Part shown: positions 1-64,000 of the stretch, in pieces
How positions within the stretch are numbered: the first letter of the stretch is position 1
How the letters are laid out: each line of letters opens with the position of its first letter
Assembly (NCBI GenBank): GCA_963817955.1
Contig: CAWFQK010000002.1
Location: 160,001-224,000, forward strand
Direction: 5' to 3'
Source: an uncultured Gemmatimonadaceae bacterium
GTDB taxonomy: Bacteria > Gemmatimonadota > Gemmatimonadetes > Gemmatimonadales > Gemmatimonadaceae
Length of the DNA stretch: 64,000 bases
Notes under the pieces: generated by a model
What the model was told of the DNA's origin: nothing
What the model saw: only the letters and a program-made list of their open reading frames with translations
Database searches by the model: none
Translations under genes and position numbers: made by a program

Positions 1-2901
1 CAACGTACCGGCAATGGCCGACAGGCTCGTCATCATGATGGGACGAAAGCGAACGCTGGCCGCCTCGACGATCGCCACGGCCGGCGGCACCTTTTCCTGG
101 CGCTGCCGGTCGAGTGCAAAGTCGATCATCATGATCGCGTTCTTCTCCACGATGCCGATGAGCATGATGATGCCCACGTACCCATATACGCCAAGCTCGA
201 CGTGTGTGAGGTACAACGCCAGCAGTGCGCCGAACGCCGCGAACGGCAACCCCGTCAGGATCGTGACTGGATGGATGAAGCTCTCGTACAGGATGCCGAG
301 AATGATGTAGATGATGAATACGGTGATCATCAGCAGCACGCCCATGCCCTGCTGCGACGCCTGGAACGCCTGTGCGGTACCGGAGAACTGACCGTTGATC
401 GATGCCGGCAGCGTCTGACGCGCGACGTTCTCTACCCGTTGCGTGGCCGCGCCCAACGAGACGTTCGCGGCCAAATTGAACGAGATCGTCACCGACGCAA
501 GCTGGCCCGAGTGAGCGATGCTCAACGGGCCGATCGTCTGCTCGAAGGTGGCGACGTCGGACAATGGGATCTGCTTGCCACCAGATGCCGGCACGTAGAA
601 ATGCTCGAGTGCCGCGGCATCTGCCTGCGCGCTCGGCACCGTCTCCATGACGACGAGATACTCGTTGGTGGGCGTGAAGATCGTCGAGACCTGCTGCTGG
701 TTGAACGCGTCCGCCAGCGCCTGCTCGATGCCCGACGGCGACGTGCCCATCGACAGCGCGCGCTGGCGGTTGATGTGCACGCGGATGATCGGACTCGTGT
801 TCAAGAGATCTGACGTCACGCCGCTGAGCATCGGCTCGTCCTGCAGCCGCGTGACCAGCTTGTTTGCTTGCTCGTAGAGCTGATCGATGTCCGGACCGCG
901 CAACGTGTACTGGTACTGTGTCTTTGACCCGCGGCCGCCGATGCGAATGCTCGGCGGGTTCGTCACGAAGATCAGCAGGCCCGGAACACCCGACATGACT
1001 TTTGTGATCTCACGGACCATCTCATCCGCGGAAGGACGCGTGCCGGCCGGCTTGAGCGTGATGTTGAACTGCGCCTGGTTCGAACTGCCGCCGCCGCTCC
1101 CGACATTGTTGGTGAACGACGCAACATTCGTGTCGGTCTGCAGCTTACGCGCCGCAAGCCGCGCGAGCCGTAGCATCTCGTTGAACGAGGTGCCCTGCGG
1201 CGCTTCGGCCGTCGCACTCAACGAGCCGGTATCGTCGGGCGGAAACAGGCCCTTGGGAATCACCGTCCAGAGTGCGGCCGTCGCCACGAGGATGAAGGCC
1301 GAGAATGCCAGGGTAAGTGGACGATGGCCCATGACCCACCGCAGGCTGCGCTCGTACGCGCCGCGCGCACGCTGGAAGAGCGATTCCGTGAAGATGAAGA
1401 ACCGCCCGTGCGGCTGCTCCTGGCCACGGGTCTTGAGCAGCCGGCTGCACAGCATGGGCGTAAGAGTGAGCGCCACGATGCCGGACACGAGAATCGACAC
1501 ACTGATCGTGATCGCGAATTCGCGGAACAATCGGCCGATGATGCCGCCCATGAACATCAGCGGGAGAAATACCGCCGCCAGCGACAGCATCATCGAGACG
1601 ACGGTAAAGCCCACCTCCCGCGCGCCATCGAGCGCCGCGTCGAGCGGCGCCTTCCCCATCTCGATGTGCCGGATGATGTTCTCGAGCATCACGATGGCGT
1701 CGTCGACCACGAACCCCACGGCGAGCGTGAGGGCCATCAGCGACAGGTTGTCGATGCTGAAATCCAGCATGTACATCACCGAGAACGTGCCGATGATCGC
1801 CATGGGCAACGTCAAGCTCGGGATGATCGTCGCGACCGCGTTGCGCAGGAACAAGAAGATCACGATCACCACGAGCACGAGCGCTACGACCAGTGAGAAC
1901 TTCACATCGGCCACGGAGTTGTTGATCGACACCGAACGGTCGTACTGAATGCGCACCTTGAGCGTGGGCGGCAGACCCTTCTCGATCTCGACCAGCGCCT
2001 CCTTGACGCGACTGGCCACTTCCACGGTGTTCGTCCCCGGCTGCCGCATCACCATCAGGTTAATCGACCGCTCGCTGTCGTACCAACTGGCACTCTTGTT
2101 GTTCTGGATGTCGTCCATCACGTTCGCGACGTCGCCGAGTCGCACTGCCGAACCATTCTTGTAGGCAATGATCAGCTGGCGAAATTCGGAAGCGTTGCTC
2201 ATCTGGCCGGTTGCCTGGACGGTGAGCGTCCGGTCCTTGCCATAGAGCACGCCCGTGGGCAGCATCACGTTGTTGTTGCGAATCGCCGCGGCTACCTGAG
2301 ACACGCCGACGTTGCGGCTGGCGAGCTGCCCGGGATCGAGCTGCACGCGCACGGCATACTTGGCTGAGCCCCACACACCCACCTGTGCCACGCCCTCGAC
2401 GGTAGAGAGACGCTGCGCGATGGTCGTCTCCGCATACTCGTCGACCTCCGTCATCTTCAGGACGTTCGACGTGAGCGCGATATTGAGGATCGGCGAGGCC
2501 GCCGGGTTCTGCTTGTGGTACGAGGGTGGCAGGATCGTGGACGGCAGGAACGGCAGCGTCTTGCCGACCACCGCGTTGACGTCCTGCGCCGCTGCCTCTA
2601 CGTCGCGATCGAGCGAGAACTGCAGCGTGATGTTCGTGCTGCCCAACCGGCTGCTCGACGTGATCTCGTCGATACCGGCGATCGATGTGAAGGCCTTTTC
2701 GAGCGGCGTCGCCACGGTCGCCGCCATCGTCGTGGGGCTCGCGCCGGGAAGGCTGGCATCGACGCTGATCGTCGGATAGTCGACCGTGGGCAGGTCGCTC
2801 ACCGGCAGTTTTCGATACGACACGATGCCGAACACGAGGACGCCGATCATGACCAGTGTGGTCATGACCGGCCGGCGAATAAACAGCGCCGTGAGATTCA
2901 T
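1..2901 (-). CDS. RND efflux permease, AcrB/MdtB/MdtC type (3' end runs off the window)
   Basis: My translation from ATG 2901 gives MNLTALFIRRPVMTTLVMIGVLVFGIVSYRKLPVSDLPTVDYPTISV..., with the TM4 motif GFVVDDAIVMLENI and C-terminal RFRPIMMTSL. Absent from the ORF track because there is no stop inside the window. Confidence 0.93.
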   Translation of the reverse strand, partial: MNLTALFIRRPVMTTLVMIGVLVFGIVSYRKLPVSDLPTVDYPTISVDASLPGASPTTMAATVATPLEKAFTSIAGIDEITSSSRLGSTNITLQFSLDRDVEAAAQDVNAVVGKTLPFLPSTILPPSYHKQNPAASPILNIALTSNVLKMTEVDEYAETTIAQRLSTVEGVAQVGVWGSAKYAVRVQLDPGQLASRNVGVSQVAAAIRNNNVMLPTGVLYGKDRTLTVQATGQMSNASEFRQLIIAYKNGSAVRLGDVANVMDDIQNNKSASWYDSERSINLMVMRQPGTNTVEVASRVKEALVEIEKGLPPTLKVRIQYDRSVSINNSVADVKFSLVVALVLVVIVIFLFLRNAVATIIPSLTLPMAIIGTFSVMYMLDFSIDNLSLMALTLAVGFVVDDAIVMLENIIRHIEMGKAPLDAALDGAREVGFTVVSMMLSLAAVFLPLMFMGGIIGRLFREFAITISVSILVSGIVALTLTPMLCSRLLKTRGQEQPHGRFFIFTESLFQRARGAYERSLRWVMGHRPLTLAFSAFILVATAALWTVIPKGLFPPDDTGSLSATAEAPQGTSFNEMLRLARLAARKLQTDTNVASFTNNVGSGGGSSNQAQFNITLKPAGTRPSADEMVREITKVMSGVPGLLIFVTNPPSIRIGGRGSKTQYQYTLRGPDIDQLYEQANKLVTRLQDEPMLSGVTSDLLNTSPIIRVHINRQRALSMGTSPSGIEQALADAFNQQQVSTIFTPTNEYLVVMETVPSAQADAAALEHFYVPASGGKQIPLSDVATFEQTIGPLSIAHSGQLASVTISFNLAANVSLGAATQRVENVARQTLPASINGQFSGTAQAFQASQQGMGVLLMITVFIIYIILGILYESFIHPVTILTGLPFAAFGALLALYLTHVELGVYGYVGIIMLIGIVEKNAIMMIDFALDRQRQEKVPPAVAIVEAASVRFRPIMMTSLSAIAGTL

Positions 2902-2916
2902 GAATGGATCCTGAGG

Positions 2917-4281
2917 TCAGCCGCCGCGGCGACCACCACGACGTCCCTTTTGACCGCCGCCTGCACTGCCGCCTGCACCGCCGCCGCCGCGACGACTCCC
3001 CGCCCCCGCTCCGTCGTTTGCACCTCGAATGCGCACCGGGGCGTCAGGCGTGAGACGTGATTGTCCGTCAAGCACCACGCGATCGCCCTCGCGGATCCCA
3101 CTCGAGATGACGGACAGGTTCCCTGCCGTGCGCTCGACCGTGACCGCGCGCTGGCGCGCCGTGTCAGCCTGGTCGACGATATAGACGTAGGCGCCGCGCT
3201 GACCGGCCACCACGGCCTGCGACGGAACGACCAGCGCGCTGTCCTCGTCGTACAGATGCAATGAGGTGGAGGCGAACTGCCCCGCCCACAAGCGGCCGTT
3301 CGTGTTGTCGAACGTCGCCTTGAGCTGCACGGTGCCGGTAGCAGTGTCCACGGCATTGTCGATGAATGACAACTTGCCGTACAGCCGATCGCCGATCGGA
3401 TCGCCCTGCTGCGTTACGCCACGGCCTCCTCTTGCGCCGGCGCCACCGCTGCCACCCATCCTCCCGCTCTGACCCGGGCGGTCTTGCACCGAATCCGACG
3501 CCACTGCGGCGAGTGAATCGATCGATGGCGTGGGCGGCGCGACGCCGCCAGGCACTGCCGCCACCGGCAGTCCGCCGCGCGAGCCGTACTGCAGCACCAG
3601 CGGCAGTTGCGAAGACGGAATGGAGAAGCGCACGAGAATGGGTCGTACCTGGTTGATGACGACCAGCGGCGCCGTGCCGCCGGAGCGCACGAGATTGCCG
3701 CGTTTGACGAGCAGGCTGCCGGTCTTCCCGGCGATCGGCGCACGGATGATGGCGTTATCGAGGTTGAATCGTGCCTGCGAGAGCGCGGCGCGGTCGGAGC
3801 GCAACGTGGCCTCGCTCGTGGCTGCTGCCGTGATCTGCACGTCGCCTTCCATTTGCGTGATCACCTTGGCCGCGAGCATCTGGCGGTAGCGGTCCGCGGT
3901 CGCCTTGGCATTCAACCAACTGGCGCTGTCCCGTGCGAGCGCGGCGGCCGCCTGCTCGTAAGCGTTCTGGTACGGGCGCGGATCGATGCGAAACAGCGGC
4001 TGGCCGGCTCGAACCTCCTGCCCCTCCTGGAAGTCCACCGACATGACGATACCGTCCACCTGTGGCGTGACGGTAACGCTCTGCATTGGCGCCACCACGC
4101 CGTTTGCCTCGATCACGTACGGCACGCTTGCGCGCCGAGCCTGGACGACGGCGACGGTCGCCGGCTGTTTGGGAGCGCGCTCCTGCTTCTTGCCGCAAGC
4201 GGTGACGAGGAACGGGACGCAAAGCGCAGCAGCGAAAGACAGCAACGATGCGCGACGAGAATCAAGTCGCAATCCGGTCAT
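2917..4281 (-). CDS. RND periplasmic adaptor (MFP), MdtA-like lipoprotein
   Basis: Lipobox-like LVTAC, VDFQEGQEVRAGQPLFRIDPRPY, IRAPIAG and FIDNAVDTATGT; directly upstream of the RND permease. Confidence 0.93.
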   Translation of the reverse strand: MTGLRLDSRRASLLSFAAALCVPFLVTACGKKQERAPKQPATVAVVQARRASVPYVIEANGVVAPMQSVTVTPQVDGIVMSVDFQEGQEVRAGQPLFRIDPRPYQNAYEQAAAALARDSASWLNAKATADRYRQMLAAKVITQMEGDVQITAAATSEATLRSDRAALSQARFNLDNAIIRAPIAGKTGSLLVKRGNLVRSGGTAPLVVINQVRPILVRFSIPSSQLPLVLQYGSRGGLPVAAVPGGVAPPTPSIDSLAAVASDSVQDRPGQSGRMGGSGGAGARGGRGVTQQGDPIGDRLYGKLSFIDNAVDTATGTVQLKATFDNTNGRLWAGQFASTSLHLYDEDSALVVPSQAVVAGQRGAYVYIVDQADTARQRAVTVERTAGNLSVISSGIREGDRVVLDGQSRLTPDAPVRIRGANDGAGAGSRRGGGGAGGSAGGGQKGRRGGRRGG

Positions 4282-4443
4282 CGGAAACGAATTCGCGTTG
4301 GAGGACGGAGCGCGCGAAGGTTGGCGCGCCCCAGCGGCAGGCTCGGCAATACCCGAGGGCGGGTAGTCCGGGGCGGACGCTCGAATGTAGTACGGATCAG
4401 CGGGCCAATGTGTTCAATTCGTCAAATAAGGCCTGGGAACGCC

Positions 4444-4489
4444 AAACGGAGCCTGGGACCGACGGAAGACGTCGATCCCAGGCTCCGTT
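4444..4489 (-). terminator. Probable intrinsic terminator after the BNR-repeat gene
   Basis: Inverted repeat AACGGAGCCTGGGA...TCCCAGGCTCCGTT with a short T run on the minus strand, about 20 nt past the stop at 4509. Confidence 0.6.
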
Positions 4490-4508
4490 CATGCTTCTCG
4501 TGGCCGCC

Positions 4509-7346
4509 CTAGCTCTTGCGAACGGTCGGTTCGGGATGTACGGCGAACGTCTGCGTGTAGCTTTGCCCGTTGACCGTCAGCTTGGCCGTGAACGTCCCGA
4601 TAAGCGGCGTCCCCCGTCCACCTCGACCGCCGCCACCACCGCGGCCGCCGCGGCCAGCGGGCGTTGATACAGGAATCCAAACCACTCGGTGCATGCCGGC
4701 CGCACCGGAGAACGCTTCCGGAGTCGGACGCCAGAGCGGAGACGTGTTCGGAATGCCGCCACCGCGTCCGCCGCGGCCGCCACCACCCGGCTGTGGAACA
4801 GTCGGAGGCGCCGGTTCGGTGCTGAAACTACGGATCGTTGCGCCGGAGGCATCGAGAATGTCGAGCATGACCGGCCCCGTGGGCGTCCGTTTGACGTAAT
4901 AGTCGATGTACGCGCCGTTCGGCGGATTGGGCGCCTGCGGCTCGTCCTTCTGCAGCGGCGTCCCGTTGTCGCCCGGTTGCGCCGCGGCGTACGCATCGGC
5001 CGGCTTGAACAGGAAAGCGTCAGCCGCCAGCACGCCATCGTTGATCTGGCGCAGCGCGCTGATGTCGTCCACGACCCAGAATCCGCGCCCGTGGGTCGCC
5101 ACGATGAGATCGTTGTTGTAGATCTCGAAATCCCGCACCGACGTCACCGGCAGGTTGAGTTGCAGCGGCTGCCAATGGTCGCCGTCGTCGAACGAGATAT
5201 GGGCGCCCCGCTCCGTACCGGCAAACAACAGCCCCTGACGCGCGGGATCTTCCTTCACTACATGCACGTATGCGCCCGCCGGCAACCCGGCCGTGATCTT
5301 CTGCCAGGACCGTCCGCCGTCGCGTGTCCGATAAATGTACGGCTCGAAATCCTGTAGCTGGTGTCGATCGACGCTCGCGTACGCGGCGTTCACGTCGGCG
5401 TGGGAGGCCTCGATCATCGTCACCCGGCTCCACGGCGTGAGCGCCGACGGGGTGATGTCGCTCCATGTCTTGCCAGCGTCGGTGGTCCGTTGAATGAGCC
5501 CGTCGTCGGTGCCCACCCAGATCGTGTCCGCCGCCTTCGGTGACGGCGCAATCGTGTAGACCACGCCGCGTTTGCCATTGCGATCGACGTCGCTCGCCGC
5601 CGCGGCATCGAGCGTCGGCGGCACACCCGGGTCGGTGCGCGTCAGGTCGGAACTGATCTGCGTCCAGGTCTGTGCGCCATCGACCGTGCGATAGACGTTC
5701 TGGTTGCCGTAGTACAGCGCCCGCGGATCGGCCTTGGAGAATACCAACGGCTGCGTCCAGTCAGCGCGCGCGCCCTCGGACGGCGGCGTGGTCGTGCCGC
5801 GGATCTCCGCGTTCGCCTCCAGATTCCACCGCTGGCCCGTTCCACCAAAAACGATGCCGGGGTTCAGTTGATCGCCCGCCGTATATCCGCTCTCACCGCC
5901 GGCGCCAATCGGCTCCCAGTCGCGCATCGAGATCTCGCCGAACTTACCACGTGACCGTACGGCCACCGCGCCGGAATCCTGCTGCGCTCCCGTCACCCAG
6001 TACGGATACCGGTAGTCGACCGACACATGATAGATCTGCGCCGTCGGCTGATTGAGCCATGAGCTCCATGTGATCTCGCGCGGATCGGTGGTGCGTGCGT
6101 TGCGTGTGACGACTGCGCCCTGATCGCTCGCGACGATCACCGTGTTCGGATCATCGGGCGACACCCATGCCTGGTGGTAATCGTCGCCGCCCGGCGAGCC
6201 ACGCATCGGAACCCAGCTCTTGCCGCCGTCCATGGACCGGTTCACTGCCACGTTCGGCACGTACACGACGTCCGCGTTCTTGGGATCGACGGTAACCTTG
6301 GTGAAGTACCACCCGCGTCCCCAGAGCGCCGTGTCGCCTGAAAGCTTCGTCCACGTCGCGCCAGCATCGTCCGAGCGAAAGAACCCGCCCTGATCCGGCA
6401 GACAATCCACCACCGCGTACACCCGGCGCGAATCCGTGGCGGCAACGGCAATGCCCGTTCGCCCGATCGGACCAGCCGGAAGCCCGGTGGTGAGCTGCTT
6501 CCAGGTAGTGCCACCGTCGGTGGACTTGAAGATGCCGCCGCCAGGTCCATTCGACGGCGCGTAGGTATACCAGGGCGGCCGGCGCGTATTCCACAATCCG
6601 GCGTAGACGACGTTTCCGTCGTTCGGGTCGATCACGACCTCCACAGCGCCGACGTCGTCATTCGGACCGAGCACCTTCGTCCAGGTCTTACCGCCGTCGC
6701 GCGAACGGAAGACACCGCGTTGAGCGTTCGGCGCGTAGAGGTGGCCGATCGCGGCAACGAACACAACGTTCGGGTTCTTTGGATCCACCGCGATCTTTCC
6801 GATGTGCTGCGTGTCCTCGAGCCCGAGATGCGTCCAGGTCACGCCGGCATCGACAGACTTGTACATGCCGTTCCCGAAGCCCATCGAATCGCGCAAAGAC
6901 GATTCACCGCTGCCCACATAGACGACATTCGGGGCCGATGGGGCCACCGTAATGGCGCCAATCGAGGCGACCGGCTGCGAATCGAAGATGGGCGTCCACA
7001 CACGACCGGCATCGATCGACTTCCAGACGCCGCCGTTCACCGCGCCGAAATAGAACTCATTCGGCCGTCCTGGCACGCCGCTCGCCGCGGCCACTCGGCC
7101 GCCACGGAACGGGCCGAGCATCCGCCAGCGCAAGCCGCTGAACTCATCGGCGGGGACCCAGGGCAACGCGGCCCCATGGGAAACTTCCGCCGCTCGGGCA
7201 GAGCGTGGAATCAAAACGCCGTAGCGCAGCCCAATCGCGGACAACGCGCCCACTTGGCCAGCGGCCAAGAGAAAACGGCGGCGCGTGAGCGCACTGAGAG
7301 ATTCGGTTGGCGTTTCCTGGTCGTTCGGTGGGCACTGGTCTGGCAC
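4509..7346 (-). CDS. Secreted BNR/Asp-box (VPS10/sortilin-like) beta-propeller protein, glycosyl-hydrolase-like, Tat signal
   Basis: Repeated S/TxDxGxTW Asp boxes, WRMLGPFRGGR start of the mature region, twin-arginine TRRRFL followed by a hydrophobic stretch and ARA cleavage site. Confidence 0.85.
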   Translation of the reverse strand: MPDQCPPNDQETPTESLSALTRRRFLLAAGQVGALSAIGLRYGVLIPRSARAAEVSHGAALPWVPADEFSGLRWRMLGPFRGGRVAAASGVPGRPNEFYFGAVNGGVWKSIDAGRVWTPIFDSQPVASIGAITVAPSAPNVVYVGSGESSLRDSMGFGNGMYKSVDAGVTWTHLGLEDTQHIGKIAVDPKNPNVVFVAAIGHLYAPNAQRGVFRSRDGGKTWTKVLGPNDDVGAVEVVIDPNDGNVVYAGLWNTRRPPWYTYAPSNGPGGGIFKSTDGGTTWKQLTTGLPAGPIGRTGIAVAATDSRRVYAVVDCLPDQGGFFRSDDAGATWTKLSGDTALWGRGWYFTKVTVDPKNADVVYVPNVAVNRSMDGGKSWVPMRGSPGGDDYHQAWVSPDDPNTVIVASDQGAVVTRNARTTDPREITWSSWLNQPTAQIYHVSVDYRYPYWVTGAQQDSGAVAVRSRGKFGEISMRDWEPIGAGGESGYTAGDQLNPGIVFGGTGQRWNLEANAEIRGTTTPPSEGARADWTQPLVFSKADPRALYYGNQNVYRTVDGAQTWTQISSDLTRTDPGVPPTLDAAAASDVDRNGKRGVVYTIAPSPKAADTIWVGTDDGLIQRTTDAGKTWSDITPSALTPWSRVTMIEASHADVNAAYASVDRHQLQDFEPYIYRTRDGGRSWQKITAGLPAGAYVHVVKEDPARQGLLFAGTERGAHISFDDGDHWQPLQLNLPVTSVRDFEIYNNDLIVATHGRGFWVVDDISALRQINDGVLAADAFLFKPADAYAAAQPGDNGTPLQKDEPQAPNPPNGAYIDYYVKRTPTGPVMLDILDASGATIRSFSTEPAPPTVPQPGGGGRGGRGGGIPNTSPLWRPTPEAFSGAAGMHRVVWIPVSTPAGRGGRGGGGGRGGRGTPLIGTFTAKLTVNGQSYTQTFAVHPEPTVRKS

Positions 7347-7540
7347 GGGCAGCTCCGGAATCGAGAAGTTTTGATCGCACTCGAATATGGCGCCAAAGGC
7401 ATGCTGTCAAGCAAGACATGGCAGCGCTGGCCCCGATTCCGGGTTTTCTTTCTGGCAACGCCTGCGCGACATAGGTTGGATGATGCTTTTCGAGCCACGA
7501 CGTACGCCGAACGGCGTTTGACACACGGGCCAGCAGAATC

Positions 7541-7960
7541 ATGAGACGTTGGACACCGCTATTGGCCGGGCTACTGCTCGCATTGACCCTGTGGGAGGAC
7601 CATCGGTTTCTCGATACGGAGCCGTGGGCACTCCATAACACAATCGGACTGGCGATCATCATCCCGGCGTACCTCTTGTGGGCTACGGCGAGGTACCAAC
7701 TCGGCGCATCCTTCACCGGGCGCGCCGAAGCCCGATCGCTCGTGACACACGGGCTCTACGCGCGCCTTCGGCATCCGGTGTACCTGTTCGCCGAGCTCCT
7801 GATCGCGGGGTTACTCGTATTCATGGCGATCCCAATCCTGTGGATCGTAGCGCTGGCGACGCTCCCGTTCCAGATCGTCCGTGCGAGGCGAGAGGATCGT
7901 GTTCTCGAAGAGGCGTTCGGGGAGGAGTACCGCGCGTACCGCCGGACGACGTGGTTCTAA
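7541..7960 (+). CDS. Isoprenylcysteine carboxyl methyltransferase / PEMT-family membrane protein
   Basis: LVTHGLYARLRHPVY and EDRVLEEAFGEEYRAY motifs; hydrophobic. Confidence 0.85.
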   Translation: MRRWTPLLAGLLLALTLWEDHRFLDTEPWALHNTIGLAIIIPAYLLWATARYQLGASFTGRAEARSLVTHGLYARLRHPVYLFAELLIAGLLVFMAIPILWIVALATLPFQIVRARREDRVLEEAFGEEYRAYRRTTWF

Positions 7961-8123
7961 TGACCTTCGCGAAGGTCAGGGGAGACAGAGTCGGATTGGG
8001 CTCCGGGTCGTTGACCGGCAGGATGTCGCTGGCTGCTCCGTACCGGTCGGCGCCTTGCGGCTCACTCGGATCGTCGGGACCAGCCCCCCAGACACCGGGG
8101 GATTGATCCGGCGGCGCGAACCG
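7958..8123. repeat. Dispersed intergenic element, copy A (18-bp palindrome 7961-7978 plus 60-bp core 7992-8051)
   Basis: The core is the reverse complement of 58499-58557 with 3 mismatches and 1 indel; TAATGACCTTCGCGAAGGT (7958-7976) is identical to 58416-58434. Confidence 0.8.
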
Positions 8124-8849
8124 TTATCGGGCCGTCAGCGTGAAGAAGAATGGGATGACGTAGTACCCGTACAACACGCTGCCATCGCCCGAGCGCAGCG
8201 ATGCAACGTTCGAGTTCGGCGAGCATGCGCCGACGGGCGTAATCGTCCAGACCGCCGGGCTGACGGTGGTGCGCGTTACCACCGCGAAGGCGGTCGGCGT
8301 TCCACTCACGTCTTCCTGACCTTTGTGGAAACTCACGGCCCAACCGGTCGACTTATTCGAGAAGCCGTTCCCCATGTAAATGCATTCGGTCGCCGGATTC
8401 CCGTTGACGCCGAGATTCTGAAGGGGAATATGCGGGCTGAATGCGGATGGGCCAGTCGAGAAGTGGTAATTCATGCTGTTGCTCGGGCTTGGCCGGTAGG
8501 CGTTCGTTGCGTCGACTGGATGACTGAAGTTGTAGGTGACCCAGCGCGTTGCGGTGTGCGACGTCACCGTGTTGAAGGCAAACGTTCCGTACTTGTCGAT
8601 GACTGCCTGGACGCCCTGGGATCCATCGACGTACGCCCCTTTGCCGTCATTCTGAATGCCGTACGCCGCGCCAAGGTTGTCGGTGTTCGCGACGGTCACC
8701 GTAAGCGAGACCGCTGTGATGGTGGCCGGAGCGGCCGCTTTGGACAGGTTCGCAGCGCCGAGGCTTGGCTCGGAGGGTCGGGAGCTGTCGACACAGGCGG
8801 AAGCAAGAGCGAGGGTGGCGATGCCACTGAACAGCGCGAAGCGTTTCAT
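8124..8849 (-). CDS. Hypothetical secreted lipoprotein, beta-rich
   Basis: MKRFALFSGIATLALASAC signal with lipobox-like Cys; AGGAGA upstream of ATG 8849; Thr/Ser/Asn/Gly-rich body with two further Cys. Confidence 0.75.
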   Translation of the reverse strand: MKRFALFSGIATLALASACVDSSRPSEPSLGAANLSKAAAPATITAVSLTVTVANTDNLGAAYGIQNDGKGAYVDGSQGVQAVIDKYGTFAFNTVTSHTATRWVTYNFSHPVDATNAYRPSPSNSMNYHFSTGPSAFSPHIPLQNLGVNGNPATECIYMGNGFSNKSTGWAVSFHKGQEDVSGTPTAFAVVTRTTVSPAVWTITPVGACSPNSNVASLRSGDGSVLYGYYVIPFFFTLTAR

Positions 8850-8953
8850 GCGTGAGTATCTCCTAATGCGATGGCGAGCCGGTAACCGGAAAGTTTCGCC
8901 GCGGCGGCTCCAGACGCTGAGCGGCCTGGCGAGCTTGTTAACCTTTCCGAACG

Positions 8954-9001
8954 AGCGTACATTCGCTGCGCGCACTCACCGAGGACTCACACAATCATCA
9001 C
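8954..9001. promoter_or_regulatory. Three direct repeats at 11-bp period (ACTCAC/ACTCAC/CATCAC) next to divergent -10-like hexamers
   Basis: TCAC starts at 8976, 8987 and 8998; TACGCT on minus at 8959-8954; TACATT on plus at 8958-8963. Confidence 0.5.
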
Positions 9002-9015
9002 CTCGCGGCTGATTC

Positions 9016-11549
9016 ATGTTGTTTTTGAGAACTCTTGGTGGGTTGGCCCTCGAAAATGACCGCGCGGTGGCAGGAGCGGGCGCGCAGCGCGGGCGGTTAG
9101 CCATTCTCGCAGTCTTGGCCGTCGCTGGAGACGCGGGCGTCAGCCGCGACCGCCTCCTCGGCCTGCTCTGGACCGATCGCGACGAAGAACGGGCGCGTGC
9201 CGCATTGAACCAGGCGCTGTATGCCCTGCGTCGTGACGTCGGCGAACAGGAGCTGACGCTTGGGACCACCGAGCTTCGGCTCAACCCCAAGGTCGTGACA
9301 AGCGACGTCGCGGCGTTCGATGCCGCGCTGCGGGATGGGAACCTGGAGGAGGCGGTCGCCAGTTACGGCGGGCCTTTTCTGGACGCCATTTATATAAGGA
9401 ATGCTCCCGAACTGGAGCGATGGATCGATCGAGAGCGCGACCGGCTCGCGCGCGCGCACCGCGCCGCGCTCGATCAACTTGCCGACGGTGCGCGAGAACG
9501 TGCCGACCCGAAGTCGGCGGTGGAGTGGTTGCATAAGCTCGCGGCCGTTGATCCACTCAGCTCGAATGTCGCGCGGTCGCTCATGGAAGCGCTCGTCGCG
9601 GCTGGCGACCGAGAGGCCGCCATTCGTCACGCCGCGGCCTACACCGCGCTGATTCGCTCTGAGCTGGAATGTGAACCCGATTCGAGCGTGGTCGATTTCG
9701 CGGAGCAATTGCGGTCCGTGAAGCCGAACGGTCACGCGGCCAGCCCTTCGCAGTCCGCCGCAGCGCCAGTGGTGCAGCGTGTGGTGAGCGAACCCATACC
9801 GCCAACGCCAACTCGCCCCCCCGTTGAGACGTCGTTCGGGAATCGGCCGCGCGTCCGGCTTCGACACCTGCTCGGCGCAGCGATCGTCCTGCTCGTTGCT
9901 GAACTTCAGTCGCTCTTTGGCTTGGTCGACGAACGCATCGGCCGGGGCTGGTAGCGGTCGCGCCGCTGCAAAATCGCACCGGTGATTCGACGCTGAATCA
10001 ATTCGCTGAATTGGCGACGCGGCAGATTAGCGGGCAGATCGCGCGAGCCGGGCGCGGCGAAGTCGTTGAGCTGTCTCGCGCCGCCGCGCCAAGCAAGGAC
10101 GGCGCAGGGGACAACCCAGGTCAGCTGGCTCACGCCAGGCAAGTCGGCGCCGGACAAATGGTGTCAAGCGCCATGTATCGGGAAGGGGACAGCATCAGGA
10201 TTGCCACGTCCATCATCGACGCGAAAGATGGGCGCGTCGTTGGGCAGCTCGACGACGTCGTCGGCGCCTCCTCGCGAATCACGGCCACGCTTCATGAGCT
10301 CGAGCAGCGCGTTGGCGGCGCCGTTGCGGCACTCGCGGACACGCTGTATCGACCCTGGTCGCGGGCCCACAGCCGCACGCCAACCTATGCGGCGTTCCAG
10401 GAGTTCATTCTCGGCCTCGATGGATTGATGAACGATCCGCAGGCCGCCATCGTCCATCTGCGCAACGCCGCTGCCGCGGACACGGCGTTTGTCGAAGCGA
10501 AGATCTGGCTCATAACGCAGCTCTCCGCCAATCCCGGCGAGAACCATGTGTTGATCGACTCGCTGCTCGCCGCCGCGGCGGCGCAGCGACCCTTCCTGAC
10601 TCCATTCGATGCGGCCGCGCTCGATCGCGTGGCTGCCGTGAACCGACACGACACGGAAGGCACGTATCGTGCGGCGCGCCGGCTCGCGGACATCGCCCCG
10701 ACGACTCAGGACGCGCAGAACTTCTTGTACGAGGCTGCCCTGAAAACGCGGCGATTCAAGCAGGCGCTTGCCGCACTCGATTGGCTGCGCGACAGCGAAG
10801 GATGGATGAGCGGCGCGAAGTCTTATTGGCTCATGCGAGAAGTAGTCATATACCACGCTCTTGGCCAATCTCGAAAAGCGCTGACGCTCTGGCGCGCGGC
10901 ACGCCTACGCGAACCGAGCGACTACGGGACGTGTATCCACGGCGTCAACGACCTCGCATTGCTTGGCGAAGAGAGGCAGGTCGACTCGCTGGTCGTCGAG
11001 TGCAGCCATCTGCCCAACGCGCCGACGAAGATTCCGAATCTTGGTTATTTCTCCGAAGCGATTCCGCAGTACCTGGCGACAGGCCATCTTGCAGAGGCGC
11101 ACCGCGCCGCGCAACGAGTCGTCCCGTTCCTCGAGAAGTTTGGACGTACCGAACCCGCCAAACGCCGTTCCCTCGTCATTCTCGATTGCGAGTTCGGCGA
11201 CTGGAAGAGCGCGTACGCCAGGTTTGCACCCGACGCGGACTCGGCGAGCCTCGAAGATCGAGCGTTGTTGGCTATCATCGCGGCGCACTTGGGCGATACG
11301 ACGACGGTCTCCACGACGCTTCGGTGGATGGATGAGTATTCGAAGACCTTTCGCCTCCCGGCGATTCTCGACCAACTGCGGGCCGAGATTGTGCTCGCTC
11401 AGGGAGACCGAGCAAATGCGCTACGGCTGATGGCCAAGGTGCTTTCGGAAGAAGCCATCCCGCTGTTCCTCGAGTGGCCGCGACAGTGGGAGTTCGCTCC
11501 ACTGCGCGGCGATCCGCGATTCAAAAAGCTGCTCGCGCCAGTCACGTAA
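9016..11549 (+). CDS. wHTH-BTAD (SARP/AfsR-like) activator with TM helix, TolB_N-like and TPR domains; one frameshift near 9900
   Basis: VSRDRLLGLLW...ARAALNQALYALRR and SDVAAF...YGGPFL...WIDRER motifs. After ~9905 the frame of ORF 10011 reads VALWLGRRTHRPGLVAVAPLQNRTGDSTL; C-terminus FAPLRGDPRFKKLL. Confidence 0.82.
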
Positions 11550-11600
11550 CGAGAAGGGCGCGTTGGTTGGGCCTGGAGCGCCTGACTCGTCGACGTGCCG

Positions 11601-11645
11601 AAAAAAAAGCTCGGCGGCGCCAAGTGCTGGCACCGCCGAGCTTTC
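11601..11645 (-). terminator. Intrinsic terminator immediately after tRNA-Ile
   Basis: Minus strand AAAGCTCGGCGGTGCCA-GCACT-TGGCGCCGCCGAGC followed by T8. Confidence 0.88.
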
Positions 11646-11649
11646 AGGA

Positions 11650-11723
<74 letters not shown>

Positions 11724-11748
11724 TTACGGACATGTTTCAGAATCTCAA

Positions 11749-11777
11749 AACATAACGACCTGACCCCCGTCGGTCAA
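11749..11777 (-). promoter_or_regulatory. Sigma70-type promoter for tRNA-Ile
   Basis: TTGACC (11777-11772), 17-nt spacer, TATGTT (11754-11749), 25 nt upstream of the tRNA. Confidence 0.7.
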
Positions 11778-11813
11778 TCGACGCGGTTCGCACACACGAT
11801 AGCGCGAATGCAA

Positions 11814-11849
11814 CGCGGGCTCGACACGCCGAAGCGTGTCGAGCCCGCG
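11814..11849 (-). terminator. Perfect 16-bp hairpin with cUUCGg loop downstream of 16S (terminator or processing element)
   Basis: CGCGGGCTCGACACGC-TTCG-GCGTGTCGAGCCCGCG on minus; only a weak U tail (TTGCATT). Confidence 0.6.
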
Positions 11850-11945
11850 AAGATACTGCCTGAAGAAGAACAATCGAGTGTGTGTCGCGCGTGGCTACGA
11901 CTACGAAAGCTTTCAACCGAATACATCGGCCTACTCGCGATCCGT

Positions 11946-13471
<1,526 letters not shown>

Positions 13472-13605
13472 TGTTTGATAATTGCTCTCCGAACACCGTC
13501 ATCAGACATCGCCTCATGACGATGTCCGGAATCATGGTATTTCCGTGAATTGTTCTCTCCCCGATGCCCACGAGAGCATCGGATCAGCGAGAGCCATCGC
13601 ACGAT

Positions 13606-13629
13606 CACACACTCGATTGTCAAATAGCG
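13606..13629 (-). promoter_or_regulatory. rRNA leader boxA-like element and 5' arm of the 16S processing stem
   Basis: Minus strand CGCTATTTGACAATCGAGTGTGTG; its ACAATCGAGTGTGTG part is complementary to the trailer at ~11870-11884. Confidence 0.7.
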
Positions 13630-13667
13630 TTTGTTGCGTTGTTTCCCCCCTCTCTGGGGGAACGCTT

Positions 13668-13695
13668 AGTATAGCATACGGACCTGCGTTTGCAA
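13668..13695 (-). promoter_or_regulatory. rRNA promoter
   Basis: TTGCAA (13695-13690), 16-nt spacer, TATACT (13673-13668); a 16-bp spacer is typical of rrn promoters. Confidence 0.8.
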
Positions 13696-13802
13696 GGGGT
13701 TCTGCACCCACTTTGCTTCCGCGAAATGCAACCGCTTACGTCGTACACGATCGCACACATGATGATCCGTCGGACGTGCTCGCCAACAACTCCTAGGCGG
13801 CC

Positions 13803-14141
13803 CTACTCCTCGTAGCGACCTGGTCTGACCGGTCGCTCTTCTTCATCGACGTCATCATACGCATCGTCAAGATCGACGAGTTCGTCGTCGAAACCGTCGA
13901 GGTCGTCCTCATCCTCGTCGTCTTCGTCTTCGTCTTCGTCTTCCTCGTCGTCTTCATCTTCGTCGTCGAGATCGTCGTCGTCGAGGTCATCATCCTCGTC
14001 GTCGAAATCGACCTCATCGTCCAGATCGTCATCCTCCTCGGCGTCAACTTCGTCTTCAGCGTCGAGAGGCTCGTCGTCGAGCTCGTCTTCATCGCGCCCG
14101 GCGTACAGCGACAGATGCGACGACTCGGACATGGCCGGCAT
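13803..14141 (-). CDS. Small hyper-acidic (~60% Asp/Glu) protein
   Basis: 112-aa ORF with SD AAGGAG 9 nt before the ATG; the acidic tract uses mixed synonymous codons (GAC/GAT/GAA/GAG). Confidence 0.7.
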   Translation of the reverse strand: MPAMSESSHLSLYAGRDEDELDDEPLDAEDEVDAEEDDDLDDEVDFDDEDDDLDDDDLDDEDEDDEEDEDEDEDDEDEDDLDGFDDELVDLDDAYDDVDEEERPVRPGRYEE

Positions 14142-14207
14142 TGCTCGATTCTCCTTACGGGAATGCAGGTGACTGGAAATATTGAGGATGACAGGGACAG
14201 CAACACT

Positions 14208-16043
14208 TCAACCAGACGCGCGTTCCTTCTTGGCACCGCGTGACATCCGCTTGCGATCCGACGTGCGGAGGAAACGCTTCCGCAACCGAATGGCCTGCGG
14301 CGTGATCTCGATCAACTCGTCGTCCTCGATATACTCAAGGGCGGCTTCCAGAGTCAACTCCCGCGGGGGTTCGAGTTGAATATTGTCATCCGTGCCCTTG
14401 CTGCGCATATTTGTCAGCTTTTTTTCCCTGGTCGGATTGACATCCATGTCGCCAGGGCGTGCACTCTCACCCACGATCATCCCCTCGTACACGGAATCGC
14501 CAGGTTGCACGAACAACGTCGAGCGCTCCTGCAAAACGGACAGCGCGAATGCGACGATCGTGCCACCCTCCATCGATACGAGTGACCCACGCGTGCGGCC
14601 CGCCAGCGGTCCTGCCCACGGCCCGTAATCGAGAAAGCGGTGATGCATGATGCCCGTGCCGCGCGTGTCGGTCAAGAATTCGGAGCGATACCCGAACAGC
14701 CCGCGCGCCGGAATGCGGTACAGCAGCCGAACGAGTCGCTGCCCCGGATTCTTCATCTCGAGCATTTCGCCGCGTCGCGGGCCCAGCTTCTCGATCACGG
14801 TGCCGAGGTGTTCCTCGGGTACGTCGATCGCCAGCTCCTCATACGGTTCGAGGCGTTCGCCGCTCGGCCCCTCACGCGTGATGACGCGAGGACGTGACAC
14901 CTGAAACTCATATCCCTCACGACGCATGGTCTCCATGAGAATCGTGAGATGCAGTTCGCCGCGTCCGGACACGGTCCACGTGTCCGTGGAATCCGTGTCT
15001 TCCACTTTCAACGCCACATTGCGTTCGAGCTCCCGGTACAATCGCTCGCGTACCTGGCGCGACGTCACGAACTTCCCCGCCTGGCCGGCAAAGGGCGAGT
15101 TGTTGACGATGAAGTCTACGGAGATCGTTGGCTCCTCGACGGCAATGCCCTCCAGGCGCTCCCGATGCTCGAGATCCGTGACCGTCAGGCCGATCTCCAC
15201 GTTGTCCAATCCGGCGAGCGCCACGATTTCGCCTGCGACCGCCTCCTGTACTTCCACGCGGTCGAGGCCATCGAAGGAGAACAGTTTCGTGATGCGCGAC
15301 TGATCGGGCTTCTGATTCAAATCCATGGGCAGCAGCGCCACCGCATCGCCGACTCGCGCTCGGCCGCGCTCGATCCGGCCAATCCCCAGCCGCCCGAGAT
15401 AGGGCGAATAGTCGATGGTCGAGATGAGCATCTGGAACGGGCTGTCGGCGTCGTGCGGCGGCGGCGGCACGCTGTCAATGATCGTCTGGAACAACGGCGT
15501 GAGATCCTGCAGCGGCTGGTCCATGTCGAGCGTCGACACGCCGTCACGGGCCGAGACGTACACGACCGGCGCATCGAGTTGCTCCTCGCCGGCCTCGAGC
15601 TCGATGAACAGGTCGAGCACTTCGTCGTGCACACGGAATGGGTCCGCGCCGGGGCGATCGATCTTGTTGATCACGACGATCGGTGTGCGGCCGAGCGCGA
15701 GCGCCTTTCGAAGTACGAAGCGCGTTTGCGGCATCGGACCATCGAAGGCATCCACCACGAGCAACACGCCGTCCACCATACGGAGGATGCGCTCCACCTC
15801 GCCGCCGAAGTCGGCATGGCCCGGAGTATCCACGATGTTGATCTTGGTGCCGTGCCAGTGCACTGCCGTGTTCTTCGCGAGGATCGTGATCCCACGCTCG
15901 CGCTCGAGCGGGTTGGAGTCCATCACCCGTTCGGCCACGATCTGATTATCTCTGAACGCGCCCGCCTGCCGGAGCATCTTGTCTACCAGGGTGGTCTTCC
16001 CGTGGTCGACGTGCGCGATGATAGCGATGTTACGTATTTCCAT
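14208..16043 (-). CDS. typA: Translational GTPase TypA/BipA
   Basis: [62 protein letters not shown]. Confidence 0.97.
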
Positions 16044-16218
16044 AGCCTTGTAATGTAACCGATCGTGCAGGTGGCCGTACAAGCAAGCGATGCCGTAGGC
16101 CGCACGATTGAAACGACCCTTGCCAGACCAATTTCCGGCACACACAATGCCGCGTAGGGAACAAGCGCGTTCCCCCAGGGGTCCAAGTCCCAAGACGCCT
16201 ATTGCAGGGAGGTGGCCA

Positions 16219-16416
16219 ATGAATCAAGCCGACGAAGCAGCGCTCGTGAACTATCCTCACGGACGCGGCTACGGGCACGATTACATGCGCGGAGGTGAAG
16301 TGTTCGGCGGCTATGGCTATGCCGAACGGGACGACTACGCCAAAGTACGAGGAGAAATCGACGACGATCAGCGCGGCGACGCGTCGCCTAGCCAATCGGG
16401 TGAGACCCGCCGATAG
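16219..16416 (+). CDS. Small hypothetical protein (65 aa, Gly/Tyr/Asp-rich)
   Basis: Strong SD GGGAGGT about 6 nt before ATG 16219; divergent from typA; followed by a hairpin. Confidence 0.5.
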   Translation: MNQADEAALVNYPHGRGYGHDYMRGGEVFGGYGYAERDDYAKVRGEIDDDQRGDASPSQSGETRR

Positions 16417-16449
16417 GGAGCGATTGATCGTCCGTTCGTGAAAACGACC

Positions 16450-16485
16450 AGGCCTCGGGATGCCGGTCCGGCTCCCCGAGGCCTT
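16450..16485. terminator. Hairpin between convergent small ORF and pilT
   Basis: AGGCCTCGGG...CCCGAGGCCT with an inner GCCGG/CCGGC stem. Confidence 0.55.
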
Positions 16486-16513
16486 ACGTCGTTCCGGCAG
16501 CGAACACCGTCGG

Positions 16514-18055
16514 TCAAATCACCCGGTACGCTCCGCTCGGCCGCACTACTCCCGCGTCCAATCCGCTGACGTCGATACCCTTGGCCTTGAGCGCGCCGAG
16601 GAAGTTCGCTTTGTCGTTGGCGTGGACATACGCCTCCTCTACCTCGATCTGCCGCGACTCGATCAGGTCGATCAGCGCGTCGTTGAGCGTGGCCATGCCG
16701 AGGCGTTTGGACGTCTGCACAATGGATGGAATCTGAAAGGTCTTCCGTTCGCGAATGAGATTCGCCACCGGCGGGGTGTTGAACAACACTTCGCGTGCCG
16801 CCACCCGGCCGCCACCGATCTTGCGACACAACGTCTGAGACACCACGCCGCGAAGCGTATCGGCGAGCATGACCCGAATCTGCTCCTGCTGATCGGCCGG
16901 AAACTGATCGATGATGCGGTCGATCGTTGCCGCTGCTGTCGTCGTGTGCAGCGTGCCGAACACGAGGTGTCCCGTCTCCGCTGTCTCGAGCGCTATCGAA
17001 ACAGTCTCGAGGTCACGCATCTCGCCGATCAGTACGACGTCGGGATCTTCGCGCAGAGCCGCGCGCAGCGCCGTCTTGAATGACCGCGTATGCATGCCCA
17101 CTTGTCGTTGCGACACAACGCAGCGCTGACTCGGATGGACGAACTCGATCGGATCTTCGATCGTGATGATGTGATCGGTGCGCGTGCGGTTCACGAGATC
17201 GACGAGCGCACAGAGCGTCGTCGATTTGCCCGATCCCGTGGGTCCGGTGACGAGCACGAGCCCACGCGTGAGCGCGCACAGGCGCTGGATCTCAGGCGCC
17301 AAACCGAGGTCCTCCACTGTGACGACGGCGGGCGGAATACGGCGGAAGACCGCAGCCGTTCCCGTGCGTTCCTTGAATGCGTTGGCGCGGAAGCGCGAAC
17401 ATCCGGGGATTTCGTAGGCGAAATCGGTGTCGCTTGATGCCGCGAACTCGGCGCGATTGCGCGACGGCATCGTCGCCTCGACGAGCGCGGCCACATCATC
17501 GGCGCGCAATGTCGGGAACTCCGTCAGCCGAAGCATCTCCCCGTGGCATCGCAGAATCGGCGGCTCGCCGGCGCGCAGATGGAGATCCGACGCGTCCTTG
17601 GTCACTGCGACGCGGAGCATCTGATCGATGCGGTCTCGCGATGGCGACGCCACGCTCACGTCCGACGCATCAGGGACGTCTTCGACGTCGATCGGTGTGA
17701 CGGCAATGACCGGCGGCACGTCGTCGCTGACCAGCGCGAGTGCTGCCGGTTCTACGCTGCCGATACGGACGTGCCAGCGGCCGTCAGTCACTTCGGCGCG
17801 CGCGTCGAACGTTCCTTCGTCGGAGACGTACGTGAACGCTGCCGCCGCCCCCCGCTCAATGTGCCGCGCCGATTCTGGCGGAGCCACTTCACGCAGCAGC
17901 GATACGATCTGTGATCCAGTGAGTGGCGCACGCGTCACTGGGCGGGAGTCCGTCGTGCCCGTGGCTTCGAACCGTGCGGGGTTTCCTTCGTCGAGAGTCA
18001 ACACCGCTGCCTTATGGCCTGCCATCACAGCCAGGAGACGATCGAGTTGGGCCAT
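16514..18055 (-). CDS. pilT: Type IV pilus retraction ATPase PilT family, with an extra N-terminal domain
   Basis: ASDLHL, GPTGSGKSTT, TIEDPIEF, ALREDPDVVLIGEMRDLET, AETGHLVFGTLHT, NLIRE. Confidence 0.92.
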   Translation of the reverse strand: MAQLDRLLAVMAGHKAAVLTLDEGNPARFEATGTTDSRPVTRAPLTGSQIVSLLREVAPPESARHIERGAAAAFTYVSDEGTFDARAEVTDGRWHVRIGSVEPAALALVSDDVPPVIAVTPIDVEDVPDASDVSVASPSRDRIDQMLRVAVTKDASDLHLRAGEPPILRCHGEMLRLTEFPTLRADDVAALVEATMPSRNRAEFAASSDTDFAYEIPGCSRFRANAFKERTGTAAVFRRIPPAVVTVEDLGLAPEIQRLCALTRGLVLVTGPTGSGKSTTLCALVDLVNRTRTDHIITIEDPIEFVHPSQRCVVSQRQVGMHTRSFKTALRAALREDPDVVLIGEMRDLETVSIALETAETGHLVFGTLHTTTAAATIDRIIDQFPADQQEQIRVMLADTLRGVVSQTLCRKIGGGRVAAREVLFNTPPVANLIRERKTFQIPSIVQTSKRLGMATLNDALIDLIESRQIEVEEAYVHANDKANFLGALKAKGIDVSGLDAGVVRPSGAYRVI

Positions 18056-18073
18056 AAGGCTACTGCCGTGGGG

Positions 18074-18532
18074 TTATCGTCGGTGATGGACCTGCGCGAC
18101 ATGGCGTCGGTTCACGAGACAAACGCCGGACGGCGAGCGGAGCAGAAGAAATCGACGCTGCTCGCTATTTAAGAAATCTAGTACGCGGGTACGGTCGGCG
18201 CGTGTTTCCAACCGCAGAGCGCCACAACATGCGCTCCCATCTGCGAATACGATCTCTACGGTCGCGTCCGACACGTCTCCGACTTCAGTATCGGACGCAA
18301 CCGCGTCGTACTGTACTCGCAGCACCTGATCCTTGCACACCAGTATGTACTGGCCGTCTGCGGTCCCGAGCGGCACGAATGTGTCTGCTTCGTTGAAGAG
18401 GTCCTCCGGGTCTTGCGGCTCCGAGCGATAGCGCGCCGTCGGCTGGAGGAAGATGTCCCCCTCCAGCACCACACCCCCGGCGAGCACGATCGCGACGCGC
18501 TGGCGCAGCTTCTCGATGCGGAACTCGTTCAT
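18074..18532 (-). CDS. Hypothetical protein with two tandem Sm/Hfq-like (possibly DUF6812-like) repeats
   Basis: GGAG SD before ATG 18532; internal duplication VxIxxxxGxxxxGx[IL]xL...DxxN...Fx[PL]L...LVx[KR]xxVxxV. Confidence 0.7.
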   Translation of the reverse strand: MNEFRIEKLRQRVAIVLAGGVVLEGDIFLQPTARYRSEPQDPEDLFNEADTFVPLGTADGQYILVCKDQVLRVQYDAVASDTEVGDVSDATVEIVFADGSACCGALRLETRADRTRVLDFLNSEQRRFLLLRSPSGVCLVNRRHVAQVHHRR

Positions 18533-18558
18533 GCAAACCGCTCCCGGCCGCGCGGCCG

Positions 18559-19494
18559 CTAAGGGTGAAGGTGCAACTCGCGTTCGGACATTTCCTGACG
18601 CTCGAGTTGAATGGTCACGTGCTGGATGCCCATCTCCAGGAGACAATCGTGCGCTTGCTCGAGCACGCCCTGGTGCGTCTCCGAGTCACGCACCACGGCA
18701 TGCGCGCTGGCGGCGATCATTCCTGAAGTTACCGTCCACACGTGCAAGTCATGTATCGATTCCACCCCGCCAATGGATTGGAGACGGGCACGAACCGTCT
18801 CGAGCGCAATGTGCGCCGGAGCGGCTTCGAGGAGCACGTCCACCGAGTCGCGGACCAGCCGCCACGCCCCGGCCATGATCAGCACCGTGGTGAGCAACGA
18901 TGCGACCGGATCGGCGGCCAGCCAGCCGATGGAACGGATCACCAGGGCAGCGGCAACGGTACCGCCGGATGCAAGCATGTCGCCCAGCACGTGGAGATAC
19001 GCACCACGCACATTGAGGCCTTTGTCTCGGACACCGTGCAGGAGCCAAACCGCCACCCCGTTGATCAGCAGCCCGAGTACCGCCACGCCGAGCATCAGCC
19101 CACCCGCCACCGGTTCAGGATGCTTGAACCGCATCACGGCTTCGATCACGATCCAGACGGAAATCAGCAGGAGGGTGGCACCGTTGATCAGCGCCGCCAG
19201 GATCTCCCAACGCAAATAGCCATAGGTCTTGGCCGGCGAACCGGGCTGCCGGGCCAACCACGCGACGAACAGTGACAATCCCAACGCGCCGGCATCGGTA
19301 AGGACGTGCCCGGCATCGGCCAGCAAGGCCAACGAGTTGGACATGAATCCACCGACGCCTTCGGCGACGAGAATGACCAGCGTCAGCCCCAGGGACCAGG
19401 CCAGCGCCTTGGTCGAGGTGCCGTGATGATCATGCCCATGCGCTGGGGCGTGTTGATGGCCGTGCGCGTGGCTATGCGAATGCAAATGCGCCAT
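18559..19494 (-). CDS. Cation diffusion facilitator (CzcD/ZitB-like Zn/Co/Cd exporter)
   Basis: His-rich N-terminus, SLALLADAGHVLTD, TYGYLRWEILAALING, AYLHVLGD, IHDLHVW, HVTIQLE. Confidence 0.95.
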   Translation of the reverse strand: MAHLHSHSHAHGHQHAPAHGHDHHGTSTKALAWSLGLTLVILVAEGVGGFMSNSLALLADAGHVLTDAGALGLSLFVAWLARQPGSPAKTYGYLRWEILAALINGATLLLISVWIVIEAVMRFKHPEPVAGGLMLGVAVLGLLINGVAVWLLHGVRDKGLNVRGAYLHVLGDMLASGGTVAAALVIRSIGWLAADPVASLLTTVLIMAGAWRLVRDSVDVLLEAAPAHIALETVRARLQSIGGVESIHDLHVWTVTSGMIAASAHAVVRDSETHQGVLEQAHDCLLEMGIQHVTIQLERQEMSERELHLHP

Positions 19495-19544
19495 GAATTC
19501 CCGCGAGGATCGACGCTGTGGTTCGCTCGTCGTAGATTGTGCGG

Positions 19545-20876
19545 GTGCTTCTCCGCCTGATCGCCATCGTCGTCTTGCTCGTGCTGAACGGCTTCTTCGT
19601 CGCCGCCGAGTTCGCCTTGGTCCGTTCGCGGCGTACTCGCCTGGAGGCGATGGCGCGCACGGGCGATTGGAATGCACGCGTCGCGCTCAAGGCCTCCGGA
19701 AATCTCGCTCGGATCCTGTCTGCGAGCCAGTTGGGAATCACGTTGGCGAGCCTGGCCGTTGGTGCCCTTGCCGAAACCGTGTTAGGCCACTGGATGAGCG
19801 AGCGCGTCGGCAACCTGCCGTTCACCATAGATCCCGGCGTGCAAGCCGGCATTGGCGCGGCAATCGCGCTGACGCTCGTCACGTATCTCCACGTGGTGTT
19901 TGGCGAGCTCGCGCCACGGAGCGCAGCACTCGGGCACCCAGAGCGGTTCGCGCGATGGCTGACTCCCCCGCTCGTCGGGTTCGCTTGGTTGGTGACGCCG
20001 TTCACCGCACTCCTCAATTCGTCGGCGAGCCTCGTGCTGCGCCTGATGGCGCAGAAGCCTGCGCCGGAATCGGAGAACGTCCATTCGGCGGAAGAGCTAC
20101 GGATCATCGTCGAGCAGAGTCAGGAACTGGGTGCACTCGAGCCGGCCGACGCCAACATGCTCGAAGGCGTCTTTGAATTCTCCGAAAAGAATGCGCGGGA
20201 AGTCATGACGCCGCGTACCGAGATCGACGCGCTGCCGATCGACGCGACGCTCCAGGAGACGCTGGCCATGGTCGAGGAGAGCGGGCGATCGCGGTACCCC
20301 GTCTACGAAGACAGCATCGACAACATCATCGGCGTGGTGCTGGCGAAGGATCTCATCGCCGTGCTCCACACGCCGCCACCGGAGTTTTCGCTTCGCGCGA
20401 TCATGCGCCCGGTGCATGTCGTGCCCGGGTCCCGCGAGGTCGAGGAAGTGCTCGCAGACTTCAAACGATTGAAAGAACATATGGCCGTTGTGCTGGACGA
20501 GTACGGCGGCACCGCCGGTCTCGTGACCATGGAAGACTTGCTGGAGGAGATCGTCGGTGAGATTCTCGACGAGTACGACGAGCCGCCCGAGCACCCAGAG
20601 CGCGAGAGCGCCGACCTCCTCATCGTCCCCGGGGGAACGAATGTCAGTGAGCTGAACGAACGGTATGGCCTGAACGTACCCGAGGACGATTACACGACGA
20701 TCGGCGGCTTCATCTTCGGCGCGCTTGGGCGACTGCCCGTGGTCGGCGACCGAATGACGACCGGCGGCGCCGCGTTCACGGTGCGCGAGATGGACGGCCG
20801 CCGGATAGAAAGCCTCGCTGTTGATCTCCACGCCGCCGGAGACAGACGCGCGCAGGAGCGCGCATCGTCGCCCTGA
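19545..20876 (+). CDS. CNNM/hemolysin-family transporter (DUF21-CBS-CorC)
   Basis: LNGFFVAAEFALV, QLGIT, VFGELAP, VMTPR, SRYPVY, DEYGGTAGLVTMEDLLEEIVGEI; alternative GTG start at 19539. Confidence 0.95.
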   Translation: MLLRLIAIVVLLVLNGFFVAAEFALVRSRRTRLEAMARTGDWNARVALKASGNLARILSASQLGITLASLAVGALAETVLGHWMSERVGNLPFTIDPGVQAGIGAAIALTLVTYLHVVFGELAPRSAALGHPERFARWLTPPLVGFAWLVTPFTALLNSSASLVLRLMAQKPAPESENVHSAEELRIIVEQSQELGALEPADANMLEGVFEFSEKNAREVMTPRTEIDALPIDATLQETLAMVEESGRSRYPVYEDSIDNIIGVVLAKDLIAVLHTPPPEFSLRAIMRPVHVVPGSREVEEVLADFKRLKEHMAVVLDEYGGTAGLVTMEDLLEEIVGEILDEYDEPPEHPERESADLLIVPGGTNVSELNERYGLNVPEDDYTTIGGFIFGALGRLPVVGDRMTTGGAAFTVREMDGRRIESLAVDLHAAGDRRAQERASSP

Positions 20877-20879
20877 GCG

Positions 20880-22376
20880 TTACCGCTTTGGGCCGCGCGG
20901 CAGCAGTTCGGCCAGATCGGCAAGCTGCCACGCATTGACCGCCATGACGGTCGCTGCCTGCGCAACGTCCGCCGCCACGACGCGATTGTAGTCGTCCACC
21001 TGCGAATGGTGCGTGTGATTGTAGCCTTCGGTCGCCTGATCGTAGTTGAATCCCGGCACGCCATAGGGAAGGAACGACAGGTGATCCGTGCCGGTCTTGT
21101 TTGCCGCGCGCACGGCAAACGGCCCCAACTCCGCGAGCGGCGACAGCATCGACGTCCACATGTCGCGCAGCTCATCGCGGCCCTGGAGCGCCATTCCCGT
21201 GATACGGCCTGTGCCGTTGTCGAGCACGAGCACCGCTTGATACTTGCCGAGCGCTCGCTCATGCGACGCGGCATAGGCCTGCGACCCGAACAATCCTTCC
21301 TCTTCCCCCCCGAACAGCACGAATCGAATCGTTCGCTTGGGCCGTACGCCAGCCGCCTTGAGAATGCGCGCGGCCTCGAGCACGGCGATCGATCCGCTCC
21401 CGTTGTCCGTGCCGCCCGTCGCCAGATCCCAGGAGTCCAGATGCGCGCCGAGCAACACGACTTCATCTGGATGTTCGCTTCCACGGATCTCTCCCACGGT
21501 GTTGTACTGCTGCACGGCGTCGCGAGAGAAGCTGTTCCGGATATCGGCATCGATATGCACGCGCTCACCGCGGCGGACGAGGCGCTCGAACTGCGCGTAG
21601 TCGTCGTTGGCAATCACGATTTGTGGATAGGGCGATATCGCGCTCGGCGATCCGCTCATCGTATACAATGCGAAGTCCTTGGCGCCATCGCGAATGAGAC
21701 CGGCAATCCCTTCGGAGGCAAGCCGGCCGGCACGCGTCGGCATGAAGCGACGTTCCTCATCAGTCTGCGGCAGGTTCGCGCGGCGCACTGAATCGATGCG
21801 CACGGAGTCGGCCGGAGTCATGGGCACGTCGGGGTTGGGCAGCGCCGCAGCCGGGCCGAGCATCACCCAGGCACCGCGCAGTTTGCCGGCGAAGCGACGT
21901 TCGTAGTCTTGCGGCGTTCGCGCGTCTACCAGCACGACGTCTCCAGCGAGCGGGCCGTTCGTTCCCGGCGACCAGGCCCAGGAGACACCGAGCAGCTCAC
22001 GATGATGCGGCGCAGTCATGCGCACCGTCATCGGCCCGCGAGTCCACGCGACGCCGAACTTCCACGGCTCGAGGACGGCGCTATCCATTCCATACTCACG
22101 GAACTTCTCCTGCGTCCACTCGTTCGCGTGCTGCATCTCCGGACTGCCCGACAACCGCGGACCGATCACGTCGAGCAGATACGAGAGGTCCGCCTGCGCG
22201 TGCGACCGCTTGGTGCCTTCCTGGATGATGCGCGCCACCGTCTCATCATTGGTCGGAACGCCTACTTGGCGCTGCGCAACGACCGCCGCAACGGGAGCGG
22301 GTCGCTCTGGCTGTTGCCCCTGCGCACACGCCGCCGTGAACAGTGTGGCGGCGAATAGGATCGAGCGACGGATCAT
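20880..22376 (-). CDS. M28-family (carboxypeptidase Q-like) secreted metallopeptidase
   Basis: IGPRLSGS, GAHLDSWD, GTDNGSG, GEEEGLFGS, GTDH, HHSQVD; signal peptide. Confidence 0.92.
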   Translation of the reverse strand: MIRRSILFAATLFTAACAQGQQPERPAPVAAVVAQRQVGVPTNDETVARIIQEGTKRSHAQADLSYLLDVIGPRLSGSPEMQHANEWTQEKFREYGMDSAVLEPWKFGVAWTRGPMTVRMTAPHHRELLGVSWAWSPGTNGPLAGDVVLVDARTPQDYERRFAGKLRGAWVMLGPAAALPNPDVPMTPADSVRIDSVRRANLPQTDEERRFMPTRAGRLASEGIAGLIRDGAKDFALYTMSGSPSAISPYPQIVIANDDYAQFERLVRRGERVHIDADIRNSFSRDAVQQYNTVGEIRGSEHPDEVVLLGAHLDSWDLATGGTDNGSGSIAVLEAARILKAAGVRPKRTIRFVLFGGEEEGLFGSQAYAASHERALGKYQAVLVLDNGTGRITGMALQGRDELRDMWTSMLSPLAELGPFAVRAANKTGTDHLSFLPYGVPGFNYDQATEGYNHTHHSQVDDYNRVVAADVAQAATVMAVNAWQLADLAELLPRGPKR

Positions 22377-23317
22377 GTTGCCTCCCTGAAGCGCGACGCG
22401 GACCGCCGCACGATGTCCGCGCATAGCGTAATGGCTTCGATCATGCTCGACTCGTCGGCAATTCCCCGCCCCGCAATGTCGAGGGCAGTACCATGATCGG
22501 GGGATGTTCGCGGAAACGGCAGTCCGAGCGTGACGTTCACGGCGCTGCCGAATGACGCGACCTTGATCGCCGTCATGCCGACGTCGTGGTATGGTGCAAT
22601 GACCGCGTCGAACGCACCACGCATGGCACGCACGAACACCGTGTCGGCCGGAAATGGCCCGGCGATTCCTGCTTCTTCGGCGGCCGGACGCAGCAGTTCA
22701 TCGTCCTCGCGGCCGAATCGACCGCCATCCCCAGCGTGCGGGTTGAGCGCGCACAACGCGATCCGTGGCTCGGCAATGCCGAACCAGTTCTGCAATCCGA
22801 TTCGCGTAACCGTGGCCACATCGATGATGGCGTCGCGCGTGACGGCCGCTGGAACATCGCGCAGCGCAAGGTGCGTCGTTGCGAGCACCACGCGGAGCGG
22901 ATTGACAGCGCCGACTGCCGGTTTCGTGGCTGCGAGCATCATTGCCACCCGCCGGCCGGTGAGCATCGCCAGCATCTCCGTATGGCCGGGATAGCGGTAC
23001 CCGCCGGCAAGCAATGCGGCCTTGTCGATTGGCGCGGTGACGATGCCGTCCACTTCGTGCTGCAGCGCCAGTGCCACGGCACGTTCGATGGCGCGCCCCG
23101 CCAGCCGGCCGGCGGCCGTGGCTCCCGCACCGGCTGTCCACGTTCCCGTCTGCTCCCCCACATCGATACCGGCGCCGGCAGGACCAACGAAAACGAGATC
23201 GGCGGCCTCGCGCACCTGGCGCGAGGCCGCCGCTTTCTCGATGATCTCCGGACCAATTCCCCGCGCGTCGCCCAGGGTGATGGCGAGCGTCGGGCGGCGT
23301 CCTGAGGCAACCTCCAC
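22373..23317 (-). CDS. pdxA: 4-hydroxythreonine-4-phosphate dehydrogenase
   Basis: GIGPEI, VTAPIDK, GHTEML, LNPHAG, GPFPADT, YHDVG, RTSPDHGTALDIAG. Confidence 0.96.
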   Translation of the reverse strand: MEVASGRRPTLAITLGDARGIGPEIIEKAAASRQVREAADLVFVGPAGAGIDVGEQTGTWTAGAGATAAGRLAGRAIERAVALALQHEVDGIVTAPIDKAALLAGGYRYPGHTEMLAMLTGRRVAMMLAATKPAVGAVNPLRVVLATTHLALRDVPAAVTRDAIIDVATVTRIGLQNWFGIAEPRIALCALNPHAGDGGRFGREDDELLRPAAEEAGIAGPFPADTVFVRAMRGAFDAVIAPYHDVGMTAIKVASFGSAVNVTLGLPFPRTSPDHGTALDIAGRGIADESSMIEAITLCADIVRRSASRFREAT

Positions 23318-23334
23318 GATACGACTGGGACCGG

Positions 23335-24723
23335 TCAGGGCTTCGATTTGGCCGCGACGGCCATCTCGTCGAGCCGTACTGACACGTACGTCTGCTTCTT
23401 TAACGTGTCGATGTAGCGCCGCACGCCGCCACGTTGCGCGAGATCGCTGCGCACGATGTCCTTCATCTCGGCGAGCGTACGATCGCCGCCCTCATCGACC
23501 GTCAGCAAAGAGGCGACGACGAACTTGGGAATGTCCGGCCGCTGCGACGCACCCGGAATCTGGAACACGACCACGTCACCTGGCTTGCGAAGCAGAAAGG
23601 CCTTCTGGTACGTGGCGGGCAAGCTGTCGCGCCAAAACGGCGTGAGTATGCTCGTCTCTTCCTTACCCGCGTAGTCGTGATACTTCCGCGCAAGCGTGTC
23701 GAAGGGCACGCCTGATTTCCACAACCTCGCCACGCTGTCGGCGAGCGTCGCGGTGCGCGCAATGTCGGCGGAATCAATTTTGGCGGCGATCAAGATCTGG
23801 TGCGCCTTCACTTCGCCCGGCTGGACTCGATCCACCCTGATGATGTGATAGCCGTAGGGCGTTTCGACGACGGGGCTCAACTGCCCTGGAGAGAGCGGCT
23901 GCAGGAAACCGCTGCCGAACAGCCAGCGATCGAACTCCGGCAGGTTGTCGTTGCGGCGTGCCCAACCGAGATCCCCGCCGGTCTCCTTCGTCTGCAGATC
24001 CATCGACTCGCGCTTCGCCAGCTTTTCGAAGTCGGAGCCACTGCGAAGCTGCGCGAGCAGGGACTCGGCCCGGACGCGTGCCACTTCCTTCGCTGCTGCG
24101 GTTGGCTGTGGTGCGATCACGATTTGCTTGAACGTCACCGATGCCGGCTTCTTTGGCAGAAACTCGCGGTTCTTCTCAAATTCGGCGGTCACCTCAGCGT
24201 CGGTGACGTTCACAGGGACGATCTTGCCGTCCTCGTTGAGCTTGCGGATCACCCGTTCGCGCGTGCGCTGCCGGCGAAATTGGTCTATCAGGAACCGACG
24301 ATACTCCTCCGGCGAACCAAGCGACGCCTTGGACAGCGCGGCGCGGAACTCGGCTTCCGTCGGGAATTGCGCCCGCGTGGCCCTCATCTGCCGATCGACG
24401 TCCGGCGTCACGTCGGCGTCCGGAACCTCGATCTTGAGATCCTTCGCCTTCTGGATGATCAGTTCGTCCTGAATCATGTCGTCGAGCGTGGTCCGCTCGA
24501 GCGCGGCGGCTGCGGCGCTGTCTTCCGGCGCCGGCGCCTCGCGGCGCTGAATCTTGGCGAGCACCGCCTCACGCAATTCGAAGCGCGTGATCGGCGTTTC
24601 GCCGACGACGGCGACGATCGCGTCGAGCGCGACCGGCGACGTGGACGCGGCGGCCACAGGCAGCTGCGCGCGCAATGCGCCCGCGGCGAGCAGCAGGAAT
24701 GACAATGAGAGAATTCGTTTCAT
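23335..24723 (-). CDS. surA: SurA-like periplasmic chaperone / parvulin PPIase
   Basis: Signal peptide, LDAIVAVVG, FEKLAKRES...GGDLGW, VETPYGYHII; upstream of pdxA. Confidence 0.82.
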   Translation of the reverse strand: MKRILSLSFLLLAAGALRAQLPVAAASTSPVALDAIVAVVGETPITRFELREAVLAKIQRREAPAPEDSAAAAALERTTLDDMIQDELIIQKAKDLKIEVPDADVTPDVDRQMRATRAQFPTEAEFRAALSKASLGSPEEYRRFLIDQFRRQRTRERVIRKLNEDGKIVPVNVTDAEVTAEFEKNREFLPKKPASVTFKQIVIAPQPTAAAKEVARVRAESLLAQLRSGSDFEKLAKRESMDLQTKETGGDLGWARRNDNLPEFDRWLFGSGFLQPLSPGQLSPVVETPYGYHIIRVDRVQPGEVKAHQILIAAKIDSADIARTATLADSVARLWKSGVPFDTLARKYHDYAGKEETSILTPFWRDSLPATYQKAFLLRKPGDVVVFQIPGASQRPDIPKFVVASLLTVDEGGDRTLAEMKDIVRSDLAQRGGVRRYIDTLKKQTYVSVRLDEMAVAAKSKP

Positions 24724-24743
24724 ACGACGGAATACCCACGAAC

Positions 24744-24771
24744 GAGGGCCAGGGGTCCGACCCTGGCCCTC
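24744..24771. terminator. Intergenic hairpin between the two PPIase genes
   Basis: GAGGGCCAGGG-GTCCGA-CCCTGGCCCTC; weak U tail. Confidence 0.45.
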
Positions 24772-24787
24772 TCGAGTGAACGTGCCT

Positions 24788-26314
24788 TTACGGCTTCTTG
24801 GAACCCGGCTGCGGCTGCGGTTGTGGCTGTGGCTGTGGCGGCTGCGCGCCAGCGGGCGGCTGACCACCAGCCGGTGGCTGACCCATGCCCGGAAGCGGAA
24901 TTTGCGACTTCGGCTGATTGGCCGCCCGCGCCGAGTCTGCTGCCGCTCGTACGCTCGTCGCGCGCGCGAGTGCGCGGTCGATGCCCGCGGCATTGATCGA
25001 CGATTCGTACTTCGCGTCGAGCATCTTCTTGAGCGGCGTCGGCAACGACAGCGGTTGCGCCTGGCCAGCCATCATGCGGTCCAGATATGCGTCGACGCGC
25101 GAGGCAGCGAGTCGCTCTTTCTCGGCACCACTCTTCGCGCTGTCGGCGAGCATCTTTGGATCGACGCCAAGCGACTGCCAGAGGTTGGTCACGAGCTGAC
25201 CAATCTCCGTGTACATCTGCGCGCGGTCGGTGGGAGGCACGTCTACATGGGCGCTATCGGCCCGGCGCAGCAAGAGCTGCTGGATAGCGACCTGCTTCAC
25301 GAACGGCTTGAGCACCGAGTCGGGAGCCTGCGGAATGCGTTGCGCAATCTGTTGTTGCGGCGGGAACGTCTCGAGCCAGCCCAGAAAATCTGACACCGTC
25401 AGCTCTCCGCCCTTGTACGTCGCGAGCGTACCCTTGTCGGCCCGATGCTTGGCCTGGTCCTTCACCGCGTTCTTGACCGTCGCAGCGACGTTGTCCTTCA
25501 CCTGGAGATCGGAGCCGGTCGCGAGCTGCGCGAGATACACGCTGTCCGCCACCTTGCCAGAGATCTGCGAGTATTGCGCGGAGAAGTCTTTCGCCGCGTC
25601 GGCGTACGGCAGGCGCTGAATGATGTGGAAGCCGAAGTTCGTCTCAATCGGTTGCGAGATCTCGCCGGGCTTGAGCGCGGCGGTGGCGTTCGAGAATGCC
25701 GGGATCATCACTCCCTTCTGGAAGACGCCGAGGTTGCCATTGTTCTGCTTGGCGCTCGGGTCGGTGCTGTACTTCTTCGCCAGATCGGTGAAGTTCGCGG
25801 CGGTCACCTGCGCGCGAACCTGCTGGGCCTTCTTGCGGAGCGAGTCCTTTTCCGCTTGGGTGGCGGGCACGGCAGGGTTCTTGTACCCGATCAGGATGTG
25901 GCGCGCAGCCAGGAGGCCGCCGGCGGCCTGGTTGTATGCCGCCTCGCTGCCGGAGTCGACCTTGAACGTCTTGGTGACGGAATCCATGTAGCGCTGCAGT
26001 TTCTGCGCATTGATCATGGGTGCAACAGCGCGATCGATCGCCTTCTTGTCATTGAGCGAATCGCCGTGCGCGGCCGCATACGCAAGCTGCTGATAGCCGG
26101 TCCAGATGTCAGTGAGGATCGCGGCGTTGTCGCGTGTCACGGGAACCGGGATCTTCGCCCCGCCGAGCATGTCGCCAAGCCGGGTGACCGACAGCTCCTG
26201 CGAGCCGGCGCGTGCAACGACATCCACATGCGCCGTGAGAGCATCCTTCAGCCCGCCACAGGCACCCAAGAGCGTGCAGGCAGTCGCGAAGCCAACGAGA
26301 GAACGTGATCGCAT
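24788..26314 (-). CDS. Parvulin-type PPIase lipoprotein (PrsA/PpiD-like)
   Basis: LLGAC lipobox, ARHILI, FTDLAKKYSTD, GNLG, ETNFGFHIIQ; Pro/Gln-rich tail. Confidence 0.88.
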   Translation of the reverse strand: MRSRSLVGFATACTLLGACGGLKDALTAHVDVVARAGSQELSVTRLGDMLGGAKIPVPVTRDNAAILTDIWTGYQQLAYAAAHGDSLNDKKAIDRAVAPMINAQKLQRYMDSVTKTFKVDSGSEAAYNQAAGGLLAARHILIGYKNPAVPATQAEKDSLRKKAQQVRAQVTAANFTDLAKKYSTDPSAKQNNGNLGVFQKGVMIPAFSNATAALKPGEISQPIETNFGFHIIQRLPYADAAKDFSAQYSQISGKVADSVYLAQLATGSDLQVKDNVAATVKNAVKDQAKHRADKGTLATYKGGELTVSDFLGWLETFPPQQQIAQRIPQAPDSVLKPFVKQVAIQQLLLRRADSAHVDVPPTDRAQMYTEIGQLVTNLWQSLGVDPKMLADSAKSGAEKERLAASRVDAYLDRMMAGQAQPLSLPTPLKKMLDAKYESSINAAGIDRALARATSVRAAADSARAANQPKSQIPLPGMGQPPAGGQPPAGAQPPQPQPQPQPQPGSKKP

Positions 26315-26347
26315 GAACAAACCAGGGGCTAGGGTCTAGGGTGTGGG

Positions 26348-29300
26348 CTAGGCAACGAGACTACGAAGGGCGCGGACGAGCCCATCGAGTATTGGAGCAC
26401 CACCAAGGCGGGTCAACTTCAAGGACAGCGGAACCGCGCGGCGAACCTCCGCTTGGAACTGCACGTCGTGAAACGCCGCGGACAACCCTTTGATTCGGGG
26501 CACCGCAGAATCACGAAAAGTAATACGGGCCTCCTCGCCACGCACCAGGATTCCTTCTATCCCCATTGCGCCGCCGATGATCCGTAGTTGAGCGAGCGCA
26601 AGCATCGCGACTGCCGGCGCCGGCATCGGACCGAAACGATCACGCAACTCGGTACGTAGCGCCTCCAGCTCGCCAGGCTCGGTGAACCGCGCCACGCGCT
26701 TGTAAATGTCGATCTTCGCGTCCTGCGACACGACGTAATCATCCGGCAGGTAGTTCGGCGTATCGATGGTCACGTCCGACGGCACGAGCTTGGGTGCCAC
26801 GTCGCCCGACATCAGCCGGTTCACGGTCTCGTCGAGCATGCGCAGGTACAGGTCGAAGCCAACCGCCTGCACGAACCCCGACTGCTCGGCCCGAGCAGAT
26901 TGCCTGCGCCGCGCATCTCCATGTCCTTCAGCGCGACCGGTACCCTGCGCCCGAGCTCGGTGTGGTGCTCGAGCACCTGCAGCCGGCGCTCGGCGTCCGC
27001 ATCAACTGAGTCCGGCACCATCAGGTAGCAGTACGCGCGACGGTGCGAACGCCCGACGCGCCCGCGCAACTGGTAGAGCTGCGCGAGTCCGAGGTGATCG
27101 GCGCGATTCACGAACATCGTGTTTGCGTTCGGCACGTCGAGGCCGCTCTCGACGATCAGTCGTCGAGACGAGCACGTCCACCGTCCCGCTCACGAACGCG
27201 TGCATGCACTCCTCGAGATCGCTTGCTCGCGCATCTGGCCGTGCGCCACGCCGAACGCGCGCCCGCGGCACGATGCGCTGCACGTGATCGGCGATCGCCT
27301 CGATGGTCTCGATGCGATTGTGGACGAAGAACACCTGTCCGCCCGCGGTCGAGTTCGCGAGCGATGCCCTCGTCGATCAGTCCGTCGTCCCACGGTTCGA
27401 CAACGTCAGCACCGGCGAGCGGTCGCGCGGCGGCGTCTGCATGAGCGTCATGTCGCGCAGTCCGGCGAGCGACGAGATGGAGCGTGCGCGGGATTGGCGT
27501 CGCCGTGAGCGTGAGCACGTCGGTCTCCAGCTTGAGTTGCTTGAGCCGCTCCTTGTGCTTCACGCCGAACCGGTGTTCCTCGTCGACGATGATCGAGGCC
27601 CAGATCGCGCGAACGCGACGTCCTGCGACTGAGCAGTCGGTGGGTGCCGATGACGATGTCGACCTTGCTGTTCCTTCAGCGTCGGCGAGCATCTCGCGGT
27701 CTGCTCCTTCGCCGTCTGGAACCGGCTCATCACCTCTACGCGAATGGGAAAGTCGGCAAGACCGCTCGCTGAACGTGCGCAGCGTGCTGGTCGGCGAGAA
27801 TGGTCGTCGGCACGAGCACGGCCACCTGCCGCCCGATCTGCACCGCCTTGAACGCGGCGCGAACGGCGATCTCGGTCTTGCCGTACCCGACGTCGCCGAC
27901 GAGCAAGCGGTCCATGGGTCGCGTGCTCTCCATGTCCGTCTTCACGTCGTCGGTGGCCTTGCGCTGGTCGGGCGTGTCCTCGAACAGGAAGCTCGACTCG
28001 AGCTGGCGCTGCCACGCCGTGTCCGGCAACGTGCGGCGGACGGCTGGCGACCTTTCGCCGCGCGTAGAGGTCGAGCAGTTCGACCGTCATCTCCTGGATG
28101 GCGGCGCGCGCTGCGTCGCGCTGCGAGCCCATCGCCGGCCGCCGAGCTGGTGCAGTCGCGGCGGCGGCGCGTCCTCGGAAACGTCGCCCGCCGCGCGGAT
28201 ACCGCTCGACCTGGTCGATGCGGTACAGCGGCACGTTGAGGCGGTCGCCCGCCCTCGTACTCGATGACGACGACCTCGATCGTGCTCTGGCCGACGAAGA
28301 TCGTGCTCGATGCCGCGATAGATCCCGACGCCGTGCTCGAGATGGACGACGAAGTCGCCGAGCTTGAGCGCAGCGACCGTCTCGAGCGCCGCGCTGCCGG
28401 TGACGTACCGGCGAGCGCGGCGAATGCGCCGCTCGCGGCGAAAGATCTCGTGGTCGGTGAGAATGCGCAGCCCGCGAGAGTCCGCGCCGCTCGCCGGGAT
28501 CACGAAGCCTCCGTCGAGCACGCCGATCGCCAGCGCCGCCGGCGACGGGCTCGCTGATCCTCGTCGCTCAGTAACTCGTCGAGGCGCTCGCACTGCCCTG
28601 CGTTGTCGCAGAGGATCATCGTCGGCATGCCATCGCGCACCAAGCGCTTGAGCTGCCGAATGTCGCGGTCGATCGACTCCGGCGCGCGCAACGGAAACAC
28701 CACGTCCGGCGCCATGTTCTCGACCTGTCTCGACGGCGGCGAGGGTGCCGAGCCTGTGCAACAAGGACAGCGTCACGCTCGGGCGACTCGAACAACTCCT
28801 CGCGCCTGAACACGTCTTCGCCGCGTCGGCGCGCGAGGTCGATGTGATGCTGCGCGCCTCTCCCACGTGCGACGCAACTCCGGCTCGAAGTGCGATCCGC
28901 GCGGCGCAACGAGGATGGTGTCGGGCGGAAAGAGAGACGCGATCGAGCGCGCGTTCGAAATCGCCGGCCTCGTCGCGCACACTGCCCATCCACCGGCAGC
29001 ACGAGCGCGAAATCCACCGTGCGGCTGGATCGCTGCGTCGAGCAGGTCGAAGTGGCGCAGATCGACGATCTCGTCGCCCCAGAACTCGAGCGCGGACGGG
29101 CTCGGCCATGCCGAAACCGAATACACGTCGAAGATGCCGCCGCGCACGCTGAACTGTGCCACGTCCTCTACCATCGGCACACGCTCGAAGCCGATCGACT
29201 CGAGGTGCGCGGCGAGCGCGCTCAAGCGATACGTCGCACCCTTGCGTAGTTCAATGCGCAGATCGCGCAGCGCGCTCGGCATGCGGGTGCGTTCGAGCAG

Positions 29301-29675
29301 CGCCCGCGCCGTGGTGAGCAGAATGCGCACATCGCCGCGCGTCATCCGTTCGAGTGTCTCGACGCGTTCGCCCGCCACCTCCACGTGCGGCTCGGCTTCG
29401 CCGAATCCTTCGCGGGGCGGATAGAGTGCAATCGGCGCATCGTCGAGCAGGGCGCCGAGATCGGCCAGCCATCGCTCGGCGTCCGCCACGCCCTCAGTGG
29501 CAATGACAAAGAAGCGTGTCGGCAGGCGCCGTGCGAGTGCGGCGACCAGCGCAGCGTCCGCCGATCCTGGCAATCCCCCGGCGACGAGTCGCTGTCCAGG
29601 CGCGGGCAGCGTGCCGAGAACTCGATTGAATGCGGGCAGACGCTCGATCGCGTCGAGCAGCGAGTCGAGCGCCAT
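26348..29675 (-). CDS. mfd: Transcription-repair coupling factor Mfd (many apparent indels at ~26.9-29.1 kb)
   Basis: Colinear fragments in different frames: [93 protein letters not shown]. Confidence 0.93.
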
Positions 29676-31477
29676 CAGGCGATGTGGCGACTGCGCGCCC
29701 CAATCACGATCGCTTCAACGACCAACATTATGAGTGCGAGGATCAAGGCAAGTTCGATGAGGGATCGGCGGCCGGCGGCGCGGAACGCCATCGACACCCA
29801 AGAGGCCGCGTCGGATGTAACAACCGTCTGCCGGGTCGGAATGCGCGCACGCAACTCGTTGGCGGTATACCGCTCGAGCAGCGATTCGTCGGGCGGGGGA
29901 TTCACCACCACCGCACCAACGCGCCGTCCGGCATTCGTAAGAAAGTACGTGCCGGCGCGCGCCGGCACGTCGAGCGATTCGCCCAGAGGATTCCGCTGCC
30001 CGTCGGGTTCTTCCAGTGCGTCGGCCCACCGAGGACGCGTGAGCGATGCGCCAGGCACGGCGGCGATCACCTGCCCCGGATCGCCGACGAGCCGCTCGGT
30101 AATCATGGCGGCAAGCCAGGGAACGAAATTCGCCCGCACGGGCAGATCCGTCGCGTCGGGAACGAGTGGCGAGGCGACGAGCACGTATTTCGGGCCGGCG
30201 ACAACCCATGGATCCTGTCCAGCCACCGCCAGCGTCTCGGCGGCGGCTCCTGACTGTGGCACGAGGTCGTAGCGGGCCGATACCGTGACATCGTCCACCC
30301 CTGGTCCGCGCACCGAGGATTGGCCGGCGCGGGACTCGCCGAAGCGCCAGGGCACGCCGGCACGCTCCAGCGCGCGATTCGCTGCACCGAGTCGGACCGG
30401 GTCTGCCGGCGCGGTGATCAGCGCCGGAAGCGACGACAGATCGTCCCCGGTCGTTATGGCAATGTCGTGTCCCTCCACGACGCGCTCGCTCGACCGCAAC
30501 ACGTCGAGGGCGTTCTTCACGAATGGACCGGCGCTCGGCGACGCAGCCACGGCAGGAGCGGGACCGATCCACACCGCAAAGTACCGTACGTTGTCGCCGG
30601 GCAGCTCATCCGGCTCGATCTCTACGGTGCCGCCGACCCAACCGCGCTCCGGCGGAGCGGCGCGCACGACGACTTCCTCGTTGGGCGCAGCCGTCCCGCG
30701 CGCGAACGTCCGCCCGCCGAAGGTGATACGATAGGTCGTGGAATCGCGTGACAGGAAACGCGTCGCCACGGTGCCACCTGGCGTCCAGCGCGCGGGACGA
30801 CCCTCGGCGAGCAGCACGGCGCGATTCACTGGCGGCGCAACCGTTGGCGCGTAGAGGAGCAGGTGCGCGTCGGCAATGGCCGGCGCGTGTCGCCATTCGG
30901 TGCGTTGGCCATCGGTGAGCAGCGCCAGCTGCCGTGCGTCGAGCCCAGCGCCGCGCACCAGGGTGGCGGCGCGCGTCAGCGCGGCGGCCGGGTCACCGGC
31001 GCCGGCAAGCGGCTCGATGTGTGTGATCTCATCGCGGAGCATTGCCGCGCTGCCTCCGCGCGCGCGTCCGTCAATCGTCACGAGCCAGAGTCGGTCGGCG
31101 GACGTCGCGTGAGCGACGGCGTCGCGCGCCATCGACTTGAATTGGTCGAGCAGCGGGCGGCCGTTCACCATGACGGACGTGCTGAGGGAGTTGTCGATGA
31201 CGATGGCGAGCGCGGTGGGCGCGTGTCCCGAGCCCATCCAGCGGGCCACGGGGCGCGCGGCGGCGATGGCGATGGCCAGGAGCGCGAGCACGCGAAGCAA
31301 CATCAACAGGAGATTTCTAATGCGCAGCGTGCGGCTGTGCTCCTGTTCGGCGCGCGCCAGATAGCGCGCGGCCGGAAACTCCACCCGCACCCCGATACGC
31401 CGGCGCATCAGGTGAATGAGCAGGGGCACGGCGACGGCGCCGGCGAGCAGCAGGTAGAGGGGCGCGAGAAAGCTCAC
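29675..31477 (-). CDS. BatA N-terminal plus vWA-domain membrane protein
   Basis: MSFLAPLYL...PLLIHL...FPA...LLLMLLR...ARP followed by the MIDAS-like DNSLS. Confidence 0.88.
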   Translation of the reverse strand: MSFLAPLYLLLAGAVAVPLLIHLMRRRIGVRVEFPAARYLARAEQEHSRTLRIRNLLLMLLRVLALLAIAIAAARPVARWMGSGHAPTALAIVIDNSLSTSVMVNGRPLLDQFKSMARDAVAHATSADRLWLVTIDGRARGGSAAMLRDEITHIEPLAGAGDPAAALTRAATLVRGAGLDARQLALLTDGQRTEWRHAPAIADAHLLLYAPTVAPPVNRAVLLAEGRPARWTPGGTVATRFLSRDSTTYRITFGGRTFARGTAAPNEEVVVRAAPPERGWVGGTVEIEPDELPGDNVRYFAVWIGPAPAVAASPSAGPFVKNALDVLRSSERVVEGHDIAITTGDDLSSLPALITAPADPVRLGAANRALERAGVPWRFGESRAGQSSVRGPGVDDVTVSARYDLVPQSGAAAETLAVAGQDPWVVAGPKYVLVASPLVPDATDLPVRANFVPWLAAMITERLVGDPGQVIAAVPGASLTRPRWADALEEPDGQRNPLGESLDVPARAGTYFLTNAGRRVGAVVVNPPPDESLLERYTANELRARIPTRQTVVTSDAASWVSMAFRAAGRRSLIELALILALIMLVVEAIVIGARSRHIA

Positions 31478-32388
31478 GGCAGTTGCTGCCGGGCGGCGAA
31501 GGCGCGACGCAAGGGAATGCCGAACGGCGCGTCGGTCGCAACAACTTCATAGCCGATGCCGAGCGAACCGAACATCGTCCGCCACTCACCAATGACCTCC
31601 TCGACCGTCTTGCGGTACGCCACGCGGACGTCGGCGACACTCGCCGGCACGGCAAGTCGTGATTCGGGATCGACGAACAGCGCCTCCCCGCTCATCGAGA
31701 GCTCGCGCTCGGATGGATCCATGATATGCAGCACCGTTACGTCGTGTCCGGCGGCGCGCAGACCGCGCATCGCGTTCTCGACGTCGGGCATGTCCATCAG
31801 CAGATCCGAGATGAGAATGAGCAAGCCGCGACGGGTGATGAGCCGCGCCGCCTGGTGCAAGGCGTCGGGGGCGCTCGACACGCGTCCGGTGCCCGCCTCA
31901 CCGAGTGCGGCCACGATGCGCCGCCACTGCCCACCACGCGCACGCGGCGGAATCGCCGTCCGGACCGTTTCGTCGAACCGCACGAGTCCGACTGCGTCCC
32001 GCTGCCGCAGCAGGAGCAGGGTCAGCGCCGCGGTGAGCTGTTCGGCGTAGGCCAGCTTGCTCAGCCGGTCGCTGGCACCGCTCCAAGCCATGGACGTGCT
32101 GACGTCCAAGATGAGGCTGGCGCGGAGGTTCGTCTCCTCTTCGTACTGGCGCACCACCCAGCGGTCGGACCGCGCTACGATCTTCCAGTCGATATAGCGC
32201 AGGTCGTCGCCCACCTGATACGGTCGGTACTCGGCAAATTCCACCGAGAATCCCTTGCGAGGCGATCGGTGAAGGCCGGACATGAAGCCGTCCACGATCC
32301 ACCGGGCGACAATTTCCACGCGGCCCAGTGCCGCGAGGCTGGCTGGGTCGAACAGGTCAGCGCGGAGCGCACGGGGGGATGCTTCCAT
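31474..32388 (-). CDS. DUF58 domain protein
   Basis: GLHRSPRKGFSVEFAEYRPYQVGDDLRYIDWK, EEETN, DVSTSM, ISD. Confidence 0.93.
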   Translation of the reverse strand: MEASPRALRADLFDPASLAALGRVEIVARWIVDGFMSGLHRSPRKGFSVEFAEYRPYQVGDDLRYIDWKIVARSDRWVVRQYEEETNLRASLILDVSTSMAWSGASDRLSKLAYAEQLTAALTLLLLRQRDAVGLVRFDETVRTAIPPRARGGQWRRIVAALGEAGTGRVSSAPDALHQAARLITRRGLLILISDLLMDMPDVENAMRGLRAAGHDVTVLHIMDPSERELSMSGEALFVDPESRLAVPASVADVRVAYRKTVEEVIGEWRTMFGSLGIGYEVVATDAPFGIPLRRAFAARQQLP

Positions 32389-32584
32389 CGGGGGGGAAAC
32401 TTATCCAGTTTTGCGCCTGACCGGGGTTGCCGGCCCTGTAACCAGCAAACTTGCTCCGCGATCCGTAGTATTAAGCAATGGAGGCTGTCAGCCGGGATCC
32501 CGGACTTCGGGTACCGATACTCACTATTGACAGCCGGAAAGGCGTATGCCTATTTGTATACACCACTCTTCGGAGATGCGTGTC

Positions 32585-34018
32585 ATGTTGCGGCCTATGG
32601 GTTCGGTAGGATCCGCTCTTGGTGTTGTGCTCCTCGCGGGTGCCTGCGCCATACCGTCGCCGAGCGCCAGAATCTCGCGCTACGATGTGGCCCCATCTGC
32701 CCAGTCAGCGCGAACACTCAGCGCCACGTCGCGCGATTCCCTGTTCGCGCAGTCGCTGGCCGACCACGAAGGCCCCGGCGTGAGCGTCCGCGCAGAAATG
32801 TCGACCGTCTCCGATAGCCGTCGCGTACGCGCCCTATTTCACGCCGATGACGACGCGTACGTCATTGTTGGCCACATCGACGCCGACGGCATTCTTCGGA
32901 TCGTCTTCCCCAGTGATCCTCGCGACGACGGATTCGTACACGGCGACAAGACATATCGCACGCCGGAATTCGTGGCCGGATTTGCGTCGCAATACCGCTA
33001 TCGTGAGTCGTCCGGGCTCTTTCACTACACACAGGCGTCGTCCGACTCGTACGATGGCGGTCTTGGATATGTGTTCGTCATCGCGGCGTGGCGCCCCATG
33101 CGCTTCGATCGTTTCCAGACGGAGAACGCGTGGGACAGCTTCGAGCTGGCCGACGCCGACTACATGAAGGATCCGCGCCCGGCTATCTACGAACTGGCGT
33201 CGCTGCTCGCCGGCGACAATCGTGAAGCATACACGGTAAAATTCGCACGCTATTACAACACGCAGGACCTCTACGGCGGCTATAGCAGCTTTGCGTTCGG
33301 CAATGGCAGTGGATATTGCTCCGGCTATGAGCCGTTCGGCTTCGCCATGTCTCCACTGTCCGGCCGCTATGGCTTTTTCAACCCGGCGTATGCCTGGGGC
33401 TCTTCGTACTCCTACCGCGGAACGGCGTACTCCTACGACGCTGGCGGCGACTGCTATCGAACCGGCTACCCGACGGGCTACTACTACAGCGGCCTCACGC
33501 TGGCGACCGGGGCCCAGCCATTCACGCCACCCATGCGCAAGCGCGGGTTCGATCCGGAAGGCTACCGGACGCACCCCATCCCGCAGCAGGACGCCCCGCA
33601 CCGCATGACGGTCCAGGATAATGCACAGGACACAGGACCGTCGACAGCGCACTTCTCTCCGCAGTATCGCCAGCGTGGTTTGATCACTAGTGACGAGCCG
33701 TCGACGGGTCCCGCGCCTCGTCAGCCGCGCATCGAGGCGCAACCGGGGTCTCAGGAACGCGTGCGTCCGGCGATTCAGGAAATGACCAATCGCCGGGCTC
33801 AAATCGCGCACGAAGGCAGCATCGCCAATCGTCCGCGGGCAACGCCGGAAACGCGTACCGAAGCGAGGCCGCGGAGCGCGCCGGCACCGCGCGCCGAACC
33901 GGTCCACGTGTCGCCGCGGGTGTCCTCGCCTCCGCCCGCTCCAGCACCGCGCGCCGAACCCTCGCGTCCGGCGAAGCCTCCCGAGCGCGAACACAACAGC
34001 CGATCGAAGGGCCAGTAA
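32585..34018 (+). CDS. DUF4384-like domain secreted protein or lipoprotein with Tyr/Gly-rich middle and Pro/Arg-rich tail
   Basis: Signal ending [26 protein letters not shown]...DDGFV; start codon uncertain (32546-32597). Confidence 0.7.
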
Positions 34019-34036
34019 CCATTGTTCCACACCTCA

Positions 34037-34070
34037 ACGCCGCGCACCCACGTGCGCGGCGTTTTCTTTT
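34037..34070 (+). terminator. Intrinsic terminator
   Basis: AACGCCGCGCAC-CCAC-GTGCGCGGCGTT followed by TTCTTTT. Confidence 0.85.
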
Positions 34071-34096
34071 GTCGGCCCGTGGCGCCACGCTATATT
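34069..34096 (+). promoter_or_regulatory. Sigma70-like promoter for lepA
   Basis: TTGTCG (34069-34074), 16-nt spacer, TATATT (34091-34096), about 50 nt before lepA. Confidence 0.55.
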
Positions 34097-34145
34097 CCGA
34101 TGGCACAAGAGGTTCCCCGTTGCCATTGCCCTCGCTGAGTTTGCT

Positions 34146-35955
<1,810 letters not shown>

Positions 35956-36024
35956 GGGGACGGGACACGGCACACGTGTCTCAAGCCCCATCCCGTATCG
36001 AACACACCAGCCACTAGTCCCACG

Positions 36025-37049
36025 TTGCCCTCGTCCCTCGTCGTCCAGACGTCGTTCCTCGGCGACATGGTGCTGACCACGCCGTTGTTCGCATATCTCG
36101 CGCGCTCAGGGCCGGTCGACGTCCTGTGCACTCCGACGGCGGGGCCGTTGCTCGAGAATCATCCCGCGGTGCGTCGTGTCATCCTGTACGACAAGCGCGG
36201 CGCGGATCGCGGCCTGCACGGGTTTCTCGGCATGGCAGCCAGGTTGAAGCAGCGAGGAGTACGCCGCCGCGTATTTCGCGCAGGGTTCTGTGCGCAGTGG
36301 CGCCCTTGCGACTGGCCGCCGGAATTCGCGAGCGCGTCGGGATTTGCATCGTCGGCCGGCCGCCGGTTCTACACGACGCGCATTCAATCGATCGAGAATA
36401 CTGCATCACGCCGCGCGACTGCTTTCGCTTGGGACACGCAATCCGCTGCAGAGCGTGCCTCGCGAGGCGCTGCGGCCGCGACTCTTCCCGGGCGAAGCCG
36501 AGCGCCGCGCCGTAGATGCACTGCTCGCGCGACGTCGGCGATCGTCCGTTGCTTCGCTCTCGCGCCCGGCAGCGTCTGGGCGACGAAACGGTGGCCGTAC
36601 TACGCCGAGTTCGGCACGTTTGCTTCAGCCCGACATGACAGTGGTCGTGATCGGCGCGGTTCGCCGATCGCGAACTGGCATTGCAGATCGTGACTGCCAC
36701 GGGCGGCCACGCGATCGACGCCACGGACCGCCTCTCGCTGCTCGCGTCGGCCGAGCTGATTGGGCGCGCAGCGGCGATCGTGACCAACGATTCGGCGCCG
36801 CTGCACCTTGCATCGCGCCATGGGCACGCCAACCGTCGCCGATCTTCGGACCGACCGTGCCGGAATTCGGATTCGGACCGCTCGCCGATTCGGCCGTGGT
36901 GGCGGCCAACGCGTCCCTCGCCTGCCGCCCCTGCGACCCTCACGGGCCGCAGCGCTGCCCGCTTGGGCCACTGGCGATGTATGCGCGAGATTACAGCAGA
37001 CGCGGCAGCCTCGCTCGTTCGCGAGCTTCTTTCTTCACGGAATTCGTGA
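36025..37049 (+). CDS. waaF: GT9 LPS heptosyltransferase II-like (apparent indels)
   Basis: [48 protein letters not shown] and CRPC...CPLG in shifting frames. Confidence 0.8.
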
Positions 37050-37051
37050 CC

Positions 37052-38062
37052 ATGCCCACGAAGAAGCGGAACCAGTACATCATTGGCGTTGACCTCGGCG
37101 GAACGAATATCGTCGTCGGGGCGATGTCGAGCGACGGAAAGCATCATCTCGCCGTGCGCACCATCTCGACGAGCGCCGAGTTGGGCGCCGAGGCCGTGGC
37201 GGACCGCATCGTCGGATTGATCGAAGGCGTCATCCTCGACACCATCGCCGACACGAAGGCGACGCGAAAGGACTTCATCGGCGTCGGCATCGGCGCACCT
37301 GGACCCCTCGACCGCGAGCAGGGAATTGTGATCGTCGCGCCGAATCTCGGCTGGCGGAACTTCCCGCTGCGCGATCGCATCGTCAAACGGTTGAATCTTC
37401 CCGCCACGCTCGACAACGACGCGAATTGCGCGACGGTCGGCGAATGGTGGCAGGGTGCGGCGAGCGGCGGCACGAACGTCATCGGCCTGACGATCGGCAC
37501 CGGGATTGGCGGCGGCCTGATCATCGACGGCAAGCTGTATCACGGCGCGTCCGACGTCGCTGGCGAGATCGGACACACCACCATCGATCTCAACGGGCCG
37601 CCACTGCAAGTGCGGCAACTACGGCTGCCTCGAGGCGTACGCCTCGGGTCCGGCCATCGCCGACCCGCGCGCGCGAGGTCGCTCGTCCGCGAAGAAGACC
37701 GCGTCGCTGCTGCCGTCGCTGGTCGACGGCCACCTCGACCGCATTACCGCGCAGACGGTCTACGAGGCGGCGCAGCAGGGCGATGCCGTCGCCAGCGAGA
37801 TCGTGCGCGACACCGCGCGCTACCTCGGCATGGGCGTTGCGAATCTGCTGAACATCTTCAACCCCGACGTCGTCGTCGTCGCTGGCGGCGTGACGCAGGC
37901 GGGCGACGCGCTGTTCGTGCCGCTACGCGCCGAGGTGCGGCGCCGGGCGTTCACGCCCAGCAGTGGAGGCGATGCGCATCGTGCCCGGGGATGCTGCCCG
38001 GAACTGCCGGCGTCGTCGGTGCCGTGGCGACTTTCAAGATGCAGTACCTCGGCGAGCTGTAA
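37052..38062 (+). CDS. ROK-family sugar kinase (glucokinase-like; apparent indels)
   Basis: GVDLGGTN, GIGAPGP, DNDANCA, TIGTGIGGG, AGEIGH, CKCGNYGCLEAYAS in the shifted frame, NIFNPD. Confidence 0.9.
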   Translation: MPTKKRNQYIIGVDLGGTNIVVGAMSSDGKHHLAVRTISTSAELGAEAVADRIVGLIEGVILDTIADTKATRKDFIGVGIGAPGPLDREQGIVIVAPNLGWRNFPLRDRIVKRLNLPATLDNDANCATVGEWWQGAASGGTNVIGLTIGTGIGGGLIIDGKLYHGASDVAGEIGHTTIDLNGPPLQVRQLRLPRGVRLGSGHRRPARARSLVREEDRVAAAVAGRRPPRPHYRADGLRGGAAGRCRRQRDRARHRALPRHGRCESAEHLQPRRRRRRWRRDAGGRRAVRAATRRGAAPGVHAQQWRRCASCPGMLPGTAGVVGAVATFKMQYLGEL

Positions 38063-38072
38063 CACGGCGTCC

Positions 38073-39053
38073 ATGCGTCGCAAACGCGTCGGCGTCATCG
38101 GCTCGTTGGTCTGGGACGTGATCTACGACCGCGAACCACGCTCGCTGCCCGTCGAGGAATGGGGCGGCATCACGCTACGCCTTGTCCGGCCTCGACGCGG
38201 CGCTCGACGACGACTGGGAAATCGTCCCGCTCATCAAGGTCGGGTACGACCTCGCGGCGCGCGCGCGCGCAGTTCATCTCGACCATCGAGCACATGGCGC
38301 CCGACGCGGCGCTCATCGAAGTGCCGTATCCGCAACAATCGCGTCGAGCTGCGCTACTACACCGACGAACGGCGGAGCGAGGTGCTCATCGGCGGGGTTC
38401 CCGGCTGGACCTGGCTCGGGCTCAAGCCGGTGCTCGAAACGGCGCGCCTCGATGCGCTGTACATCAACTTCCTCAGCGGCTGGGAACTCGACCTCGAGAC
38501 CATGCGCAGCTGCATTCGGCAGCAGTTCGCGGGGCCGATCTACTGCGATCTGCACATGCTCGCGTGGGCCGTGGAGCAGACCGGTTTGCGCACATTGCGG
38601 CCAATCTCGCAGGCGCGCGAGTGGTGCGAATGTTTTGACTTACTGCAGATGAACGAGGACGAGATGACCATGCTCGCGCCGGACCCCATGACACTCGCCG
38701 CGACAGCGTTGCATGCCGGCGTGTGGTGTCTCGTCGTCACGCTCGGCAAGCGCGGCGCTGTGTACTTCGCCGCACCAGACTTCAACTACCTGGCGGATGC
38801 GAAGGCGGAGCGATCGCTCGGCACTACCGTTGGACCGGTACGGACGGCGCTCGTGCCGCCAGTGGCGGAAGAAGTCGGCGACCCGACCGGGTGTGGCGAC
38901 GTGTGGGGCGCCACCTATTTCTCACGGCTGCTCGCGGGTGATAACTTAGACGCCGCGATGCGCACCGCGAACCGCGCCGCGGCGCGCAACATCGGGCATC
39001 GCGGAGCCACCGGCCTCGCAAATCATCTCAGGGGGAAGATCAGCCTCACGTGA
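38073..39053 (+). CDS. PfkB/ribokinase-family carbohydrate kinase (apparent indels near 38170-38335)
   Basis: VGVIGSLVWD, WGGI, QMNEDE, VTLGKRGA, DPTGCGDVWGA. Confidence 0.85.
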   Translation: MRRKRVGVIGSLVWDVIYDREPRSLPVEEWGGITLRLVRPRRGARRRLGNRPAHQGRVRPRGARARSSSRPSSTWRPTRRSSKCRIRNNRVELRYYTDERRSEVLIGGVPGWTWLGLKPVLETARLDALYINFLSGWELDLETMRSCIRQQFAGPIYCDLHMLAWAVEQTGLRTLRPISQAREWCECFDLLQMNEDEMTMLAPDPMTLAATALHAGVWCLVVTLGKRGAVYFAAPDFNYLADAKAERSLGTTVGPVRTALVPPVAEEVGDPTGCGDVWGATYFSRLLAGDNLDAAMRTANRAAARNIGHRGATGLANHLRGKISLT

Positions 39054-39943
39054 CGACTGTCATCACTGTTCCGCCCTCGCTCGACGATCACTCCTTCGAA
39101 CAGGTGCTGGAGCAGCTGGCGCCTCTTCCGCTGGACGCCAAGATCCTCGTTGACGCGCGGCATACACGCTGGGCGTCGCCCTACGGATTGACCGCGCTGC
39201 TCACGCTGGCTCAGACACGCACGGAACGGCCAGCCTTCGCTGTGCCGGAAATGGACGAGACGGCCTCGTATTGGGCGCGCGCCGCCTTCTTCCACCATGC
39301 CGAACAGCTCTACGACCTGCACGGCAGCTACCCCAAGCGACGCGAAGGCGACTCGAATTCGCTGCTCGACATCACACCGATCACGAAGAGCGATGACGTC
39401 CACAGTGTCGTCGGTCGGGTGCAGGAGCGCGCGCAACAGATCATCAAGACGGAGCTCAAGCTCGAATCGAAGGCGATCATCGGCTTCGCTATGACGTTGT
39501 CCGAGGTCTGCCAGAACATCATCGAACATGCCGGTCAAGGCGGCTGGGTGGCGGTGCAGAGTTACCGCTGGACCAAACGCCTTGGGCGCCGCGTTGTCGT
39601 CATTGCCGTCTGTGACGCCGGCCTCGGCTTTCGGAAGTCGCTCGAGAGCGCGCCGGGCCACATGCCAAACGCACGATGGGACGACGCCGCGGCACTCGAG
39701 GAGGCCGTGATCCGCGGCGTGAGCCGATTCCGCGACCGCAGCCGCGGCCAGGGACTGGCCGGCGCACGGAACTACGTCGGACGCTGGAACGGCAAGCTGT
39801 CGGCTCGCAGTGGCACAGCACGAATCTCGATCGTCCCGAGTTGGGACGACGATGTTCCGCTCGCGGAAGGGCTTGCGCCATTCCCTGGAGCTCAGGTTCA
39901 AGTCATCATTCCAGAGGCCGGCACCGGAGGCTCGGACCGATGA
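39050..39943 (+). CDS. STAS-like domain plus GHKL/HATPase_c (anti-sigma-kinase-like) protein
   Basis: N-box EVCQNIIEHA, G1 DAGLGF, G2 RGQGL, terminal FPGAQV; N-terminal ILVDARHTRWASPYGL; no HisKA domain visible. Confidence 0.8.
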   Translation: MTTVITVPPSLDDHSFEQVLEQLAPLPLDAKILVDARHTRWASPYGLTALLTLAQTRTERPAFAVPEMDETASYWARAAFFHHAEQLYDLHGSYPKRREGDSNSLLDITPITKSDDVHSVVGRVQERAQQIIKTELKLESKAIIGFAMTLSEVCQNIIEHAGQGGWVAVQSYRWTKRLGRRVVVIAVCDAGLGFRKSLESAPGHMPNARWDDAAALEEAVIRGVSRFRDRSRGQGLAGARNYVGRWNGKLSARSGTARISIVPSWDDDVPLAEGLAPFPGAQVQVIIPEAGTGGSDR

Positions 39944-40497
39944 TGAACCACATCGACGTCAGTACCGTGCTGCGTGAGACACTGGCGTGCGATTTGTATT
40001 CGAACCTCGTCACGCGCTCGACAGGTGCCGCGGTCCGGGGGCAGATCGAGCGGCTGCTGAGCACGTCGCGCGACCGCGCGCTCACGATCATCGACTTCAC
40101 CCAGGTGTCGATGATCGATATCTCCTGTGCCGATGAAGTCGTCGCCAAGCTGCTCATGCGTTACGCGTCGGACAACCCGCCGCAAGAGGTTTACTTCCTG
40201 TTCCGTGGCGTTACCGAACACCACTGGGACGCGATCGAGGCGGTGCTCGAACGCCACGGGCTGGCGCTGGCGGTCGAGCAGAACGACGGCGTGGTACTGA
40301 TGGGCGTGGTCAGTGACGACGAGCGCAGCGCGTGGACCGCCGCGTTCCGCGACGGCGGCGTCGATGCCGCAGTGGTCGCGAGCGAAACCGGCGGTGATAC
40401 CGGTGCGGTGCAGCGGGCGCTCGATGCACTCTGCCGCCGCCGGCTCATCATGCAGGTCGGTAGCCATTACATAGCGGTCGGCAGTAACCGTGGCTAA
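39940..40497 (+). CDS. STAS-like (DUF4325-like) domain plus C-terminal winged HTH
   Basis: LVTRSTGAAVR...IIDFTQVSMIDISCADEVV; C-terminal AAVVASETG...VQRALDALCRRRLI. ATG at 39940 overlaps the upstream TGA. Confidence 0.72.
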   Translation: MMNHIDVSTVLRETLACDLYSNLVTRSTGAAVRGQIERLLSTSRDRALTIIDFTQVSMIDISCADEVVAKLLMRYASDNPPQEVYFLFRGVTEHHWDAIEAVLERHGLALAVEQNDGVVLMGVVSDDERSAWTAAFRDGGVDAAVVASETGGDTGAVQRALDALCRRRLIMQVGSHYIAVGSNRG

Positions 40498-40801
40498 CGA
40501 AACATTCAATCAGCCGCTTCGCGTGGTCTCTCTCATCGCGACACACAGCGGCGATGCGGAGCGGGGACCACTCGTCACCATGAACCCGCAGGACGCCCGA
40601 TCGCGCTTGCTCACGGACGGCGAGCTGGCGTGGGTGTACGGCCCGCGGCGTCACGAACTGGCGACCGTGCGCATTGACCCGGGAACGCGCGAGGGCGACG
40701 TCGTCCTGCGAGACATCATTGGCGCGTCTCCATCGGAGATCGTGCGCGTCATCAAACCAGACTTCGACTCGCGCGGACGCCGCCCCACCGCGCTCGCCTG
40801 A
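40490..40801 (+). CDS. Stand-alone molybdopterin-dinucleotide-binding-like (double-psi barrel) protein
   Basis: MNPQDARSRLLTDGELAWVYGPR...ATVRIDPGTREGDV fits the MopB C-terminal pattern. Confidence 0.7.
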   Translation: MANETFNQPLRVVSLIATHSGDAERGPLVTMNPQDARSRLLTDGELAWVYGPRRHELATVRIDPGTREGDVVLRDIIGASPSEIVRVIKPDFDSRGRRPTALA

Positions 40802-40810
40802 GAGGCCATC

Positions 40811-41971
40811 GTGCCCGCACGCAAGCACCGACCAAGCGATCTCGCCACACTCGCGGTCCACGCCGGAGCGGAAACGCGCGACGCGGACAGCGCAGTAGTG
40901 GCGCCGCTGGTCCAGTCAGTGAATTTCATTCAGGAAATCGGCACGGGCGAGGGCATGCGCTATCCCCGCTACGGCAATGCGCCGAACGCCGAGTTGGTGC
41001 AACGACGGCTCGCCGCGCTCGAACGCGCGGAAGCGGCACTGCTGTTGTCGAGCGGCATGGGCGCCGTGGCGTGCGGCCTGCTCGCGTTGCTCCGGCCTGG
41101 CGATCATCTGATTGCCAGCGCCTGGATCTACGGCGGTGCGGCGACCCTGCTGATGAAGGAATTCACCTCGCTCGGCATCGACGTATCGCTCGTCGACCCA
41201 CTCGAGCCGCGGATCTGGCGGAAGAAGCTCCGCACGCAAACCCGCGCGATCTTTCTCGAGACACCGGTGAATCCAACATGTCGCGTGCTCGACCTACGCC
41301 CGGTCAGCTACATCACGAAGGAGTGTGGCATCGCGCTCGTGGTCGATTCGACGTTTGCGAGTCCGATCAATCTCCGGCCGCTCGATCATGGCGCCGACGT
41401 CGTCATTCATTCGGCGACGAAGTACCTCAACGGCCATCACGACGTGCTCGCCGGCGCCGTCTGCGGCACAGCCTCCTACATCGAGGAAGTGCGGCAGAAG
41501 ATGATGGTGTGGGGCCAGGCCCCCGATCCGTTCGCCGCCTGGCTCATCGAGCGCGGACTCAAGACGCTCGACGTGCGCATGAAGCGCCACAATGAGAACG
41601 CGATGGCGGTGGCCCGGTGGTGCAGCGAACGGAAGGAAATTCGCCGCGTGCACTATCCCGGCCTGCCGTCACATCCCGACCATGACATCGCCGAGGCGCT
41701 CATGGATGGGTTCGGTGGCATGATGGCGATCGAACTGACGGGCGGCGCGCGCGCCGCGGAGAAGTTCCTGGGCAAACTGAAACTCTTCCGTCATGCGCCG
41801 AGTCTTGGCGGTGTCGATTCCCTGATTTCGGAGCCGCGATTCACGTCCCATGCGAACCTGCCGGCCGAGGCGCGCGCCGCGGCCGACATTCCGGACGGGT
41901 TTCTACGGCTGAGTATCGGCATCGAAAGTGCTCATGACCTCATCGGAGACATCGAACAGGCTCTGCATTAG
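40811..41971 (+). CDS. PLP-dependent trans-sulfuration enzyme (cystathionine gamma-synthase/lyase or methionine gamma-lyase family)
   Basis: YPRYGN, SSGMGA, ETPVNP, VDSTFASP, HSATKYLNGH, SLGGVDSL, LRLSIGIE. Confidence 0.93.
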   Translation: MPARKHRPSDLATLAVHAGAETRDADSAVVAPLVQSVNFIQEIGTGEGMRYPRYGNAPNAELVQRRLAALERAEAALLLSSGMGAVACGLLALLRPGDHLIASAWIYGGAATLLMKEFTSLGIDVSLVDPLEPRIWRKKLRTQTRAIFLETPVNPTCRVLDLRPVSYITKECGIALVVDSTFASPINLRPLDHGADVVIHSATKYLNGHHDVLAGAVCGTASYIEEVRQKMMVWGQAPDPFAAWLIERGLKTLDVRMKRHNENAMAVARWCSERKEIRRVHYPGLPSHPDHDIAEALMDGFGGMMAIELTGGARAAEKFLGKLKLFRHAPSLGGVDSLISEPRFTSHANLPAEARAAADIPDGFLRLSIGIESAHDLIGDIEQALH

Positions 41972-43111
41972 ATGACCGATCCCCTGCTGGCTCCGGACCG
42001 CCGCCGTCTGGAGCGGCGGACCAATCCGACGCTGGCGGAGCTGACCCTTCAGGAGCTGCGCCGGATGATGGTGACGACGATTCTGTTCGTCGTCACCGTC
42101 GTGCTGTTTCTCTGGATGGTCCGCACGGTCATCATCGCGGCAATGCTCGGCGTCATCGTCGCCACGTTCATGCGCCCGGTGCAGCTCTGGCTGTGCCGCA
42201 CGTTCGTGCGAAACAAGTTCGTAGCGTCCACCATGACGCTGCTGATGCTGATCCTGCCGATGCTCGCGCTGAGCGTGTACAGCTACAACGAGATCGCGGA
42301 CGTCGCGACGTACGTGAACGCGCACCAGGAAGAGATTGCCACCAAGATCGACCTGTCGTTGCACAGGGTACCCTTCCTGCAATCGGCGCACACCGGCGAC
42401 GCCGTGAAACACTACATGCTGGTGGCGTCGAACTATGGCACGAACATCCTGGGAACCGTGCGCGCCGCGCTGGCGCGTTTTGCCATCGCCTCCACGATCT
42501 TCGTGTTCACCGCCTATTACGTGATGGGCGACGCCGACGAGATCATGGAGTACATCCGCAGCCGCATTCCGCCGCGGTATGGCGAACTGTCCGCCGCGCT
42601 GGAGAAGAACGTGCGCGGAGTGCTGTACGGCGCGATCTACTCCACGTTCCTCACGCAGGCCGTCAAGTCGGTCATCATCCTGCTGATGAACCTCGTGTTC
42701 CAGGTTCCACTCGCCGGCGTGCTGGCCATCATCGCGTTCGTGATCGGCTTCTTCCCGATCGTCGGATCGTGGACCGTGTACGTTCCGGTCGCTATCTGGC
42801 TGACAATCTTCCGCGGATCGCCCGGCGAGGGCCTGGCGATGGTGATCTTGGGATTCCTCGTGAATACCGTCTACATCTCGACCTTCCTCCGGCCGAAGAT
42901 CGCGGCCGAACGGTCCAAGGTCCTCAACCTCTACTGGATGCTGGTCGCGCTGATCACGGGCGTCTACACGTTCGGGCTGGTGGGCATTCTCCTTGGGCCC
43001 ATGTTGATCGGGCTGCTCAAGGCCATTCTGGATACCATCACCTCGCAACCCGCATGGAACTGGACGGCCACGGAAGGTGACGCTGGGAGCGTCGATGCGT
43101 CTGAAGTTTAG
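41972..43111 (+). CDS. AI-2E family transporter
   Basis: Multi-TM pattern, FFPIVGS, FLRPKI, GVYTFGLVGILLGP. Confidence 0.88.
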   Translation: MTDPLLAPDRRRLERRTNPTLAELTLQELRRMMVTTILFVVTVVLFLWMVRTVIIAAMLGVIVATFMRPVQLWLCRTFVRNKFVASTMTLLMLILPMLALSVYSYNEIADVATYVNAHQEEIATKIDLSLHRVPFLQSAHTGDAVKHYMLVASNYGTNILGTVRAALARFAIASTIFVFTAYYVMGDADEIMEYIRSRIPPRYGELSAALEKNVRGVLYGAIYSTFLTQAVKSVIILLMNLVFQVPLAGVLAIIAFVIGFFPIVGSWTVYVPVAIWLTIFRGSPGEGLAMVILGFLVNTVYISTFLRPKIAAERSKVLNLYWMLVALITGVYTFGLVGILLGPMLIGLLKAILDTITSQPAWNWTATEGDAGSVDASEV

Positions 43112-43113
43112 CC

Positions 43114-43815
43114 ATGATTCGCTTCGACAAAGTCTCGAAAGTCTACCCACGAGCCGCCGCGGGTGCCGCGGCACTCCGCGACGTCAGCTTCCGCGTTGGG
43201 AAGGGTGAATTCGTCTTTCTGACCGGGCCGAGCGGCGCCGGAAAGAGCACCATCCTCAAACTGTTGTACATGGAAGAGCGCCCCACGAGTGGTGAGGTGC
43301 GCATCAGCGGCTACACGTCGCGTGCGGTCAAGCGGCGCGAGGTCGCACAGCTCCGCCGCCGCCTCGGCATCATCTTCCAGGATTTTCGGCTGCTCGACGA
43401 CCGCACCGCCGAAGCCAACGTTGCCTTCGCCCTGGAGGTGATTGGTGCGCCGCGCACGAGCATCCCGAACAAGGTCGCCCGGGCACTCGCCCAGGTCGGG
43501 CTGGCATCGAAGGCGCGCGCGTTCCCAAAGGAGCTCTCCGGCGGCGAGCAGCAACGCGTGGCGTTCGCCCGCGCGCTGGTGAACGATCCGTTCGTGCTGA
43601 TTGCCGACGAACCAACGGGCAATCTCGATGAGCGCGCCACGCGCGGCATCTTCCAACTGCTCCGCGAAATCAATGCGGCGGGCACCGCCGTGCTCATGGC
43701 GACGCACGATCTCGAGATCGTCCGCTCCACCGAGTATCGCTGCATCGAACTCAATCACGGCGAAATCGTATTCGATTCGGCGGATACGCCGCGCGTGGCG
43801 ATGGAGGCCGACTGA
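43114..43815 (+). CDS. ftsE: Cell division ABC ATPase FtsE
   Basis: GPSGAGKST, ERPTSG, IFQDFRLL, LSGGEQQRVA, ADEPTGNLD. Confidence 0.96.
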   Translation: MIRFDKVSKVYPRAAAGAAALRDVSFRVGKGEFVFLTGPSGAGKSTILKLLYMEERPTSGEVRISGYTSRAVKRREVAQLRRRLGIIFQDFRLLDDRTAEANVAFALEVIGAPRTSIPNKVARALAQVGLASKARAFPKELSGGEQQRVAFARALVNDPFVLIADEPTGNLDERATRGIFQLLREINAAGTAVLMATHDLEIVRSTEYRCIELNHGEIVFDSADTPRVAMEAD

Positions 43816-44663
43816 TGCTCGCCACCCGCACGGCCCTGGCCGCATTCCGGCGCGCCCCTCTGCTCAGCCTCCTGAGTATCACCACCATCGCGTTCTCGCT
43901 CTTTGCGTTTGGCTTGTTTGGCCTCGTCGCGCTGAACATCCGGCAGGCGCTCCAGCACGTTGAGGAACGCGTCGAGATCCGCGCCTTTGTTGCAGACCGC
44001 ACGCCCGTGGAGCGCACGACCCTCGCCTCCGACGAGATCGCGAAGTATCCCGAAGTGCTCAAGGTGGACATCGTGACGCAGGAGCAGGCACTCGATCGGG
44101 CACGCAAGGAGCTCGGCGAGTTCAAGGATGTATTCGACGGCGAGTTCCTGCCCGCCTCGCTCGATGTGAAGCTCAAGCCGGGATTCCGTGATCCTGCCAC
44201 GGTACGAAAGATCGCCGACCGCCTGCGTGGCTACGACTTCGTGGACGACGTACGCTTCGGCGAGGAGTGGATCACGCAGCTCTACCGGCTCCGCAACATC
44301 GCCGGTGTCGCCGGTGCGGCACTCGGCCTCGCGTTCGCGGCCGTGGCAATCATCATCATTGGCGCCACCATTCGCATGGCCATCCTTGCGCGCAGTAAGG
44401 AGATCTCGATCATGCGCCTGGTCGGGGCCACGGACAGCTTCATTCGCCGCCCATACCTCATCGAAGGCTCGATCAAAGGCATACTTGGCGGCGTGCTGGC
44501 GCTCGCGCTGACCTACTTCGCAATGCGGGTCCTCGAGCAGTACCTCCACTTCGAGACCGTCTTCTTCGACCGGCGCCTCGCCACCCTCGGCATTCTGTTC
44601 GGCGCACTCATGGGCTTGTTGGGCAGCGCGGTGTCGGTCGGTCGGCATCTTCGGCAGGTGTGA
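43815..44663 (+). CDS. ftsX: Cell division permease FtsX
   Basis: Follows ftsE; LPAS, TIRMAILARSKEISIMRLVGATDSFIRRPYLIEG. Confidence 0.95.
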   Translation: MLATRTALAAFRRAPLLSLLSITTIAFSLFAFGLFGLVALNIRQALQHVEERVEIRAFVADRTPVERTTLASDEIAKYPEVLKVDIVTQEQALDRARKELGEFKDVFDGEFLPASLDVKLKPGFRDPATVRKIADRLRGYDFVDDVRFGEEWITQLYRLRNIAGVAGAALGLAFAAVAIIIIGATIRMAILARSKEISIMRLVGATDSFIRRPYLIEGSIKGILGGVLALALTYFAMRVLEQYLHFETVFFDRRLATLGILFGALMGLLGSAVSVGRHLRQV

Positions 44664-44666
44664 GCC

Positions 44667-45911
44667 GTGGCGCGTAGAGCGCGACGAGTGCTGAAGGGCC
44701 CCGGTGCGTGGGTTCGGCGGGCGATCGTCGTCGCGGCCGGAGTGTTGGCCATGATGTCCGTCACGGCTCGCTGTTCGCCCCTCCTCGCCCAAGACAAGAT
44801 CCGCGCACAGCGCGACACGCTCGAACGCATTCGGCGCGAGCGCGAGGAACTACAGCGTCACGCCGCGGAGCTCCGCACAACGGTCCACGATCTGAACGAC
44901 GAGGTGACGAACCTCGATCGTCGCGCGGCCGTCACGGCACGCATCGTCAAGACGCTCAACTCGCAGCTCACCGCGATCAGCGCTGACGTCAACGATGCGG
45001 CGAACAAAGTCAACACCACCGAGACCGAGCTGGCGGCGAAGAAAGCCGCCCTGCGGCGCCGGTTGATCGACATCTACAAGCGTGGACCGCTGTACACGAC
45101 AGAGGCGATGCTCTCGGCGCGGTCCTTCGGCGAGCTCGTGGCTCGGTACAAATACCTGCATCTGCTCGCGCTGCACGATCGCTCACTGGTCGGTCGCGTC
45201 GAGGAATTACGCGATCAGGTGCAGCGCGAACACGACCGGCTCATGACGCTGCAGAACGCTCTCGAGGAAAATCGCACCGACAAGCAGCGCGAGGAGGAAA
45301 CACTGCGCGCGCTCGAGCGCGAGCGGGCGTCCAGCCTCGTGCAGACCAAGCGACAATCGAAGCAGACGGAAGATCGGTTGGACCGTCTCAAAGCCACGGA
45401 AACACAGCTCACGAACGCGATCGCCGTCCTCGAGGCCGAGCGCCTGCGCGCCGAGCGCCTGCGCACCGAGCGCCGTCCGAGCGCCGCGCGCGCGGCGAGC
45501 ACGATCAAGACGAGCGACTACGGCAAGCTCGATTGGCCGGTCGAGGGAACCCTCCTGTACACCTATGGCAAGGCACAGACGGCGAGCAACACCACTATTC
45601 GCTGGAACGGTGTCGGCATCAAGGCGACGGTCGGCACAGGCGTTCGATCCGTGGCAGCGGGCAAAGTGGTGAGCGTGCGCCAACTGGGCACGTACGGTCT
45701 CACGGTGATCATCGATCACGGCGGCGGCGACTACTCCATCTACGGCTCGCTGGCTCGCGCCGACGTGCGCGAGCAGCAGACCGTCACCAAAGGCCAGGTG
45801 ATCGGAGGCGTCGGAATTTCCGACCCTGATCTGCCGCCGCACCTGCATTTCGAGATCCGGCATGGCGGACCCGCGGTCGATCCGGCGAACTGGTTGAGGG
45901 GGGAGCGGTAG
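44667..45911 (+). CDS. envC: Murein hydrolase activator EnvC (coiled coil plus degenerate M23)
   Basis: Long coiled coil, GKLDWPVEG, WNGVGI, IIDHGG, HLHFEIR, AVDP; follows ftsEX; start uncertain. Confidence 0.9.
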   Translation: MARRARRVLKGPGAWVRRAIVVAAGVLAMMSVTARCSPLLAQDKIRAQRDTLERIRREREELQRHAAELRTTVHDLNDEVTNLDRRAAVTARIVKTLNSQLTAISADVNDAANKVNTTETELAAKKAALRRRLIDIYKRGPLYTTEAMLSARSFGELVARYKYLHLLALHDRSLVGRVEELRDQVQREHDRLMTLQNALEENRTDKQREEETLRALERERASSLVQTKRQSKQTEDRLDRLKATETQLTNAIAVLEAERLRAERLRTERRPSAARAASTIKTSDYGKLDWPVEGTLLYTYGKAQTASNTTIRWNGVGIKATVGTGVRSVAAGKVVSVRQLGTYGLTVIIDHGGGDYSIYGSLARADVREQQTVTKGQVIGGVGISDPDLPPHLHFEIRHGGPAVDPANWLRGER

Positions 45912-45957
45912 GGCGGCTCGACCGCTAACGCTCCACCGCTCCGCGTATATTCCCACC

Positions 45958-46938
45958 ATGCCCCGGTCACGAAACGCTGCACCAGCTGAGAAGACCACGG
46001 TGAAGAAGCCGGCATTCAACCCCAAGACGGACAGTGCGACTGATCCGACTTGGGTACCGCCCGTGTGGGATGATGACGTCCTCCTTGGTGCGCACGTGTC
46101 GATCGCTGGAGGCACGCACCAGGCGCCGGCACGTGCGCGGGCGATTGGCGCCAGCGCCATGCAGATCTTCACGAAGATGGCCAACCGCTGGGCCGAGCGG
46201 ATATGCGAGGAGGACGAATGCCGCTCGTACCAGGCGGCGCTGGGCGCGACACGCGTGCGCGCAACGGTGGCCCACGATTCGTACCTGATCAACCTCGCCA
46301 GCCCCGACGAAACACTGCGACGACGGTCGATCGAATCGTTCGTCGCTGAGCTGCAGCGGTGCGAGGCGCTGGGAATCACGTATCTCGTGTCCCACCCTGG
46401 GAACTACATCGACGAGCAAATGTCAGGCATCGCACGCAATGCCGACGCGATCACCGAGGCGCTGGCACGGGTACCGGGGCATACCGTACTCTGCATGGAG
46501 ACCACCTCGGGAAGCGGCACGGCCATCGGGTCGACCTTCGAGGACTTGGCCGCGCTGCTCGGCGGAGTGTCTCAGGAGCATCGGTCGCGTGTCGCCATCT
46601 GCGTCGATACCTGCCATGCCTACTCCGCTGGGTACGATCTCGTGAACGACTACCAGGACGTCTGGGCCCGCTTCGACGGTGTGCTGGGACTGGACCACCT
46701 GAAGGTGCTGCACCTCAATGACTCGAAGACTGCATTCAATTCCAGACGGGACCGCCACGAGTTGATCGGGGAAGGTTCCCTGGGCGAGATCGCTTTCCGG
46801 CAAATTATGAACGACCAGCGGATGAGCCGTGTACCAAAGGTGATCGAGACGCCAAAGGGCACCGACCCCACGGCCACCGATGCCCGGATGCTGGCCAGAC
46901 TGCGCAGCTACCTTGAGAACCGTCCGCCAGCACTTTGA
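45958..46938 (+). CDS. nfo: Endonuclease IV
   Basis: GAHVSIAGG, HDSYLINLAS, HPG, DTCH, HLNDSK, DRHE, ETP. Confidence 0.96.
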   Translation: MPRSRNAAPAEKTTVKKPAFNPKTDSATDPTWVPPVWDDDVLLGAHVSIAGGTHQAPARARAIGASAMQIFTKMANRWAERICEEDECRSYQAALGATRVRATVAHDSYLINLASPDETLRRRSIESFVAELQRCEALGITYLVSHPGNYIDEQMSGIARNADAITEALARVPGHTVLCMETTSGSGTAIGSTFEDLAALLGGVSQEHRSRVAICVDTCHAYSAGYDLVNDYQDVWARFDGVLGLDHLKVLHLNDSKTAFNSRRDRHELIGEGSLGEIAFRQIMNDQRMSRVPKVIETPKGTDPTATDARMLARLRSYLENRPPAL

Positions 46939-46964
46939 CTGGCTCGTCCGTACGATCTACTGGA

Positions 46965-47312
46965 ATGCCATCTCGATCCGTCGCCGCCCACTCGGCCCGA
47001 CACTGGTTGCTCACCGTCATTGCCTTTATCGCGATGGCGGCGCAAGTCGTCGTGGCCATAGCGCCCCTGACGGAAGGGCGCGACGGGCGCTACGCGTCGC
47101 ACATCGAGACTGACGGCACGCATCTCCACTTCGCGCACAACGATGCCACCTGTGCCGCCTGCCAGGCGCGATCGATTCATGGCACGGCCGCACGTGAACC
47201 AGCGCGCCTCGTAGCCTCGGGCGGTCACGCGTTCATAACGCTGTGGATCGCGAATAGTGCAGAGCCGGCGATCCGTTTTTCACAGGACAATCCCCGCGCG
47301 CCGCCGGTGTGA
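46965..47312 (+). CDS. DUF2946/CruR/CutF-like leader protein: TM or signal segment, His-rich stretch, CxxC, C-terminal RAPP
   Basis: WLLTVIAFIAMAAQVVVAIAPL; SHIETDGTHLHFAHNDATCAAC; NPRAPPV-stop. Alternative TTG start at 46935. Confidence 0.8.
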   Translation: MPSRSVAAHSARHWLLTVIAFIAMAAQVVVAIAPLTEGRDGRYASHIETDGTHLHFAHNDATCAACQARSIHGTAAREPARLVASGGHAFITLWIANSAEPAIRFSQDNPRAPPV

Positions 47313-47350
47313 GCTGACCCGTTTGTTGTAGTGGTTTGCGTCAGTTCACA
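47308..47350 (+). promoter_or_regulatory. RNA hairpin overlapping the leader ORF stop codon
   Basis: TGTGAGCTGAC (47308-47318) pairs with GTCAGTTCACA (47340-47350): 11 bp with one G-U. Confidence 0.65.
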
Positions 47351-47363
47351 ATTTAGAGACAAC

Positions 47364-48632
47364 ATGCGCCTTTTTATGGGATTGTGCGCGCTTGCCGTGT
47401 GCGGCAGCGCCGCGTCCGCGCAGCAGCGCGCGGACGATTCATTACGTCTGTCCCGACGCCAAGCCGTCGCCGAAGCACTGGTGCGCAACGCGCAGCTCGA
47501 AGTCGCGCGCGAGCAAACCGCCGAGGCGCGCGCGCGACGCGTGCAGGGCATCGCCATTCCCGATATGACGCTGTCCGCAGCGTTCGATCAGGCTCCGGGA
47601 CCGTTCACGTTCGGGGCGGCGGGCTCTCGCCCCGTAGCCTTGGGATTGGGGATTCCCTTTCCGGACAAGTTCCGGCTGAACAACCGCATCGGTCTGGCTG
47701 GCATTCGGCAGAGCGAATCGAACTACCGACTGCAACAGCAGACCATAGCCAATCAAACATCGGCCACGTATGACTCGCTGCTCGCGGCGTTCAAACACCG
47801 CGAGAGTCTTCTCGAAGCCCAGACGCTGGCCCACGATTTTCTCACGCGGACGCAGGCTCGCTACAACGCCGGGAGCGCGGCGCGACTGGACGTCATTCAG
47901 GCGCAGGTTGGCGTGGCGCAGGCCGCCAATGATCTGATCTCCAACGAGCGCGACCTGGCCAACGCGCAAGCCTCGCTCAACCGAACACTCGGCCGCGTCA
48001 TCGGCGCCCCGATCGCACCCACCGACTCGCTCGGCGTGCCACCACCGCTCCCCGACTCGGCGGGAATCGAGTCCATTGCGCTCGCCAACCGCCCGGAATT
48101 GGCGATGATCGAAAGCCAGCAACAGGGCGCACGCGCCACTACCAGCCTGACGAAAGAGTTCTGGTTGCCCGACCTCAATTTTTCGGTGCAGCGCGACTAT
48201 GCGCAGCCAGGCTCACCGTTGTTCACGACCGGCTTTTCGCTCCCACTTCCTGCGTTCTATTGGCAACACGCCAAGGGCGACATCGCCGTCGCTCAGCACT
48301 TCGAGAAAGAGCTTGCCGCGAGCTACCGCGATACGCGAGCCCAGGTCACGCAGGACGTCCGCTCGGCATACGCCAACGCCAGCACGGCAATGCGGCAGGT
48401 GGTTTTCATCCGCGACGAGCTCGTCCCCGCGGCGCGCGACGCGTACCGCGTCGCCTCCACCAGCTACAGCCTGGGCGGGTCCTCGGCACTCGAAGTCATC
48501 ACTGCACGCACAGCCCTTCTCCAAGCGGAGAGTCAGCTCGCTGACGCCCTCGCTGCCGCCAATACCGCCCGCGCCGATCTGGACCGCGCGCTCGGCGTCA
48601 CCATTCCGCCGCTGGGAGCTTCCAATCGATGA
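47364..48632 (+). CDS. TolC/CzcC-family outer membrane factor
   Basis: Signal peptide ending ASA-Q, RYNAGSAARLDV, NRPEL, PDL, YSLGGSSALEV. Confidence 0.92.
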   Translation: MRLFMGLCALAVCGSAASAQQRADDSLRLSRRQAVAEALVRNAQLEVAREQTAEARARRVQGIAIPDMTLSAAFDQAPGPFTFGAAGSRPVALGLGIPFPDKFRLNNRIGLAGIRQSESNYRLQQQTIANQTSATYDSLLAAFKHRESLLEAQTLAHDFLTRTQARYNAGSAARLDVIQAQVGVAQAANDLISNERDLANAQASLNRTLGRVIGAPIAPTDSLGVPPPLPDSAGIESIALANRPELAMIESQQQGARATTSLTKEFWLPDLNFSVQRDYAQPGSPLFTTGFSLPLPAFYWQHAKGDIAVAQHFEKELAASYRDTRAQVTQDVRSAYANASTAMRQVVFIRDELVPAARDAYRVASTSYSLGGSSALEVITARTALLQAESQLADALAAANTARADLDRALGVTIPPLGASNR

Positions 48633-49786
48633 GATCTTCATTCGCTCGCGCCGTCGCGTTGAGTGCCGCCTACATGGCCGCATTCAGCGTCGGCGGGTGC
48701 ACCAAGGCCGCAAGCAAGCCCGCGGATTCCACCCAGGTATCGACCGGTGAGGCCGCCAATTTCACGGTGACCGCGGAACAGAGAAAGCGCATTCATGTGG
48801 TGACCGCGCAGGTCACGACATTCACTCCGGTCATCGAAGCGACAGGCAACGTCGCGTTCAACGGGGACAAGTCCACACAGGTGCTGTCCCCCGTTTCAGG
48901 TCCCGCCGTTCGAGTCGTTGGCAACGTCGGCATGAACGTGACCCGCGGTGAACCCCTCGCGTACGTGGCGTCGCCCGACTTTGCATCAGCCGTTGCCGCA
49001 TACCGAAAGGCGCAAAGCGCAGATCGTCAATCAAAGCGAGTCGCGGACCGGGACTCGGCGCTCTTCAAGAACGACGCAATTGCGCGCGCCGATCTCGAGC
49101 AAGCGCAGTCAGACGTCGCAGCGGCCGAGGCAGACCTCGAGTCCTCCATCCAGACGATGCGATCGCTGGGCGTAGAGGATGCTCAAATCGCGGCCATACG
49201 GGAGGGCCACTCGGCGTCGATCGAAGCAATCATTCGCTCGCCCATTACCGGAACGATCGTCGAGAAGCTGATTGCCGACGGCCAACTCTTGCAAGCCGGC
49301 ACGACGCAGACGTTCACGATCGCCGACTTGAGCACGGTGTGGGTGAACGCGAACATCTTCGCCAACGACGTCAGGGACGTTGCGGTGGGGCAGCCGGCGA
49401 TGATTCTCGCTGACGTCACTCAAACGCCCATTCCGGGACGCGTCGATTACATCGGTTCGCTCGCCGATCCGGGCACGAAGGCTGTCTCGGTGCGCCTGCT
49501 CGTCCCGAATGACAACCGCGTGCTGCGGAAGGACATGTTCGTCCGCGTCAAGATCACGTCGCGCGCCGAGCATCGCGGCATCCTCGTTCCGGCATCATCC
49601 GTTCTCCGCGACGAAGAAAATCTGCCGTTCGTGTTCCTCGCCGCGGCGGGCAACGGATTCGCACGGCGGCGAGTCACCCTGGGCACACGGGTCGGCGACT
49701 TGTACGAGGTGACCTCCGGTCTCGCAGCCGGTGACCAAGTCGTGGCGGAAGGCGCGCTCTTCCTCCAGTTCGCGGAAAGCCAGTGA
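48629..49786 (+). CDS. CzcB-like RND adaptor lipoprotein
   Basis: VGGC lipobox, SPVSG, IRSPITGTIVE, IADLSTVWV, SGLAAGDQVV. Confidence 0.92.
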   Translation: MRSSFARAVALSAAYMAAFSVGGCTKAASKPADSTQVSTGEAANFTVTAEQRKRIHVVTAQVTTFTPVIEATGNVAFNGDKSTQVLSPVSGPAVRVVGNVGMNVTRGEPLAYVASPDFASAVAAYRKAQSADRQSKRVADRDSALFKNDAIARADLEQAQSDVAAAEADLESSIQTMRSLGVEDAQIAAIREGHSASIEAIIRSPITGTIVEKLIADGQLLQAGTTQTFTIADLSTVWVNANIFANDVRDVAVGQPAMILADVTQTPIPGRVDYIGSLADPGTKAVSVRLLVPNDNRVLRKDMFVRVKITSRAEHRGILVPASSVLRDEENLPFVFLAAAGNGFARRRVTLGTRVGDLYEVTSGLAAGDQVVAEGALFLQFAESQ

Positions 49787-52700
49787 CACACCCCGATCGT
49801 TCCGGCCGCGAGCTACCTCCGGTGGGAAGCGAACAGGGCCGGCATGGCCCTATTCAGCGTCTCGTCGTAGCTGCCGTAGGTCAACCGATTATCAGTGCGT
49901 TCATCATCGTCGCGATCATCGCCGTCGGCATCTTCTCGCTACGTCGGCTGCCGGTCGACGCGTATCCCGATGTCTCGTCGCCGAGCGTGGCCGTCACCAC
50001 CCAATGGTCCGGCCACGCAGCGGAAGAAATCGAGCGCCTGATCTCCGTGCCAATCGAGACGGAACTCAATGGGCTACCCAACTTGGTCGTGATGCGGTCG
50101 ATCTCGTTGTACGGTGTGTCGAGCATCCGCGTCACGTTTACCGACAACACCGACATCTACTTCGCGCGCCAACAAGTGCTCGAGCGGCTGGGCGGAGCGT
50201 CGTTGCCCAGCGGCGTGACGCCCGGATTGGAAGCGCCATTCTCGCCGTCAGGGCTCGTCTATCGCTACGTCCTGCAGAGTCCCGACCGGAGTCCCATGGA
50301 GCTGCACGTGCTCCAGGACTGGGTGCTGAGCAAGGCGTATCGGGCCGTGCCGGGCGTGGCCGATGTGGCGCTCCTGGGCGGTCAAACCATGGAATACCAC
50401 GTCGACGTGGACCCGACGCGGCTGGCGGGCGCCGGGCTATCGATTGACGATGTCGCCACGGCACTCGGCGCGAACAACTCCAACGCCGGCGGCGGATTCT
50501 ACTCCGAGGGCGGCCAATTCTTCTACGTCCGCGGACTTGGACGCGTCGTGACGCTCGAAGACATCGGCAACATCGTCATCGCGGTGAAGAACAGCGTTCC
50601 GGTGCTGATCAAGGACGTCGCGACCGTTGGGATCGGCGCCGCCCCGCGGCTCGGCGAGTTCGGCTTCATGAAGCAAGACGACGCCGTCGAAGGCATCGTG
50701 CTCATGCGACGGGGCGAACAGGCGCAGGTTGTCCTCAAGCGCGTCGAGGCGAAGACGCAGGAGCTCAACGACCATGTCCTTCCGAAGGATGTCAAAGTCC
50801 TTCCGTTCTACGATCGGAGCGATCTCGTCAAGCTGACCACGCGCACGGTGGCGGACAACCTGATTCGCGGCATCGTGCTCGTCGTGATCGTGCTGATCTT
50901 CTTCCTGTACGATCTCCGCTCGGGTCTCATCGTCGCCATCACGATCCCGTTATCCCTGCTGATCGCATTCATGTGCCTGGACCTCCGGCACATCCCCGCC
51001 AACCTGCTGTCCATTGGCGCAATCGACTTTGGAATTCTCGTCGACGGCGCCGTGGTCATGGTGGAAAACGTCTACCGGCAACTCGCGCGACGACACGGCA
51101 CGGTGTACCGGGTTCGCGACGTGGTGCTCGATGCCGCGTCCGAGGTCAATCGGCCAATCGTCTACGCCATCGCCGTGATCGTGGCCGGCTTCCTACCGAT
51201 CTACGCGTTGACCGGGCCCTCAGGCAAGCTGTTCACGCCCATGGCCGACACGACGATCTACGCATTGATCGGCGCGCTGTTCCTCACGCTCACCGTGGTC
51301 CCGGTACTCTGCGTGTGGGTGCTGCGGAAGGGCGTCCAGGAGCGCCGGAATCGGCCGTTCGAGTGGATTCGCGACCAGTACGCCACCGGCCTTGATTGGT
51401 GCCTGCGGCACGTGCGCGCCACGATCGGAGCGTCCGTGGTGATCCTCGCCATTTCCATCGGCATCGCGATGTCACTCGGCGGCGAATTCATGCCGAAGCT
51501 CGACGAGGGGGCGATCTGGGTGCGCGCCACCATGCCCTACACGATCTCCTTCGAGGCATCGGCGCAAATCGTGCCGCAGGTGCGTGCCGTATTGATGAGC
51601 TTCCCCGAGGTCACGACGGTAGCGTCGGAGCACGGGCGTGACGACGCCGGCACGGATCCCATCGGGTTCTACAACGCCGAATTCTACGTCGGACTGAAGC
51701 CATACGGTGATTGGAAGGGCCCGTACCACTCAAAGAACGAGCTGATCGACGCCATGCAGAAAAAGCTGGCGGTCTTTCCAGGCATCACCTTCAACTATAC
51801 GCAGCCGGCAGAAGACGCCGTCGACGAGGCTCTCACGGGTCTCAAGAGTTCGCTGGACGTCAAAGTGTTTGGCACGGATCTGGGCCTCCTGGAGCAGAAG
51901 GGACGTCAGATCAAGGCCATCATCGAGCGCGTGCCCGGGATCACTCACGTGACGCTCGTTCAGGAGTTGGGCCAGCCCAGCCTCACGGTCTCGGTCGATC
52001 GGGCAAAGCTCGCGCGATACGGTCTCAGTTCGGACGCCGTCAACCAGTTGATCTCGGCGGCCGTTGGTGGAACAGCGGCGACCCAGGTGGTTCAAGGGGA
52101 GCGGACGTTCGATCTCGTGGTGCGCCTGCAAGAGCAGTATCGCGCGAATCCAAACGAGATTGGCAACATTCTCATCGCCACGCCCGACGGCAACCAGGTG
52201 CCACTCCGCGAGGTGGCCGACATCCAGGTCGCGAATGGCGCGTCATTTATTTACCGGCAGGACAACTCGCGATACATCGGCGTGCAGTACTCGGTTGAGG
52301 GACGCGACTTGGCCAGCGCGGTCGACGAAGCGCAAGCCGCGGTCGCCAAGCAAGTCAAGATGCCCACCGGCTACTCGACCCGATGGGGCGGCGAATTCGA
52401 ACAGTACAACGCGTCACACGCGCAGATCGACGTCGTGGTTCCACTCACGGTCATCCTCGTGTTCGGCATCCTGTTCCTCTTGTACAAGAATTTCAAGTTT
52501 CCGCTCATCACCGTGCTTGGGGTCATCCTCTCCGGTCCGATTGGCGGATTGCTGGCCCTCCGCCTCACTGGAACCCCGTTGTCGGTGTCGTCGATGATCG
52601 GATTCCTGGCGCTGTTCGGCGTGTCCGTGCAGACGGCCGTGGTCTACATCTCCTACGCCAACGAGCTGCGCCTGGGAGGACAGAGTATCGTCGACGCGAC

Positions 52701-52926
52701 GCGCGCTGCGGCGTTACTCCGACTCCGGCCGATCATGATGACCGCGCTCGTCGCCGCGCTCGGGTTGTTGCCGGCTGCGTTGGCGACCGGCGTCGGCTCG
52801 AGCACACAGAAGCCGTTCGCGCTGGTCATCGTGGGCGGATTGTTCTCACGGCTCTTGATCAGCGTGTTCCTCATGCCCGTCCTGTACACGATGGCGGCAC
52901 GCGAAGGAGATCATCTGGAGGTGTGA
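49783..52926 (+). CDS. CzcA/CusA-family heavy-metal RND permease (divalent HME type)
   Basis: LPVDAYPDV, ANLLSIGAIDFGILVDGAVVMVEN (DFG type), GKLFTPMA, EFMPKLDEG, RLRPIMMTALVA. Confidence 0.94.
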   Translation: MTHPDRSGRELPPVGSEQGRHGPIQRLVVAAVGQPIISAFIIVAIIAVGIFSLRRLPVDAYPDVSSPSVAVTTQWSGHAAEEIERLISVPIETELNGLPNLVVMRSISLYGVSSIRVTFTDNTDIYFARQQVLERLGGASLPSGVTPGLEAPFSPSGLVYRYVLQSPDRSPMELHVLQDWVLSKAYRAVPGVADVALLGGQTMEYHVDVDPTRLAGAGLSIDDVATALGANNSNAGGGFYSEGGQFFYVRGLGRVVTLEDIGNIVIAVKNSVPVLIKDVATVGIGAAPRLGEFGFMKQDDAVEGIVLMRRGEQAQVVLKRVEAKTQELNDHVLPKDVKVLPFYDRSDLVKLTTRTVADNLIRGIVLVVIVLIFFLYDLRSGLIVAITIPLSLLIAFMCLDLRHIPANLLSIGAIDFGILVDGAVVMVENVYRQLARRHGTVYRVRDVVLDAASEVNRPIVYAIAVIVAGFLPIYALTGPSGKLFTPMADTTIYALIGALFLTLTVVPVLCVWVLRKGVQERRNRPFEWIRDQYATGLDWCLRHVRATIGASVVILAISIGIAMSLGGEFMPKLDEGAIWVRATMPYTISFEASAQIVPQVRAVLMSFPEVTTVASEHGRDDAGTDPIGFYNAEFYVGLKPYGDWKGPYHSKNELIDAMQKKLAVFPGITFNYTQPAEDAVDEALTGLKSSLDVKVFGTDLGLLEQKGRQIKAIIERVPGITHVTLVQELGQPSLTVSVDRAKLARYGLSSDAVNQLISAAVGGTAATQVVQGERTFDLVVRLQEQYRANPNEIGNILIATPDGNQVPLREVADIQVANGASFIYRQDNSRYIGVQYSVEGRDLASAVDEAQAAVAKQVKMPTGYSTRWGGEFEQYNASHAQIDVVVPLTVILVFGILFLLYKNFKFPLITVLGVILSGPIGGLLALRLTGTPLSVSSMIGFLALFGVSVQTAVVYISYANELRLGGQSIVDATRAAALLRLRPIMMTALVAALGLLPAALATGVGSSTQKPFALVIVGGLFSRLLISVFLMPVLYTMAAREGDHLEV

Positions 52927-52966
52927 GCGCCTTCGCGAGACGCGGCAAGCTCGATAGCTTTCGGCC

Positions 52967-54007
52967 GTGAAGCGGACACCTGGCGTGATCAACAACGAAA
53001 AGACCGATGATCGAAGGCGGATCGTCGGTCTTTTTGCGTTACTCGTGGTGGCGAATATCGGCGCGTGGGCATGGGCGCTGATCGCCTTTCGCCGCTATCC
53101 ACTGCTGTTGGGCACCGCACTCCTCGCCTATGGTCTGGGGCTGCGCCACGCGATCGACGCCGATCACATTGCCGCGATCGACAACGTCACTCGAAAGCTG
53201 ATGCAGGAGGGCCAACGTCCGATTGCCACCGGCTTCTTCTTCTCGCTCGGGCATTCGACCGTCGTGGTCCTGGCGTCGGTGGCCATCGCCGCCACAGCCA
53301 TGGCGCTCGGTACCCAGCTCGCCGCATGGCACGACGTGGGCGGCATCATCGGGACCAGTGTGTCCGCGCTCTTCCTGCTCGGCATTGCCGTGATGAACCT
53401 GTTCATCCTCGCGTCGGTGTACCGCGCATTCGACCGCGTGAAGGACGGTGGCGAGCTCGGCGACGGTGACCTGGATCTGCTCCTGAGTGGCGGCGGCTTG
53501 CTGGCGCGCATCTTCCGGCCGCTCTTCGGGATGATTCGTCGAAGCTGGCACATGTATCCGCTCGGTCTGCTGTTCGGATTGGGGTTCGACACCGCCACCG
53601 AAATCGGGGTCCTCGGCATCTCGGCGGCAGAGGCGGCAAAGGGCATGTCGATCTGGTCGATCATGGTGTTCCCTGCCCTCTTCACCGTTGGCATGTCGCT
53701 CGTGGACACGGCCGATAGCGTGCTGATGCTCGGCGCGTACGGGTGGGCCTATCGCAAGCCGATTAGAAAACTCTACTACAACTTCACCATCACGTTCATT
53801 TCGGTAGTCGTGGCACTGCTCGTCGGCGGAGTCGAGGCGCTGGGGCTGCTCGGACGCCGATTCGGATTCCAGGGGCCGTTCTGGAGCACCATTGCTGCGC
53901 TGAACGGTAACTTTGGAATCATCGGGTACCTGATCATCGGCATCTTCATCATGAGCTGGGCAGTATCGGCCCTCGTCTATCGCATGAAGACGTGGGATAA
54001 GGCTTAG
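52967..54007 (+). CDS. NiCoT high-affinity Ni/Co permease (HoxN/HupN/NixA family)
   Basis: GLRHAIDADHIAAIDN, FSLGHSTVV, MYPLGLLFGLGFDTATE, LFTVGMSLVDT. Confidence 0.95.
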   Translation: MKRTPGVINNEKTDDRRRIVGLFALLVVANIGAWAWALIAFRRYPLLLGTALLAYGLGLRHAIDADHIAAIDNVTRKLMQEGQRPIATGFFFSLGHSTVVVLASVAIAATAMALGTQLAAWHDVGGIIGTSVSALFLLGIAVMNLFILASVYRAFDRVKDGGELGDGDLDLLLSGGGLLARIFRPLFGMIRRSWHMYPLGLLFGLGFDTATEIGVLGISAAEAAKGMSIWSIMVFPALFTVGMSLVDTADSVLMLGAYGWAYRKPIRKLYYNFTITFISVVVALLVGGVEALGLLGRRFGFQGPFWSTIAALNGNFGIIGYLIIGIFIMSWAVSALVYRMKTWDKA

Positions 54008-54243
54008 TCGGTCCGCCGTCCGCCGCGCCGGCGGTCGTCCCGTCGCCGATCATATCCTTCGCGTCCCCGCAGGGTGCGCCAGAGCGAGAATACGAACAGA
54101 GCCCCTATTATCCAATAAACCGGCGAAATGAGCGGCCGCGTCGCGGGCGCGAACTCTCCCACACTGTAAACGGCAGCTCCCGCGATCGCAAAGAAGACCA
54201 CCACACGAGTCAGTCGGAAGACCTGATGGCGGTTGATGGACAT
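54004..54243 (-). CDS. Small two-TM membrane protein with an Arg/Asp-rich tail
   Basis: 79 aa, two hydrophobic segments, tail EGYDRRRDDRRRGGRRTD. Confidence 0.6.
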   Translation of the reverse strand: MSINRHQVFRLTRVVVFFAIAGAAVYSVGEFAPATRPLISPVYWIIGALFVFSLWRTLRGREGYDRRRDDRRRGGRRTD

Positions 54244-54360
54244 AATGGCGAAGCTGATAGGGTCCAGCCGAGCGAAACGCTCCGGCCTTTGTTCGGGACC
54301 AACCAACCCATCATGGGCGACTGACTTGCGCCTTCTGATCGGCTATTCTTCATCACGGTC

Positions 54361-56674
<2,314 letters not shown>

Positions 56675-56678
<4 letters not shown>

Positions 56679-58303
56679 TGGCGACTCAGACAACGCCGCA
56701 GGAGTACGCAGGTTTTCAGGGCAGGGTTGCGGTTGGAAGCCCAGGGACTGAACCCCCAGGGCGAGGTACACTGGAATCTCCTTGCGCCGGTCCTGATCCA
56801 GGACGCGATCCGCCGGGGTGAGGGCCAACTCGCCGACATGGGCCCCTTCTGTTGCGTGACCGCGCCGCACACCGGCCGTTCGCCGAACGACAAATTCCTC
56901 GTCAAGGAATCGTCGTCTCAGGCGGACGTGGACTGGGGCAAGGTCAACCAGCCGATCTCGGACGAAAAGTTCGAGCTGCTACTCGCCGACGTTCGCGAGT
57001 ACCTCGACACGCGCAACGAGCTGTTCGTGGAGGACCTCTACTGCGGTGCCGATCCGGCGTATCGTCTGTCGGTGCGCTATGTCTCGCCGAACGCGTGGCA
57101 GATGGCGTTCGTGCGCAACATGTTCATCCGTCCGGATGCACACCGAGTTGCCGACGTTTGATCCGAACTTCACGGTGCTGCACGTACCGGAGTTCGAAGC
57201 CACTCCGTCGAAACATGGCACGCGCACAGGCACGTTCATCGTGCTCAGTCTCGCCAAGCGCATGATTCTCATCGGCGGCACGCGGTACGCCGGCGAGTTG
57301 AAGAAGGCGATGTTCACGGTCATGAACTACTACATGCCGAAGACCGGCGTGCTGTCCATGCACTGCTCGGCGAATATCGGCCCCGCCGGCGATACGGCAC
57401 TCTTTTTCGGCCTGTCGGGCACGGGCAAGACGACGCTCTCGGCCGATCCCAAGCGTTCGCTCATCGGCGACGACGAGCATGGGTGGTCGCCGGAAGGCGT
57501 GTTCAACTTCGAAGGCGGATGCTACGCGAAGGTGATCAACCTGTCGCCCGAAGGTGAGCCCGACATCTATCGCACGACACAGATGTTCGGCACGATCCTG
57601 GAAAACGTCGTGCTCGACCCGACCACACGCAAGGTGAAGTTCGAGGATCAATCGATCACCGAGAACACGCGTGCGTCGTACCCGCTCAACTACATCCCGC
57701 ACCATGTGCCGATCGGGACGCGGCGGGCATCCGAAGAACATCGTATTCCTCACCGCCGACGCATTTGGCGTTCTGCCACCGATCGCCAAGCTCACGCGCG
57801 AACAAGCGATGTACTACTTCCTCTCGGGCTACACCGCCAAGGTGGCAGGCACCGAGCGGGGCGTGAAGGAGCCGCAGGCGACGTTCTCCTCTTGCTTCGG
57901 CGCCGTGTTCCTGGTGTGGCATGCAACGAAGTACGCGGAGATGCTCGGCAAACTGATCGACGAGCATGGCTCGGACGTCTGGCTCGTGAACACCGGTTGG
58001 ACGGGCGGCGCCTTCGGCGTCGGCACGCGGATGCGGTTGGCGTATACCCGGTCCATGGTGAATGCGCTCCTGCGTGGCGATCTCCGTTCGACCAAGTGCG
58101 TCACCGATCCAATCTTCGGGCTGCAGGTGCCAACGAAGATCGTCGACGTTCCACCGGACGTGCTCAACCCGCGCCACACGTGGGCGGACAAGGATGCGTA
58201 CGACACACAAGCCAAGAAGCTCGCGTCGATGTTCCGTGACAATTTCGCGAACTTCGAGAGCCACGTGCCGGAGAGCGTCAAGCTGGCCGGCCCGAAGGGT
58301 TGA
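56675..58303 (+). CDS. pckA: Phosphoenolpyruvate carboxykinase (ATP) (apparent indels)
   Basis: [78 protein letters not shown]. Confidence 0.95.
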
Positions 58304-58344
58304 CGAGACACGAGACACGAGACACGAGACACGAGACACGAGAC
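58303..58344. repeat. Perfect heptamer tandem repeat (ACGAGAC)x6
   Basis: Six exact copies starting at the last base of the pckA stop codon. Confidence 0.95.
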
Positions 58345-58353
58345 GATGCGAAG

Positions 58354-58387
58354 AAGGCCGGAGCGAGGATGTCGCTCCGGCCTTTTT
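58354..58387 (+). terminator. Intrinsic terminator after pckA
   Basis: AAGGCCGGAGCGA-GGATG-TCGCTCCGGCCTT followed by TTT. Confidence 0.85.
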
Positions 58388-58415
58388 CGCGCCATGCGTG
58401 CCTTTGCGCCGCTGT

Positions 58416-58594
58416 TAATGACCTTCGCGAAGGTTCGCTGACACGGGACACGCAACGCACAACTCACAACTGGCAACTCGAACCTCGCCGACCGGCGGGC
58501 CGACCGCTACGGAGCAGCCAGCGACATCCGGCCGGTCAACACCCGGAGTCCAATCCGCGCTGCACCGGCCGGCGAGAGTAGGGAAGGTCGCTAG
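58416..58594. repeat. Dispersed intergenic element, copy B (MITE/REP-like)
   Basis: Begins TAATGACCTTCGCGAAGGT and ends GAAGGTCGCTAG (imperfect terminal inverted repeat); contains the core shared with 7992-8051. Confidence 0.75.
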
Positions 58595-59337
58595 CCCGTC
58601 GGAATCGACTGCCTCACCGCTTGGCGCTCGGCGACACGAACTGGCTCGATGGCGCCCGCGCCGAGTGCGAGGATCGGCGCTGCCTCGTTCAGTTGCTGCG
58701 GTTGGTTCGTCCCGGGATGCGCTGACTGCGGCGGGCGCTCGGCGAAGACCTTGGTCACGAAACGCTGGCCTTCGGCGATACGCTCGATTTCAATCGCGAT
58801 GGCGTCTACCGCATGCTCCAGGCGCTCCAGCCGTTGTGGCGTTTCGTCCGACGGAGCCGGCGCAACCTTCGGCGCGCCACGCCAGATACGCCGCGCATAC
58901 GCAATGGCAATCGGCAGCACTACGCAGATGATGACCGTGAACATCATGCCAACGACCATGTCCGGATCAACTTGTCGGGACCGAGGCATCGGGGGTGGCA
59001 TGAGCTGGCCGGCCGGTCCGATCTGACTCACCGGAATGTTCTGGCGAAAGCCGACCTGCGCCTTGGCATTCGACAGGCTCATCTCGGTCTGCAGGATCTG
59101 ATTGTCCAGATTGACCTTCTGGAGCTCGAGCCCCGACCGAACCACGCTGCCTTTCTGGGAAACATTGATCTGCCGCTGCAGGACCCTTCGCTGGGCCACG
59201 AGCCCGGCAAGTTGCTGCGAGAGGTCCGCCACTTGGGCCTGCAGCGCTTCGGTCGGCAGCGTGCCAGCAGGCCCCGGCGAGGGTAGCTGGGCCTTGGGAG
59301 GCGCGGGCAACGTCGGTGATTGCTGGGGATTCGGCAT
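58591..59337 (-). CDS. Hypothetical coiled coil / single TM / coiled coil membrane protein
   Basis: N-terminal coiled coil, TM VVGMMFTVIICVVLPIAIAY, then RLERLEHAVDAIAIEIERIAEGQRFVTKVF. Confidence 0.75.
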   Translation of the reverse strand: MPNPQQSPTLPAPPKAQLPSPGPAGTLPTEALQAQVADLSQQLAGLVAQRRVLQRQINVSQKGSVVRSGLELQKVNLDNQILQTEMSLSNAKAQVGFRQNIPVSQIGPAGQLMPPPMPRSRQVDPDMVVGMMFTVIICVVLPIAIAYARRIWRGAPKVAPAPSDETPQRLERLEHAVDAIAIEIERIAEGQRFVTKVFAERPPQSAHPGTNQPQQLNEAAPILALGAGAIEPVRVAERQAVRQSIPTG

Positions 59338-59427
59338 GAGTCACCTTACGCATTCGGGAGGGGGGAGGTTTCTTGGCGCTGACAGCCGTTCACGCGTTTC
59401 CGGCCACTGGCAGCTAACATTCGGCCC

Positions 59428-60705
59428 ATGTCCGTTGAAATAGTCAGGGACCCGCTCTGGAACAACATACGCCTCGATCCGCTCAGTTTCGAGCTGATCG
59501 ATACACCGGCGTTTCAGCGTCTGCGCTACGTGCGCCAGCTGGGGCTGGCGTTTCTCGTGTATCCGGGCGCTACGCATTCACGGTTCGAGCACGCCCTCGG
59601 AACGTATCACCTGGCTCGGCGGGCTCTCTCGCTGTTCGAGGAACATGAGGACTTCACCTCGATCGGCCGCGATGAATGCATGATCGTCCGCATCGCCGCC
59701 CTGCTGCACGACGTCGGGCACTACCCGTTCTCGCACGCGCTGGAAGAGATCGGCGCACAGCACCATGAAGACGTGGCGCGGCCGCTCATCTGCGGAGGCG
59801 AAGTGGCAACCATCCTGCGCCGCGAGCTGGGCGCCACGGCGCCGGAACGGATCGTCGCGCTCATCCGCGGCGAGAGCGACAGTCCGCTTCAGGGGCTGAT
59901 CTCCGGGTCGATCGACCTCGACAAGCTCGACTATTTGCGACGCGACGCATTCATGTGCGGCGTGAGCTACGGCGAGATCGACGTCGACCGACTGATGAAT
60001 GCCCTCACGCTGGTGCGCGACCCGGAGACTGGGCGCCTCGAAGTGGGTATGGTGGAAAAAGGGCTCTCGGCCCTCGAGTCGTTGTTGTTCGCCAAGTATC
60101 AGATGTATCGCAACGTGTACTGGCATCACGCCGTGCGCAGCGCGACGGCGATGTACAAACGGCTGGTGGCGGACGCCCTCGACGCCGGCGCGCTCGATGT
60201 ACAGGCCCTGGCGGCCTTCACCGACGAAGGCATCCTCGCCACACTCGGCCAACGATCGCCCACGGCCATGCTTCATGCACTCCGCGAACGGCGGTTGTAC
60301 AAACGGGCCTTCGAATGTCCGGCTGCGCTGCTCGCGCCCGACGCCGCGGAGTGGATTGCGGACGACCGGCCGCTGACGGTGGCGGTGGAGAACGCGCTCG
60401 CCACGGAGATCGGACTCGCACCGGGCGACGTGCTGCTCGACTATCCGACCAAGACGCAGATGCTCGGACTCGACCTGCTCGTGCAGCGGCCCTATGGCGA
60501 AGTGCGGCGACTGACCGCAGCGGGCTGGGAAGGCGCCATCAACCTGCCGAAGCTGTCGGAAGAGTTCTACCGGTCAGCGCGCTGGTTGCGCATGTACGCC
60601 ACGCCGAGAGTGGCCGTGGATCCAGCAAAAGTCATCCGGCTGGCGAGTCGGAGCGTGGACGACGTGAGAGACCGGCTCGCGACCGGGAAAGCACTGCTGG
60701 TATAG
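59428..60705 (+). CDS. HD-domain phosphohydrolase (SAMHD1/YwfO-like dNTPase family)
   Basis: FQRLRYVRQLG...YPGATHSRFEHALG, LLHDVGHYPFSH, DLDKLDYLRRD, VYWHH. Confidence 0.92.
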   Translation: MSVEIVRDPLWNNIRLDPLSFELIDTPAFQRLRYVRQLGLAFLVYPGATHSRFEHALGTYHLARRALSLFEEHEDFTSIGRDECMIVRIAALLHDVGHYPFSHALEEIGAQHHEDVARPLICGGEVATILRRELGATAPERIVALIRGESDSPLQGLISGSIDLDKLDYLRRDAFMCGVSYGEIDVDRLMNALTLVRDPETGRLEVGMVEKGLSALESLLFAKYQMYRNVYWHHAVRSATAMYKRLVADALDAGALDVQALAAFTDEGILATLGQRSPTAMLHALRERRLYKRAFECPAALLAPDAAEWIADDRPLTVAVENALATEIGLAPGDVLLDYPTKTQMLGLDLLVQRPYGEVRRLTAAGWEGAINLPKLSEEFYRSARWLRMYATPRVAVDPAKVIRLASRSVDDVRDRLATGKALLV

Positions 60706-60759
60706 CGTGCCACGGCCGGCGAAACGATTCGGGATCGTCGCGCCGGCCGCAGCCCTGCC

Positions 60760-63435
60760 CTACCGAATTGCCGCGTCTTTCCGGTAGTAATCTCCAAGCA
60801 GATGTTCGGCGAAATACTCGAACATCAAATGATTCGTGTACGGCGTCATATCCCCGTACGAGTGCGGCTTGCCCGGCAGCATCATGAAGTCGAATCGCTT
60901 GTTCGCCTTGATGAGGGCTTGCACGAGACGAATGGTATTGGCCGGGTGGACGTTGTTGTCCATGTCACCAGTCTCGAGGAGCAGGTTGCCCTTGAGATTG
61001 GCTGCCAGTTCCACCGTCGTCGGCACGCGAATCTGAAACGTGTCGACGCTGTCGTCGGCGGCGATCGAGCCATCGACGAGCGCGGACGCGCTCACTGCTC
61101 CGCCATTCCCGCCGCGGCCAGCGCCGTTCCCATTCCCGTCCCGCGGCCCGCCCGGCGCCGCGCCGGCCTGGACCACTCCCCCTCGGCCTGGCGCTTTCGC
61201 GACGATCTTCAGGCCGTGGTACTGCTCGCTCCAGTTCTCATTGTAAATATTGTTGTCATGATTTCCTGATTCGCTCACGCCCACCTTGAAGAACTCGTTG
61301 TAGGGCGGCAGCAGCATCGCCGTGGCGGTCAGGAACCCGCCGCCCGAGTGGCCGTAGATGCCGACGCGGTCGATGTCGATCCACTTGTGCCGCGCCGCGA
61401 GCTGCTCGATGCCGGTCTTCTTGTCGGCCAGGGCGTAGTCGCGAAGGTTGTAGTAGCTGAACCCCTGGTACTCCTGCGAGCGCTGCGGGCTTCCGCCACG
61501 GTTGCCGATCTGGATCACGATGAAGCCGAGCTGCGCGAGCTGCTGCGGCACCGCCGTCGGCGAGAAGGTGAAATTCACCGACTCCGTCTGCGGGCCCGGA
61601 TACACGTTGGCAATGATCGGGTACGTCTTCGTCGAATCGAAGTCGAATGGCCGCCACAGGTTGCCGTAGATGTCGGTGACGCCGTCCGCGGCCTTCGTGT
61701 GGAAGGTCTCCGGCGCACGCCAGCCGAGCTCCTTGAGGCGCGACACGTCCATGGTTTCCAGATCCATCACGATCTTGCCGGTCGCGTCGCGCAGCACGGC
61801 TTTCGGCACGAGATCGATCCGCGAATAGTTGTCCACCAGCCATCGCTTGTTGGACGAGAGCCGCGAATCGTGTGATGCGTCGCCGTTGTCGAGCATGGCG
61901 AAGCCGGTGCCGTCGAGATTCACGCGATACGTGTGCGTGTAGTACGGATTCTCGGCCGGCTCGCGTCCCACCGCCGTGAAGAACAACACGCCCTTGACCG
62001 AGTCGACGTCCACAATACGCTCGGCGCGCCACGCGCCGGCGGTCAACGGCCGCTTCAGATGGCCTGCGTTGTCGTAGAGGTAGTAATGGCCCCAGCCGGT
62101 ACGCTCCGACCACCAGATCATGTCGCCACCCGATTTCACGTAGCGGACATTCTGGCGTTCACTCGAGTTGTTCTCGATGTCCTCGCGCAGCAGCGCTGTC
62201 GTCGTCTGCGACGGCAACTCCACGTCGAGCAGCTCGAAATGACGCTGCGTCCGGTCGCGCCGGACCATGCGCAAATGATCGCTGCCCTTTCCGTTCCAGT
62301 GCAGGTCGAATAGCCGTTGGTCCTTCCACTTCTTGATGTTCACCGGCGTGAGCTTCGTCTCGCCGGCCTTGTACACGTACAGCTCTTCCTGCCCGACATT
62401 ATCCTCGCCAGGCATGGCGTAGCTGTAGCTCATCAGCTCCGGACGCGGGCTCGCCGTATTGTTGACGAGGTACAGCTCCTTCACCTTGCGCATGTCCATG
62501 CGCGTCACCGCGAATCCTTTGTTGTCGGGCGACCAGGTGACGCTGGCGCGTACCCGCGGATCGCGATTCACCGCCCCACGGCCCCCGCCACCACCGCCGC
62601 CGCCGCCCTGCTCATCCTGCAGGTTCTGTCCCTGCAGCGTGAGCTCCTGCTGCTGCCGCTCCTGGAGCGTATCGCGCGCGCCAAAGCTGTAGTTCTTCGC
62701 GCCGTCCTTCGTGAGTTGGACGGTGTCCTTCGTTGCCACTTTCACGACGTACAGGTTATGGTCGCGCGCAAACGCGAACATGCTGCTGTCCGGCGAATAG
62801 TTGTGGAAGTCATTGCCGCCGCGACCGCCGCCCTGGCCACCACCACCCCCGGCCGCACCGCCGCGTCCTCCGGCATTTCCGCCGCAGGTGTTGAGCGTGT
62901 CAGGCGGTGTGGCGGCCGCGGCACTATCGCCGTTCGCTGCCGCACCGCGACCTCCGCGTCCCGCACCTGTGGACGCCGGCCCCAGTCGCTTCAACACTTC
63001 GGTGCCAACATCCCACTGCCAACGCGAGCTGTCGGCCGTGAACGTGAAGTCCTTCCGATCCTTGGAGAATGTGATCGCGTTGAACGGCAGGTTCTGCGGA
63101 TCGTGCGAGTGGTGGCTCAGGTCGGAGAGTTGTGAAGCCAGCTTCACCTGATCGAACAGCGGCTTTTTCGTTTTCGTCGTCGGTACGACGAGATAGAACG
63201 TGGACCCGCTGTGATCCTTCCAGTCGTAGCAGAGCGAATCGCTCTGCCCCAGCCAGTGGGGGTTGACGGACGCGGTGTACAGCCGCGAGCGAAGGTTGGC
63301 CGCGGAGAATTTATCGGACAATTCCCAATTGGCCTTGTTCGCCTGCCCCTGCGCCAGAAGCGTGAGGGCGGGCAACGCCAGGAATACGGCTGCGACACGC
63401 AAGGCGCGTCCCGCCGCCGTCGATTGATGAGACAT
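60760..63435 (-). CDS. S9B dipeptidyl-peptidase IV-like secreted peptidase
   Basis: Signal peptide, ERTGWGHYYL, VYPGPQ, GIYGHSGGG, GDMDNNVHP, GKPHSY. Confidence 0.93.
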   Translation of the reverse strand: MSHQSTAAGRALRVAAVFLALPALTLLAQGQANKANWELSDKFSAANLRSRLYTASVNPHWLGQSDSLCYDWKDHSGSTFYLVVPTTKTKKPLFDQVKLASQLSDLSHHSHDPQNLPFNAITFSKDRKDFTFTADSSRWQWDVGTEVLKRLGPASTGAGRGGRGAAANGDSAAAATPPDTLNTCGGNAGGRGGAAGGGGGQGGGRGGNDFHNYSPDSSMFAFARDHNLYVVKVATKDTVQLTKDGAKNYSFGARDTLQERQQQELTLQGQNLQDEQGGGGGGGGGRGAVNRDPRVRASVTWSPDNKGFAVTRMDMRKVKELYLVNNTASPRPELMSYSYAMPGEDNVGQEELYVYKAGETKLTPVNIKKWKDQRLFDLHWNGKGSDHLRMVRRDRTQRHFELLDVELPSQTTTALLREDIENNSSERQNVRYVKSGGDMIWWSERTGWGHYYLYDNAGHLKRPLTAGAWRAERIVDVDSVKGVLFFTAVGREPAENPYYTHTYRVNLDGTGFAMLDNGDASHDSRLSSNKRWLVDNYSRIDLVPKAVLRDATGKIVMDLETMDVSRLKELGWRAPETFHTKAADGVTDIYGNLWRPFDFDSTKTYPIIANVYPGPQTESVNFTFSPTAVPQQLAQLGFIVIQIGNRGGSPQRSQEYQGFSYYNLRDYALADKKTGIEQLAARHKWIDIDRVGIYGHSGGGFLTATAMLLPPYNEFFKVGVSESGNHDNNIYNENWSEQYHGLKIVAKAPGRGGVVQAGAAPGGPRDGNGNGAGRGGNGGAVSASALVDGSIAADDSVDTFQIRVPTTVELAANLKGNLLLETGDMDNNVHPANTIRLVQALIKANKRFDFMMLPGKPHSYGDMTPYTNHLMFEYFAEHLLGDYYRKDAAIR

Positions 63436-63573
63436 GCAGAGCTCTCCCAACGAGGAGGTATGTGGAGGTGAGGGGGAGAGGAGAGGAGAGGAGAGGCAAG
63501 AGGGGCCCGCGCACTTCAGCGGCCCCTACAGATTTGCAGCACGGCACGGCTCGGCGGAAGGGCCAAGCGACGT

Positions 63574-64000
63574 TTAGCGTCGCGCTTCGATCTCTTGGGT
63601 CCGCGCCGTGGACGTTTCGTCCTCATCGGGGGCGATTTGAACCACGATCGCCGTGATGTTGTCGAGCCCGCCACGCCCGTTTGCCTCGGAAATGAGCGCG
63701 TGAACCTTGCGTTCCGGCTCGGCGCGCGACAAGAGCAGCATTTGCAGGCGGCGATCGTCCACCATACCGGTAAGCCCGTCACTGGCTACGAGGAACAGGT
63801 CGCCCAGCCGCACATCGCCCTGATAGACGTCGGGCTCCACCTCGGGGCTGGCGCCCACACAGCGTGTGATCACGTTGCTGTAGGGATGATACCGCGCCTG
63901 CTCCGGCGTGAGAAAGCCGGCGTCGACCTGCTCCTGCACGTAGGAGTGGTCCTTGGTGATCTGGTGCAGCGCGCCATCACGCAACAAGTACACACGCGAG
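63574..64000 (-). CDS. PP2C-family Ser/Thr phosphatase (Stp1/PrpC-like), 5' end outside the window
   Basis: SRVYLLR, TKDHSYVQ, NVITRCVG, ASDGLTG, GGLDNIT. Confidence 0.92.
   Translation of the reverse strand, partial: SRVYLLRDGALHQITKDHSYVQEQVDAGFLTPEQARYHPYSNVITRCVGASPEVEPDVYQGDVRLGDLFLVASDGLTGMVDDRRLQMLLLSRAEPERKVHALISEANGRGGLDNITAIVVQIAPDEDETSTARTQEIEARR

Follow-up and report, generated by a model that had tools for sequence, protein, structure and literature searches.

A divergent DUF2946-like leader ORF with a putative RAPP arrest motif at the head of a ZneA/CzcA-type RND operon

The small ORF located directly upstream of a heavy-metal RND operon in the window (the whole 64,000-nt stretch of DNA analyzed here) encodes a peptide that is missed by Pfam and is related to metal-sensing leaders already known (CruR/CutF); it is not a new kind of regulator. 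As the best explanation, with a probability of about 0.6, we propose that this divergent member of the DUF2946 (CruR/CutF) family is a cis-acting metal-sensing leader, in which a metal-tuned stall at the C-terminal RAPP motif would remodel the RNA and raise expression of the pump. The features are presented in Table 1; the coordinates that an earlier note on this DNA had given for the ORF, the CAAC sequence, RAPP, the hairpin arms and the TolC ATG were all correct.

Table 1. Features of the leader ORF and of the adjoining operon in the window.
Feature	Coordinates	Strand	Details
Promoter-like element	46928..46956	+	TACGAT 46951-46956 (-10-like); CAGCAC 46928-46933
Leader ORF, 115 aa	46965..47312	+	ATG 46965, TGA 47310-47312; DUF2946-like (CruR/CutF-like) putative arrest peptide
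Signal-anchor/TM segment, N-terminal	47007..47063	+	Residues 15-33; N-in, C-out predicted
Metal-binding stretch (putative)	47100..47162	+	H46-x-E48 ... H55 ... H58-x4-C63-x2-C66
CxxC, C63-A-A-C66	47151-47162	+	From the leader translation
Spacer, CxxC to RAPP	47163..47294	+	44 aa; length fixed, sequence variable
RAPP (putative arrest motif), R111-A112-P113-P114	47295..47306	+	Followed by Val and TGA
Stem-loop	47308..47350	+	47308-47318 pairs with 47340-47350; leader stop 47310-47312 in 5' arm
TolC start region	47355..47366	+	SD-like AGAGA 47355-47359; ATG 47364
Outer-membrane factor, TolC/CzcC-like OEP	47364..48632	+	PF02321, E = 3e-47
Periplasmic adaptor, CzcB/NccB-like	48629..49786	+	HlyD_D23, E = 1.3e-43
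Heavy-metal RND pump, ZneA/CzcA type	49783..52926	+	TIGR00914, 892.9 bits, above cut-off; contains DFGILVDGAVVMVEN
HoxN/NixA-type Ni/Co permease (NiCoT)	52967..54007	+	TIGR00802, 412.5 bits

The leader ORF, which comes from a soil Gemmatimonadaceae genome, is a conserved coding gene. Orthologues were found in 27 of 30 genomes of the same genus, and RAPP, C63, C66, H46, E48 and H58 are invariant among the 29 orthologues compared, as is the composite CxxC/RAPP pattern; the conservation of CxxC, His and RAPP that the earlier note had named as a check was thus observed. The spacer between CxxC and RAPP measures 44 aa in all 28 same-genus orthologues and 43 in L031, and its sequence is free to vary, conservation being confined to the motifs and to the length of the spacer. 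The tail after RAPP consists of one residue in five of the 29 loci and of three residues in 24. In a diverse set of 102 family members, for which C..C had served as a selection criterion and His had not, no variation was seen at H46, H58, C63 or C66, and E48 is kept in at least 90%. As a test of chance occurrence, the pattern CxxC-(43-45 aa)-R[AG]PP-(0-9 aa)-end was sought throughout the genome, which has 43,595 stop-to-stop frames with a length of 60 aa or more, and three of these matched: the leader ORF, a DUF2946 paralogue and one spurious-looking frame.

Of the 401 genomes sampled from the phylum, 133 gave a match to the family profile, and 407 clusters (50% identity) were obtained from metagenomes. 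Among the best 150 of these 407 clusters, CxxC is present in 149 and RAPP in 134, and the 134 RAPP-bearing clusters have a spacer of 44 aa (119 clusters), 43 aa (11) or 45 aa (4). The variants RGPP, RPPP, RSPP and RDPP were observed in the same 150, and the remaining sequences lacking RAPP are truncated, fused or frame-shifted fragments, one of which has the end RAPA. All the named homologues are annotated as "hypothetical protein", and a precomputed Pfam domain is present on none of the 120 best homologues.

The relationship to DUF2946 was detected below the Pfam threshold. The leader ORF scores 10.2 bits (E = 1.4) against PF11162, whose gathering score is 23.7 bits, so the HMM search proposed in the earlier note fails at the cut-off; homology is nevertheless indicated through a same-genome paralogue, L002:1456-1839, which at 24.2 bits exceeds that gathering score and likewise has a 44-aa spacer. 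The family profile A4 aligns to this paralogue over 112 columns with an hhalign probability of 96.3% (E = 1.5e-9), and HMMER relates it to the leader family with E = 2.2e-9. Sub-threshold matches to PF11162 were obtained for 27 of 29 members (best E = 0.0042), with alignments that run through to the end of the profile. On these profile comparisons the leader is homologous to DUF2946, and it carries the traits of that family: CXXC, a C-terminal RAPP near the stop codon, a CXXC-RAPP spacing within 1-2 residues of that of CruR, a predicted N-in/C-out TM segment and a position at the head of an operon. In the sections of PMC9426467 used here, DUF2946 is itself defined by CXXC together with RAPP at the C-terminus, with a fixed spacing of about 45 aa, so RAPP is not an addition to a DUF2946-type leader, as had been supposed earlier.

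The adaptor scores above the cut-off of TIGR01730 and reaches 156.9 bits with TIGR00999, below the cut-off. The RND pump gives 778.1 bits against ZneA (4k0e) and 515.1 bits against CusA, and AIDFGILVDGAVVMVEN was found in its translation. The TM4 motif DFGX3DGAX3VEN has reportedly been assigned to divalent-cation HME-RND pumps. Sequence similarity places the pump in the divalent ZneA/CzcA group, in agreement with the CzcCBA-like divalent pump described in the earlier note.

The leader lies directly upstream of TolC in all 29 orthologous loci, with a gap of 51 nt here and of 39-61 nt within the genus, and the leader-TolC-MFP-RND unit is intact in 13/13 longer loci. The Ni/Co permease follows the RND gene in only two of 13 other loci and is an optional passenger outside the conserved unit. 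In the orthologous loci the leader is always immediately 5' of a gene with the same orientation; in other genera TolC is found downstream of the leader in 19 of 26 loci. The genes upstream of the leader are those for FtsX, an M23 peptidase and nfo, and the operon is followed by the NiCoT permease, a 100-aa ORF without assignment and a malic enzyme beyond the RND gene; as already noted, there is no metalloregulator, two-component or other regulator gene among these flanking genes. Two-component systems or metalloregulators are commonly regarded as the switches that turn on metal efflux pumps, and an operon with neither adjacent to it would here rely on a CruR/CutF-type leader that is missed by Pfam and by genome annotation. 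The RND efflux target, which had been regarded as the new element, is not one: OEP (CusC/CzcC), ACR_tran and HlyD_D23 genes are the commonest downstream neighbours of CutF-like proteins (PMC9973294), and OEP/RND-preceding leaders of the CruR/CutF type have already been published (PMC9973294; supplement of PMC12992588). No pump-linked class member with a bench test appears in the cited CruR/CutF literature.

Upstream of the leader, the TACGAT hexamer ends 8 nt before the ATG, and CAGCAC, at whose position the orthologues have TAGCGT, is located 17 nt 5' of this hexamer. A TAnnnT hexamer ending 6-12 nt before the start codon was observed in 27/29 orthologous loci and (C/G)TAGC(G/A), 35-40 nt upstream, in 19/29; a scan for a strict sigma-70 consensus gave no site. 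The geometry of the element and the ATG, with the transcription start inferred from it, suggests that the leader mRNA is leaderless or nearly so, and the leader is probably translated from such an mRNA. A search for RNA runs that contain this DNA listed none.

According to the proposed mechanism, the N-terminal signal anchor (residues 15-33, mean Kyte-Doolittle hydropathy 2.59, N-terminal flank with two Arg and no acidic residues) would insert co-translationally and place the following segment outside the cytoplasm. Peptide-bond formation would then stall at R111-A112-P113-P114, where Pro113 would occupy the P site and Pro114 the A site; by the register of the CruR and ApdA toeprints reported in the sections used of PMC12992588, these sites are expected at 47301-47303 and 47304-47306, respectively. 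The 44-residue spacer would fix how far the His/Glu/His/Cys/Cys site lies from the peptidyl-transferase centre, and metal binding by the nascent chain would alter the duration of the arrest. The arrested ribosome would sit over the codons for Arg-Ala-Pro-Pro, the final codons and the stop, which together make up the 5' strand of a conserved stem-loop whose 3' end lies just before the TolC Shine-Dalgarno sequence and AUG or, in most orthologues, on them; the arrest would thereby remodel the RNA and raise expression of the tolC, adaptor and RND genes, presumably at translation initiation. The ZneA-like pump points to a divalent ion, for example Zn, Co, Ni or Cd, as the likeliest metal to be sensed. 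For an efflux pump a CutF-like logic would be expected, in which metal would lengthen the stall and induce the pump; CruR and CutF respond oppositely to metal, and therefore precedent leaves the direction unfixed here.

The stem-loop in the window comprises ten Watson-Crick pairs and one G.U, is present in the MFE structure, ends 13 nt before the TolC ATG and forms the inner part of a longer structure conserved in the orthologues. It is no more stable than shuffled sequences, either in 101 nt (z = +1.14; 177/200 shuffles fold at least as well) or in 81 nt (z = -0.16; 82/200), and the TolC SD (AGAGA) is unpaired. The hairpin gate suggested earlier is thus borne out only in part: the stem, with the stop codon in its 5' arm, is present in the MFE, but it shows no excess of stability and does not touch the TolC SD. 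The homologous longer structure reached z <= -2 against shuffles in 14 of the 20 orthologous sequences folded. The window MFE also contains four base pairs between G47366-C47369 and the Arg/Ala codons (47296-47299), and the Pro codons here are CCG CCG.

The orthologues have AGGGA or GGAGA at the position of the AGAGA of the window. Complementarity to a G-rich SD and to AUGCGC is inherent in the common R-A-P-P codons. One nested stem was found in 19/19 non-window folds, which pairs the RA codons with AUGCGC, the PP codons with the SD, and the last codons and stop with the 3' arm; 92-93% of cells are paired, compared with 19-51% when the partners are slid. In a wider context, the MFE structures of the same-genus loci show PP-SD pairing in 22/28 and RA-AUG pairing in 13/28. 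In 18 of the 28 loci from the genus, CCT encodes the first Pro of RAPP, although the share of CCT among Pro codons is 9% in eight genes of the window. Where other genera have a long intergenic region, the partners of the RAPP codons lie elsewhere; 10/19 pair with the start region.

Covariation, which the earlier note had named as a check of the hairpin, proved weak: both sides are changed in 2-3 of 19 pairs, a number reached by 46-96 of 500 shuffles. In the synonymous-recoding test P <= 0.05 was obtained in only 9/28 same-genus and 2/20 other loci, with P = 0.39 for the window. The modelled TolC start region of the window is 80% unpaired without a ribosome. Across the orthologues, masking the footprint of the stalled ribosome makes the start region more accessible in the model by only 0.03 (0.51 to 0.54) or 0.05 (0.52 to 0.57), with a gain of at least 0.2 in four of 28 loci; in the model the stalled ribosome, which the earlier note had proposed to open the hairpin, does not clearly free the TolC start. 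Taken together, covariation, the synonymous-codon test and accessibility modelling lend weak or no support to a pairing of the RAPP codons with the TolC SD/AUG.

These results leave some room for a wiring of the CruR type, which we consider unlikely. Here the arrest would act on transcription: a ribosome parked at RAPP would shield the nascent RNA or a paused RNA polymerase from Rho, release of the stall would lead to Rho termination before tolC, and the hairpin would serve as a pause or timing element. The Rho mechanism is reported, in the sections used of PMC9426467, for CruR, the closest sequence relative, with the same layout of CxxC, spacer, RAPP and 3 aa, and it agrees with an accessibility model without a clear RBS switch and with a window SD that is not sequestered. 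The intergenic region is, however, short (51 nt here and 39-61 nt across the genus, whereas that of cruR has 162 nt), and the region after the stop is not C-rich (C 15-23%, G 17-38% in 40-nt windows); moreover, the CruR logic, in which metal relieves the stall and the operon is turned off, fits an importer and not an efflux pump.

A still poorer candidate is a completed metal-binding protein of the periplasm that is anchored in the membrane (an accessory protein like CzcI, a chaperone or a trans-acting regulator of the pump), in which RAPP would be a structural or interaction motif and not an arrest signal. The conserved His and Cys would suit a mature metal site equally well, and CzcI of C. 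metallidurans, located before czcCBA and classed as CutF-like, has no Pro motif (PMC9973294). Against this, conservation is limited to the motifs and the spacer length; the AlphaFold2 model, with a helix at residues 5-37 (pLDDT 93-97 across residues 11-30), consists of one TM helix, one short helix and coil, and has no folded periplasmic domain; and in each of the 29 orthologues only 1-3 residues separate RAPP from the stop. It is also reported, in the passages used of PMC12992588, that proteomes exclude RAPP-like motifs other than close to the C-terminal ends of small exported products of uORFs.

Least likely of all is a stem-loop independent of the leader peptide (an element of RNA stability or processing, or a weak terminator between the leader and tolC, overlapping the stop codon incidentally): the pairing potential is conserved, yet no covariation ties the stem to a switch, and the window stem leaves the SD free, but a T-run is absent, a terminator scan gave 0 sites, and the 5' strand is always within reach of a ribosome at RAPP, whether the tail has one or three residues.

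Returning to the metal-tuned arrest leader, its most specific form is doubtful as a whole: the first arrest-peptide sensor of a divalent metal (Zn, Co, Ni or Cd), with a nascent His2Cys2(Glu) site 44 residues from RAPP, Arg-Ala-Pro-Pro codons that double as the anti-SD/anti-start strand for the first gene of the pump, a leaderless mRNA, and in the same cell a paralogue with the same ruler and opposite logic before a TonB-dependent importer. The family could show whether the arrest-sensing principle extends from copper to divalent metals, and the 44-residue ruler and the invariant His, Cys and RAPP positions provide ready-made mutants with which the signalling of metal from nascent chain to ribosome could be studied.

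Among the known systems, CzcI of Cupriavidus metallidurans, compared by description, resembles the leader as a small Cys/His ORF directly before a czcCBA-type divalent-metal RND operon, and differs in its reported lack of a C-terminal proline motif (PMC9973294). ApdA, ApdP and ApcA (Sakiyama 2021, PMC7897499; Morici 2024, PMC10951233) also have a C-terminal RAPP after an N-terminal localisation signal, upstream of a regulated gene; in the sections of these reports used here, unlike the leader, they monitor Sec/YidC activity and have no metal-binding motif, and the domain and profile searches found no sequence homology to them. CutF of Rhodobacter capsulatus (Ozturk et al. 2023, PMC9973294) would be similar as an exported nascent metal sensor with a C-terminal Pro-rich stall, a stem-loop before the next gene and metal induction, the logic expected for a detoxification gene. 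In CutF, unlike in the leader with its RAPP, the motifs are CxxxC and an EF-P-sensitive PPP, and a multicopper oxidase is the target; the CutF stall opens a stem-loop in which the RBS of the next gene is shielded (PMC9973294; bioRxiv 10.1101/2025.02.05.636593) and which demonstrably holds an anti-SD, whereas the SD of the window is not shielded and such shielding is only predicted in the orthologues.

The closest comparison is with CruR (Bp2923) of Bordetella pertussis, a DUF2946/PF11162 protein (Roy et al. 2022, PMC9426467). The sections of that report used here describe regulation that depends on both RAPP and CXXC, is Rho-based and is relieved of the stall by copper, and in vitro arrest places Pro-Pro in the P and A sites (PMC12992588, in part). 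Whereas CruR is above the Pfam threshold and precedes a TonB-dependent importer across a 162-nt spacer, the leader is below it and its target is an efflux pump 51 nt downstream, its stem-loop spans the stop codon, and two invariant His accompany the CxxC. Both are small ORFs at the head of an operon, with an N-terminal export signal, CXXC, a fixed spacer (45 aa in CruR, 44 here) and RAPP 1-3 residues before the stop; both are predicted to be poorly structured, and the same-genome paralogue links them by sequence homology.

The leader ORF was re-read in the window sequence, and the frame, its motifs and the hairpin around its stop codon were all located where the earlier note had placed them. 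Although an ORF-listing tool begins the frame at a TTG farther upstream (46935, giving 125 aa), the ATG at 46965 was adopted, as it is supported by the N-termini of the orthologues. Residues 15-33 of the protein are strongly hydrophobic (mean Kyte-Doolittle 2.59), and the segment N-terminal of them contains two Arg and no acidic residue. When all 43,595 stop-to-stop frames of 60 aa or longer in the genome were screened for CxxC-(43-45 residues)-R[AG]PP-(<=9 residues)-end, three matched, namely the leader ORF, a paralogue and one spurious-looking frame; this protein pattern exceeds chance. Single-sequence scans of the leader ORF against Pfam and NCBIfam gave no match above threshold, and its profile matched solved structures at chance level only (E = 0.39). 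In an AlphaFold2 model built on the family alignment (mean pLDDT 75), a long helix spans residues 5-37 and a short one residues 64-72, the remainder being coil. Among public sequencing runs, no RNA run is listed for the window DNA, the sole listed run being a soil-metagenome DNA run (0.21 share of words).

Features of the leader and its neighbourhood in the window, and relatives of the leader elsewhere in the same genome. L, extracted locus; G000, the window's own genome; C, contig; MFE, minimum-free-energy fold.
Feature	Position	Strand	Remarks
Leader ORF	ATG 46965 to TGA 47310-47312	+	115 codons
C63-A-A-C66	47151-47162	+	leader motif
R111-A-P-P114	47295-47306	+	leader motif; followed by one Val and the stop
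Hairpin	47308-47318 with 47340-47350	+	10 Watson-Crick pairs and one G.U; present in the MFE
FtsX, M23 peptidase, endonuclease IV (nfo)	upstream of leader		
Outer-membrane efflux protein (TolC)	directly downstream of leader		PF02321
CzcB-like adaptor	downstream of leader, after TolC		
CusA/CzcA-family RND pump	downstream of leader, after adaptor		TIGR00914, 892.9 bits
HoxN/NixA-type Ni/Co permease	52967-54007		40 nt after RND gene
Small unassigned ORF, then malic-enzyme gene	after permease		
Paralogue, bona fide DUF2946	L002:1456-1842 (G000:C4, ~698.4 kb)		outside window; PF11162 24.2 bits
Third relative	L034:1486-1935 (G000:C2, ~96.4 kb)	minus	outside window; PF11162 21.3 bits, sub-threshold

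Matches to the leader were obtained in 30 of 61 related genomes, its own included (27/30 of the same genus and 2/6 of the family's other genera), and in none of the 24 genomes examined from two other families. The CxxC, two His residues (H46 and H58) and the RAPP, read in the earlier note as parts of a metal-sensing arrest leader, are kept in 29/29 orthologues. In every one of the 29 extracted loci the frame ends with RAPP, one residue (5 loci) or three (24 loci), and TGA. The aligned orthologues are 33-53% identical to the window's protein, and A20, A31, P34, L35, E37, H46, E48, H58, C63, C66, R69, S70 and R111-P114 are invariant among them. The segment between C66 and R111 varies in sequence, and its length is exactly 44 in all 28 same-genus proteins, the single protein of another genus having 43.

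A search of 1.84 billion representative sequences with the leader profile returned 407 clusters at E <= 0.001, 205 of them at E <= 1e-10. Among the best 150 of these 407, CxxC occurs in 149 and RAPP in 134; the spacer between them measures 44 residues in 119, 43 in 11 and 45 in 4, and a three-residue tail follows RAPP in 88. Of the 16 that lack RAPP, some are truncated, fused or frame-shifted sequences, others have RGPP, RPPP, RSPP or RDPP in its place, and one ends in RAPA. Across 102 diverse full-length members, a set selected on R[AG]PP and C..C with His no criterion, H46, H58, C63, C66 and RAPP never vary, and E48 is kept in at least 90%. A profile of these 102 sequences matches 133 of 401 sampled genomes of the phylum (60/93 in the window's family and 63/166 in a second family), or 131/399 without two matching genomes flagged as unpublished (G200 and G224), on which none of the other results depends. 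Additionally, a search of public contigs for TC[AV][AS]CQARS yielded 23 loci, all from same-genus Gemmatimonadaceae, and is uninformative on wider distribution because it used a single narrow pattern. Two invariant motifs set apart by a spacer of fixed length and free sequence, in a protein with no folded domain, are more readily explained by a nascent-chain ruler than by a mature binding protein.

Roy et al. 2022 describe DUF2946 (PF11162, the CruR family) as proteins that carry RAPP three residues short of the C-terminus, bear an export signal in >95% of members and are encoded first in operons (PMC9426467). The leader ORF has every descriptive feature of this family, yet scores 10.2 bits against a Pfam cut-off of 23.7, so that the direct search places it below threshold. 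Sub-threshold PF11162 matches, aligned through the end of the profile, were obtained for 27 of the 29 orthologues (best E = 0.0042), 19 of the 29 also touch DUF6153, and no Pfam domain was found among the 120 best database homologues; those that are named are all Gemmatimonadaceae or Gemmatimonadales entries called 'hypothetical protein'. The link came through the DUF2946 paralogue in the same genome, which carries HVE...H...DCALC, a 44-residue spacer and RAPP followed by 7 residues. Aligned with hhalign, the family profile matches it with a probability of 96.3% (E = 1.5e-9) over 112 columns with a gap-free spacer, and homology of the leader ORF to DUF2946 is thus supported by profile comparison. 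The third relative has a CCCPCC motif and the C-terminus GPPPLHV. Each of these two relatives directly precedes a TonB-dependent receptor gene, and one leader design appears, from gene order, to be used before both an exporter and importers in the same cell.

The unit of leader, TolC, adaptor and RND genes was found in 13 of 14 longer loci; the fourteenth (L046), extracted from a weak leader match, runs to the contig end and shows none of the unit's genes. The RND pump scores 778 bits against ZneA but 515 bits against CusA, in agreement with its earlier description as a divalent CzcCBA-like pump, and its translation carries DFGILVDGAVVMVEN, which we take to be the signature of divalent-cation HME pumps. 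The absence of an adjacent regulator gene was likewise borne out by the annotated neighbours on both sides. Permeases of the HoxN/NixA type are usually importers; a Ni/Co permease follows the pump in just 2 of the 13 unit-bearing loci (3/14 with the window), the malic-enzyme gene following directly elsewhere, and for this reason we regard it as a passenger. The window's malic-enzyme/PTA-domain gene (54361-56678), which encodes 771 aa in a relative, is spread over at least three frames: frame 1 holds residues 1-363, frame 3 residues 411-769 and frame 2 residues 498-529. Similar splits affect several RND or adaptor orthologues in other assemblies, and such breaks reflect indels in the assemblies or else pseudogenes.

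Of 26 loci taken from other genera (L075-L101, L092 excepted), 19 have a TolC orthologue as the gene following the leader and six have a different ORF, with one case unresolved. The six non-TolC genes (L075, L090, L095, L096, L097 and L099, all from other Gemmatimonadaceae genera) are mutually related ORFs of around 440 aa (about 390-470 aa) with a signal peptide, four of which contain ...FGRQNPQHPHSWAF..., and none matched Pfam or NCBIfam. They may encode an uncharacterised outer-membrane protein under the same control.

Upstream of the leader, a conserved TAGCGT-N17-TAnnnT ends 6-9 nt before the ATG in most orthologues (position in loci L004-L031). The window copy (46928-46964) carries a degenerate form of the upstream hexamer, CAGCAC, overlapping the end of nfo. 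Scans of 46700-47500 for strict sigma-70 promoters and for intrinsic terminators found no sites. Since the conserved element lies so near the ATG and no Shine-Dalgarno (SD) sequence precedes that codon, the leader may have its own promoter and a leaderless or near-leaderless mRNA, which would be an additional layer.

The leader stop codon lies within the 5' arm of the hairpin, whose 3' arm ends 13 nt ahead of the TolC ATG. Taken alone in the window, the hairpin is not above chance: its folding stability relative to shuffles was z = +1.14 for a 101-nt region (177 of 200 shuffles folding at least as well) and z = -0.16 for an 81-nt region. We then folded the region from the Arg codon of RAPP to nine bases past the TolC ATG in 20 of the 29 loci (near-duplicates and L031 omitted), and the same nested structure was predicted in all 19 sequences other than the window. 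Its outer tier pairs the Arg/Ala codons (GCGCG) with the TolC AUGCGC, its middle tier pairs the Pro-Pro codons (mostly CCU CCC) with the SD (GGGA/GGAG), and its inner tier, to which the hairpin of the earlier note corresponds, pairs the last codons and stop with CUCAG..UCACC. Values of z <= -2 were obtained in 14 of the 20, the six others being the window (-0.16), L006, L009, L020, L023 and L026. The window lacks the middle tier (its SD is AGAGA and its Pro codons are CCG CCG) and has four pairs in the outer one; by these folds, the species has lost the predicted SD pairing that is kept in 19/19 folded relatives. The window species is an outlier of its genus at 47292-47306, with CCG CCG for CCU CCC and a TolC SD of AGAGA for AGGGA, and its tail of one residue and longer inner stem also set it apart. 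Of 19 MFE folds from other genera, 10 have the RAPP codons paired with the start region, and no such pairing was seen in the MFE of loci with intergenic regions of 170-200 nt.

An RNAalifold consensus from a MAFFT alignment was poor (-7.0 kcal/mol, 12 pairs), and a covariance model was built for that reason. In its alignment of 28 sequences 92.9% of cells pair, and in a second one of 31 sequences, with three from other genera, 91.7%, compared with 19-51% for slid partners. Double-sided changes occur in 2 and 3 of the 19 pairs, respectively, numbers reached by 96 and 46 of 500 shuffles. The support is for conserved pairing potential and not for covariation, because most paired columns never vary. 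In the clade L011-L016 and L018, GGUG/CACC is replaced by AUUG/CAAU in a shifted register (by eye); this apparent compensatory change was counted as unpaired because the model alignment did not bring the GAUUG/CAAUC clade into register, and it represents at best one evolutionary event.

Two published mechanisms bear on the leader. RAPP arrests the ribosome when its first Pro codon occupies the P site and its second the A site, and CruR arrests in this way in the PURE system, as reported in PMC12992588. CruR exerts copper control through Rho, which needs RAPP and CXXC (PMC9426467), whereas the ribosome stalled on CutF, a related copper-sensing leader, melts a stem-loop shielding the next RBS, copper prolonging the stall (PMC9973294; bioRxiv 10.1101/2025.02.05.636593). 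Control through Rho is the main rival explanation here, disfavoured by an intergenic region that is short and not C-rich and by the regulatory logic expected of an exporter. By analogy, the CutF-like reading is the most likely, in which metal would prolong the arrest, the RNA would be remodelled, and TolC and the pump would be made. Judged from the general reach of the ribosome footprint, a ribosome with its P site at 47301-47303 would occupy mRNA as far as about 47315-47317, which takes in almost all of the hairpin's 5' arm; in the orthologues it would hold the entire 5' strand of the three-tier stem.

For the synonymous-recoding test, all 384 codon combinations for RAPP, weighted by codon usage, were scored by the energy of the duplex they would form with the start region of the same locus. 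A rank of P <= 0.05 was reached by the native codons in 9 of 28 same-genus and 2 of 20 other loci (window P = 0.39), common R-A-P-P codons being intrinsically complementary to a G-rich SD and AUGCGC. An excess of CCT at the first Pro codon (18 of 28 loci, which are related, against 9% usage) is suggestive. When the folded region was widened to include a further 30 nt upstream and 33 nt of the TolC coding sequence, the MFE retained the pairing of the Pro-Pro codons with the SD in 22 of 28 loci and of the Arg-Ala codons with the AUG in 13. For positions -12 to +3, masking a stalled-ribosome footprint increased the average probability of being unpaired from 0.51 to 0.54 in this wider context and from 0.52 to 0.57 in the short one, with gains of at least 0.2 in 4 of 28 loci; the window's start region is already 0.80 unpaired. 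These modelling checks went against a simple switch. Footprint masking gave no clear switch, and the proposed hairpin gate is the weakest part of the earlier reading.

The earlier note had presented the pump target as a departure from known leaders; this did not hold, since Ozturk et al. 2023 report OEP (CusC/CzcC/SilC), ACR_tran and HlyD_D23 as the commonest genes downstream of CutF-like proteins, and add that other metals may be bound in some clusters and that CzcI, encoded ahead of czcCBA, belongs to the CutF-like proteins but lacks the Pro motif (PMC9973294). Entries in the supplement of Fujiwara et al. 2025 give RAPP versus AAPP counts of 620 versus 148 ahead of RND adaptor genes, 530 versus 380 ahead of TolC-family genes and 50 versus 7 ahead of CusA/CzcA genes (PMC12992588), and the main text of that paper makes no mention of efflux, TolC or RND. 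Gemmatimonadota are unmentioned in the main texts of PMC9426467, PMC12992588 and PMC9973294 and in the searched part of their supplements, and a literature search (DUF2946; RAPP/arrest peptides; efflux/czc) found no bench study of a pump-linked member. The leader class and its link to pumps are already in print. The leader is, on comparative grounds, a real and well-conserved member of this known class, ordinary in concept and putative in function; what is particular here is a large unannotated Gemmatimonadota branch below the Pfam threshold. Also particular are the two invariant His beside the CxxC, the ZneA-type pump and, in the predicted folds, RAPP codons that can serve as the anti-start strand.
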